NCBI GenBank assembly: GCA_964016885.1
Contig: OZ024742.1
Span: 123,566,001-123,630,000 of the forward strand
Origin: Eledone cirrhosa
Lineage: Eukaryota
Reading direction: 5' to 3'
DNA: 64,000 nt
Shown: positions 1 through 64,000 of the stretch, in pieces
Layout of the letters: the number at the start of each line of letters is the position of its first letter
How positions within the stretch are numbered: the first letter of the stretch is position 1
Made by a program: the position numbers and the translations under genes
The notes under the pieces: generated by a model
Seen by the model: the letters and a program-made list of their open reading frames with translations, nothing else
What the model was told of the DNA's origin: nothing
Databases searched by the model: none

Positions 1-454
1 TCAAAATTCTATAACAGTATTATTTAACTAAAGAACTGCTTCAAAAGAATATAGCTAACACATATCTGATGCCATTGTTTTAAGATATGCGCATATATTG
101 AAATGGGCTATTATCTAAAGGTATTAGCTGAACATTGTCACGACATACAAGAATATACTCTTAGCTGTAAAAGGGTAAATAGGTGTTCTAATTTCCTACA
201 TGTGTTTCATGTCATGACGGAAGCAGGCGGTTTTTCTTTTTCTAGAATATCATTTAGACATTCTCGAGGCGAACGTGATGTAATATCATGTCTTGAAATT
301 TAGAAAGTATTCCTTCTGGCAGTTTCAAAAGTGTTCTAAATAGATGCTCACACGCACCATAGACACATTTGAGAGATTGAGGCCGACGTATTTCATTAGT
401 CGAAATAAAATTGATGCTAAGTGCAACAAACCAAGTTGACTCAATGATGGGCAT

Positions 455-640
455 TTATTTCGGAGCAAAGTACTTTATTTCACATTGCTCCAATACACTC
501 AGCTGAGATTGAATAACAGCAGTTTCTGGGGAGTTAATCCTGGGATAGACTGGTATCCTTTTCAGGCTGAGTCTTACGGCAAGGAAACCGGCCTGACGAG
601 CATCCTGCTTAGAATAGACATGACGAATGGAAGAATACTC
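455..640 (+). mobile_element. Degenerate tRNA-derived SINE, family B (body and 3' part)
   Basis: gagcaaagtactttatttcacattgctccaatacactcagctg...cctgggatagactggtatcc resembles the reverse complement of 22808-23060 and the copies at 48170 and 63045. Confidence 0.5.
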
Positions 641-1319
641 GGTAAGCATGATTTCGTAAGAAATGAATTCTTGCACAAAACACGGAAGCCTTATACAGCG
701 TGAAAATTGAAATATATGTCATCGCTATAAACAAGCAGACCTAAACATGTCTAAGTATGTATATATGTAGCCTCTCATACATTCAATATATGAAACACAA
801 TGTCTGCTTCTTCAGTTTTATTGCGGAAGATCTAACAGTTTTGCCACTAATATATGAACAAATCAAATACATGCGTAAAGTGTATTAGAATGAATTGCAA
901 AATTACACTGCATAAGTGCAAGTTTAAAATACTGACATGACAAAAATGAAATCTTGTTTTTTTTACGTTATCATGGATCTAGGTGATTTGAATATTGGCT
1001 AATATATGTTAGATTTTCATTATGTTTTAGCTAAGGCTCACCAGATTAATCCTGTTATTTAAAGAAATGATTGCATTTATGTGTACACTGTATTTCTTTG
1101 TTACAAAATTAACTCTTGTATCTAAAACTATAGGATATTTTCTCTGGTCCCCACTTTATCTAACATTGAGTGTCTGAACAAAAGAATGAAATCAGATGCT
1201 TTAATTGAATGTGAAATTTCCAAGTACTGTATAATATATTCAAACATACGTTAATATCTCGGAGCAAGTAACATTTCTGGAATACAATAATCTTGAATAA
1301 TATTTTCTCTTAACATAAT

Positions 1320-1502
1320 TGTTTCTACTTTTGGCACAAGGCCAGTAATTACCCAGTACATTACTGCTACTTTATTTTATCAACCCCGTAGGGATGAAAG
1401 GTAAAGTTAACCTCGGCGGTATTTGAACTCAGAATGGCAAGGGCCATAACTCTATGCGTCAAAGCATGGCGTCCGACCCTCTACCGATACTGCCAATCCA
1501 CC
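1320..1502 (-). mobile_element. tRNA-derived SINE, family A
   Basis: Reverse complement matches the ~185-bp repeat at 9979 and 16150 (A-box-like TGGCAGTATCGG, B-box-like GAGTTCAAA). Possible 15-bp TSD ttctcttaa(c/a)ataat at 1305-1319 and 1503-1517. Confidence 0.85.
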
Positions 1503-2293
1503 TTCTCTTAAAATAATGATTGTTAAAAACGAATTCCAAGTTAACTAGAATCATAATGTTTGCGTTTTGCGTGTTACTTTACTCTAAAGCTGTATCTAAC
1601 AACAGTGACTAACAACAGAATGTTTTAAGTCTGCGTGTTCTGACATATATGCGTAGCTTGTGAATAACAAATTCAAGGGGTTTCGCTGGCCGTGGTGATC
1701 CCTGGCAAATATCGTCTTATTGGCTAATCAACCGATGAGAGTAATTGTTGCTCAAAAGCATCCGCCACTTTGTTTGCACGTTTATTTATCGTTTCGCTTT
1801 CGAATGTTCCTCCTGTATTTCGTCGTTTATCATCAAAATATTTTTCTCGTTTTGGTAAGTTATAGTGTTAATTTATATATGATTTTTTAAATTTATATTA
1901 ACTATTTTTTTTCAGTTCGTTATTGGTTGTATCATATTTACTTGTATATTTGTCCACATTATTGTTCGTTTTATGTTAGATTATTTTATTATTATTATGT
2001 TAGATTATTTTTTTTATTATTATGTTAGACTATTTGTATGTAATATTTAATTTTTATTAATTCAACTATAAGAATTATTATGTAAAATATATTTATTTAA
2101 TATTGATTATTTTTTGTAGTTGTTTATATTAAAAGTCTGAAAATATTTTTATACATCTTACAATAATATTTTTAAGATCATTTATAAAATAACAATTATA
2201 TAATCTAATTACATTACAAGGATAATTTATTATTAATTTATTATCATGTTTAACTAGAGTTATTACAAGCGTTGGCTTAAAAAAATATTAAAC

Positions 2294-2721
2294 TAGACCT
2301 GAAAAATGCGCAAGCTCAAAAGAGCCACAGAATGTTATAATAAACCTTCAAAAGTGTGGGACTAGAGTTGTTGCTCAACAATATTGTAATCATTATCTGT
2401 GGCATCCTTTTATAAAAAGAGACTCGTAACGAACTCAAGACGACACGATCATTATTTAAGTGAATTTATAATATAGAATTCGGTTTAAGTGCATTTCGTA
2501 TTAATCATTACTAAACATCTAATATGAGATATTGAACATTAGCTTAAATGATTATCGTATCGTCTTGAATTCGTTATGAGTCTCTTTTTATAAAAAGATG
2601 CTACAGAGTGTACGATAGAAAATGATTACAATATTTTTGAGCAACAACTCTAGTCCCACACTTTTGAAGGTTTATTATAACATTCTGTGGCTCTTTTGAG
2701 CTTGCGCATTTTTTAGGTCTA
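2294..2721. repeat. Long inverted repeat (foldback or MITE-like), ~165-175-bp arms, ~80-bp spacer
   Basis: 2294-2460 (tagacctgaaaaatgcgcaagctcaaaagagccacag...) is a near-identical reverse complement of 2543-2721. Confidence 0.9.
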
Positions 2722-3484
2722 TTTGAGTATTGGTCAAAACACTGTCACTCGTACTGCGTATTTGATAGAAGAGGCATAGACAACCAACTTCTACTCACTG
2801 TGTGTGTGAGAGAGAGAGCGAGACGGGGAGAGAGAGAGGGAGAGAGAGAAAGATATATATATATAGAGAGAGATATTGCAGATCTCCATAACTAAGGATC
2901 ATGGGATAACTTGATGAAATCGAATTTTCTCACTATAAGACATATTAGATAATGAATATACAGGGAATTAAATAATTAAATCACTACATTTATAATTGAT
3001 AGACACTTTCATCTAATTCCTCTCGTGTGAGTATTAGACTCTACTCTGAATCCTAAAATTAGTGAATTACAACGATAAACCGTGCTGGAAGATTTCTAAT
3101 CAATAAACAAGAAATTAATTGCTGTGTTATCAAGTATTTTAAATGATGTAAACAAACTAGGGCATTCGAAGTATTACGGTTCAATAATCTAGAGTATTTT
3201 AAGGTAAGCGGACGTCGAGTTATTCAGCAATGATCACACTCGAATGAATATTAAACTGCCACCATTGTGGTATATTCTCAAATATTTTGTTGTAAACATA
3301 TCGATAGACAGCCTATCATATGTATTCATACAATCTATCAAAAAGCAATATAAAAGGGGACATGTCCATTCTATTAAACGAATTGAAATTCTATATTCTT
3401 ATTACTCCAATGAAACTACTGAAGCCATGTTAAAGTGCCGTCCATTTTATCGCTCTTTGCATTCGAAGTTCTATACAATATCTT

Positions 3485-3512
3485 CGGCTGCTGCTGCTAC
3501 TACTACTACTCT

Positions 3513-3567
<55 letters not shown>

Positions 3568-3760
3568 GGTGCTGCTACCTTTCTTCGTCTCTTTTGTTTT
3601 TCTCTTTTCTTTCCTCCTTTTACTCCTTTTCCTTTTCTTCTTTTCTCCTCTCTCGTTTTCTTCTCTCCTCTTGTTCTTCTTCTTTTCTCTTCTTATTCTC
3701 CTTTCCATTCTGCTCCTTCTTTTCTCCTTTATTTTTCTCTTTTTTTCACTTTCTCGTCCT
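3485..3760. repeat. (GCT)n/(TAC)n microsatellite followed by a pyrimidine-rich low-complexity tract
   Basis: Directly visible; explains the overlapping poly-T/S/Y ORFs at 3244-3822. Confidence 0.95.
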
Positions 3761-3779
3761 AAAAATGTTATAAGTATTA

Positions 3780-3990
3780 GTGGGTGAAGCATAGCTAAAA
3801 TACCCAGAACCTCGAATACCATGCTTTACACTATACGTTCCGGTATTATATGCCATTCATTCAAATCTCGCTAAGATCAACATTGTCTTCCATCCTTGTG
3901 TGGTCAATAGAATGTAGTGTTATCAAGTACTGGGTCGAGATAATCGACCTTTGCCACACATTCAAATTGCTGACCTCGTTCTTAAATTAT
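3780..3990 (+). mobile_element. Old, diverged SINE copy (family A-like)
   Basis: attcaaatctcgctaagatcaacattgtcttccatccttgtgtggtcaatag...aattgctgacctcgt resembles the SINE core and tail. Confidence 0.5.
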
Positions 3991-3992
3991 TA

Positions 3993-4290
3993 TCCATATA
4001 TCTAAAATAGAGAATGTCTGTCTGTATGTCTGTCTGACTCCCTAAAACTTGAGAACCACCCAACCGATATTTTTCGAACTTTACACATGTAATATGTATA
4101 GTCGTGTGAGTGTTTTGAGCAAAAGATATTTCACATTTTCAATACCCTAGGGACCGCATTAGGCGCCGGTTAGCGATCTCTCTATAATTCTTAGTCTGTC
4201 TTTTTAGATAGATACATCGCTATAACGTCGTGCCCTTATAATATCTGTCTGTATGTCTGGCTTTTTGCATTACGACATTATGACACTATC

Positions 4291-4378
<88 letters not shown>

Positions 4379-5583
4379 GTGTGTAACGTATTTCGAAACA
4401 TTTACTTCTGCATTCACAGATTGATTTTTTTTTAGTTTCAGAAAATTCCGTTAAGGGTGAAAGCAGCGATTCTTCGCTTAAACTTTAATCTGTTATTTTA
4501 ATATATATATATATATAATTATATATTCGTGTACAGATATGTTTGCATACACAATAACAAAATATAAACAGACGTATTTATTTTACGAGGCTCGACAGCA
4601 GCAAAAACAACAACAAAAAAGAGAGGAAACGCAATTACATGCTTTTGAAAAATCTTAATGTAAAATTATTTGCCTATTCACCCAAGGCGACATCACATTT
4701 TATTAGGACTTCTACATCAATTGGTGAACATACGACTAAACTGTTTCAGAAAGGAGGGATAAACATGCCAATCTATGTTTAGTATCCCGAGCAACGCCGG
4801 ACCATTCAGTCTGTCTTTTTAGATAGATACATAACTATAACGTCGCGTCCTTATAATATATGTCTGTATGCCTGGCTGTCTACATTGCGACATTATGACA
4901 AATATTGTTCTCATTGCTGACGTATTATCTTCGCTATTTTCCGTTCATTGACAGGGAACGTCATGACGAATGAAAGTATCGTCTTCCTATCTTCCTTCGG
5001 TTGTAACGTATTTCGAAATATTTACTTCTGCGTTCACAGATGGATTTTTTTTAGTTTCAGAAGATCCTGTTAAGGGTGAAAGCAGCAATTCTTTGCTTAA
5101 ACTTCAATCTGTTATTTTAATATATATCTATATATAATTATATATTCGTGTACATATATTTTTGCATACACAAAAACAAAATATGAACAAACGTATTTAT
5201 TTCACGAAAGCACTGACGGTTTATCCTCATTGTTACTGCCAATATGCCACCCCAAAAGTCCCACTACTTTTGGCACAAGGTCAGCAATTACATAGTCAAC
5301 GTTCGGAAATCGCATACATCACTCACAAGTTTACTCCTTACTCTACCAGTTAGTCTTAGTGTACTTCGTCCTGCTTTTAGGTCATGCCTCGAAGGAAAAG
5401 ATACTCCATTGGCCGAAATACTGCGAAAGCGGCAAGAAAAAGAACAAGGCGGGCAAACGAATCGTCAGTGGAATTTGCTATTCGACGGTCGCAAGGCCGA
5501 GGTATTCCGTACTTCTCTGTACTGAGGGATAAACATGCCAATCTATGTTTAGAATCCCGAGCAACGCCGGGCCATTCTGCTAG
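3993..5583 (+). mobile_element. Non-autonomous Helitron with an internal ~615-bp tandem duplication
   Basis: Inserted between A and T with no TSD. 5' end TC followed by gtctgtctgt. 3' subterminal hairpin cccgagcaacgccggg then CTAG (5580-5583). Internal blocks 4194-4807 recur within 4808-5582. Short ORF 5384-5590 (MPRRKRYSIGRNTAKAARKRTRRANE) resembles Helitron Rep/helicase N-termini. Confidence 0.85.
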
Positions 5584-7914
5584 TTATTAATAAATGACTG
5601 AAAGTTTCAGAATGCGGTAGAAATATATAAAGGGAAAAGGACAAATATAACAAAACAAAGTAGTGTTTTACCCAATATATTTCAACATTATATTTCTGGG
5701 CTGTAACTCTCTTTTATTTGTCATCCTTTGCCCTATATATATTTTTACCACATCGTACCAGCTTTCTGAAAATTATCAGTCATTTACTACATATCTCGCA
5801 ATACTTTGTTTTAACCATACTACTTTATTATTACTATCATTTGTTCTTACGTTGGGGACGCTGCTTTGAAGTCAAAGAACACTACCCTACAGCCAGATAT
5901 AGTAGTGATAGAATATCGAATAATCCTGGAATGCAGGAAGTTCTCAAGCGACAGACTTGTGTTAAAAGCAATACTAGAGTATTATCACGAAGGAAAAATA
6001 CCTAGGGGATATTTGATTAATCTCCTGCTAATAATGCTAACAGACACGTTTATGTATAAAACCAATAAGAAAAGCGGATGAAGAGCATAGACGTTCGGTC
6101 TTCTAAGCAATAGGTTTCCGACTGTGTGTTGATGGAAAACCTACATATATTTACACGTATCTTTTCAAAAATCATATCAATGTTCAGAAGTTTACGTGTT
6201 AATAAGAGGATCTAGATTGGATAAAACATGGATGTTACAAAAGAGAAGTGAGTTGTTCAGCAGGGTTACTCTTATTTTTAAGCATATGATAGCATATGAT
6301 AGTGTGCTTTGGTGTACCGTGAGCTCTCAATAATTCCGCCTCGTTAGTGTGGGACAGACGCTTGAAAGAGAGCAAACTTCACTAAAGCAACTATGGGACA
6401 GGAGATGGCATCATTTCGCTAGCCCGTTGCCACCGCAAAAAAAAAAAACACAAATAAAATACAGGTTGGTTTCAACGTACTAATTTGATACCTATAAGAA
6501 ACCATGAGCTGTGTACGGTAAGCTAAGAGAGAGGTCGTTGATTTTTCAGGGTTTCTGCAGATATTTTACTGAGGTGTAATTCATTGGCTCATTTTATTGT
6601 TAACTATTACCATTGAAATATTTATGGATTTCTTTCGATTCAATTAGGGATGACGCTTATTAGGGTAAGGAATATATGTTTTCAGTATTACTTTGAAGAA
6701 TGTTTTACATTCGCCATTAAAATTGTGGACTTTCAGCATTGTAATGAACCTGAGGTGGTAAGTGAATGGAAAGCTGCTTTTTATCTGTAATTAATCTAAG
6801 AAAATAATAGTTTTTATTTGTAATCTAATACCATCTTAATGATTGATACGTGCTTCCTAAATTTTTCATAGAAATCTTCAAAAGATTCTGTTTATATTTG
6901 CTTTAGATATAGTCAAGAATATTGTTTTATTGGATTAGATAGATGAATTTATAGTTGTCAAGCGAGGAAGTAATTTGTAGTATCATGCATCGCAATTTCT
7001 AGTGCACCACTTTTTTTTAGACAAGCAGGCACATTTTGTAAAGCATAGGAAGGGGTAATGAGATCTCAGCATAGCTGGTTTTATTCCTAGATATTATCTA
7101 TTTCAGGTTCTTCTAATTTCTTAAGCTCATTGTGGAAACATATTTTTCTATCTCTTTAGCTTTAGAAAATGCCTCTAGTTCTATTGTTGGTTTTCTATCT
7201 AATGCTACGTTTTTACCGCGTATCGTTGTATATAATTCCTGAGGATTATTTTCGAACGTGTAATTTGGTTATTATCGTTTCTCCCTAAATCAAGGTTTTT
7301 TTAAACGTATATATGCAGGTATCTGTTTTAAGGATTCTATACCAATCTTCTGATATTAATTCCTATTTCATTATATGCGGTATTCGATATCAATCTGCTC
7401 AACACTACACACATACACAGAAAAAAATCTTCGCATAACATAGAATTAAAGCTGTGTTGCATGCTTCCTATCTACAATTCCCTATATCATTGTAATTGTA
7501 GTTGCCAACACTCTTCTGGTTTTATACTTACGCAGATCGAGTAGAATTGGTTGGTAACTAAAATAGCTGCAGAGTACAGGAAATAAATCATTACACATCA
7601 GTGTCTCTAGTTATGCAGTTTTCTCTGTACTTTTCAATGACGTGTATTAAAAATATTGCTTTTCATATATGGAAGTTTATTTATGCCATTTCAATAGAAA
7701 GGTCATCATGTGATAGTGCAAAGATAAAGGGGTGTGTGCTTCTCCCTGTATATCCGGTAGAAGATATGCGAGTTTCCGACTAACAAAAATGTATCTTGTG
7801 AACTGTTAGATTGTGAAACAAGACCAACCGAAAAGAAAATCATTTTCAAACATTTTTCTCAGCAAATCAATTTTTTGTGTTCATTTTCTTTCTTTCTCTT
7901 TTCTTTTACTTTCT

Positions 7915-8060
7915 CTTATGTTTGAGTTCAAATCCTGCCGAGGTCAAATTTGCCTTTCATCCTTACATAATATATGAAAGAAATAGCACTCAGTTAGTGG
8001 GATCGATATGACCGACGATTCTCTCTGACAAAGTTTTCAGCACTTGTGTCTATTGAGCAT
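7915..8060 (+). mobile_element. Diverged 5'-truncated SINE (family A-like)
   Basis: gagttcaaatcctgccgaggtcaaatttgcctttcatccttac matches the SINE core. Confidence 0.6.
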
Positions 8061-8309
8061 CAATATTATAATAATTATTATTATTATTATTATTGGCGAC
8101 CTAAGTAGTAAATCGTATCATCGTGAGCTTCGCAAAGGTTTGTTGTTTTCAGTTGTATAAAATTGCCATTTATGGAAATTTTTTTATTGTTAACTGTATA
8201 TAAGTGCACATACATTGTTTTCTGAAAAGGACACTCAAAAAGATTGGGGCCTTGAGCCCAAAATTTAAACTTTTATAATTATAAAGAAAAAAATTTTCTT
8301 TGAAAAATC

Positions 8310-10455
8310 ATGGCCGACTAACAGCTGAACCAAGTAGCTGAGAGCCTTCCTCACAAACTAACACCTCACACCGACACCACCATTGTAAATATTACTACCT
8401 TTGCCAACACTAAAAATATAAGCAGTAGCAATATTTTAAATTTGTCTCAGGCAGACATTCATTTCCCGCCATTACCAATGACTGCAGGTGTTGAATACGC
8501 CACCCCCACCACCACCACAACGACAACAGAAACAAAAGAAAACAATAAATTATCTCGTGATATCGAAATGAATTCACCCAGAATGAACTCTTCCACACCG
8601 AACACCACTGGCGCCACCACCACCACAACTGAAACTAAAATTAACAATAACAGAAATAACGATAACAACAATAGCAACAATGAGAATAAGAAAATCCTGT
8701 CTTTTGCCAGAGTAGCAAAAAAGTGCGAAGCAACACAGGTAACTCAGGGGGAATTAGAAGAAGCCAAAAGAATGGTAAAGAAAGATGGGTACAAGGTCAG
8801 CCCCCCCCACCTAATAAAATGGAGCATTGGCGCCTATGCACCGTGTCTTTTCGGACTATTAACATAAAATCGCGCCGAGTGGAACGGGCATCCGAGTCCC
8901 AAATCCAAAAGGCTTTGGGACATGTGTGGGCAAAAAACCCCCCCACATCAGACGTAGGCAGAAATATGAAACCGTGGACGTGTTCTTTGAAACAACACAG
9001 GAGGCCAGAAAACACTCCATGGCCCCATTAAGAAGTGTCGACTTCACACTATTCCCAAGCTATTGTGGCCAGAGACTCGTGAAGATCAGGGTGACCTACG
9101 TTCCACCGGCCATCAACATTCCCTGGCTAATGGCTGCCGTCCTCGCCGGCAACGAGGCCAACACCAAGATAATCGAAATAGCGAAAGAAAAGCAGGAGAA
9201 CTGGTCCAGATCTGGGATGGAGCTTCTGATCCAAGCGGACCAAAAAAGCATTGAGGAGATCCCAGAGGCAATAGACCCACTGACGGCAACCACCTCCCCG
9301 TAATCGTCGAGGGCAGAATTCCTAGGTGTGTCGTTTGTGGTGAAGGAATCCATCTAAGTGCTTTCTGCCCTCAGGCTAAAATGTTGAAGCCACCTCTCTT
9401 ACCTACCCTAGTGACTCAACCATCAACACCACCAGAAGCAGAAATGGCAGCAACAACTGTAGCAGCAGAAACAGAAGCAACTGTAACAGCAACAACCCCA
9501 GCAACAGAAGCAAAACCAACACCACCACCACCAAACGCGCCAGAACTAGCACAAGCGCCTACACCATCCAGCACACCACAACCAAAACCAACGCCTGTGG
9601 AGGATTTTCCACTCCCCGAACTATCGCAACTGGAGACAGATTGTGACGCCGAGGAGTGGGAAATGGTATCAGGAAAAAAGAAAAAAAGAAAAAGAAACCT
9701 AAAAAGAAAAAAATCCACTTCCTTCTGCCTCCAAAAACAAAATACAGAGGGAAACAAATAAACTATCAAACAAAAAAGTTAGGACAGCTATGCCACCATC
9801 CACACCAGCATCACCAACCCCATCACCACAAACACCAACACCATCACCATCATTAACCCCAACACCACCATCACCAACACCACAAAAGTCACCAAAAATC
9901 GAAACAGAAACAAACCCACAACAAACGCAAACAAAACAAAACGATACACACTACACAGCATTAAATTTGAACAACAAGGGCGGTGGATTGGCAGTATCGG
10001 TAGAGGGTCGGACGCCATGCTTTCCAGCATAGTTACGTCCCTTTACGATCTGAGTTCAAATCCCGCCGAGGTTGACTTTGCCTTTCATCCTTACGGGGTC
10101 GATAAAATAAAGTACCAGTAATGCACTGGGTAATTGCTGGCCTTGTGCCAAAAGTAGAAACAATTAAATTTGAACAACAAGCAATTATTACAGTACATCT
10201 AACACAACACCACCATCACAGAAAAAGACTACACAAAAACCCAAAAGTTCACACCACATCCACATATACAAATCACTCGCATCAAACAGAAAACGTACAC
10301 GACACTAAAACAAAAATTCCCCAAAGACATCGGAGACTTCCGACAAGCACTCTCCAGGAGGATTTATAAGGACATCCTTCCGGAGGAGGCCACACGCAGT
10401 GAAAAGGATGGAGAAAGGTAAGTGGTCTTTCCCATCCTTTCCACTCCATTTCAAC
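8310..10455 (+). pseudogene. L1/Tx1 ORF1 (gag-like), frameshifted and interrupted by a SINE
   Basis: ORF fragments 8442-8867 (SFARVAKK), 8926-9303 and 9381-9761. Zinc knuckle VEGRIPRCVVCGEGIHLSAFCP (CX2CX4HX4C) at ~9306-9371. Pro/Thr-rich linker and a basic KKKKRKR tract. Confidence 0.75.
9979..10162 (+). mobile_element. Full-length SINE family A inserted in L1 ORF1
   Basis: Perfect 19-bp TSD attaaatttgaacaacaag at 9960-9978 and 10163-10181. Confidence 0.95.
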
Positions 10456-13400
10456 ATGACCTCACTCAGAATAGGCGGCATAAATGCGCGTAGCTTGGGG
10501 TCGTCATGGAAGCAGGGTCACCTGCTCAACGACCTCAGGTCACTAAATATAGATGTAGTGGCCATCAGCGAGACCAGAATCTCCGAAGCACGGGCCTTCG
10601 CACCGATCTTCGGCGGCTACGATGTGTACGCATCTCCCAGCCGTCCTGGATCGGGAGGAGGAGTTGCTGTGCTTTTTCGGAGAGGTTTGGATCTCGCCAT
10701 ACGGGCCATCTTCCTGAACCCAGAAGGTAAGTTGATGGTGCTGGACGTGACCAGCGGAGACGGGCAAGCTTTTGGCTAGTGACCGGCTATGCCCCGACAG
10801 GAGCAGGGCGGCTTGATTTCTTCTGGTGTCTGGAGACCTTTCTTGTAACGTCCCGCACTTTAGTGTTAGAGGGCGACTGGAACGGGATCTTAGATGCACG
10901 CTGGGACTGTGTGGAATTAGCGGATAGGGGAGGAGGGTGCAAGAGTGTCACCAACCTGCTCAGCCGTTTTGAACTGTACCGAGTGGATTTCCCGAATGTG
11001 CCAATGTGGACTTGGACAAATCGCGTAGGGTCATCCACATCATATCTAGATAGAGTATTTTGTGGGAAATAGATAGGTCTAGCATAGGCTGTCCACAATT
11101 CAAGATAGTCAGCTACACGTACCACAAATTCGTGATCTGTGGGCTTTATTTAGATAGGCCTCATAGAGGAGGACCCGGCTACTGGAAGCTAAACGCGTCC
11201 TTACCGGCGCGCAAGGCCTACAGAGACCGGATTAGCGAACTAGTTAAGCGGGTGTTGACGGGGGCCATCGTCAACAACAAGTGGTGGTTTTCTTTGAAAA
11301 GAGCGATTAGAATAGAGTCCATTAGGTTTAGTAAGGCTTTAGCAATAGAGAAAAATAGAGCAGAGGGAGAATTAGTTAGAAAATTAGACGAGGCGCTTAG
11401 CAAAGGCATCGCGACCGACGTACTTGCGGCGAAATTGGCCCTTGACCAATTCTTCAATGCAAAGCACGAAGGCTGCGTTGTCAGAGCTAGGGTGCGTGCT
11501 CTCAGACACGAGGTGACGAAAGACGTTCAATGGGCCCGAGTGGCGGAGGCGCGTCGTGGCAACAAAGCCACTCCGGTCTTTGGTGGACCACGACGGGCGC
11601 ATGCTACTCGATCCCGGGCAAATGTGTGAAGCTTTTCAGCGACATTTCGCACAGCCGTTCGGGGGCAGAGGCGGACCGGATCGAGGGATGGACTTTAGTG
11701 TCTACCTCGACGGACTGCCGCGGCTCTCGACCACTGAGGCGGAGTGTTGCGAAAAGCCGATAACAGCCGCTGAAGTACGGGAGGCAATGACTGGCTGCAC
11801 AAGGGTTAATTCGCCTGGTTTGCATGGTCTGCCCTATGAATTTTACACAAAGAAACCAGACTTGTTCGGAGGCCTCTTGGCGGACGTCTACTGCAACTGA
11901 CAACAGAACGGGAGAATTCCCAGCTCTGTGAGCCGAAGAGCTGTGGCGCTGCTGAGAAAGGATCCGAACAAGAGGGATAACATAGATAATTTGAGGCCCA
12001 TAAGCCTGCTAAACACCGAGTTCAAGCTTTTGGCCAAGGTGCTAGCAAAGAGGTTGGCGCTTGTCGTTGGTGGTCTGGTGGGAGAGGCGCAGACATGCTG
12101 CGCCATTCCCGACAGATCCATCCACGACAACCTCCACCTCATGCGATACATCGTAGAGAGGGTAGCTAGGGAACCTGGCACGGGTGGGTCCTTGATCAAT
12201 TTAGATCAGTCGAAAGCTTTCGATAGGGTTGACCATCGTTACCTAGCGGCAGTCCTGAGGGCGGCTGGCTTTGTGCCCGTCTTCAGAGGCTGATCGCTGC
12301 CATGCACAGCGACATCTGCTCTGTAGTGAGAGTGAACGGTCCCCTTTCGGAACCGTTCAACATCATGCGCACGGTCCGCCAAGGATGTCCCCTCTCGTCC
12401 CTCGTGTACGTATTGACTCTCGAGCCATTACTGCACAAACTGGAGACGCTGAGTGGGATCCCGCGCGAACTATAATGCGGAAGATCCGTGTCAGCATATG
12501 CGGACGATGTCACCGTAGTGGTGTCGAACGCCAAACACATCGAGGCGATCGGCACTACACTAAGAGAATACAAAGCGGTGTCAGGAGCAATGATCAACCA
12601 GGAAAAGTCAGTGGGCCTGCAGCTCGGCACCTGGAGAGGCAGGTCCATGCCGTCCAACAGCGTCGCCGGGCGCTGGACGGACAGACTGGTTAAATTGCTG
12701 GGGGTCTGGTTCGGTCCGGACCTCCAGACGGACAAAAACTGGGACGAGGTGACGAGCAGGGTGGCTTCTCTCACCCAGAAATTGGCGGAGAGGAAGCTAT
12801 CCCTGAAAGGTCGAGCGGAGGTGGCTAACGCGTACATCACGTCCGTTATCTACTATCGCCTGACCGTCGTACCTTGTCCTAAGCCCCGACTGACTGCGCT
12901 GGAGCGTTTGCTCTTTCGCTTTTGTGGAAGGGACTCGCTCCGATGGTCAGGCGGTCCATCTGCTGTCAACTCCCGCTACGTGGAGGGCTGGGCATGCCGT
13001 GGCTGATGATGCGCAGACATGCGCTCAGGCTACGACATCTCCACCTCTTCCTCGAAGCTGATCAGGTGTGGTCGCCGTTTGCTAGACGCGTCTTTCCCCA
13101 GCTCGTCTCCTTGACGGAGCTGCAGTCCTGGGTCAAGCGAAGACCGAGAGGGAGCGCTTAGAGACTGGAATGTCTTTAGGCGCTCACAGCCCTCGACCAA
13201 TCGGGCAATGTGATCGGTGGAAACGCCACCTTGGCGTTCTATCGAGGATTAGTTGAGGGGAAGAGCGACGACGTACTTGCAGAGACTCTAGGCGTCCACG
13301 AAAATCAACTAGCCAATCTCTTCGGGTGAACTTTCGGGCCGGGGCCTATGGACAACTTCCAGAAATCCTTGGCCTGGCAGTGCTACTGAGGAGCTTTGCC

Positions 13401-13864
13401 AGTTCGGGATAAACTCTACAGGCATGGAGGTGCCGTCAGCCGGGCATGACCGAGATGCGCGCAGGGCGACGAAACTTTCCTGCACGCACTCGTCCAGTGT
13501 CCGAGCATTGCTGACTTGTGGGTTTATGTCGAACATCTGCTGTCACCTGTAGAACGGATCCGGCAACAGCCGAGTCCATCGTGAGGATAGCCCCGTCCTC
13601 TTCTTTTAGCCGGGAAGGGCAGGCAGTTTTTTTTTTCTGTCTGGTGGCCATGGCGAACGAGATAGTATGGTGGACGCGTCTGAAAGGGCTGAAGACGAGC
13701 ACTTACCTCTTCGGTGATGCTCTGATTAACTTTTTCCAATTTCATTTGAAAAGGAAAATCAGGGTAGAGAGGGAAGTGTTCTCTTCCCAACCTTTCGTTG
13801 AAAGATGGGTTGAGAGGTAGGAATGGCCCGAGTGAATGGACCTACTCTGCGAATATGGCTGTAA
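10456..13864 (+). pseudogene. L1/Tx1 ORF2 (APE endonuclease + reverse transcriptase), multiple frameshifts and stops
   Basis: APE motifs INARSL, AISETR, EGDWN, SYLDRV. GYWKLN linker. RT motifs SPGLHGLPYEFY, RPISLLNTEFKLLAK, LDQSKAFDRVDH, VRQGCPLS and YADD (~12497). Confidence 0.92.
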
Positions 13865-14133
13865 ATTGAAGGTGGACGACTGGGAGAGGACACTTGCCGT
13901 GGTGGTCAGGGTCACCGTGGCTTTTTTTAATGGGCTTTCTCCACGATGGCCCTCGGAAGTCTCCCCCTATTGGGGAATTTGTCATTGTTCTTTTTATTAT
14001 ATCCTGTTTTTTGTTTTTTTACACGCAGAAATGCCCATTTGTACCGTTCTCTATTGTCCTGTACTGTCCTTAATATCCACTTTGTGTAAACCCTTGTGGT
14101 TAATAAAGAAAGCATTATTATTATTATTATTAT

Positions 14134-14252
14134 TATTATTTTATCGACGCCACAAGAATGAAATTTGCCTTTCATCCTTATGGGGTCGATAAAATAAAGT
14201 ACCAGTAATGCACTGGACAATTGCTGGCCTTGTGCCAAAAGTAGAAACATTT
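14134..14252 (+). mobile_element. 5'-truncated SINE family A with a short inverted 5' segment
   Basis: tttgcctttcatccttatggggtcgataaaataaagtacc...agaaac is preceded by an imperfect reverse complement (ttattttatcgacgccacaagaatgaaa). Confidence 0.8.
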
Positions 14253-14291
14253 ATTATTAATATTATTATTATTATTACTATTATTATTATT

Positions 14292-17200
14292 CTTTGAGTC
14301 TCAGTCATTGATGTTAGTTAACTGGAAAGTTTGTTGAAATGAATATCAAGCCGCTACCTGCAGCCTCAGATATTCAGGATGTTTTGGAGGGTCCTTGCTG
14401 TTCCCAGCAAGCATGCCTTTTGAAGTGTTCCAAAAAGCGGGATGGACTAATTTTTTTTAACCATCCTTGGAAACTCTTTGAGATAGTACCTAGAGCACCT
14501 ATGAAAATCGGGACGACTCTGACTTCATGGTAGTTCCAAATCCTTTTTACCCCCCAATTTAAGTCCTGGTATCGGTTAATTTTCTCCCTCTCCTTTTCTT
14601 GCACTCTCGTGTCAAATGGGCAGGCTACATCTACAATCAGGCATGATCTTTTTTTCCTTGTCCAAAACCGCCAGGTCAGGCCTATTGTGTTCCAGTTTCT
14701 TGTCCGTCTGTATCCTAAAATCCCACAGCACCTTCACCTGATCGTTTTCTATCACCGACTCTGGCTTATGCTCATACCTCTTCTTAGAATGTGGTAAATT
14801 GTTTACTTTGCATAGGTGCCAGTGGATCACCATGCCCATCACATCATATCTCAAGCCCTTATAGTGAGCTAGGTGTTTACACTCGGATACAATGTGAGCC
14901 ACAGTCTCCTCTCTCTCTCCCCACAGATCCTACAAAGTGAGATAGCCTCCCCCTTGTAAATATGGTGTTTCACCCACTTCGTTCTGAGGGCCTACTCTTG
15001 CGCAGCCATTAGCATTCCTTCTGTAGCCTTTTTAAGCTCTCCTCTTTTTAACCAGTTCCATGTCTGTGGATCTCTAAATCCAGTTTTCTCAAATAAGGTA
15101 CCATGAAGGGATTTTTCATGAAGGTTGCTCTTCCTCCTTGCCGTTATTTCCACCTTGGACATCCGGGTCTATTGTCCTCTCCTTCAATACAATTCTGATC
15201 ATTGGCTCCCTACTGTCAGTCACGTATTTGAACAGGTTGTTTGAACACAGTCCTCTATGCTGATAAGACCTCTTCCACCTTCAGATCTCTCTAAGTAGAG
15301 TCTATCGACATCTCTCCTCTTGTGGAACATGTTGTAGATAGTCAATAGCTTCATAGTCTTCCTATCCATTTCTTTTTGTTCAGCAACATTCCATTTCAGA
15401 ATACCCGTACTGTACCAAATAATAGACACATCTCGGTAGTTCACTGCACTTATGACATTCCTACTATTTAGATGTGATTTTAATACGCTCCTTACTCTCC
15501 TAATGTACTCAGATCTTATCAATTCCTTCATTTTTTGTTCTTGATGTCATCTGCCTCCAGAACATCTAAATATTTGTATCCTTCTTCAGTGTCAATTTCC
15601 TTTATCATCTCACCTGTTGGTACCTTGATTCCGTTGCTTCTGCTCAATTTACCCCTCTTCATCACTGGGACTCCATGCTTACTAATACCAAATTGCATAC
15701 ATATATCATTGCTGAAAATACGGACAGTGTCAACAAGTACATCCAACTCCTTCTCACTCTTCTTAAAGAGTTTAAGATAGTCCATGAAGAGGAGGTCGTT
15801 GATGGTAAGCTCTCCTTTTCCCAACTTGTATCCTGCTCTCACTTTTCGCAGTATAATGGTCAGTGGTATCAGGGCAAGGACAAACAACAGAGGGGTCAAA
15901 CTATCTCCCTGAAAGATAACTCTCTTGATCTTCACGCCTCCCAAGGATTCTCTACCTGATGTTAACTCTGTTTCCCAGGACTTCATACATTTGCTCAACA
16001 ACTGTCTGATGATATCTGCCACCTTGGACATCTCCAGGCTTTTGGTTATCCAAGAATGAGGTACCATGTCGAATGCCTTTTTGTAATCTATCCTTCTCTT
16101 AGCAAGACCAGTTTCTCCTCTTGCAATTCCTCATTACCATATTATCAATGGCCAGTGGATTGGCAGTATCGGTAGAGGGTCGGACGCCATGCTTTGACGC
16201 ATAGAGTTACGGCCCTTGCCATTCTGAGTTCAAATCCCGCCGAGGTTAACTTTGCCTTTCATCCTTATGGGGTCGATAAAATAAAGTACCAGTAATACAC
16301 TGGGTAATTGCTGGCCTTGTGCCAAAAGTAGAAACAATTACCATATTATCAATAAGTAACTGGTCCTTTGTACCACTGGACTTCTTTCGGCATCCTTTCT
16401 GTTCGTCCGGTAACAAGTTGTTTATGTGGAGGTGATGGTTGATTTCCTCAGACACAATGCTTGTTAACAGTTCCCACATTACGGACAGACATATGATAGG
16501 TCTATAGTTGGTAACATCATTACCCTTGATTCGGTCTTTCATTACTGTGGTACCTTTTGTCAACCACTATGGCACCTCACCCGACATCAAGCAGTCATTG
16601 AACATGGTTGTCAGTTTCGGGTGGAGGGATGTTATATTTTTGATCCAATACCCTTGCACACCATCTGGGCCTGGTGATTTCGAGTTGGTTAGTTTATTGG
16701 CCTGCCCTTTAAGAGTTTCAACTGTGATTCTCAAATCAGTTTGTTGGTGTGCTTGTTCACTAATCTCCTTTTGTACTGTCTCAATCCACACTGCCTGATC
16801 ATTGTGTTCAACACCCTGCTCCCATATTCCTCTCCAGAATGTCTCAGTTTGTTCCGCCTCAGGGATCAAGTCATTGCCTCTTTCTCTCCCTTCAAGCCAT
16901 CCAAACAACATCTTCTGGTTGTTGTCAAACATGTGGTTCTGTCTATAGTGACTGACTCTGCTCTCATACCGCATAATCTTTGCACTCTTTGCTACAGTGC
17001 GTTGCTTCAGTTCCTCTATGATGATATTTAGCTTTTTCCTTCTAGTTTTGTACTTTATTTCCAATCTTTTTTTGTGTCTATGTTTTGTAGTGTCCCATTC
17101 AGTAGTGTCCCATTCAGTGTCATTACTCATTTACTTGATTTGACCATTCAGTCGTTTCTTCCACCAAGGTTCTGATCTTACTTGTTTGTTGTTTCCTCTC

Positions 17201-18065
17201 GTTTTTATGCCAAGTAATTTCCTCACCGCATTTACTGTTGCTTTGAGGATATTGTTGCATAGGTGAATGTTCCTCGCCTGGGATAACTTTGTTTACCTTA
17301 GCTGTTGTTAGTTTTAACTTTTTCGTGTCTACAAATCTTAGGTTTATAGGTTTTCCACTATCATTGTTCATTTCATCTACCACTAAGTTTAGGATATCAA
17401 CCAAATCTTCTCCTAGCCCGTCAGCATTCATTTCCTCAATGGCCGTATATTTGTTACAGATGTTATTTATTTCAGCATTCAGATAATTGTCTGCTTCGGA
17501 TGTTTCCTCAGTTCTCTCAACCTTTTCACCTTCATTTCTCACTGGTTCGTTTGTCTGGCATACTCCACTCTCCATTTCTAACCTAATCTCTCTGCTGAGT
17601 TCCTCCAGTTCCAGCTCGCTTATCCACCCATTAGTTCTTATTACCCGAGCCTACCCGGCCAATTCATCTAATTTAAATAGTCCAATAGTCCAATCTCGTT
17701 CCAGATATTATGTATCCGTTTCCTATAGCCTTTTTCCTTGGGTTTACTCTTCAGGTAACATTCGATGATACGTCTATTCAATTCTTTCGTCACATTGGTT
17801 CTTGGCCCTTTCCTTCTTCTTCCTGCAGCACCAGTAGTATTTGGATGACAGCGAGGTCCCTGTTGCTGAGCCTGGGGGCACTAGCTGGGTGAGAGTCTGT
17901 TAGGCGTTTCAGTCTCCTCTTCACCGTTATTCGAACTGTTTAGGTTCGACATTTAAACACTCATATCGTGGATTGGTGAATGTATGGTTACATAACCACC
18001 GGTGATTTCATCACACCCAGTTATTTCATCACCCCGGTGAGTTTAGCGTGGCACCATCCACACTG
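14292..18065 (-). mobile_element. R4/Dong-like RLE-type non-LTR retrotransposon, copy 1 (near full length, decayed)
   Basis: Minus-strand ORF fragments carry RT motifs (KSPGPDGVQGYWIK, NYRPIICL, EQKGCRK, TKDQLLID, IFQGDSLTPLLF, LLFMD, YKYL) and C-terminal CCHC plus restriction-like endonuclease (VLWDFRIQTDKKLEHNRPD). Ends in (TAA)n. The 5' boundary is approximate. Confidence 0.9.
16150..16336 (+). mobile_element. Full-length SINE family A inserted into the Dong-like RT
   Basis: 17-bp TSD attaccatattatcaat at 16133-16149 and 16337-16353. Confidence 0.95.
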
Positions 18066-18353
18066 TAAACGAACATAAATAAATAAACAAATAAATAGAT
18101 ATAAACTTAAAAAAATAAACATAAGTTTCATTGTAATGTTTGAATGTCTTACTTAGTTTTTTTTTCCTTTACGTTTTTCGTTTTTCAAGGCCAGTAACAT
18201 CGGTTACTAGTGTTGTTGTTACAGCTGCTGTTTTTGATTTTAGCTACGTGGGAAGTAGGGGTTGTTGCGTTCAAAACCTTTGAAATTTGTTTTTGTCAGT
18301 GTTCTGTTCTATAATCTTTCGACTTGTTGCTTATTATTATTATTATATTATAG

Positions 18354-18545
18354 TTGGATTGGCAGTATCGGTAGAGGGTCGGACACCATGCTTTCCAGCA
18401 TAGTTACGTCCCTTTACGATCTGAGTTCAAATCCCGCCGAGGTTGACTTTGCCTTTCATCCTTACGGGGTCGATAAAATAAAGTACCAGTAATGCACTGG
18501 GTAATTGTTGGCCTTGTGCCTAAAGTAGAAACAATTATTATTATT
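18354..18545 (+). mobile_element. SINE family A
   Basis: Near-identical to 9979-10162; its (ATT)n tail abuts the 3' end of Dong copy 2. Confidence 0.92.
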
Positions 18546-18548
18546 GTT

Positions 18549-20240
18549 CTTTGAGTCTCAGTCATTGATGTTAGTTAACTGGAAAGTTTGTTGAAATGAA
18601 TATCAAGCCACTACCTGCAGCCTCAGATATTCAGGACGTATCGGAGGGTTCTTGCTGTTCCCAGCAAGCATGCCTTTTGAAGCGTTCCATCCCTGGAAAC
18701 TTTTTGAGATAGTACCTAGTACGCCTATGACAATCGGGACCACTTTGACTTCATGGCAGTTCCAAATCCTTTTTACCTCCCACTTTAAGTCCTGGTATCG
18801 GTTAATTTTCTGCCTCTCCTTCTCTTGCACTCTCGTGTCGAATGGGCAGGCCACATCCACAATCAGGCACGATCTTTTTTCTTTGTCCACAACTACCAGG
18901 TCAGGTCTATTGTGTTCCAGTTTCTTGTCCGTCTGTATCCTAAAATCCCACAGCACCTTCACCTGATCGTTTTCTATCACCGACTCTGGCTTATGCTCAT
19001 ACCACTTCTCAGAATGTGGTAAATTGTTTACTTTGCATAGGTGGTAGTGGATCACCCTGCCCATCACATCATGTCTCCAGCCCTTATAGTGGGTCTGGGC
19101 TAGGTGTTTACACTCGGATACAATGTGAACCACAGTCTCCTCTCTCTCTCCACAGATCCTGCACAGTGGGCTAGACTCCTCCTTGTAAATATGGTGTTTC
19201 AACCACTTCGTTTTGAGGGCCTGCTCTTGCGCAGCCATTAACATTCCTTCTGTAGCCTTTTTAAGGTTTCCTCTTTTCAAACAGTTCCATGTCTGTGGAT
19301 CTCTGAATTCAGTTTTCTCAAAGAAGGTACTATGAAGGGATTTTTCCTGAAGGCTGCTCTTTCTTCTTGTTGTTATTTCCTCCCTGGACATCCCTTGGTC
19401 TATTGTCCTCTCCTTCAGTACAGTTCTGAGCATTGGCTCCTTACTCTCAGTCACGTATTTGTGTAGGTTGTTTTTCTCCATCTGAACACAGTCCTCTATG
19501 CTGACAAGACCTCTTCTACCTTCAGATCTCCTTAAGTAGAGTCTATCGATATCACTCCTATTGTGGAACATGTTGCAGATAGTCAATTGCTTCTTAGTCT
19601 TCCTATCCATTTCTTTTGTTCAGCAACATTCCATCACAGAATTCCCGCACTGTACCTAATAATAGACACAGCTCGGGAATTTACTGCACTTATGGCATTC
19701 CTACTGTTCAGATGTGACTTTAATACGCTCCCTACTCTCCGAATGTATTCAGTTCTTATCAATTCCTTCATTTTTTTGTTCTTGATGTCATCAGCCTCCA
19801 GAGCACCCAAATACTTGTACGCTTCTTCAGTGTTAATTTCCTTTATCATCTCACCTGTTGGCACCTGGATTCCGTTGCTTCTGATCAATTTACCCCTCTT
19901 CATCACAAGGACTCCACACTTACTAAGACCAAATTGTATACATATATCATTGCTGAAAATACGGACAGTGTCAACAAGCACATCCAACTCCTTCTCGCTC
20001 TTCCCGAAGAGCTTAAGATAGTCCATGAAGAGGAGGTGATTGATGGTAAGCTCTCCCTTTCCCAACTTGTATCCTGCTCTCACTTTTCGCAGTATAATGG
20101 TCAGGGGCATCAGGGCAAGGACAAACAAAAGAAGGGACATACTATCTCCCTGGAAGATACCTCTCTTGATTCACGCCTCCCAAGTATTCTCCAGCTGATC
20201 TTAACTCTGTTTCCCAGGACTTCATACTTTTGCCCAACAA
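18549..20240 (-). mobile_element. R4/Dong-like element, copy 2 (5'-truncated)
   Basis: ORFs 19634-20140 and 18603-19610 (RT C-terminal part, CRICGEREETVVHIVSEC, RLE motifs). Same 3' UTR as copy 1. Confidence 0.92.
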
Positions 20241-20269
20241 TTATTATTATTATTATTATTGTTGTTATT

Positions 20270-21304
20270 CCTTGAATCTCAGTCATTGATGTTGGTTAAC
20301 TGGAAAGTCCGTTGGATTGAATATCAAGCCACTACCTGCAGCCTCAGATATTCAGGACGTATCGGAGGGTTCTTGCTGTTCCAAGCAAGCATGCCTTTTG
20401 AAGCGTTCCAAAAAGCGTGAAGGGGCCGATTTTCTTTAACCATCCCTGGAAACTTTTGGAGATAGTCCCCAGTGCGCCTATGACAATCGGGATCACTTTC
20501 ACTTCATGGCAGTTCCAAATCCTTTTCACCTCCCACTTTAGGTCCTGGTATCGGTTAATTTTCTCCCTATCCTTCTCTTGCACTCTCGTGTCGAACGGGC
20601 AGGCCACATCCACAATCAGACATGATCTTTTTTCTTTGTCCACAACCACCAGGTCAGGTCTATTGTGTTCCAGTTTTTTGTCCGTCTGTATCTTAAAATC
20701 CCACAGCACCTTCACCTGATTGTTTTCCATCACCGCCTCTGGCCTATGCTCATACCATTTCTCAGAATGTGGTAAATTGTTTACTTTGCACAGGTGCCAG
20801 TGGATCACCCTGCCCATCACATTGTGTCTCCAGCCCTTATAGTGGGTCTGGGCTAGGTGTTTACACTCGGACACAATGTGAACCACAGTCTCCTCTCTCT
20901 CTCCACAGATCCTGCACAGTGGGCTAGCCTCCTCCTTGTAAATATGGTGCTTCAACCACTTCGTTTTGAGGGCCTGCTCCTGCGCAGCCATTAGCATTCC
21001 TTCTGTAGCCTTTTTGAGGTCTCCTCTTCTCAACCAGTTCCATGTCTGTGGATCTCTAAATTCAGTTTTCTCAAAGAAGGTACTATGAAGGGATTTTCCC
21101 TTAAGGCTGCTCTTCCTCCTTGATGTTATTTCCTCCTTGGACATCCCCTGGCCTACTGTCCCCTCCTTCAGTACAGTTCTGAGCATTGGCTCCTTACTAT
21201 AGGTCACGTATTTGTATAGGTTGTTTTTCTCCATCTGAACACAGTCCTCTAGGCTGATAAGACCTCTTCCACCCTCAGATCTCCTTAGGTAGAGTCTATC
21301 GACA

Positions 21305-21306
<2 letters not shown>
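20270..21306 (-). mobile_element. R4/Dong-like element, copy 3 (5'-truncated)
   Basis: Same 3' UTR as copies 1 and 2; flanked by (TAA)n on both sides. Confidence 0.92.
20344..21234 (-). CDS. Uninterrupted C-terminal fragment of the Dong/R4 ORF (CCHC zinc finger + restriction-like endonuclease)
   Basis: 296 aa: CRICGEREETVVHIVSEC, RH, RPDLVVVD...IVDVACPFD...EKINRYQDL...IPIVIGALG. Confidence 0.8.
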   Translation of the reverse strand: MEKNNLYKYVTYSKEPMLRTVLKEGTVGQGMSKEEITSRRKSSLKGKSLHSTFFEKTEFRDPQTWNWLRRGDLKKATEGMLMAAQEQALKTKWLKHHIYKEEASPLCRICGEREETVVHIVSECKHLAQTHYKGWRHNVMGRVIHWHLCKVNNLPHSEKWYEHRPEAVMENNQVKVLWDFKIQTDKKLEHNRPDLVVVDKEKRSCLIVDVACPFDTRVQEKDREKINRYQDLKWEVKRIWNCHEVKVIPIVIGALGTISKSFQGWLKKIGPFTLFGTLQKACLLGTARTLRYVLNI

Positions 21307-21362
<56 letters not shown>

Positions 21363-21498
21363 CATCATCATTATCATCATCATTATAATCATCATCCTCA
21401 TTATTATTATTTATGATTTGGGAGACGCTTCAAGATCTTGCATAAACATGTTCAAAGTTAACAAGAGTGTTTAAACTTATCAAACTAGTTGATATTAT

Positions 21499-21682
21499 AT
21501 TGGCAGTATCGGTAGAGGGTCGGACGCCATGCTTTGACGCATAGAGTTACGGCCCTTGCCATTCTGAGTTCAAATCCCGCCGAGGTTAACTTTGCCTTTC
21601 ATCCTTACGGGGTCGATAAAACAAAGTACCAGTAATGCACTGGGATAATTTCTGGCCTCTTTCCAAAAAGTAGAAACAATTA
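21499..21682 (+). mobile_element. SINE family A
   Basis: Matches 16150-16336. Confidence 0.9.
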
Positions 21683-21686
21683 TAAT

Positions 21687-21872
21687 TTGGATTGGCAGTA
21701 TCGTTAGAGGGTCGCACCCCATGCTTTGCAACATAGAGTTACAGTCCTTTAAGGTTTGATTTCAAATCCCGCCGTGGTTAACTTTGCCTTTCATCCTTAC
21801 GGGTCGATAAAATAAAGTACCAGTAATGCACTGGTATAATTGCTGGCCTTGTGCCAAAAGTAGAAACAATTA
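21687..21872 (+). mobile_element. SINE family A (second of a tandem pair)
   Basis: Head-to-tail copy directly after 21499-21682. Confidence 0.9.
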
Positions 21873-22700
21873 TGATTATGATGATGCGGAGGCACCTTCT
21901 GAAAATGCGACATCTGCTGTCATTCTTGGACGATGCTGAGGGTGAACATATGTGTTGGCTGTTCGAGTCACACGTTTATCAACAGGTCGCTTCTTTTACA
22001 GAATTGCAATACCGGTTGGAACCCGAGCTGTTGTTGGCTGTATGGCATCAGGAATATTGACAGTTGTTCATCGCAATGTGGACAGTGGAATGCCAATCGT
22101 TACATTGCATAGAGGATAATAAGGGGTTTATCTTGCTTGTCAACTAAAAGTACTGACTAGATTCTCCAGAAGATCGTTCAGGTCAGGTTTATGGAATATT
22201 TCTAAAGCCCAGCACTAATACAGATTGAACAGATTGGGTGTTCGGTAAAAAAGCTATATAGTTACGTAATTAATTGTCGCTAACCGGCGCTGTCCACAAA
22301 GCGCGCAGAGCAGCGAGACAGTCTGGCACGAACTCGTTTGTTTAGTGCCCATAAATTGCTTATTTGTTGACTTGTCACATTCCTCTTTAGTATATAGCGT
22401 ATCCAGCTCTCAGCTGAGTTTAGCGTGGGAATCAAACAGCCATCTTCTTTTCGTAAGGAAGGACGGCATGTCTTGCTCATTTTGGTAGCTATGGTGAAGG
22501 AAGTTCTGTGGTGGATGTCGTTTAAATATTTATAGTTAGGACCTTTCTTCACTGTCTAAGCCCTTATCCACTTCTTCAGCAATATTTCTCTAGAAGTACC
22601 CAACTTTGTTCGGACCTGGAGAGGAGATGGGCTCCTCCAGGTTTTAAATGCCCTAGAAGCGTCGTATGTCATTAAGGCGCCCCTACGGCCCCTCGAGAAT
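21873..22700 (+). pseudogene. Old L1/Tx1 ORF2 3' fragment related to the 8-14 kb element
   Basis: MMRRHLLKMRHLLSFLD...VASFTELQ aligns with LMMRRHALRLRHLHLFLE...LVSLTELQ (~13000). Downstream DNA parallels 13300-13830. Confidence 0.7.
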
Positions 22701-22807
22701 TACGGGTCCATACAAATGTTTTATGTGTAATAGTATGTTTTGTTTTACTTTCGATATGTTTTCTGCCTATATGGTGTTCTATTATAAAGCCTGTCTCAAG
22801 TTAGATG

Positions 22808-23060
22808 GCTCGTTAGGATGGTGCCTATCACGCTTTTGTGGGGTGAAGTGACTGAGAGTAAAACCTCTCTCCTGATGAGGATGCCAGTCCATCGCAGGAT
22901 TAAACAACAGCTATTGCTGGTACATATTTTCAGCTAAGCATACTAGAGCAACGTGAATTTAATTGTTTTGCTCCAAACCACAACACGTATCCCAGCCAAG
23001 GAATCAAATCCACAACATTATGATCGTACTCCTAACACCTTTACCACTAGGTCACACACC
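22808..23060 (-). mobile_element. tRNA-derived SINE, family B
   Basis: Minus strand starts tgtgacctagtggtaaaggtg (A box)...gatttgattcc (B-box-like), then gagcaaaac...ttcacgttgctctagt. Confidence 0.7.
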
Positions 23061-23299
23061 TACATGTTCCTTGGTCCTGTATTTTCGTTTAGTGTTATGT
23101 TTATGTTAGATAAATGTGACGAAAGCCAGAGATCGTACATCCCAAGCTGTGGCTTGTGAGGCGTCAAAAAATTGTGATTAAAAGAAGAAATGAAATTTAA
23201 AACCAAAAATTAATTAGAACTAAATGGCGGGTTGTGGGGATGCGAACAAATATCTTTGTCTGTCAGTGATAACTTTCGACATATTTTGCTTTCATATGT

Positions 23300-23510
23300 G
23301 TGTCAGCAGCAGTAGGTTAACATATGTTTTATGACATAGAGTTACGTCCGTTTCCATTCTTAGTTCAAATCCTGTTGAGGTTAGCTTCGCCTTTCATCTG
23401 CACGGGGTCGATAATACAAAGTATAAAGCACCAGTAATGCACTTGGGTCGATTGAATCGACATTCCCTACCACAAACGTGTTGGTCTTGTGTCTAAATCA
23501 GAAACCATAT
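23300..23510 (+). mobile_element. Diverged SINE (older family A type)
   Basis: agttcaaatcctgttgaggttagcttcgcctttcatctgcacggggtcgataa...ggtcttgtgtctaaatcagaaac. Confidence 0.75.
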
Positions 23511-24479
23511 GTGGTTCTCAACGAAATATATTCTAACTGTTACTGCATATATTATTATATAGACTGGAAAAGTCTGTATTATATTTCAGAATGAACAGAT
23601 AATGTCGCTATAAATAATAGAAAATATTGCTGGAAAAAAAATTACCATGAATGCCTGCAGCATTAAATCTCGAATTTTGGCCTTTTATTTTAGTATTGAA
23701 TATTGCTAATCAGATGTTTGATTTCATATCTATCTGTATTGCATTCCTAGCCAATGAGCCACATTTTCTTTTCTTCACCAACGGTTGATCACTTCTGCAA
23801 TTTGACGAAATAGCTTGTTACTCGTTGAAAGAGAAACTGACGCTGATCATGTAGCGTTTAGTTTTTTTCTTTGAGAATAAATATATAAATACACGTCTTT
23901 CATGTAAATAGATTTGTATATTTCCATGTTAAACGTAATTCAATATTATTCATATTTTGTTCAGGTTTGATATTTGCCATATTTTTCAATGTTTCGCAGT
24001 TTTCTATTGAATATTAAATTAAGAATACAGTGCCAGAAACAGTAGAGTGATGCAGCAAATGTATTTAAATGTGTTGTCTCCATCACTGGTTTTTGTTCAA
24101 AGCTCTCTGGAATTGATTTTTCATTTGATTCATTCAGAAGTAGTTATATAACAATTACTAGTACAGTCCGAGGGTCTATTTGATCGTCGTTCATTTCCCC
24201 CCGAAATATTGACCTTTTGCAGGGTCAAATTATATCAATACACATAAAAGTCAATTTAACTAACTTAGAAATTTTAATTTTGCTTTCTAAAATTTATCAA
24301 TTCTCTCGTGGTATATGTGGAAGTGATCGCTTACCTTTATATTACAAGCAGGTGTTAACCCCTTCTTTTTCTTCTTTTCTTTCTTATTTTCTTTTCTCTT
24401 ATTTTTCTTTTTTCTTCTTTTTCTTTTTCTTTTTCATTTCTATTTTCCGTTTTCGTTTTCAAGAAAAAAAAGAAGAAAG

Positions 24480-24880
24480 GTCGTTGGGCAGAGTCCTCAA
24501 ACAGTGGGTACTGTCAGAAGCAACTATCTCCAACTGATCCAGCTGGATCCCCAAGCACGACCAGCCAAGTTCATGGATGTTATCCAACCACATTGCTTGA
24601 GGTATGCCGTTTGGTTTTACCTGTAAAATCTGTCCGGCGATTCTTTCCTGAGACTATCTTACAACATGCCCATAGTATCAGAGCTGTGATCTCTCAATTT
24701 GGAGAAGTAGCAGATCTTCCTGGAGTGACTTTCTTATCTCCGAGCTATGCATTCTATCAAGTAAAATTGCACCAAAACCTTTTCGGAGGAACTTCATTCC
24801 GTCCGATTCTATTCGGGATAATATTCTTTCGGTCATTAGCCAAGATTCATGGCTATAGGTAAAGGTTGGCACGAATACCG
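24480..24880 (-). pseudogene. RTE-clade LINE 3' fragment
   Basis: PTFTYSHESWLMTERILSRIESDGMKFLRK...SSEIRKSL...LLLQIERSQL is the typical RTE post-RT region. Confidence 0.8.
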
Positions 24881-26191
24881 AATTGAAGATAGCGAGTTTG
24901 GCTTTTACATCTACCTCCCTTTGAATTACGGAATCCTGAAACTAGTGCATTACGGTACCAGCTCCTGAAATCTTTAATACCCATAGTTCGAAAACAGGCT
25001 TTTATCAACAGACCTCGAAAAATACAAATATATGGAGCATGCATTGACATTTTAGAACATTATGTATTCATATTGCAGCTCCTCCATATTAACAGTAAAT
25101 TTCATTTATCCATTACGAGTATATTTTCCGTTTTTAAAATCACATTATTTTCAAAGGATATTCTTAGTATATTATGTATTTGATTTTGGTTCCACTTAAA
25201 TTTTTTTGTCTGCATATGAAAGAAAATACGGAACGACGAGCAGTTATTCATAAATACGTTTCTCTCATTTAACACACATTCCACAGATATAATTCCAAGT
25301 TATTATTTTGTCAGTATCTCACAGACGTTGATTTGCTTACTAAATGTTCAGAGGTATTTTTGAATATGACGTATTTGTCTTCTTCCCACGTTGCTCCTCC
25401 ATTTTCAGTCCAATTTGTTGTTCTCCCCGTATGCTTCTCGGTCTTGTTTGTCTTCTTGTTCTCTTTATTCTTTTTCTTGTTCTTGTTGCTCTTTCTCGTT
25501 TTGTTCTTCTCCTCCTCCTTAATATTTTATGGCAAGGCTTGTGATTGTGTCCTTTACAGGTCTGCCAAGGGTACTGTTATTGATGCGGTTAATACCCAGT
25601 TTGAATATCTGTCACTAATCCTCAGCAAGAATACATGATTGGGACTTAGGACAAGTATCGATTATTATATGATGATTCAATTCGTCTATGTTACGTTGTT
25701 ACAGGTGAAGTTGACAAACAGATATATAATGTACATGAACAGACACGGTTCTTAATAATGAAAGAAGGTGCAAAAAGAACAAATCGAACTCTGATGAGGT
25801 TGAAGCAATTTGTAAACGGCAATTTTTCAAACAGCAGTGTTAGTTGACATGTAAGAATTGTAGAGAGTCAGCCATTAATATGAACTAATGAACTAACATA
25901 CAGCCTATCGTTAGAAAACTATTGCAATCTACTATGTGACAATAAAGAAAATACGAAGCTAATGCTTGTACTGGCATGTTGAGCCTGCAGGTTAGAACAG
26001 ACATAATATCTGTTGATTTAAATTTATCCTCTACGGAAATTTACGTAAGCACATTTCAATCCTTAGTGCATGGGTGTCACAATTTCGATTACACCGCCTT
26101 TAAATGAAAATTGAAGTTTGATTTGAGTAAGGAAAGCTTTTTTAAAAATATGTATTTTATAACTGAATTATTCATATATTACTCCTGTTAC

Positions 26192-26403
26192 GGTGGATTG
26201 GCAGAGTTGGTAGAGCGTCGGACATGTTTTGTGACGTATAGTTACGTCCCTTTACGTTCTGGGTTCAAGTCCCGTGAGATTAGTTTTGCCTTTCATCCTT
26301 ACGGGGTCGATAAATAAAGCACCAGTAATGCACTGGGGTTGATTTAATCGATATTCCTCTTCCCAATATCGCTGACCTTGTGTCTATAGCAGAAATCATT
26401 ATT
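26192..26403 (+). mobile_element. Full-length older-type SINE family A
   Basis: 13-bp TSD ttactcctgttac at 26179-26191 and 26404-26416. Confidence 0.9.
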
Positions 26404-26533
26404 TTACTCCTGTTACAGAACAGCATAAAATGTTAAACAAATTTATGACCGGAATTGTTGGTGACATGTTGCTGCAATAATGTTTGGTATTTTACACTAT
26501 TTTCTCTTGAAAATGTAATCACAATTTACTTTT

Positions 26534-26592
26534 CCTTATTTTGTATATTCAATCAAACCTGATCCTTATTTTGTATATTCAATCAAACCTGA
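26534..26592. repeat. Short tandem duplication (2 x ~30 bp)
   Basis: ccttattttgtatattcaatcaaacctga occurs twice. Confidence 0.85.
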
Positions 26593-27282
26593 GCTTTTGT
26601 TCAGCATGTAAGATAGCTCTCTAAATATTAACATAATATTATTTACCTTGAATGTTTTCCATAAGCAAACAAATAAAAACACAGCTAAATTGTTTCAGAA
26701 AATCCAATTTTAGCTGTCATGGAAGGCTGCTTGTTTTGTATGTTCACAAGTTTTAAGACAGAAACTGTGTTTAGTTACATGTTTTATTTAAATAAGAAAA
26801 TATAAAGCGAAATACAATGACAATAACGTTAAATGACTATAATATAGTAACTGAAAAGTTTGTTTCGCAAACAACACGAAATTTACAAGATATTTATAGT
26901 TTTGATCATGGAAATTGTCAGCCACAAAATCAGAGGTTGATCTGTACAAGTTGTAGCAAGTATTGCAGCTATATCACGATGTTCCCTAACGATTAACTAT
27001 TCAAAAAAACATGTGAAGAAAAAATTGTATTTACAATTGCGTGAGTCATTAGATGTCATATGTGACTGAATAGGAAAACAAAATCACGAGTCGGCAATAA
27101 ATTAGGTGGCAAAATTTTACACATCTAGTTTGCAAATAATAAAATAAAACTAGTAATTGATATTGTTGAAGCAAACCTGTATTCTAGGAGATGCTTTCCG
27201 ATGATAGTTCTCATTAAAGCTATGTCTTTTTTTTATATAAGTTTACACTCAATTATTTTTTTTGAAATCACTCTAATATATG

Positions 27283-27430
27283 AGGTGGCGAATTGGCAGA
27301 GTCTTTAGAACGCTGGATAGAATGCTATGCAGTATTTGATTCGGCTCTCTGTTCTCCGCGTTCAAATACCACCGGAGACGCCTTTGTCGATGAAAAAGTA
27401 CCAGTCTAGTACTAGGATCGATTCCTTCTA
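27283..27430 (+). mobile_element. Diverged SINE
   Basis: ggcgaattggcagagtc...gttcaaatacc...gtcgatgaaaaagtaccagt. Confidence 0.6.
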
Positions 27431-28312
27431 CCTATATCTTTCTCATTTCCATTCTCTCACTTTTTCTATCCGTCTCTGGAGGAAATGAACTGTATTCTGA
27501 CCTGGAGATATGATGGGATTTGCCAGGTTTCAAAAATACCCTAGAAATGCTGTATGGTGATATGACCCACTTACGATATCCCAAGGTGTTACGGCAACAC
27601 TCATGACTATACATAGCTTTGCAGTGACTTTCCTTAAAGCCTGAACAATTATGAAAGAAAATCCTAACGGAGGACAAAGGACAACCCCACCTCATTTCTC
27701 TGATGTTCAAATGTCCATAGTCACGAACTTGGAATAAAGAGTGTGTCAATCTAGTTTTATTTAAAGTTCTATCTGACGTTATATATACTGTTATTATATG
27801 AAAGGGAGCCTTTACATGGCCGCTGAACCTGTTAAAAATAACTCCCCCTTCAAATTAAAATGAAGATATATTAGACCGAATGAGTTCCCGAATTAACTAA
27901 ACAGGCACACGCATCGGTTTCAAACTTACTAAACAAAGTTGTCTAGACGCCAAAACTCAGACAATTACCGTTTAAAAAACGTAAGAAAGAACGTAAGAAA
28001 GATAGATAAGAAATGAGGTTCATTAACGTGGATGAAGGTCAAGTTCTTTTGGGAACCCCAGAGAAACCTTTTAGTAGACAAGAGATACAATCACCAATAT
28101 CCCATGATCTTAAAAACTACGTGTAAGGGTGTCAAATTTAGATGGTTTATAAATTCACGCTGTAGCTTTCAACCGAAAGAACATAACTATTGAATAAATA
28201 TATCATAATCTATTAGAATAATTGGTGAGGTCCTTCTTTGATTACCCTTGCATTTAATTGCCTCCACAAAGTAGGAACCATTCTTTTATCTATCAATCTC
28301 GCCTCTCTCTCT

Positions 28313-28395
<83 letters not shown>

Positions 28396-28453
28396 ATGTA
28401 TATATATATATATATATATAGTTACAAGAATAGAGGTGTAACACACAAGTTAT

Positions 28454-28973
28454 TATATATTGGTAAACGGAATAGAAAATGCTGACAAATTGTTCACAGT
28501 TGAAAAATGGTTTAATTAGGAATAAAAGAGTATTAGTGATTGTATGGGTTAGTATTCAGTTGTGGTTTTAAGTTTTTAAGTTTTTACCGGTTGCGCATTT
28601 CTAAATGCTTTTCAAAAATAATTTTGAGATAGAGTGTCCGTGCTGTTTGCTCTGATCTGATTAGTTTTGGGAATTCTACCTGTTTTTATGTTAAAAAAGT
28701 GGCTCCAACGTTATTTTTGTGTTGCAAAAATGCTTGTGGTCAAAACAATTTTGATTGGTCGGTAGAGGTCATGTGAATGTAAAAAGTTGATTTTGCGCCA
28801 AGACTGTTTTTATGTTAAAAAAGTGGCTCCAGCAAAAATTCTTGGTCAAAACAATTTTGATTGGTCGGTAGAGGTCATGTGGAAAAAAATTTTTTTTGGG
28901 TTTTGCGCCAAGATTGAGAAATGACTCTTTCACAACAAATATGTGTGTGTGTGTATGTGTGTGTGTGTGTGTG

Positions 28974-29010
<37 letters not shown>

Positions 29011-29580
29011 AGTAGTAGTAGTAGTAAGGTGTTCGATGCTGCGACAATGGCCAGCAGCGATGTGTGTCAAATGGCTATTAAGATAAGTGTGTGTGTGTGT
29101 GTATAGCAGAGTAATTCAATGGTCAGTAAGAATGTGTCTGAAAGCAATGGGGGGTATTTTAGGATGTCAAAAGATATTTTTCAGCTTTTGTCTTATACGG
29201 AGAAGTGTGTGTGTATGTGTGTGTCTATGAGTCTCTTTGTATGTTGATGTACGCGTGTGTATGTGTTTGTGTATATATATATGTGTGTGTGTGTGTGGGT
29301 GGACCAGTATTTTTTTTTGCAACACAAAAATAACGCTGGAGCCACTTTTTTAACATAAAAACAGGTAGAATTCCCAAAACTAATCAGATCAGAGCAAACA
29401 GCACGGACACTCTATCTCAAAATTATTTTTGAAAAGCATTTAGAAATGCGCAACCGGTAAAAACTTAAAAACTTAAAACCACAACTGAATACTAACCCAT
29501 ACAATCACTAATACTCTTTTATTCCTAATTAAACCATGTTTCAACTGTAAACAATTTGTCAGCATTTTCTATTCCGTTTA

Positions 29581-29591
<11 letters not shown>
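28454..29591. repeat. Inverted-repeat element with ~275-bp near-identical arms, embedded in (TA)n
   Basis: 28454-28730 is the reverse complement of ~29312-29591. Internal direct repeats at 28680-28775 and 28804-28880, plus (TG)n tracts. Confidence 0.9.
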
Positions 29592-29637
<46 letters not shown>

Positions 29638-30602
29638 ATATATGTGTGTATATATATATATATATGCAGATTACCCGGTGTTACAATGTCCCCCCCATAT
29701 ATATATTTATAACCACAACCTTGGCTTTCATTTTGTGTTAGTGTATATATATATATATATAGTGACAATAAGAGATATACTAAAACATTGATTTACCAAT
29801 CTGCTGTTTTCAAGACAGACGAAAGATGCATAAACAAAATAGGTAGTGATGAAAGTGTAATGGGGGAAAGAGATGCTTGATGTATTTCATGAAGAAAAAG
29901 GATATTTAAAAGTATATAATAGTTGACGACTAAGAAACAATTTTGTGCTGGATAGACTACAGTTTAGTATTTTATTATGTAAAATATTTCTCTACGTTCG
30001 TTTGCTTCCAAAGAAAATGTTTACATGTGAAAGTTCTTCAACAATGTAACTGTAATATATTTTTAATAAATTTGAATTTTCTAATTTAAACAGGTATAGC
30101 AAAAGGTTTTAAAGTATATATTTTACTTTATTTTCATTTCGAATTTTGCACACTTACTGTTAAGTATTCTGTATTGACACATAGTGCGCCTATTTCGACT
30201 ATTTACATAGAGAGTTAATTGTATATATATTTCACGAACGTGGTTGCAGATGCAGAAGAGCCCAGATGCATTATATACGTATCACAAATTATTGATGAAT
30301 AATGGTTAAGAAATAAAGGGAATAGTTATTGATAAACAATCGTCACTGTTCGTTTTATAAATGCAAAATTGTCGTTTGTTGTATTATTCATTTTTATTTT
30401 AGAACTACATCGTATTATATATTGAAGGAATTTAGCAAGGAAAAATAGTTATCAGTTTTCTCTCCTGAATACATCCTTAAACGTCTCATTATTTTTTCTG
30501 AAATTTATTTCTAAAATGATATAAAGAAACGTTTCCATTCAAATAACTCTTTAAAATATACGAAGTCAACATTTAATAAAAATGATTATAACATTAGTCT
30601 AA

Positions 30603-30748
30603 TAATTGTTTCTACTTTTGTCACAAGGCCGGCAATTACCCAGTGCATTACTGGTACTTTATTTTATCGACCCCGTAAAGATGAAAGGCAAAGTTTACTT
30701 CGGCGGGATTTGATCTCAGACGATAAAGGACTGTAACTCTATGCTGCA
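30603..30748 (-). mobile_element. 5'-truncated SINE family A
   Basis: Reverse complement of the SINE core and tail. Confidence 0.85.
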
Positions 30749-32233
30749 TGAATCAATGCTTCTACAACGCGAACAAATATTGTGCAAATACATTACGAAC
30801 ACTGCGTCAGAAGGTCTCATCATATTTTCATATATTCAATTAGGTTGGAAATCTAGTATCATAAGCGGCAGTTGTTGAATATTTTAAATATCACATGTGA
30901 TGTAAAGGATTTAGTTAAGTGATCCAACACAGATGAAATAGTTGTTTGAATGAAACGATCAGACTTAATAGATAACAGAAACAGAGAACAACTTATAAAA
31001 TTTATTATATATAAAATCTGTTGAAGCATATATTAAAAAAGAATTCTCTCGAATTATAGGAATAACAAAAACGTAGTTGCTAGATTCATAGAAAGTGAAA
31101 TATATTATAGACAATCATAAAAGAAAACACCCATTAACGATGTTTGTTGTTGTAAAGACACTAACTTGAATAGACAAGGAATTAGCACAACTATAGCAAT
31201 CATGCTTTAATTTGCTTCTGTGTCGGCGTTACATATTTATAAATGCATCGTGTTTAAACAAAAAGCACCATCTCCCGCATTCGTTTCCCATTCGGTGTTT
31301 TATCGCACAATGTTAAAATTAACTGACATAAGTAACTTAATGAATTCATTACATACGCGGTATGAGAAAAGGTAGAAAATAGTATCGAAGATACTAAAGA
31401 GAACGAAAGAGTAAAAAGAGAAAGATATGGATGCAGTTGCCATTTAAGAGTGACACTATTTCACTTGATGCGCTCTTCTAATAGCCTTACGGAGGTTATG
31501 ATTACTAAAATTGATCTAGTATCTAATACATTCTTAAAATAAATAGTTATGTAGGTTGCATATTCTATAACATCAGCTGTTATATGTCAAAGTATATTTA
31601 TTAATATTTTAAATATGCATTCTTATTATTGCTTTAAGGGCAGCCTATATTTCAACGTGAGTCATATAAACATATTACAGAATTTTTCAAAATTAACAAT
31701 GCAAGAGATATTCTATAGATTTATAAAAAAATTATATCAATACATCCAGCGAAAATATTCCATATCAATGCAATGATTTTGTATGATAATTCTGGAATCA
31801 GCCACTCATTAATTAATCCTATTGTCTTTGTGAAAAAGCAAAGTTGGGCAAATGTAAGGAATTCATACCGTTCAGACGTCGAGGTTTGGATCTTAAAGTT
31901 CTTCGTATACATGAAAAATATTAAACATACTCACTTATGTATTTACACACACACACGCGCGTGCATTTAACATACATATGTATACACACATCCACTTACA
32001 CGATCGAAGTAGGGAAGCTATTTGATATGCATACAATACGCCTAAGCTCTTGGAAATATGATTCGTTTGCAGTATTCTATCTCTTGTCGATTCTCTCCTA
32101 AAACTGTGTGACAACTTCATATATTATTTCAGACAAAGGACATGCATTACATTCATTTATTCCCATAGAAAAACCTGGGATATATTCGTATCTTCAGTGT
32201 CATATGAATATGGAATGAAGAGTTAATTTATTA

Positions 32234-32440
32234 AGGCGACGAATTGGCAGAATCGTTCGAACGTCAGAGTGAATGCTTTGTGGTATTCATTTCGGTTCTC
32301 TGTTCACTGAGTTCAAACCGTTCTGAGGTTAACTTTGCCTTTCATACAGTCAAGGTCGATAGAAGAGTACTTCTAGTTCCGGGTCGATTCTTCATCAATA
32401 TATCTTTCTTACTTCCTCTCTCTTACGGGGTCTTGTGAAA
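32234..32440 (+). mobile_element. Diverged SINE
   Basis: gaattggcagaatcgtt...gagttcaaaccgttctgaggttaactttgcctttcat. Confidence 0.7.
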
Positions 32441-33168
32441 CTGAGAAAAATCAATCTGTAATCGCAGAAGTAAAAATAAAAAATAAAAAGTTACAACCAA
32501 AATAAAACAGGAAAATATGCAAAGATATTTACGTCATTATGTGGAACGAGAAGAACAATTTCTTACTATAAAAAACACTTTTGCTATGAAAAAATCATTG
32601 AACTAATATTCTATTTAGAATAGCCGAATGATTTGCAGCTACGAATTTGAAATTGATTTAAATAAAAGTAAAATTATTAAACGAAAACAATTGAAGGTAT
32701 TACTTTATTGTAAAAGTAACAATCAGGATAACATTACAAGTATTGTTATAATTATACATTGACAAGTATGCGTAAACGTGGATATATTGAATAAAACCAT
32801 TATTACATGTGTACATGTGTGCGTTTGTATCTGCTTGCACAAATGTATACATCCACATACATATACTCGCATATATACAAATATATATATATACATACAC
32901 TTACACACACGCGCACACATATACCCACACAATCACACACACATACATATGTATATATATATATATATATGTATATGTATGTGTGTGTGTGTGTGTATAT
33001 ATTTGCTCTACGGGCTTATTTATATATTTTTTATTATATATGCAATCCTTATCGAGTCTTGTTCGGATTTTGGTCTTCGTAAATATTATTACTATATATA
33101 TATATTACGTAATCTGAGATTTTCAATTATCAATAATACTATTCGATTCGTTTGCAATTATGCATATA

Positions 33169-33224
<56 letters not shown>

Positions 33225-33255
33225 ATGTAGGAAGGTAACACATGTGTTGATATAT

Positions 33256-33670
33256 ATAAAAACAAATAGTAGAAAGGAAAAGATTTTTACAGTAGATAAT
33301 GTTGAAGAGATTTTTTTCAGTGAAGTATCAAAATATTAATTTATTTACAATACCGGCTTCAGCATTATATGGATCGTCAATTGCGGATATGCAGAATATT
33401 GTTAAGCTGCATATTTGTAAAAATAGGATAATAATAATAATCAAAATAGAAAGGGAAAGGAAAATTAAATTTCACATACATGTTCATTCAGATAAGAGAA
33501 TTAATTTCTCTGTCCATCTTTCTCTGCTAATATCCTGCATATACGCAATTGACAATGCATATAACGCTGAAACCGGTATTTAAAATAAATTAATGTTTTG
33601 ATATTTCACTGAAAATTTCTCTTCAACATTTTCTAATGAAATAATCTTCCTTTCTACTATTTGTTTATAC
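33256..33670. repeat. Inverted repeat (~145-bp arms) with decayed minimal hammerhead motifs; probably an inverted Penelope pLTR pair
   Basis: 33256-33400 is the reverse complement of 33529-33670; a third partial copy lies at 33947-33995. Arms read gcaa-TTGAC(G/A)A-t(g/c)catataa(c/t)gct-GAA(A/G)-CCGG-TA-tt then AATAAA. Confidence 0.8.
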
Positions 33671-33756
<86 letters not shown>

Positions 33757-33901
33757 GTATATATATATATATATAACGAAGGAAATGTGGTAAGGAACCA
33801 GATGGACCATAACGCACCAAAGTACTCAATACTTATGGTAATTTTAGTCCAGAATTAGCCGTCGAAATGCCTTGAGCTCAGCCGTCGGGGTCCTACTCGT
33901 T

Positions 33902-33950
<49 letters not shown>

Positions 33951-34189
33951 AAATAGTAGAAAGGAAGAAGATTTTTTTCAGTAGAAAATGTTGATATATA
34001 TGTATATATTTAAATGTTGATATATATGTATATATATAAATGTATATATATATACATATATATATATATACATATATATATACATATATATATAAACATA
34101 TATATATATATACATATATATATACATATCTCTCTCTCTCCCTCTCTCTCTCTATATATATATATAATATATATATCTATATATCTATA

Positions 34190-34235
<46 letters not shown>

Positions 34236-34273
34236 CATATATATACAAATAAAGATATATAAATATATATCTG

Positions 34274-34329
<56 letters not shown>

Positions 34330-34339
<10 letters not shown>

Positions 34340-35244
34340 CAATATCGGAGAAAGCTTTTTAGCGATACTCCGGCCAAATTGCAACTCACTCAACAAACAT
34401 TAGAAAATAAGTGATTATATTCCCAATTATGCGTTCGGGGTGCTAACTAAAAGTAATGCGTGGAAAATTGGCTGTATTATTTCATATGAGACATATCGAA
34501 TATATCTCTTCCCAGACGGACGTCTCGTTTCATTATAGGATTCCTACAATTTGGGTGAAATTATACCAATTTATGTAGGAGCTCGTATACCATCAATAGA
34601 TATATATTCAAGTGGGCTCCTATAATTCATCAGTGGGTGCCCCAATAATACTAATATTGATAATCTAACCAACATCAGTATTTAGCGATAATCATCATCT
34701 GTGCCTGAGGTATCTGTCAGGATGCCAGTCCAGCAGTTCTAATGAAGTGCTCAAACTGATTCCAAAATGAGGAAGTAAATTACCGCCAAAAAAAAACAAT
34801 ACATGCGCATGACAATGAACTCTGAAAGGAATTCAGGCCACGTGCTAAGAACTCAATTGGGAATTGAAAAAATATCTATGTGTGTACAAAATTTGATGAC
34901 ACTCACAGATATTTTCTCGGGCAAAATAACAGAATGATATATAAGGAACAATCAATATTCATATATAAAAAATAAACAAAGAAATGCTAACCTTATACCG
35001 GGAAATTCAATTCTGCTGCGCCAAGAGTAAATAAATAAATACAATATCGGAGAAAGCTTTTTAGCGATACTCCGGCCAAATTCCAACTCACTCAACAAAC
35101 ATTAGGAAATAAGTGATTATATTCCCAATTATGCGTTCGGGGTGCTAACTAACAGTATTGCGTGGAAAATTGGCTGTATTATTTCATATGAGACATATCG
35201 AATATATCTCTTCCCAGACGGACGTCTCGTTTCATTATAGGATT
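34330..35244 (-). mobile_element. Non-coding partial-tandem element with a hammerhead (retrozyme-like or non-autonomous PLE); 702-bp period
   Basis: 34330-34542 recurs at 35032-35244. Full HHR in the first repeat and only the 3' half in the second. Flanked by (TA)n. Confidence 0.75.
34511..34637 (-). ncRNA. Type I hammerhead ribozyme with a 77-nt stem II insertion
   Basis: Minus strand: CCCA-CUGAUGA-AUUAUAGGA[77 nt]UCCUAUAAU-GAAA-CG(AGACGUC)CG-UC-UGGG. Canonical core, 9-bp stem II, GUC cleavage triplet. Confidence 0.85.
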
Positions 35245-35304
35245 ATATATATATAAATAAAAATAAATATATATAAATAAATAAATATATATATATAAAA
35301 ATAA

Positions 35305-35368
35305 AGAAGATCTCGTTAAGGCTGAAAGCAGCGATTCTTTGCTTAAACTTTAATCTGTTATTTTAATA
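35305..35368 (+). mobile_element. Fragment of the Helitron family at 3993-5583
   Basis: gttaaggctgaaagcagcgattctttgcttaaactttaatctgttattttaata matches ~4450-4502 and ~5069-5121. Confidence 0.75.
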
Positions 35369-37576
35369 AAAAATAAATATATATATAAATAAATAAATAA
35401 TTAAATATAAATATATATATACGTATATATATATAACTATATATATATATATCCACTCTCCATAAATCTAAACATTAAACATCTTGAAGATTTAGAACAC
35501 ACATTTATGGATGCCTATGAAATATCCGATATTAAGTTACTATTGTAATATGAAATTTTAATTAATATTTGAAATTTCTCATTGAATTGGTACATTTGTA
35601 TTAAAAAGTTTCAGGCAACAGAAGAAACAATATGCATATTCTGTTTGAATTTTGATTACATTTAATTCAGTTTCATTTCTGAAATTATATATGCTAAAGC
35701 GATACTCAAACAACCATTCGAATTAATAATGAAATATTCCAGGAAATAATCAATTGGTATAGGTGTAGACGAGTGATTAATAAGCTGTCTGGAAGTCTAT
35801 TGGCTGACCAACCTCTTTTCATGTGTAGTGGACCTACTTTCTTGCTCTGTTTTACAACACTAGTTTCTTTTCGTGCTTGCGGTCTCTATATGTTAACGAC
35901 TTAGAGTTAATTTCTCCATTTCTGCTATATCTAACGGACGCCCTTTAACTGTTATAGCCCCTTCTCCTCTAAGTTAACTAAGGAAGTAAAAAGATTAATG
36001 TATTATACCTCATGTGAAATACAGTCTACATTGGAGTTATCTGAAGAGATGTATCCATTTAAATGGAAATATCCATGAGTCTGTATTTTGATATAGACAA
36101 GCGTGCGAGCAATGCATAGTTTTCTATTAGTCTGTGTGTTGTCTTATATTTACAGTAAATAACTGATTGGGTTTCGGGTCTAGATGAGTTTGATAAAAAG
36201 ATCAAACGAGTGTAGCATGCGCAGCGGTAGACGAGGCGGGTATCGGGTGGCTGCTATCGGCTGTTGATCCCACACGTATACACACGCATCTTCAAACAAC
36301 CATCCACTCTTCTTCCTGGAATTTTCAATGAAAAAATGCTTCGTTCTAGGACTTTCCTTAAAGAAACGTACATAATCAATTTACTTTATGTGGCATTCCT
36401 CATTATAATACATCTTAACATAAATAGTTAAATAGTTAAATGCATTCTATCTATGAACTATCACTTGTAACTAATAATGTAATAGGACATACCATCTATT
36501 TATTTTGATGCCTTTCTGAAATATCTCAACGCATTCTCACTTGAGATTTGTATATTTGAGTTCAATCTATTTAAATATACATTTTAACGTCGGATTGCTC
36601 TTAAGGTAATAAATTTGCTTTTCTTTTGGATGTTTAATGTTTGTATGTTTTGAATGTCAGACTTAAAAAATCATATAATGCAACAATGTATTTTCCATAA
36701 ATTATAAATCTAGATATTATATTCACTAACACTACAAATTTAATAAAAAGCAATATTCTGCAAGCTACGCTGTTGAAATTATCAGCCTTCTACAAAGCTG
36801 CTGACTATTAAAGTATCTCCTAGTACAGATACATTTTAAAGTTAAATGTTCATCATTGTTCATATTAGTTTCCTTCTAATACTTTAAGCTTCATTTCAAT
36901 CGATGTAATTAAGAAAATTGACACTCCTAAATTAATTGTACCAACAAATTGCTGAACGATAAATGATCGAATAGCAATAATAATTAGTCAGTGAACCTGT
37001 TAGAAAAAAAAGGCAATAATTAAAGACCAAATTCTGAAAATTTTAGAGATTGAAGAGAACATTATTAAAGGAATTAAATCATTGAAATAATGAAGATTCT
37101 TTGAAATGGTTACATCATTTTATAATGTTATTTGAACACAATGATAACGTTTCGTGGAATATATACTGAAGCAAAAATATCGAGTATAGAGTTAATACAA
37201 ATATTGATGTGCCCATGCTCAGAAATGCTATAAAATAACTTTAAAAAATAGGGTAACTTCTTTTCCTGTATTTTAAGTGTCCCCCCCCCCACACTCTCAC
37301 TCTCTCCTCTCTTTTTCTTCTTCTCCCCCTTCTCTCTTTTTCCCAGACACACATACTCACCCACACATGTAGATAGTTATATAATTTCTTACACAAATTC
37401 AAATATTTCAAGATATCCAACAGTGTTGATTTCATTACGAACAATTTTGGTATAGTTAGAGCCTTCCATCTGTCTTTTGTCTGTCAGGGATTCTGCCTGT
37501 ATATATATATATATGTTGACTTAATACCAGTGATCTTCGTTACTTTTTTATTATATTATATTATACACACACACAC

Positions 37577-37674
<98 letters not shown>

Positions 37675-38145
37675 ACATACATATTACATACACGTTCTTG
37701 CATACAGGTTGTCCGCCAAAAATAAATACGCACATTTATCAGAATGCTGTTGAAGTACGTAGACATGTTTTGGGACAAATGTATATATAGGTACATATAT
37801 GCAGGAAAAATTCCCGGCAGAAAGAACCCACGTGAAAGGCTATATAACACCTCTCTACAGAGGAATATTACAGCAGTGGATATTTATATGACACGTGATG
37901 TGGAACCTATATATTTATATATACATATATTATCAAAATCAATAAGGCAACGATGATATAAAACGGACGCGCGTTTCGTTGAGCGAAACTATTTTATTCA
38001 ACTTACATTGGAATAAGTTGAGTTCGCATGGTCTTGTGTTTCTCCGTGTTGTTTACGCTGTAGTACAGAATCTAATAATGTATTAAAACTAGTCACATGG
38101 ACTGTTTGATCTAGACCTAAGGTGCCTTTGCCAAACTATTACAAC

Positions 38146-38190
<45 letters not shown>

Positions 38191-39601
38191 ATATAGTGTG
38201 TGTGTGAGTGTAAGCGTATATATATATATATAGTATGTAAGTGTATATATAATCTACGATTTTAAAGCAAAAATAGGATATATAGATCATTGCTCATTTA
38301 CACTAGTCATGTTCACAGATAAATCACCGGGGAGAAATACCTTTCGTTCTTATTTATATTGTATTGGAATTAGTAAATCCTTAAACCATTGCACTACTAG
38401 AAATATATTTCTAGAAAAATGAGATAGATATTATTTTGAAAATATGCATGTTATACTGATAAATGTTAAGTTTCTCTGCCTTGATAACATGGGTTCAATT
38501 GTAATTGAATGGTCATATTAAGGACCGCATGGAAATGAATGCTGATAATTTCGCGTTTCTGTGACTCCATGCAATTACATTAATTGGACTTGTTCTTATT
38601 TAACTACATTGGAAATACAAAGTGTTTGTTGGGGATGTTTTTGTATGCCGATATAGTTATCGCTCATTCATACATTGAAGGCGAAATTTTAATCAAATTG
38701 GATTGAGTTTTCTCAATAATTGACTTATTAACTTTTGTATCGATTTTCATCGAAATACATTCTACCATTTGGTTATTCATGGACATTTTTATGATTTCCA
38801 AAGGAGAAAAAATATCAAATTAAATTTTCTAAATACTTCAGAAATGTAGAACCCTTCAGGTCATCAGTAAATATCTGAATTGGTGGCATCATGTGTAATC
38901 AATATGAAGAACATTTCGATTATAATTTGATGGATTCCTTTTCAAATCAATACATGCTAATGTGACATGATGTCGAAAAGCTTACACATTTTGCAACAAG
39001 CTCCGCATGACGAAAGGAGAGTTTGTGTAATTAATCTGTCTTTGTAGTTTCCTGCTACAAAGTTATGACTATGTATGTGGCACACTACATTAACAAATAT
39101 ATAACGAACCGTATATACGTGAATACACAACATAATTTACGTAATTAAGCATCGAAAATTGATTCGCTCAACAAAACGATGGAGGAGCGTGTATGTCTCT
39201 GTGACTACTGAAAGCTATAGCTGAGGTTGTTTATTCCATTGGTAGGTCTTACGAGGCCGGACTAGTTTCAGAGTAAATGCTAAAGAGAATCGAGAACTTG
39301 GTCCGCATGATTTGGTGTGGTAATGCGTCCTACAACCCAACCACTAAGGAATTAATTTTTTTATGGAAACATCACCAACAAAAGAAATTCTGGGCTCACT
39401 GATAGACTTGAATGACTATCCTTAATGAAATACTACAACGATAATCTACTTGGGCCCTAAGTGTACATACAAATATAGGCGTAGAATATGTGTATCATGT
39501 ATATATCATCGACACAACCTATATGTAGAGTAAAAGAGGTGGTAGCACCTGATGGCTCAGCTATTCTGTAATCAGGATATGAGAATACTAACTAGAGGTT
39601 T

Positions 39602-39674
<73 letters not shown>

Positions 39675-39689
39675 TATAAATTATGTCCT

Positions 39690-40085
39690 TAGAATTATTT
39701 GATAAGATATATACTCAATTTCCTCTCCCAATTAGAATAATCAACCACACAAAAAAAAAATTAAAACAGGCTATAAGATTAAGGCACCTGTGAAGAAATA
39801 ATAGATAAATAAGCGATAGGCATTTATTCGCAATCAACAGCCATATAATATTTACCCATCATTTCAATAGCACGTGGAAATCGATTAAATATATCGTCAG
39901 CCATTCACAATTAGGTATAAAATTAAAGTTAGAAGAAAAAATGCATATACACATACCAGGATCACGTTTCTACCGTTAGGGTTTCGTTCGCTTTCGGAAA
40001 TATCCTATCAAGGATAAATTCTCGAGCTTCGAACTCATCAGGAAACAAACTCACTTGGACAAAGATTTTTCTTAAATCTTCCCCA
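39690..40085 (-). mobile_element. Hammerhead-bearing repeat family (pLTR-like), homologous to 55765-56075 and 56355-56570
   Basis: Shared blocks such as ctcccaat(t/c)ag(a/c)ataat, atcaacagcca and tcatcaggaaacaaactca; abuts (TA)n. Confidence 0.7.
39966..40046 (-). ncRNA. Type I hammerhead ribozyme with extended stem II
   Basis: Minus strand: GUUUC-CUGAUGA-GUUCG[39 nt including hairpin UAUCCU/AGGAUA]CGAAC-GAAA-CC(CUAAC)GG-UA-GAAAC. Cleavage triplet GUA. Confidence 0.85.
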
Positions 40086-40104
40086 AATATATATGTAAAT
40101 AAAT

Positions 40105-40568
40105 ATATTGTTATACTTTGGGAGGGTCATGTTGCCAATAAGAAACACACGTACCAGTTGCTTTCACTTCAATTTATTATAATACATTTATAAATTTAGG
40201 AATTTATAAATTTCCGGTTGGTTGGTTGGTTCCACAACCAGATGATTGTTTATATATTGTCAAAGTTTTTCGTCACACATTATGTGACCTCTTCAGTGAC
40301 TGTGGATTCTTTTCTTTGTTTTTGTGCCGCTCCTTTGTTCTGTCCTACGCCATCAAAACAAGATGGCGTAGGACAGAACAAAGGAGAGGCACAAATGTGT
40401 GACGAAAAACTTTGACAATATATAAACAATCATCTGGTTGTGGAACCAACCAACCAACGTAAATTTATAAATTCCTAAATTTTTAAATTTATTATAATAA
40501 ATTGAAGTGAAACGTCTGGTGCGTGTGTTTCTTATTGGCAACATGACCCTCCCAAACCATAACAATAT
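40105..40568. repeat. Long palindrome (inverted pLTR-like duplication)
   Basis: Perfect 25-bp inner stem 40330-40354/40362-40386 with loop aaaacaa; outer arms ~40105-40285 and ~40390-40568. Confidence 0.9.
40259..40300 (-). ncRNA. Minimal type I hammerhead motif (slightly degenerate)
   Basis: Minus strand: GUCA-CUGAAGA-G-GUCACA(UAAUG)UGUGAC-GAAA-AAC-UU-UGAC. Confidence 0.6.
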
Positions 40569-40620
40569 CGGTTTCAACACACATTTTCAGATAAAGAATC
40601 TTACTAAACAAATTCAGAAA

Positions 40621-40671
<51 letters not shown>

Positions 40672-40748
40672 ATATATATTATGAAGAGAGAAGAAACATT
40701 TAGATATAATTAGTAATAAAATGTATCATACCTAAACTGCTCCTAGAT

Positions 40749-40838
40749 TCCTCGACTACGTAGTTTCGTGGCATAAACAAAAACAATACATCATAAATAT
40801 ATAGAGTCCTTGCGAGGTCTGCCGACTTATCAAGAGGA
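40749..40838 (-). ncRNA. Type I hammerhead, U3:A8 core variant (downstream repeat on the minus strand)
   Basis: Minus strand: UCCUC-UUGAUAA-GU(C)GGCA[46 nt]UGCCAC-GAAA-CUACGUAG-UC-GAGGA. Confidence 0.75.
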
Positions 40839-41340
40839 TACCTCATTTTACTAGTCTCAAGAACGCGTCTACACGACGTGAGAAAGAATCCCAAAAGGCG
40901 GAGGGGGAGATAGTCACGCGATATAACGGTCGAGAAACAGAGCTAAGCCTCTTATAACCCCGAAGAAAATACCACGGAGGTGGAGGGGTATTTATATCGA
41001 AGCCGTAGAAGAGGTGGTGAAGGGGGAGAGAAGTATGAGTAATGGAAGCTTTCCAGCAGTCCCCACACTTCAAAGATTGCTCGACCAGAGGGAGTTATTA
41101 ACAATATATTTAGAAACACACAGATACATGCGGGGACACACATATACATGAATGCATCCGCACCCAACCGTGAGTTAAGGGTGCCAACTTCACCGATGTT
41201 GCTCAATGAATGACTGGGACAGACCAATCCGGTTGAACTAGACTGAACCAGTATCAGAGTTAAAAATACATTATGAAGAGAGAAGAAACATTTAGATATA
41301 ATTAGTAATAGAATGTATCATACCTAAACTGCTCCTAGAT

Positions 41341-41430
41341 TCCTCGACTACGTAGTTTCGTGGCATAAACAAAAACAATACATCATAAAGATATAGAGTC
41401 CTTGCGAGATCTGCTGACTTATCAAGAGGA
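41341..41430 (-). ncRNA. Type I hammerhead, U3:A8 core variant (upstream repeat on the minus strand)
   Basis: Same motif as 40749-40838, offset 592 nt; stem II 5' strand GUCAGCA pairs slightly less well. Confidence 0.7.
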
Positions 41431-42297
41431 TACCTCATTTTACTAGTCTCAAGAACGCGTCTACACGACGTGAGAAAGAATCCCAAAAGGCAGAGGGGGA
41501 GATAGTCACGCGATATAACGGTCGAGAAACAGATCTAAGCCTCTTATAACCCCGAAGAAAATACCACGGAGGCGGAGGGGTATTTATATATAAGAGCCCA
41601 CTTGTATAAGTATCTGTTGATCTTATACAAGCTGCGATACTTGCTTCCCAAATTGCGACTGGGCTTTCTAACGTGCCACTAAGCAAATGTTATTCAATTA
41701 TAGAATAAATTATTTGTATATGTAGTTATACTTTCAGTATATCGGGGATAAATGTAAATTTGTGTCCCCATGCGCCTGAATACATGAGTCCACTTGTCCA
41801 TTTGATGGTTGTAATAGTATATGTAGTACTATGCGCCATCACATTTTCTTATAACCCCCACCCCCATCCCCTCTCACTTTCTCTCTCTTTACCTATATGT
41901 ATAATACATACAGTATATTACTGTACGAATATGTGTATAATTATACGTATGCAATAGAGCAATGTACGATAATCGATCTATAATTATAAAGTTAAGTTCA
42001 ATTCTTCAGTTTCCGATGAAGAATGGGGTGAAAACATATATTTTGTTTTTAGTAATTACACAAATATGATTTCGTGATGAAAATGGAAATGAAACAGTTA
42101 TGGTTCAATATTGTAATTGTTTTTCTGCAACGAGAGGAAGTAAAGAAAAACATTTAAGAATTTTGAATACAATCTTGTCGCTAGAATAGTGATAGTTTCC
42201 TGAGAATTTCACATTGATGATGATTGATCATCAGCTCTTCAGATTTATTTCCACGAAGTGAAAGATCAATCACATATTTGCACACTGTTGATATTGT

Positions 42298-42415
42298 TTC
42301 TTCTTCTTCTTCTTCTTCTTCTTCTTCTTCTTCTTCTTCTTCTTCTTCTTCTTCTTCTTCTTCTTCTTCTTCTTTTTCTTCTTCTTCTCCTTCTCCTTCT
42401 TCTTCTTCTTCTTCT
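42298..42415. repeat. (TTC)n microsatellite
   Basis: Directly visible. Confidence 0.95.
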
Positions 42416-42798
42416 TAAATTTTTGTTTCGTTAGGAAGGTGTGATATTAGATCGTGAAAAATATTTGTTATTCATCTGCATTATATCAGAGTAAACACAT
42501 GCACGCATTTATTATTCACAACTTTTACATGTAAGAAAATTTAAAATAACCTGCTTCTTTCTTTATGAATTGGTATTTATTTCAAAAATAAGAAAAAGAA
42601 AAATTGTGAAAGGTGGTTATATTCATTATAATAGTAGAAATGTCTATTGATTTATTTATAATTCATTTATCTTGATCGTCCATCTCGAATTGGGAGAGCT
42701 TAGAACCTTACTGTTTTAGATTAACTGGAAAGGTTTGAAAATAAATCTATAACTTTAAAGCTTATTCTTCCATAAACGCCGGAAGCATGGACAAATAT

Positions 42799-42862
<64 letters not shown>
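42799..42862. repeat. (CTA)n microsatellite
   Basis: Directly visible. Confidence 0.95.
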
Positions 42863-42863
<1 letters not shown>

Positions 42864-43078
42864 GATCTGCATATTAGCAGATCCACTGATAAGCCAAATT
42901 TGCATATCAGCACACAGGCCAGTCAGTTTCATGTATACAAGCGATTAATGGCTAACTATTTGTTAGTTACTTGAATATGGCAAAGCCGGCCATGGATCGC
43001 TCGTATACATGAAACTGACTGGCCTATCTGTTGATATGCAAATCTGGCTGATTAGTGGATCCGCTAATATGTAGATCT
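42863..43078. repeat. Imperfect ~90-bp-arm hairpin/inverted repeat upstream of a hammerhead
   Basis: agatctgcatattagcagatccact...aggccagtcagtttcatgtatac pairs with gtatacatgaaactgactggcct...agtggatccgctaatatgtagatct. Confidence 0.85.
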
Positions 43079-43187
43079 GACTTATCAGCCAGTCTACTAA
43101 TATGCAAATGAAGCCGATCAGTCACTGTATATTTTAGAAAATATCATATATTTTCACTTGGTCTGACATTTGGCAGGTGAACAGTGA

Positions 43188-43234
43188 ACTGCTCTGATGA
43201 AGGGTAATCACCCGGAAACATTAGTGTCTGCAGT
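43188..43234 (+). ncRNA. Type I hammerhead ribozyme
   Basis: ACUGC-U-CUGAUGA-A-GGGU(AAUC)ACCC-G-GAAA-CA(UUAG)UG-UC-U-GCAGU; GUC cleavage triplet. Confidence 0.8.
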
Positions 43235-43397
43235 CTATTTACATGCCCACATAAGAACAAGAATGAGGGGCTCATTCTACTGACATGGCTTAAAAGATGT
43301 CTGTTTCCATAATTGGAAACGAATCAGATATTATTTTCAATATTCGAAAAACTCGTTACATTCATTGTATTCAGCCATGTAGAGTGATAACCTTTTG

Positions 43398-43447
<50 letters not shown>

Positions 43448-43451
<4 letters not shown>

Positions 43452-43635
43452 TGTTTCTACTTTAAGCACAAGGCCAGCAATTACCCAGTGCATTACTGGT
43501 ACTTTATTTTATCGACCCCGTAAGGATGAAAGGCAAAGTCAACCTCGGCGGGATTTGAACTCAGACCGTAAAGGGACATAACTATGCTGGAAAGCATGGC
43601 GTCCGACCCTCTACCGATACTGCCAATCCACCGTC
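43448..43635 (-). mobile_element. SINE family A
   Basis: Reverse complement near-identical to 9979-10162; inserted in (TA)n. Confidence 0.92.
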
Positions 43636-43749
43636 CTTATATATATATAATATTGCTTTCAAAACATTTCTGACCACATGGGTGTAGTGAAAGATATATC
43701 AACATAGAGATCCTGGCTACAATATATTAGATTAAATCAGATTAAATCT

Positions 43750-44265
43750 CTGTCCAAATGCCAAGACGAGAGATGTAATTCACTGAGATGTATTTCCACA
43801 TGTGAAAAAGCCAAACTCTCTATCTTCAAATTTCTGTTCGTGTCAACCCTTGCCTATGGTCATGAAACTTGTGTAATGAACGTGAAAATACGGTCACGAA
43901 TGCAAGCGGCCGAAATGGGGTCTCTACTTCGGTTTTGGGATTAAGTTTACTCGAGAAGTGCGTAGTTGAAGATGTGAATGCTGCTCCAGCTAGAACCGCT
44001 ACTCCCCCGAATTGTGAGATAACAGCTCCGATATTACTGGCATGTGGTCAGAATATATCAGGGAAAAAATCGTTGGTCAAATCTTACGGGCAATATCAGC
44101 CGACAGGTGACCAAGGTGTAGACCCGGAGCAAGATGGTTGGATAACATCCATGAGTGTAACAGGTCTTGTTTGAGGATCCAGTCGGAATAATTGGAATCG
44201 GTTACAAATGGAACTATGACCCTCTCGGGAATAAATGGGTGACGAAGAAGATGATGGTGATGAAT
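43750..44265 (+). pseudogene. RTE-clade LINE 3' fragment
   Basis: acccttgcctatggtcatgaaact...cgaatgcaagcggccgaaatgggg encodes TLAYGHET...RMQAAEMG, homologous to 24480-24880; (GAT)n-like tail. Confidence 0.75.
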
Positions 44266-45410
44266 TTATATTATGACTTTTATATTTGTTTTATTGTCTC
44301 AGATATTGTTCTAAAACGTTCCCCTATTACAGCAGCACTGTTCTATGACGCTAGTGTAGTACTTGTTCGACCTTGATCCTCTTAGAACTAAGAAATACAT
44401 GAATACATTCTGTAATTTACAATAAATAAATACTAGATTTAGAAAGATGTGATAATATGGTTTATAAATTTTGTTTACATATAATCTTTTTAGAGTCCTG
44501 TAGTTTGTAACAAAGAAACTGGGAACGTAAGATGTTCAACTCTGTGAGGATTATAAATTATATATATATAAAATATATTTAACATATTTATTTTTTTATT
44601 ACATGTACACATCGTTTTTTCATCGTGGTTTTCCGAAGATTTGAATATTTTGTCACTCTGATTTAAAGGTTACCGAACATGACTACTTCATTAAAGCATT
44701 CTACTAGGATAAAATTACTTTTGATGTGATATCTCACTGGCAAACAACATTTGTCGCGTATTATTTTTGTATTTATTCATTATATTTTTTTAGTGAAACA
44801 CAAATATTAATATTCTCAACTAATGCCTCCACATACTTTCATACACATAAGCACACAAATACACATAAATACGCACGGACACACACAAAAGAATAATGTA
44901 AATTTCTAAGAAACTAGACTAATATGTTTTTTCTAGAATATGTTACATTGTGATGTTCAGCTCTAAAAAATACTTCTTAATATATGAATTAAAAACTAGA
45001 AGGATCTTGACAAACATTTAGAATCAAGATCAATATTGGTAACAAGCTGCGTAAAATTTCAGAAAATTTGTTGCTTATTATATTCATTTATTTCTATTTT
45101 AAAATAACCATTTTCTGTTATGAACATGGCGCCAAACACCTATTCGGAATCTTTACAACCAAGACTGTTATCTATTTAGCATTACTTTATGAACTGTGTG
45201 ATAACATTTCACATTCCTTGGTTTATTAAAAACTAAGTTATCTATGTATCGATTTTTGAAAAATCATGATTTTTACTGTTGCTTAGAAATTATAACTTAT
45301 TCGTATTTTAGCTATTTAAAACTTGTTTACGTAATTATTTTACATAATTATCATTAATTGACAATATGGAAAATGTTATACTAATCTATTATCTGTAACA
45401 GCCATATATA

Positions 45411-45463
<53 letters not shown>

Positions 45464-46159
45464 ACGGCAACACTCATCTTTTTCCATTTCTCCGAGGGTT
45501 ATAAACCCCACTATCAGGCTAGAAATTTCTTTAGTCTAAAACACGGTGAAAGCTTATAATTTCTAATTTCTAATTTCAAACTCGCGCACCGTTTCAAAAA
45601 CATACTTACATGTTTACGTTTATAATTTGCTTGTATATATATATATATTTATATAATGGGTTAAATACATCCATGAGAATGTACATGCACAGATAAGAGG
45701 CATGGCGTTATTGTGTTAAATCCACATAGGAATTATATGGAGCTGTGTTCGTTACCACGTTTGAAAAGAGTTTCCTACAATGCATTCTAATTGAACCAAG
45801 CCTTGTGAATAGAATAGCCCGCACAGTTTGTCATATAAACTCTACCTGTAATTGAAATACCCAGGCTTATTAAATAACTTTACGATGAGGCTACTTAAAA
45901 ATTATGTTGAGAATACATACGTCTTAGGAATATTCAGTCAAAAATAAATAAACGAGCAGGTAGTTTCGTTAATCGAATAATTAGAATAACCACCATTACA
46001 CAATATAATTTGCTTTATTTTTTTTTGCGGTTAATTTTATAAAGTGAGTGTGAAAGTGTGGGTGAATTGTATGTATATATTACCCACCCACACGTATGTA
46101 GTTGACGGACGAGAGAAGAGAGTACTCAATACCGAAGATGTTATATATACATATATATG

Positions 46160-46210
<51 letters not shown>

Positions 46211-46220
46211 TTAGAGAGAG

Positions 46221-46363
46221 AGAAAACGAAAAATCAGTGATGCATCTGAACTCAATTTATTGTGTATTACAATTTTTTCCCCTCGCCTCGAGTTGTCCGC
46301 CGGGGAAACAATTGTAACACACAATAAATTGAGTTCAGAGACATCACTGATTTGTCGTTTTCT
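46221..46363. repeat. Short palindrome (~60-bp arms) containing a 3' half-hammerhead
   Basis: agaaaacgaaaaatcagtgatg...tttcccc pairs with ggggaaacaattgtaacacacaataaa...tcgttttct. Confidence 0.8.
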
Positions 46364-46439
46364 ATTCTATCATACTCTGCTCTGTAAGAGCATAGAGTAC
46401 TCAACTGGCATACCGCCTATGGAAGCATCTTAGCTACCA

Positions 46440-46549
<110 letters not shown>

Positions 46550-48169
46550 CCCCCCACACACATATATATAATTCTCCGAAAATAATATTCGACTGTTTTC
46601 ATTGTACTAAATTTAAACGTGAAGAATATATTTGTACGCTTTATAACAATTTATCCATGAAGAATTCAATTTCTTTTCTCAAAAAAATAAATTATATCTA
46701 ATATCAAATTAAAATAAAATAAATGATTTTTCCGAAATGTAAATCGTTAATGGCCTCTTAGTAAGCAGAACGTTATGTCCTTAGGCTACATTTTCTTGTG
46801 TATCAATTCTTCAGCCATGTACTTAAAGTGTTAATGTCAGTTATTATGTTCACAAGGAACTTTCCTTTCTTTCCTATTTTCTTCTTATACTCTGACTTAT
46901 TCCAATACTTCATCTATTCATATAGTTACACATACAGACATGCACACACACACACACACGTACGTACGTATGCACACACAGACACACACATATATATATA
47001 TATATATATTTATATATAAAAAAAACAATTGCTTGCTAATACAATTTTTTATTCATTCAAGATACTTTCTTCTTCGCGAGCAGTCGATTTTCTCCATTCT
47101 GCTCCTCCGTGTTCCTTCATTGAATGCCTCACATACGTAACAACGTCCTGGCTCTATATGTATATTTCCGTTGTCTGCTTCAGGTGTGCCAGGGAGACGC
47201 CATCAAAGAAATGTTCCAGGCCAGTCTTATTTATGTGAGTTACCTTGCTGGATTTTTCTACATGAAGGCATTATCGAATGTCTTTGCCTGCCCAGTACTT
47301 TCTGACTCTGTTTTCTTTTATTTTGAATCTGAATTCTCAACATCTTCTGCTAGCTTCTCCTCTCTCGCTCACACATGAATATATATATATATATATATCG
47401 GGAATTTTACCCACTCTATATATGTATATATATATTCAGCAAGTTACAGAGAAATTCATTTTATCTTTGCTTTAAGATTTAAATTCGTTCAGCCGGTTTG
47501 ATCGGATCTGTTATAAGTAGGTACTGTTAATGATTAGGGTAACGTTGTATGCTATGCCCTTTTGTAAATCTGCTTTAAATGAATGTTTTCTTTTATTCTC
47601 TCTCTGTTTTTGAGGATTGTGTTTGATACTGTTTCATTGATGATCTACTTTCTTTAAACACTTCATTTAAGGCTACTTTATTCATCGCATTTTTCTTTTC
47701 TTCCTCAGGCTAAGATTCATGTTTCTATTTTGCATTTGTGTTTGCATCCCGTTTTTATTTAGAAAATGATAAAATATATATGGTACCTGCTTTTAAATAT
47801 TGATTAATCAGTTGTTTAACTGTAAGTAAATTGTTTATTTCTGCATATTTTTCTCAAAATATTTTTCTTTTAAGATTCCAAATTCAGTTGCCAAAATATT
47901 TAATCATTTTGTTTCTCAGATATAACATTTTATCTATTCTCACTTTGCTGATAATAGTTTCGTTTGCTTGCATATTAATTTTGCTAATGTATAATGATTA
48001 ATTCAATAGTCACACGACATCAAATTAATAAAGTAGAGGAAGCGTTGTTCTGTGGTTGCTTATGTTTTTCACAAATGCATTAGCGTAGTAATTCAAATGA
48101 AAATCGAAGCTAGTTCGCCCCCACCAAATCTTCATAGATTACATGTTGATTACATCTTATATATAGTGA

Positions 48170-48290
48170 AGGAACATGGCTTAGTAGTTAAAGTATTGGA
48201 TTCGCAAACATGAGGTTACGATTTTGAAACCCGGACCGGGTGATGCATTATATCTTTAAGCATGATACTTTATTTCAAGTTGCTCTTTCT
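48170..48290 (+). mobile_element. SINE family B 5' part
   Basis: tggcttagtagttaaagtattgg (A box)...gaaacccggaccggg...gatactttatttcaagttgctc. Confidence 0.55.
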
Positions 48291-48387
48291 CACAGGAGTT
48301 GCCATTCTTTCTTTGGTCCGATCCGACGACCTTCACCCCACTCGGTAAGCGAATGATTCCTGGAATCATGTCGATCGATTCCCCCGA

Positions 48388-48431
<44 letters not shown>

Positions 48432-48634
48432 TAAGGTACACGGACTTTTTGAAACAAGCTTGTTATTGATGTGATGGTACTTCAATTAAATCCCTTTTGA
48501 AAATATATCCTTTTGAATATGCACAATCCGTATATAAGCACACACACACACACACACACATACACTTATCTGGAGGCATGCACGAACAAACACATGGGCA
48601 CACGTTTCTACATGACGCACAAGTCCACATATGT

Positions 48635-49490
48635 TCATGTAACTCTAGACCTAAAAAATAGCCAATACAAACCCTATCGAAAATTAAACGATTAGCTCTT
48701 CTACATAAATGCAGGATCTCGCCACACCCAATAGTGTTTAAGAATCTCCTTAAAAAAGTTAGCAGAAGAATCTCCAACCTCGGATCTAACAGAGACATTT
48801 TTGACACAGTGGCCTCCATCTGTAACGCAGCCCTAGAAACAAACAGATTCAAGGAGAGAGCCTGGAATAACCCTAAACCAGGAAAAATGGAAAAAACAGA
48901 TCCCGAACAAAATTCTGGTTCATGTCTCTCTTATCACTGAACCTCAGGACCATTATAGGGAGAACATTCCTAGCTCTAGTAAACAAACACTTTCCAAATA
49001 TCCACCCTTAAAATCCACTATAACCAATAAGCCACCACTACCCAACTGAGCTGGATTCTCACGTATGATCAGAAATGTATGCCTTCTAGATGAGACATAT
49101 AAGACAAAGACCATAGTCTACGAGGCAACATTGAAATCGTCAAACCCAATTCGTACCACCAATCTCAAGCCGTACATCAGTTATGGAACAACAGTTTAAA
49201 AAAATGTTACAAAGAGCATGATTCGTCATTCTGAGTAAAAGGTACATGACGATGCTCTTCAGTCATGTATTGGAAGCGGCGAGGGGACTATTCTGATTAC
49301 ATCAGCTGGAAGATAACAGAACAATGTAAACTCTACGTCAATTGTTCCAAAAGGTGCGGATTCTGCAACACCGAGAGATGACTTAAATAGAAAAATTCAC
49401 TGAACCCAACCAGAGAAACACATTATGTAATCCATGCCCACAAAGCACGAAATGTATGCCCGGATTTTGGACACCAAACATCCTAAACCG
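48635..49490 (+). pseudogene. Decayed Penelope-like element (RT C-terminus + GIY-YIG remnant)
   Basis: VTLDLKNSQYKPYRK...YINAGSRHTP...VSRRISNLGSNRDIF...CNAAL, then FWF...TIIGRTFLALVNKHFP, KTIVYEA and RCGFCNTE follow the PLE domain order. Confidence 0.75.
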
Positions 49491-49768
49491 ACCAGACACC
49501 ACGATAGCATGATCTGGAATCATCGCGCAACCATCCTAAATATTTAGAAACCGAATAACGAAATATTCCAGATAAACAAAGTATGTCAGCAAGTTTTACC
49601 AGTCCTTTACCGTATATGAAGAAAATATGTATGTATATGCATACACATACACAGGTGCATATTTGGGCGTGGGCGTGCGTGTAATAATGTACACATGTGC
49701 GTAGTTCTGTGCGCTTGAGTACATGCAGATATATGTATATATGTTTGAATGTATATATATATATACAT

Positions 49769-49857
<89 letters not shown>

Positions 49858-50169
49858 GGTGTGTGTGTGTGTGTCGGTACATATATAAGTGTGCTTGTGT
49901 ACGGATGTTGTTTGTAAGGATCTGTATGTATATATAAACATATCAAAAGAGACTCAACTGAATTTTCCCCGGTCTTGACACAGTTTCCAATGATTGACGA
50001 ACGAAGCAACAAACATCTGAGCTTGCTTCGGGAAGCTCCGATTACCTAGGATGGTATGTGCCAGTTTGCCATGTGTTTTATTGAGTAGTATATTTTCCTC
50101 TATGTTTATATGTTGAGCACTCTTTCTTTAGTGATTACAATACCAGATGCATTATCATTATTATTATTA

Positions 50170-50365
50170 GGGTGGGGGATTGGCCGTATCGGTAGAGGGT
50201 CGGACGCCATGCTTTGAAGCATATAGTTACCTCCCTTTATGATCTGAATTCAAATCCGGCCGAGGTTAACTTTGCCTTTCATCATTACAGGGTCGATAAA
50301 ATAAAGTACCAGTATTACACACGGATAATTGCTGGCAATTTGCCAAAAGTAGAAACAATTATTAT
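50170..50365 (+). mobile_element. SINE family A
   Basis: Matches the consensus; (ATT)n on both sides. Confidence 0.88.
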
Positions 50366-51737
50366 TATTAGCATCAGTTACACACATAATATAAATTCGC
50401 AAAAGAACTACTTCGTTTTTAAATGATTTTAAAATATCTGCACAAGCTAGAGAACTATTAAAATGTAAATTAGAATTAAACTATTTGAAACATGTGAAAT
50501 ATTATAGAATGCATTAGCTTTTAGTATTTATTATAGAAAGTGTATACCTATGTGTATATATACAATGGTCTGTCTATTTATTGTCGTTTTATATCCTAGT
50601 GAGGAAGTAGCTGTGCCAATGGCATTAACAGATTATTCGTGATCTGTGAGATTGATACGTTATTCTTTTTGGTTGATTAGGTGAAAAAACATGTAAGTTC
50701 TTTGAAAGATTAGTCGTAGGGGTTACGGAGTTGCTTGTAAGTTGGTTGGACACAATATAGGATATTCCAGTCCGGATTCCTTGTGTGGATTGAGTACGAA
50801 ACCAGTCAGCTGTGAGGTCACTGTAGTAATGGTAGAAAACAGAGAAAGGGAGGAGATAGAACATAGGTATACGTGTGGGTGGAATTATGAATCCCTTCAT
50901 GCCACTTCGCCAAATGGCTTTTCATTTGATATTATCTAGAATGTCTGTGTGTTTCGCTCTGTGTGAAATACATATGAAACCATAGGAATTAATAATCAAT
51001 GTATTTCTAATGATAATACTATTTTGATGTGTGCAAGGATTGCGTTATTTATCTATTTCTTTTTGCTGGGGATATGATTAATGAAGGATGCCTTCGAGGT
51101 CATGAGCTGTGTAGGTTTGATGTCATTGAAGTTTTGGTACAGAAACTTAGAAAGAAATGATAGGTGGTATTATCTGTGGGCATTTGGATGCAGGTCTTTG
51201 ATGTACATGAGACAATGTAGGAACAACAAACCGAATCTTGGAGCACACACGAATTAACAGATCGTGGGTCATATGTAGGTTCACTATCTCAAGGGGTTCC
51301 TGTCAATGGCAAACATGCTGTCACTAAATTTTCCGAGTGAGAAAGCCCATTGCTGAGTGATATAAGGGACTAGGGCTCCAGTACTTATTTTACTGATGAT
51401 ATACTAGTAGTCAATGAGAGCAAAATATTCAAATTGTTGAATTCGTTGTCCTTAACTGTTGCCACCAATTATCTATGCGACGTTAGACCCAAATATGATT
51501 GGACAGTAGTTGGCTTGATTTAAGAGTATGTTCATTATGGGAACGAGAGACACCTGTTTCTTAATTGAAGTGAAAAACCATATAATGTATTCAATGCAGG
51601 AAAACACTTATAATGGCCGATTTGAAATGATCTGTATACACCGCAGCTCCAGACTCGTCGGAAGGCAACTGTGAAGACCATTTCACATACAGTAATTATG
51701 TCACCCCCACCCCACCCCCACCCCCACCCCCCACCCC

Positions 51738-51779
<42 letters not shown>

Positions 51780-54700
51780 CATGCACATTCACACACACGC
51801 TCACACTTATTCTCACACGCACACAAACATGTAACAGAGAAAAGAGATGTTAAATGGTGACTGTCTATCCACATTCTATATTAAATATGACGCTGTGTTG
51901 GCAGTATATAGTGGAACACCTGCACAATATCTCTAGCTCCCACATCTTTCTCTGCCTCCTCTCTCTCTCCCTCCCTTGTCTTTTCAGCCCCTCACCATCC
52001 CTTCTTTCTCCCTGCCTCTCTCCTCCTTTCCGTCTCCCTCTCCTCCTCTATTCCTACCCCTCTCCTTCATCTCTCCCTATATATATATAATTAAAGAGTG
52101 ACCACTACAAACTATTGCCCGAGGAGGACGTTGACAGGAAACTTCAAAATTTGTGTTAGTTTTCCTTGTAAATATAAATTTGATATTTTACATGAATAAT
52201 GTATCAAGTACTTTTTTAATTGATATTTTAATATTTTGCCCCCCCCCCCCTGTCACACACACACTCAAACACACACACACACACATTTCGTTCGATACTT
52301 TGGCAAGGGTAGAAACTATAATATGTAGACCCATTGGTGATTCTTCTTTTTTCTTTTGGTATTAACCATTCAACATACATAGACGTGCGTGCCCACACAT
52401 TTCTGTCGCGATACTTTCCACCATTATATTCTGCATAATATAAACGCAACACACATACACATACACGCGCGCGCGCACATACACATCTGCGTTGCCATTA
52501 TTTGACTCCAATCCAACCTTCATTCATCATGCCTATGATTTCAAATATTACTGCTTTGGACGTCTGCACATGTTTTCAGGTAAGTAGAAATGCACTATCT
52601 AACTTGTTTCTGAGTTTCTACGATGGTGAACTGTGATGGGAGGTAAATGTGGGTGCTATTTCTTGCAGGCTGTAAATGTTCCTAAGTTGGATTAAAATTC
52701 TGCGTGGCAGGGAGATCATTTTGGTGCTATTTCTTGCAGGACGTAAATGTTCTTACAATGAATTTTATGAGTATATACCTTTAAATTATGCGCATGCGTA
52801 CTTGTTTCTGTTTCTATGTGTTTAATAAAGAACATTTCATCTTCTATTTGCATATCCTTCTCTTCATATGTTTGTCGTTAAGTGAAATCAGACTGTTAAA
52901 TATGACTGGTCTCCCTTTTCAGAAATTTAAAGGAATATCATAGTTGTCTGCTTATTAGTATGTGCTAGTCGGCTATTTAGGAAAAGTAAAGAAAGAAATT
53001 GATGAATCTAACAGCCATAGTAATAGTTTTATTCTTGACAAAAATGTGTACTTGGAAATGAATGGATCTACATTGGTTTGGATGAGTACCAAACTTTCGA
53101 TCAAGAGCCTGCTTGTGAAATTAACGTGTAAATAGCAGAGCCTTTCTAAAAATTAGTGTACCGATGATGTAACCCTCGAAGTGATTCAGCATGACAGAAA
53201 AACCGGCCATTTGTATTATAGCTACAATCCATCCGACGGGATTCCAAGCAATTTCTATCTACTCAAATCTTCTTCCAAGGTATGGTTGGATATAAACTGT
53301 AGTTGGATATAAACTGCAGTGGGAACGAACCAGAGATCGAACGTAATGATTGCGAAGCGGACACATTAACCATTCAACCTTGCTTCTTTTACGACTTAAA
53401 ACTGTATATATTTAATCAATGTACTGTTTTGTATAGGATATATTATGTCTAAGCATCAAGCATGCATAATGCACGGTTTAACATGATCTGTAGAGCGGTG
53501 GATAACATGGCGTTTTATTTACTTATGATTTGAATTTAAATCGTAGCGCAATTCAGCTTGCCTTTCATCATTCCATGCGTCAATAGAATAAGTAGAAATC
53601 TCTTACTGGAATCAACGTAATCCACAAACCCTTGCTCTCAGATGTATAGTCATGGGCCTATAAAATCAATATTCTTAGAGGTATAATATACTGAAAATAC
53701 ATGACATTGTACCCTTGATAATTTTCTCAAAATCTAATTGAACTTATATGCATAAAGATCGAAATCAAAATTCAATCTCTAAACATTATATATATGTTAT
53801 TACCAAAAGGCTTACACTGTTTGGGAGAATGAAACTCATATCAATGTGACATAAATCATGCTGAGGATCAGATTCTTCTACACAATTAGATTCATAGAAA
53901 TGATTTTCCGAATATCTCAACAGTAATGTTCAATATTTATTTATTCAATAATTTTCTCTTGCTGTATGAAATCAACAGTTTGGTCTACTGAATACTTATA
54001 GCTAAAAATGCTAATTTTTTGTTCTTATTATGCTACCTTTGAAAATCAAAATGCTTTCATCCCTACATAATATAAGTAGGCGGATTCAGTTCTCGCAGTG
54101 TAACCTGATCTATAATGCAAAATGATATAGCACAGAGTCTTCCTCTAATAAATGTACTGTCGGTATGTTTAGGACACGGATGATTTATACAATGAAGATT
54201 TAACGAAACTACGGTTGGCTAGTTTGAATAGAGATTTCGACTGTGTTACATTTCTATATAACAGTATAGATAAAGATTGCATGTTATCACTATAATTGAT
54301 ACTGCAGTGGGTAATCCAATTATTGTGCGCTTATCATTACAAGTTGTACGCATATCATGTGAATCACTGTGGATCACTCTGACTATTTCTCTGTATTCCT
54401 CTTGTATATTATTTACAAGGAGGTAGAATGGCAAAATTATGAAACAGCGCTAATCGATCAAAACTACTTTGTGATCGAATTATGTGATCGATAAAGGCGT
54501 TTCGAAAATAAAAGATCTGTTAGTCTTTCAGCGTGTAATATAGTATCATATCTATGTCTCATTTACGTAATAAAGGCATTAACTATTTCACAGAATACAC
54601 TTGATTAAGTGTAGTAATAAAATACGATACAAGACCAATCAATGATTCAGACGGAATATTTGGAGACATCGCAACTATATCATTCTGTAATTAAGGTAAT

Positions 54701-55289
54701 GAAACAAGTGAAACCAGAAAGAAAAAAACTAAATTGTTTTCAAATATCTGTAAAGTCACGTGAAAGTGTTACTGACTGCATATGAAAAGGAAATATATCT
54801 GAAGATAATATTCAGAAAGTAATTAATTGTAACAATATACGTTAGATCACAGTTTAATTAATCACTGCACTCAGTTCAAGATAGTAGACAGGTAGAATTG
54901 TTAAAGTAATGCGTGAGATACCATGCTGTATTCGCCACTCAACTTAGCTTAAATCATACCGTGGCTTCACGGAGTTGTATGTGTAATATGTGACCTGACT
55001 AAACACCATCATTTAGTCCTTGGCTGCCTTTAGAATAGTTCACTGTGTTGCAAGTCTTTGGGTCAAGCCTCACGATGCAAATGGTAAAAACATTTGTGAA
55101 AATTGCCATGCAGTTGTATGTAATCCTAAAATACATAGTTGCAAAGCGAACGTATTGACAATCACGCCTGTGACAATGTCGTAATGATAGAATCACGACA
55201 GACTTATTTCTTAATACAATCACACATGCGCGTCATTTATACCAGTATAATAAATATTTGAATATATAAAATGTTTTTTAGTATGTATA

Positions 55290-55506
55290 TGTATTTATGT
55301 ACATTAGTATGTATATGTATATTATGTATATACACATATATATATATACATATATATATATTATATATACCTATATGTATATATATATACACATATATAT
55401 GATTATATATACATATATATATAGATATTTACATATAATATATATACACACATATATATACACATATATGTATATATATATATACATATATATCTATATA
55501 TCTATA

Positions 55507-55572
<66 letters not shown>

Positions 55573-55576
55573 TATG

Positions 55577-55618
<42 letters not shown>

Positions 55619-55723
55619 TATGATTATATATGCATATATATATAGATATATACATATAATATATATACACACATATATATACACATATATGTATATATAT
55701 CTATATATCTATATATCTATATA

Positions 55724-55762
<39 letters not shown>
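55290..55762. repeat. Compound (TA)n/(CA)/(TC) microsatellite
   Basis: Directly visible; source of spurious Y/I-rich ORFs. Confidence 0.95.
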
Positions 55763-55764
<2 letters not shown>

Positions 55765-55768
<4 letters not shown>

Positions 55769-56562
55769 AAGTAAGTCCATAGAATCATTTGATAAAATGT
55801 CTACAGTAATTCTCCTCCCAATCAGCATAATTAACCACACAAAAATCAATTAAACGAGGGACATATGATTAGACATATAGCCAACCATACACAATTAGGT
55901 ACCAAATCAAAGTTAGAATAAAAAATGAACATAAACATACCAAAATTATGTTTCTAGCCCATGAGGTTTCATTCGCATTTTGGAAATATCCGATCATGGA
56001 TAAATTCACGAGTTTCGAAATCATCAGGAAACAAACTCAATTGGTCAAAGATTTTTCTTAAATGATCCTCCCCAGAAACAAATTCAAAATGGCTAAGAAT
56101 TGTCTCATGGCCAGCGGTCAAGTTAGAAAGCTTGTGATTGGTGCCTGACGGCGAGTAGGCTGGTTGCTAGAAAGCGCAGCAAAATACTGCCTAAATTGTT
56201 ACTCAACCATACGGGAGTTTATAAAATATATAGATTTACATATACATAAACTAGACATAGCCATAGATATATATATGTGTATTTGGCAACCATTCACGGT
56301 GTGGATCAATGACGAATAAATTAATCAAATAATGAACAATCAGAGCAATATATATGAAAGTAAGTCCATAGAATCATCTGATAAAATATATACAGTATTT
56401 CTTCTCCCAATCAGCATAATTACCCACATAAAGTTTAAAATGTACCTATGAAGAAACAATAGATAAATGATAGCTATTTTATCCGCGATCAACAGCCACA
56501 GAAGATTTACCCAGTATTTCTAATAGACCGTAGAAATTGATTACACGTATAGCCAACCATAC

Positions 56563-56570
<8 letters not shown>
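55765..56570 (-). mobile_element. Two partial copies of the 39690-40085 hammerhead-bearing family
   Basis: gaaagtaagtccatagaatca...ctcccaatcagcataatt occurs at ~55767 and ~56356 (offset ~589); shares blocks with 39690-40085. Confidence 0.7.
55950..56032 (-). ncRNA. Type I hammerhead, homolog of 39966-40046 (more diverged)
   Basis: Minus strand: GUUUC-CUGAUGA-UUUCG[41 nt]CGAAU-GAAA-CCUCAUGGGC-UA-GAAAC. Confidence 0.7.
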
Positions 56571-56621
<51 letters not shown>

Positions 56622-56713
56622 TGCCTCTCTGTTTTGTTCCCGTCCAAATTTGCACTATACAATACAAACTGTCCACAGTTGAAAATTGCAAACTTGACTG
56701 TCACCACACATTA

Positions 56714-56752
56714 TGAACCTGAAGATTGCGAAAGCATGAAAGTACTTGTTCA
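56714..56752 (+). ncRNA. Minimal type I hammerhead upstream of the Penelope ORF
   Basis: UGAAC-CUGAAGA-U-UGC(GAAA)GCA-U-GAAA-GUAC-UU-GUUCA; palindromic GUAC loop III. Confidence 0.8.
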
Positions 56753-57334
56753 ATTAACACTTAACATTTAATATTCTACCATACTATTTCATTCTAATAC
56801 CATTATAGATATTAAAGGATTGTAAATTACACGAGTAAATCAGACAAAGTTGGAATTCCTAACTTCCTAGACACCACCCTAAACCTGAACACCGAGCAAT
56901 ACAGAGCAATACCGAGCGAACCCTAACAATACAGGCAGAGCAGAATCAAATAGGCACCATGTGCCCGACACCACCACACGGGCGGTGGGGACTAGTGCGC
57001 TTAACCACGAGATGGAGCACAATATGAGTAGCAGTCTCAGGCGTGACGCTAACCACCCAAGGACGGACGACCCCAACCGCAGGAGACGTGGGGGGTAGGA
57101 AACGGGCGAGCACCCCACGATGGATCTCCCGGGGCGGACAACGACCACCCCACAAATTCGGGCCGCGAGGATAACAAAAAGCATAGACGCCAAAGGGGAA
57201 GCAGCAGTGCGGAAACCACCAGCAACCCAACAAATCTCCAACAAATCACGAAGCCCCCGACCCACACATATAGGAGGAGACACCGAAAAATCACGTGGTA
57301 CAACCCACCCTACGCAGCGGCCCTAAAGAAAAGC

Positions 57335-58102
57335 TTGGCCCGATTATTCTTTGGAGCACTTGACAAATGCTTCCCGAGGGACCACAGATACCACATGATC
57401 TTCAACAGACACACTGCGAAGCTTTCGTATTCCACCACGAGAAATTTGGCCCAACACATAGCTAGCATCAACAGAAGTAGGCTTAAAAACCACACACAAC
57501 CAGAAGATGGCAATACAAACACTCAGCAGAACCATGTGAAAGGAGGGAAGGAGGGACCCAAAGCCCACCTAAGAAACCCAAACAGACCCGAGGACCCCCC
57601 ACCGAGCCTGGGGGAAGACCAACATGTAACACATAACGGGAACCCTAATCTAGGCACGCAGAGGCCGACCACCCTCTGCAACTGCAGAAACCCCGAATCA
57701 TGCCCCCTTGGTAATGAATGCCTCAAGAAGAACCTAGTGTACGGTTGTAGGGTTAAAACCCCCAACTCCGAACACCTCTACATAGGAGCCACATCAACGA
57801 GCTTTAAAGACCGCTGGTACAACCATCGCCATTCATTCAAGAAGGAGGCCAAAAGGAAAAGCACAGCTCTCTCCGACCTGATCTGGAATCTTAAGCTGGA
57901 CAGGACCCCATACTTTCTGGCCTGGTACATAATCAGGAAAGTACCACCCGATAAAGGGGGATCTTGCATATGCAAACTATGCCTGAACGAGACCCTCGAG
58001 ATACTAAGAGGTGGAAGCGGCCTGATAAACCTCAGAACCGACTTCTTCGGGACATGCAGACACCTTAAAGCCGGGACCTTTCTCAAGATATATGAACAGT
58101 AG
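57335..58102 (+). CDS. Penelope-like GIY-YIG endonuclease domain (open C-terminal fragment)
   Basis: LDKCFP...IFNRHTAKLSYS, CNCRNPESCPLGNECLKKNLVY...LYIGAT...FKDRWYNHRHSF...TALS..IW.LK, CKLCLNE, CRH. Confidence 0.85.
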   Translation: MARLFFGALDKCFPRDHRYHMIFNRHTAKLSYSTTRNLAQHIASINRSRLKNHTQPEDGNTNTQQNHVKGGKEGPKAHLRNPNRPEDPPPSLGEDQHVTHNGNPNLGTQRPTTLCNCRNPESCPLGNECLKKNLVYGCRVKTPNSEHLYIGATSTSFKDRWYNHRHSFKKEAKRKSTALSDLIWNLKLDRTPYFLAWYIIRKVPPDKGGSCICKLCLNETLEILRGGSGLINLRTDFFGTCRHLKAGTFLKIYEQ

Positions 58103-58915
58103 CAACACAAGAAGATGTGAACTCTCATACCAATCTATCCAACATATTCTGACCTTGAGATTGGTTATAGCACACACACACTTTATCCTACATTATTTCT
58201 CACTTCTCCATATTCATTTTCATTACTTTTTCACCATTTTTCATTTATTCTTCATTCTTTATTCTCTATTTATTTATTTATTTTCAAATTATACAAATTA
58301 TATTAATTATTTTATTATATTATTTATTTATTTTCTGTTTTCTTCATTTATTGCCTTATATTTCTTCATATACATGGAATAACCGCCCCCCCATCACCAC
58401 TATGATGGTGGCAGGAGGATGAAGGAAAAAAAACACACTGGATACTTCTAAATTGTTAGCAGCAGCAAGATATAAGCTGACCACAACACCAACAACACTA
58501 CCAGAATAATGGTAGAGGTCAAATGTACTGAACAATAGCAGGAAAAAACACTACAGGGAGCCTCACCTCAGAAAGAATTCTATAGACTTCTGACTGAGGA
58601 ATGCTCTCAGAACTGACCAATGGGAAGTTTGACACTTTTTTTGTTATTTTGGTCCTTTAACACCTTGTCCCTTCTACCATTTTATCAATTTTTAAGCTAA
58701 CTCCAACAATAACAACACTTAGAATGAGGAATGTTCTAATAACTGACCAATGAGAGGAGAAGAGGACCTTTGACACTGAAATTCGTTTGTTTGAATTCAT
58801 ATGAATCCAGTTCCTCAGTGAAACAACAACCCAACAAGGAGCTGGGCATATCAGAGTATTGACAATACTGTACACGTAAACAACATATGTACTTGTCTAT
58901 ACCATACTAATTCAA

Positions 58916-58970
58916 ACTGCCTGAAGAGGTCACAGCCAAAGATGGCTGTCACTGAAATATATATAGCAGT
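58916..58970 (+). ncRNA. Minimal type I hammerhead at the 3' end of the Penelope element
   Basis: ACUGC-CUGAAGA-G-GUCACAGCC(AAAGAU)GGCUGUCAC-U-GAAA-UAUAUA-UA-GCAGU, immediately followed by AATAAA (58971-58976). Confidence 0.85.
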
Positions 58971-59238
58971 AATAAACGAAGCTAAATTTTAATCATTTGA
59001 CTTTTATTTAACTTTATTTTACTATACTCCGGAATAACCAAACCAACCTGCGCACTTCGTCGAGTGCTCCAGCCTGCATACTGAGGTGTTGGTATACAAC
59101 CAACATAAACTCAAAATGTATATTTATATATATATATATATTATATTAAGGATACTATTTATGGTTATCTATATACTAAAACTTTTTATAGTTATGTATA
59201 TTTTAAACCCTAAACCCTAAATTATCTCTCTCTCTCTC

Positions 59239-59275
<37 letters not shown>

Positions 59276-59322
59276 GGCAGTCGTATATATATATGGCAGT
59301 CGTTTTGCATGAAAGTCAAACA

Positions 59323-59505
59323 TTGGCAGTATCGGTAGAGGGTCGGACGTCATCCTTTGACGCATAGAGTTACGGCCCTTTCCATTCTGAGTTCAAATCC
59401 CGCCGAGGTCAACTTTGCCTGTTATCTTTACGGGGTCGATCAAATAAAGTACCAGTAATATACTAGTGAATTGCTGGCCTTGTGCATAAAGTAGAAACAA
59501 TTATT
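59323..59505 (+). mobile_element. SINE family A
   Basis: Matches 16150-16336. Confidence 0.88.
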
Positions 59506-61019
59506 AACGGTGCGTGATGAAAGGACACTGTGATCGTCGAAGGAGAGCGACGAAAATGTTCTGTCATAAGATAGTCAGCCGATAAGCATCATGTACTTTA
59601 CATAACAAAAATATTCGTCTTAGGATTATTTTGATGGCGGAACGTAAGCAAAGGTGTTGATTAAATTATGTGTTAAAGTATACACAGAACCAATATAAAC
59701 ACTTTATATATTAGATGCACACATGACTGTTGGCATATAATTCTAGCATTCAAAATTCAAATTCCAGCGCATGGATGAATCCAAATCACCAAAGGTCTCC
59801 ACAACTCACCAGGACCTACAACGATCTGGGCAAACATGGTGGTCTACTCGAATTGCAATCTATTTGGTCTGCAGTGCGACAAAAATAGGATGCCTCCCAG
59901 TGCAGCAATGCCTCCGACATTTTTGATCACCACCGTCTGGCATGATTTCGTCCCATAACTCAAAATATAGTTCCATCATTCTGTTCTGTTTATTGTAAGT
60001 ACATCATGTTCACTATTTGTACATATCCGCCAAAACATATGGAAACTCATGTGCTTGAATTTAGCATAGATTACTAAAAGCTTAATGAACAGTTAATATA
60101 AAGAATGCTACGCTCATTCGTTGCGGTAATGTAAAATAGCTTATAAAATAGTATGAATACACATAAAAGACAGAAAAAGAGGTTTCCATCGTCTTCTAAA
60201 TATTTGTACCCTGTTTTATGAGCTATTTTATAGCCTCTCCGTGCATGAGCACATCATTCTTCATAAGTCTATCTTCTCTGCGCTTTAAGTGTCCGAGGGA
60301 TTGGCTACACATTTACTTAATGAATGGTTTGTAATGGAGCCTATATTGCAAGTCTTGGCTTTCTGGCCTTACATTTCACATTACACTCACTACTATATAT
60401 GAGACACATAACGATGGTTTTTGAATCTGGCTTAGTATATTCCTAATGAACATTCCAAAAATGTAATACAATTTTCTTTCCTTCTATCAAAGAGCGAATA
60501 TAACCTTTATTAACCTTAATGATGGAATTCTTACACTAATCTGTCGGCTTAGTGTTTAATGTCTATAGCGTGCTGGATATTTCCTGCTACTTGATGTTCT
60601 ATCCTGACCTGATATATCTGTTACTCTACGACCTTAATTATGATATTATGTCTGGGAATCGATTTTACAAGTTTATTAGCTGTGTTCATTTTACTCAAAT
60701 GATGTTTATCTATAAATTCAAATTTAATAATGTCTGGAAAAACTTACATTTAATCATATAAACTCTATTTGTCATAATTAAATTTTTCCTATTAGTAGAA
60801 CTGTTCTTACATGTTACAACTTTAAAATAATACATATTCCACTGGACATTTCTCCTTATATACATATCACGCTGCCATGATGCAGGTATAGCCTTGCTTA
60901 AGTGTGCACATATGCTTTCAAAGCACATTCCCCGGAGAAGAAAGCTTCTTTACGATCTTCCTCTAAATGAAACTTGAAAGGTTACCTGAAATTTTTGAAT
61001 TAATTATACCTTAGCAGCA

Positions 61020-61152
61020 GATGGCGAATTGGCAGAATCAGGAAATCATCGAATAGAATGATTTGCTTTCTTCGTTCCAGCTTTCTAAGATCTGAGTTCA
61101 AATACAGCCGAGATCGATTTTGCTTTTAATCCTTTTAACGTCGATAAAAAAA
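61020..61152 (+). mobile_element. Diverged SINE
   Basis: ggcgaattggcagaatc...ctgagttcaaatacagccgag...gtcgataaaa. Confidence 0.6.
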
Positions 61153-61458
61153 AGAAATTGACATTGTTTCGACCTGGGGAGTAATGGGTTTTGCCAGATT
61201 TACAACAACCAAGATTCACCGTCTGTCACATCAGCGTTACTACGACTCCAGCAGGGAGTTACGTATCTATACATAATGCTTGCAGCCTTCCGTTCCTTGT
61301 TTGCAATCAAATAATAATATTGCTATATTCAGTTGAAATTTTTTATATAATGCATCTTTTTTATTGAAAGGTGTTATGAGGAAGTGCAATGTCTATAGAA
61401 TTTTCAGATTTTCCGGGGTTGGTATTTGTTTGTGTGTTTGTATGTATGTATTTATGTA

Positions 61459-61507
<49 letters not shown>

Positions 61508-62379
61508 GTGTGTGGGTGTGTGTGTGTGTGTGTGTGTGTGCAGACGAGTTTTGTAAGAAACCATGAGCTACTACAATAAGAAGTATTGTAACAGTGTATT
61601 GAGGTAGCCTAAAAGTAGAAACGTTTTGTCCAATAGTTGCATCAGATTAGACTATGATAAATCATTCAATGAGCAGGTGGGGAGGGGGTGGTTCAAATTT
61701 TCACTTTTAAGCATTTACCGTTTAACTATTTATTATATATCAGTCAATTTATTTTCAAGAACGCTACGTATATCGCGTTACAAAATATTCTTCGTAAATA
61801 TTCCAGTTGCAAGGTTTTGCTAATCTATTAATTGAAAAAGAGCAATACAAAAAAACAACAACAAAACTATGATATTTACAACTGTTAAAGCTGTACACAA
61901 GATTAGTAGCTAGTATTTTCGTTTAATTTATACATTCATGCGAAATAATTTTTGTTTCGTCTGTATGCAAAGAGATTTTCGATAATTATGTGCATAGGTT
62001 TACATTCTAATAGATTTTAAGGCGATTATAAGCTAATTATTTTTTTCTGCATATTTATTCAAGCATTAAACATCTGCATGTGTTGTATGTATATTCTAAT
62101 AACTTCGTTGACTCTAAATTTAGCAAAACCAATACATAGGTATAGAATATGAGTTTTCAATTTGGAACTGCGATACAAAAAACATCAATATATAAAATGA
62201 ATATTCTTTATTTAATGGTCCTGTATCTCCTGGTGAAGTCATATGATCGATGCAGTGACATACGCCTTTTCATGGTTATTTTAAGACTGGCGGAACCCAT
62301 CCCTTCCAGGTCTGAATACAGCAAATTTATTCCAGAGAATTATAGAAAGTGAGAGAGAGGAAAAATCTACCCCAATACT

Positions 62380-62527
62380 AGATTATTATAGACTGATATG
62401 TTTTTTATCCATCTCGAATGGATGAAATGCATAGTCGATCTCGGCAGGATTTGAACTCAAAGAGCAGAAAATGGGAACGAATACCGCAAATCATTCTATC
62501 TGGCGTTATAAGGACCCTGCCAATTCA
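62380..62527 (-). mobile_element. Diverged SINE
   Basis: ggatgaaatgcatagtcgatctcggcaggatttgaactc...ctgccaattc is the reverse complement of the SINE head and core. Confidence 0.6.
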
Positions 62528-62629
62528 CAACTAACTTTTCAATCCTTATTGCCATCAAACAAGATAATTATCAGTAGTCATGGCAATAGAAATTATTCAG
62601 ATGTTTATACCTGCGCATCGACGTTTAAT

Positions 62630-63040
62630 TGAAGTTTGGCCTCGGATCTGCGAGCCACACCAATGTCTCTGTGGATCCATCATGGACTGTTTTGGTCTCT
62701 ACCCGCTTTCCTGTCGCCACAGTGCCGGCACCTTCCACGCCATGCTACCCTTAACGAGGTCATAAAGCTGCAGGCGTCCAGGGCTACCTCCCTACTCACC
62801 ACCATAGGCGCTGAGCTGGCCAGCCGCAGGTGTGAGCCTCGCGAGTTGGAATAGCTCTTCCAGCGCATCTCCCTTACAATTCTCCGGGGGAACGCCTCCC
62901 CCATTCTGCTCGCCGGGGCTGCGGGGAGGCCATCAACATGATTATTTAACCCTTTCATTACCATATTTCTAATGATATGCATATATTATATATCTTTCTC
63001 ACCCAAAAGTAAAATACTTCGAAATATAATATTAATAAAC
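62630..63040 (+). pseudogene. CRE-clade non-LTR retrotransposon 3' fragment with an internal deletion
   Basis: RICEPHQCLCGSIMDCFGLYPLSCRHSAG-(fs)-LPRHATLNEVI, then LFQRISLTILRGNA, are typical CRE C-terminal motifs. Confidence 0.65.
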
Positions 63041-63044
63041 ACAT

Positions 63045-63162
63045 GAAGGTGTAAAGCTTACTGGTTAGAGAATTTTACTCGCAAACAAAGAGACTGCGAA
63101 TTCGATTCCTGGACCGGACAATGCGTTATGTTCTTGAGCAAGATACTTTATTTCTCGTTGCT
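63045..63162 (+). mobile_element. SINE family B 5' part
   Basis: ctggttagag...ttcgattcctggaccgg...ttcttgagcaagatactttatttctcgttgct. Confidence 0.55.
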
Positions 63163-63646
63163 GATACTACTGCCAGAAGTCGCAGCTGATAAATAGTATA
63201 CGAATGGAATGACCAATGAAAACATTGATTCCTTGGTTCGGTTTTACGATTTCCACCCCATTTGCAAGTAAATAAGGTATGGGATCTTGTCGCTCGATTC
63301 GATTGATTGATCGATATCTATCTCGCCTAAAAATGAAATAGTTTGAAATGCAATAAAAATACACAGGTATTCCAATCGACATTTTCCAAATATCGTTTTC
63401 AATGCAATATATCGTATTACAGATGTTTCTCACTAACAGTCCAATCTCTTATTTATAATGCAGTATGCTGGATTTACCTATAAGCTATTGGTTAGAGCCA
63501 CGCACCCCCGTGGAGCCTCATTTATAAAAATATATTTTTATTTCATCATTAGGTCATCTTTCTTTGACACATAAACACACACACACACACGCACGCACAC
63601 ACATACACGCACACACACGCACACACACGCACGCACACACACACAC

Positions 63647-63686
<40 letters not shown>

Positions 63687-64000
63687 TATTATTTATCCTT
63701 TACATTAAAATTTAAAAAAATAATCAGGTATAGTTATTTCAAAGTTTGTTTACCTGATATTTTTTAGAGAAGGGTCTCAAATTTTATAAAGCTTATGGCC
63801 TCAGCAGGTGAAAGTCTGTCCTTGATAATGCAGTATAACAGTAAATGTTTCCGGACACAAGCTGTTGCTTATCTTATATTAGAATTACATATCATGTTAG
63901 ATATAACGTATGGGGTAATATTTGATTTCTTCCGTAATACCTTTCTGTTTTTAAATATGAATAAAAAATAAAAATAAACCAAAGTCATTCCAAAATGTGT

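Follow-up and report, generated by a model that had tools for sequence, protein, structure and literature searches.

A 702-nt non-coding retrozyme family in Eledone cirrhosa with a branched loop II insert in its hammerhead and a set of insertions that begin at the predicted cut site

Metazoan non-LTR retrozymes are described in the accessible text of Cervera and de la Pena (2020, PMC7229834) as non-coding, low-GC tandem units with a type I hammerhead in each, dispersed without LTRs, co-occurring with Penelope-like elements (PLEs) and possibly inserted by copying of a circular template, a model proposed there and in the available part of PMC4209133. The family described here likewise has a low-GC non-coding unit, a hammerhead in each repeat and dispersed copies, some of them dimers or multimers. 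Its unit is 702 nt, compared with about 170-400 nt in the accessible text of PMC7229834, its loop II carries a 77-nt insert of two hairpins, and its copies are mostly sub-monomer, 5'-truncated and set in (TA)n. For the retrozymes of that article both circles and cleavage were demonstrated, whereas the 702-nt family is known here from genomic sequence alone. The PLE derivatives in the open part of Li, Clavereau and Pollet (2026, bioRxiv 10.64898/2026.07.22.740005) range from 51 to 972 bp, which includes the 702-nt unit, and likewise co-occur with PLEs. Terminal-repeat homology was given there for 21 PLE annotations in Xenopus, whereas none was found here against two families, and under the two-ribozyme rule of that preprint the present copy, with one complete ribozyme, is not 'active'.

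The Poseidon PLE of the green anole (Frangieh et al. 2024, PMC11167929, accessible text) resembles the family in its internal start of reverse transcription downstream of the hammerhead, which was shown for this lizard element, and in its AT-rich targets and partial tandems. Poseidon is autonomous, has two start sites and inserts without the need for ribozyme cleavage, and in that text none of its reads stopped at the cut site; in contrast, the 702-nt family has a single 3' end and a sharply defined group of copies that begin at the cut. Hammerheads with a pseudoknot in place of the loop-loop contact of stems I and II, including the type I ribozyme of human C10orf118, were described by Perreault et al. 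(2011, PMC3088659), whose available sections place such pseudoknots in all three hammerhead types and state that they were needed for fast cleavage in the tested cases. The predicted pseudoknot strand here differs from these in that it opens a 77-nt branched loop II. The plant LTR retrozyme, with type III hammerheads in LTRs, a PBS and a PPT, is unlike the present element, which has a type I hammerhead, a partial tandem layout and variable 5' ends. In the accessible main texts, with few subscription papers among them, we found neither this family nor a retrozyme with such an insert described, and no account of a cut-site footprint in a genome; examples of long stem II may be held in file S2 of PMC8557442 and in the supplements of bioRxiv 10.64898/2026.07.22.740005. 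The retrozyme class is already known, and this family stands apart from it by the branched 77-nt loop II and the class of copies starting at the cut.

The insertion and its hammerhead

The element lies in a window of 64,000 nt, the whole stretch of DNA analysed, and its features are collected in Table 1. The insertion is ~914 nt long, is truncated at its 5' end at unit position 486 and reaches its end in (TA)n near 34331. When the region was compared with the window by BLASTN, 34326-34542 aligned with 35028-35244 as a 217-nt repeat of 97.7% identity (E 5e-104), for which an offset of 702 fits and offsets of 701 and 703 do not; the ~213-bp block at a 702-bp offset reported in the first-pass annotation was thereby borne out. 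Unit positions are numbered from 35027 as position 1, with the predicted cut between positions 513 and 514. The upstream partial copy does start inside a hammerhead, as had been stated, and retains only its 3' half, with a cut site between 35217 and 35216. The unit is non-coding, with a GC content of 35% and a longest ATG-started frame of 44 aa when circularised. At 33780-33900 and 35310-35360, the ends of two other short repeats were observed, which recur beside family copies at many loci, the (TA)n tracts being landing sites common to several repeats.

Table 1. Features of the insertion and its flanks, in window coordinates
Feature	Position	Strand	Basis
Whole insertion, 1.30 units of the 702-nt non-coding retrozyme, subfamily A	34331..35244	-	BLASTN, sequence
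Upstream hammerhead, 3' half: stem II 3' strand, GAAA, stem III, stem I 3' strand	35213..35242	-	sequence, repeat alignment
Long hairpin within the unit body	34866..34918	-	self-inverted match, fold
Predicted pseudoknot 5' strand, GGGC just 5' of stem I	34639..34642	-	predicted; invariant in 10/10 A, B, C copies
Complete type I hammerhead	34511..34637	-	motif scan of both strands
Predicted pseudoknot 3' strand, GCCC, first insert bases	34614..34617	-	predicted
Insert hairpin 1	34582..34612	-	fold; of 13 pairs, 2 changed on both sides, 3 on one side
Insert hairpin 2, UCCUACA/UGUAGGA and a short inner helix	34542..34580	-	fold; C-G to U-A in subfamilies B, C
Tail, ~185 nt, cut site to fixed 3' end (UGUAUUUA then TA)	34331..34514	-	fixed 3' end
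(TA)n-rich target, 3' side of the element	33904..34330	.	sequence
TA/TAAA-rich target, 5' side of the element	35245..35305	.	sequence

The complete hammerhead contained a stem I of 4 bp (CCCA/UGGG, 34637-34634 with 34514-34511), a core of CUGAUGA (34633-34627) and GAAA (34531-34528), a stem II of 9 bp (34626-34618 with 34540-34532) closing the 77-nt loop II, and a stem III of 3 bp with a 7-nt loop; GUC precedes the cut site, which is predicted between 34515 and 34514. The core features of a type I hammerhead are present, namely the CUGANGA and GAAA core, three stems, an NUH cut site and an open stem I. The motif scan agreed with the first-pass annotation on a complete canonical ribozyme whose 9-bp stem II closes an insert of 77 nt. 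The hairpin UCCUACA/UGUAGGA assigned to this insert was also found, but it is not the only one, since hairpin 1 precedes it. Among 128 subfamily A copies, each core column of the hammerhead kept its base in 124-128. The fold of 34480-34680 had a z of -4.0, with none of 200 shuffles equally good; the minimum-energy fold lacked stem I and reached -56.0 kcal/mol, compared with -49.9 kcal/mol for the active fold without pseudoknot. No Rfam model reached its gathering threshold anywhere in the window. In subfamily C the whole of loop III is a perfect palindrome and in subfamily A it includes one, which suggests cleavage as a dimer, by analogy with the animal ribozymes in the accessible text of PMC4209133. 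Directly before the cut site, subfamily A carries a 4-nt duplication (unit positions 506-513) relative to B and C; the same duplication occurs in one B copy (L193) and may be a scar of ligation or of a template jump.

Sibling subfamily B is ~80% identical to this element and subfamily C ~67% identical, with a unit near 765 nt, and all three subfamilies keep tandem units of about 700-770 nt. Covariation was examined in three A, three B and four C copies, the 10 of 15 loci tried that fitted the extraction pattern. In this alignment 95.6% of the cells pair, compared with 31-45% in slid controls, and 6 of 45 pairs carry changes in both bases: stem II and hairpin 1 account for two each, stem I and hairpin 2 for one each. 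Six double-changed pairs were reached in 78 of 500 shuffles, with only three independent lineages, and the compensatory changes thus support the stems and the insert hairpins, short of statistical proof. Judged by this comparison, the loop II insert is a conserved branched structure, and the pairing of stem II, on which the earlier ribozyme reading had hinged, and that of the insert are kept across A, B and C.

The first bases of the insert are complementary to the 5' flank of stem I, and a GGGC-GCCC pseudoknot of 4-5 bp between them is predicted here as reasonably likely. Its four core pairs are invariant in A, B and C and give zero covariation, with a chance complementarity of 11% for A alone. 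Two unrelated long-loop hammerheads of the window (near 40047; near 40830 and 41430), picked after inspection, have 6-7-bp complements at the same position in other letters (chance 2.1% and 2.5%). Between A and C, conservation was 0.78-0.84 in the tail, 0.74-0.78 in the insert and 0.50-0.69 in the body, the tail and the ribozyme core being the best-conserved regions. Because it is more conserved, the tail is a better candidate for recognition by the reverse transcriptase than the insert, and by analogy with the accessible text of PMC11167929 the ~185-nt tail is likely the region of binding and start. The insert had been proposed as a functional module for either a tertiary contact or such recognition; the predicted pseudoknot makes the former plausible, but the latter found no support.

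Other hammerheads were observed in the window and in sampled loci. About 1.5 units of a different repeat with a period of ~595 nt and two hammerheads occupy 40680-41590 on the minus strand, probably the other retrozyme of the first-pass annotation; its hammerheads carry the U3-A8 variant of the core and a long loop II, their loop III is a palindrome, and a pseudoknot may form in them. Head to head with its 5' end lies a 45-nt fragment of subfamily B (41589-41633, plus strand), consisting of a stem II strand and insert hairpin 1 and possibly a template-switch piece. At 39965-40047 on the minus strand, a further type I hammerhead was located whose loop II measures 39 nt and which may form a pseudoknot of 6-7 bp; the sequence ends in (TA)n ~290 nt later. 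The flanks of L051, L066 and L122 contained hammerhead-like motifs with stem II regions of 47-85 nt, and long stem II seems common in this genome. A 277-nt inverted repeat, 99% complementary and with arms 583 nt apart, was also observed at 28454-29590; one of its arms resembles repeat ends found beside family copies.

Family ends and the cut-site footprint

A similarity search of the 3.0-Gb genome gave 2,503 candidates, of which 40 were scored, with copies of 94-97% identity on many contigs. A 24-mer near the 3' end had 925 exact matches in the genome, with none for the reversed-pattern control. It was exact in 65 of 96 copies that had not been selected by it, so that a total of ~1,370 unit ends at ~1,200 loci was estimated. 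The mean divergence from the family consensus was 2.4%, and the element is almost certainly one copy of a young non-coding retroposed family.

The ends were read in 86 loci, obtained from the first 100 matches of the 24-mer by position after merging, with two duplicate loci dropped and one locus read by hand; the sample was selected on the 3' motif and is unbiased at the 5' end. The 3' end lay at unit position 695 or beyond in 84 of the 86 loci and was identical in all of 28 loci selected at the cut site, two of which had internal rearrangements before it. These 28 loci, which had not been selected on the 3' end, showed no second 3' end. The 5' ends of the 86 copies were scattered along the whole unit, and the summed unit sequence per locus ranged from 41 to 2,509 nt (up to ~3.6 units), exceeding 702 nt in 15 loci; at least two complete ribozymes were present in 6. 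At the 3' end, (TA)5 was found in 76 of 85 loci, compared with a background of 3.5%, and TA repeats stood at the 5' end in 60 of 85. Target-site duplications came to four candidate strings in 85 loci, one of them convincing (L123, ~20 nt), with (TA)n masking others, and inverted arms were present in 2 of 85 loci (one pair).

Scattered 5' ends combined with a fixed 3' end mark target-primed reverse transcription, and the mid-ribozyme start of the present copy is therefore ordinary 5' truncation. This start, 28 nt before the copy's own cut site and among the scattered 5' ends, has no special status, and its reading as a mark of a circular template was abandoned, the same pattern being found in any 5'-truncated target-primed insertion. 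The permuted starts that had been anticipated genome-wide were likewise seen at the 5' end but not at the 3' end.

The 5' ends were concentrated near the predicted cut. Three of the first 30 loci started at most 6 nt from it, and in the sample of 86 loci unit positions 511-530 held 13 ends, compared with 3.45 expected (Poisson p 7e-5), part of this cluster lying on an AUAUAU tract where microhomology is possible. Junctions of three A/T bases directly joined to a T-starting motif were then counted genome-wide, giving 28 matches for position 514, 1 for position 512, 3 for position 640 and none for position 301, at comparable match rates of the motifs in sampled copies (131/154, 130/152, 130/183 and 84/119, respectively). 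One of the 28 junctions is an internal deletion (L232) and two look like one duplicated locus (L215 and L216), which leaves 27 true 5' ends at the cut, 26 of them independent. Of the 27 copies, 26 consist of nothing more than the ~189 nt between the cut site and the fixed 3' end, and the remaining one has a further full unit. The junction T is possibly derived from the target, so that the start is at 514 or 515. Starts at the exact base account for about 2-3% of loci, and for perhaps a tenth with the broad cluster. The simplest reading of these copies is run-off at the 5' end of ribozyme-cut RNA, in which case the cut RNA likely served as template for reverse transcription, and the footprint argues that the hammerhead very probably cleaves RNA in vivo.

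Two further clusters of 5' ends were observed among the 86 loci, one at unit positions 81-100 (~34947-34928; 6 ends, 1.3 expected) in an AT tract, where AT microhomology can also create peaks, and one at positions 351-354 (~34677-34674; 5 ends). Both could reflect microhomology, a pause at a hairpin or a start of transcription.

Templates and the candidate helper

The cut site was read through in 59 of 86 sampled copies, and the exact sequence of stem III and the cut site was present in 105 of 128 copies, nearly all the others having point changes. Such scarless read-through fits a ligated circle or an uncut tandem RNA alike. At polymorphic sites, adjacent units were discordant in 44 of 802 comparisons (5.5%), compared with 36.5% between loci, and they shared 2.9 rare variants per kb versus 0.12 between loci, a 24-fold difference; since adjacent units share a haplotype, jumps between RNA molecules must be rare. 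Away from the polymorphic sites, a derived divergence of 2.6% between adjacent units, compared with 2.8% between units of different loci, indicated that most second units date from the insertion itself. Shared haplotypes and old second units fit copying of a circle and also fit an uncut transcript of a homogeneous tandem source. An A-to-G excess as a mark of RNA editing at the RNA stage was absent (3.6 versus 4.0 per 1000). Reverse transcription from a circular or tandem template, proposed in the first-pass annotation for this copy, is thus supported for the family.

A ligated circle is the template that we regard as moderately probable, and three alternative explanations were weighed against the same observations. 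The peak at 514 would arise on an uncut ribozyme if the enzyme stalled at the folded RNA or if the ends were joined by TA microhomology, and a 9-bp hairpin and the AUAUAU tract do lie just 3' of the cut, the broad cluster is centred near 523 and only three control positions were counted. The exact site nevertheless gave 28 junctions versus 1 two bases away with an identical single-T microhomology, and the cut site had been predicted from the ribozyme before counting, which makes this explanation improbable. Growth of the tandem layout as DNA after insertion, in the manner of a satellite, is suggested by arrays L028 and L132, in which mutations are common to subsets of units, by 4 of 50 adjacent pairs that differ by at most 0.5%, and by the local amplification proposed in the open part of Li et al. 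(2026, bioRxiv 10.64898/2026.07.22.740005). In arrays of at least three segments, 25 sites were common to unit subsets, 133 were single and 36 were shared by all, and some long arrays therefore grew or were converted later as DNA. As the source of the tandem layout in general, such growth is highly improbable, since the 2.6% versus 2.8% divergence dates most units to about the time of insertion and the partial upstream units have arbitrary starts directly joined to (TA)n. The same element and helper could also work with no circle at all, the read-through copies coming from uncut tandem transcripts and cleavage being a side reaction that yields only the 189-nt copies. For the lizard PLE, the accessible text of PMC11167929 gives uncut RNA as the dominant substrate. 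Tandem loci exist here (at least two ribozymes in 6 of 86), stem I is weak with the active fold 6 kcal/mol above the minimum, and identical units in a source array would likewise yield shared haplotypes. Many haplotypes were present among 53 near-full units, yet adjacent units of an array nearly always match, and repeated 5' truncation would shorten arrays unless they were regenerated, whereas three subfamilies have kept tandem units of about 700-770 nt. On balance we consider this circle-free explanation unlikely, though of appreciable weight.

The helper is likely to be a PLE. Two abundant protein-coding families with long open frames are present in the genome, and each has a hammerhead ~165 nt before a 3' end adjoining (TA)n; from their motifs we take both to be Penelope-like. 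This reading also leans on the clade descriptions in the accessible text of PMC8557442; searches of Pfam and PDB with the proteins found nothing significant. The 702-nt family shares with PLEs a fixed 3' end past the hammerhead, 5' truncation, partial tandems and microsatellite targets, and the optional PLE marks of an inverted 5' arm and a second 3' end occurred in 2 of 85 and 0 of 28 loci. A comparison of the unit with 36 loci of the PLE-like family found in the window, and of the A/B/C profile with 20 loci of the second PLE-like family and with the sampled loci and the window, detected no homology beyond a short terminal motif. With two families compared, this TGTA-TTTA-like motif, shared with one of them, was the sole common sequence. 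Carriage by a LINE, with the element as a SINE-like passenger, would likewise produce 5'-truncated copies with a constant 3' end and a tail of simple repeats, and no partner was found by sequence among the two PLE-like families compared. It is nevertheless quite improbable, as the 3' end is an internal point of the tandem unit that copies run across, and the distance from hammerhead to end and the targeting of (TA)n match the PLE-like elements of this genome and the published PLEs in the available part of PMC8557442.

Several elements of these kinds were observed in the window. A 5'-truncated copy of the first PLE-like family (57053-59130, plus strand) has a C-terminal GIY-YIG-like frame, a hammerhead at 58916-58970 and a 3' end in (TA)n, and elsewhere the frames of this family reach 890-894 aa (L179-L181). 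The second PLE-like family is very young, with frames near 1,280 aa, a CX4CxxC linker, a tandem period of ~4.3 kb and two 3' ends roughly 55-60 nt apart, unlike the 702-nt family with its single 3' end and rarely two-armed copies; mirror-image end pieces of it lie at 40140-40620, with a hammerhead at ~40255-40300 on the minus strand. Broken LINE-like frames with many copies of a SINE-like repeat occupy 8300-13900 and 14370-21430, presumably L1/Tx1-like on the plus strand and RTE-like with a C-terminal nuclease motif on the minus strand. The sequence upstream of two subfamily C copies was considered as a lead to the helper and rejected, being an unrelated repeat inserted in the same (TA)n. Exact motif matches of this repeat (L283-L312) number 8,876; its hammerhead has a long simple stem II, two 3' ends occur, and its copies are often found as inverted pairs.

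Proposed mechanism and its meaning

The account that we favour, with some confidence as a whole, is that the RNA of a young retrozyme likely cuts itself and is likely copied, probably often as a circle, into (TA)n by a PLE-type reverse transcriptase from ~185 nt past the cut. Loci with two ribozymes would be transcribed and cut into 702-nt monomers, and the first bases of the insert are predicted to pair with the sequence flanking stem I, a contact that would replace the usual one between the loops and push the two hairpins outward. A PLE endonuclease would nick (TA)n, and reverse transcription would start at one fixed internal site, the UAUUUA tract. If the template were linear cut RNA, the enzyme would reach the cut after ~189 nt and run off, and copies starting there exist; if it were a ligated circle or an uncut tandem RNA, the enzyme would read through and fall off at scattered points, and copies of up to ~3.6 units were seen.

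A more speculative and rather doubtful extension is that the insert is a switch and not cargo, with the pseudoknot and a small hairpin competing for the same bases, so that the ribozyme would fire in tandem precursors and be off in the circle; the 5' half of one ribozyme might in addition pair with an orphan 3' half lying 702 nt upstream. If this were true, one and a half ribozymes would be enough for copies of 1.3 units, such as the present one, to set free a full monomer, and the genome would be a base-resolution record of the use of cut, circular and uncut templates.

In the accessible literature, cutting in vivo and the use of cut or circular templates have been put forward as proposals for PLEs and animal retrozymes, and the one biochemical PLE study found cleavage dispensable. 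Insertions that start at the predicted cut base would provide genomic evidence of cleavage in the germ line, together with a ready assay for it. The 77-nt branched loop II offers a natural example of a hammerhead with structured cargo, and since it was missed by the Rfam models, such ribozymes may be under-counted.
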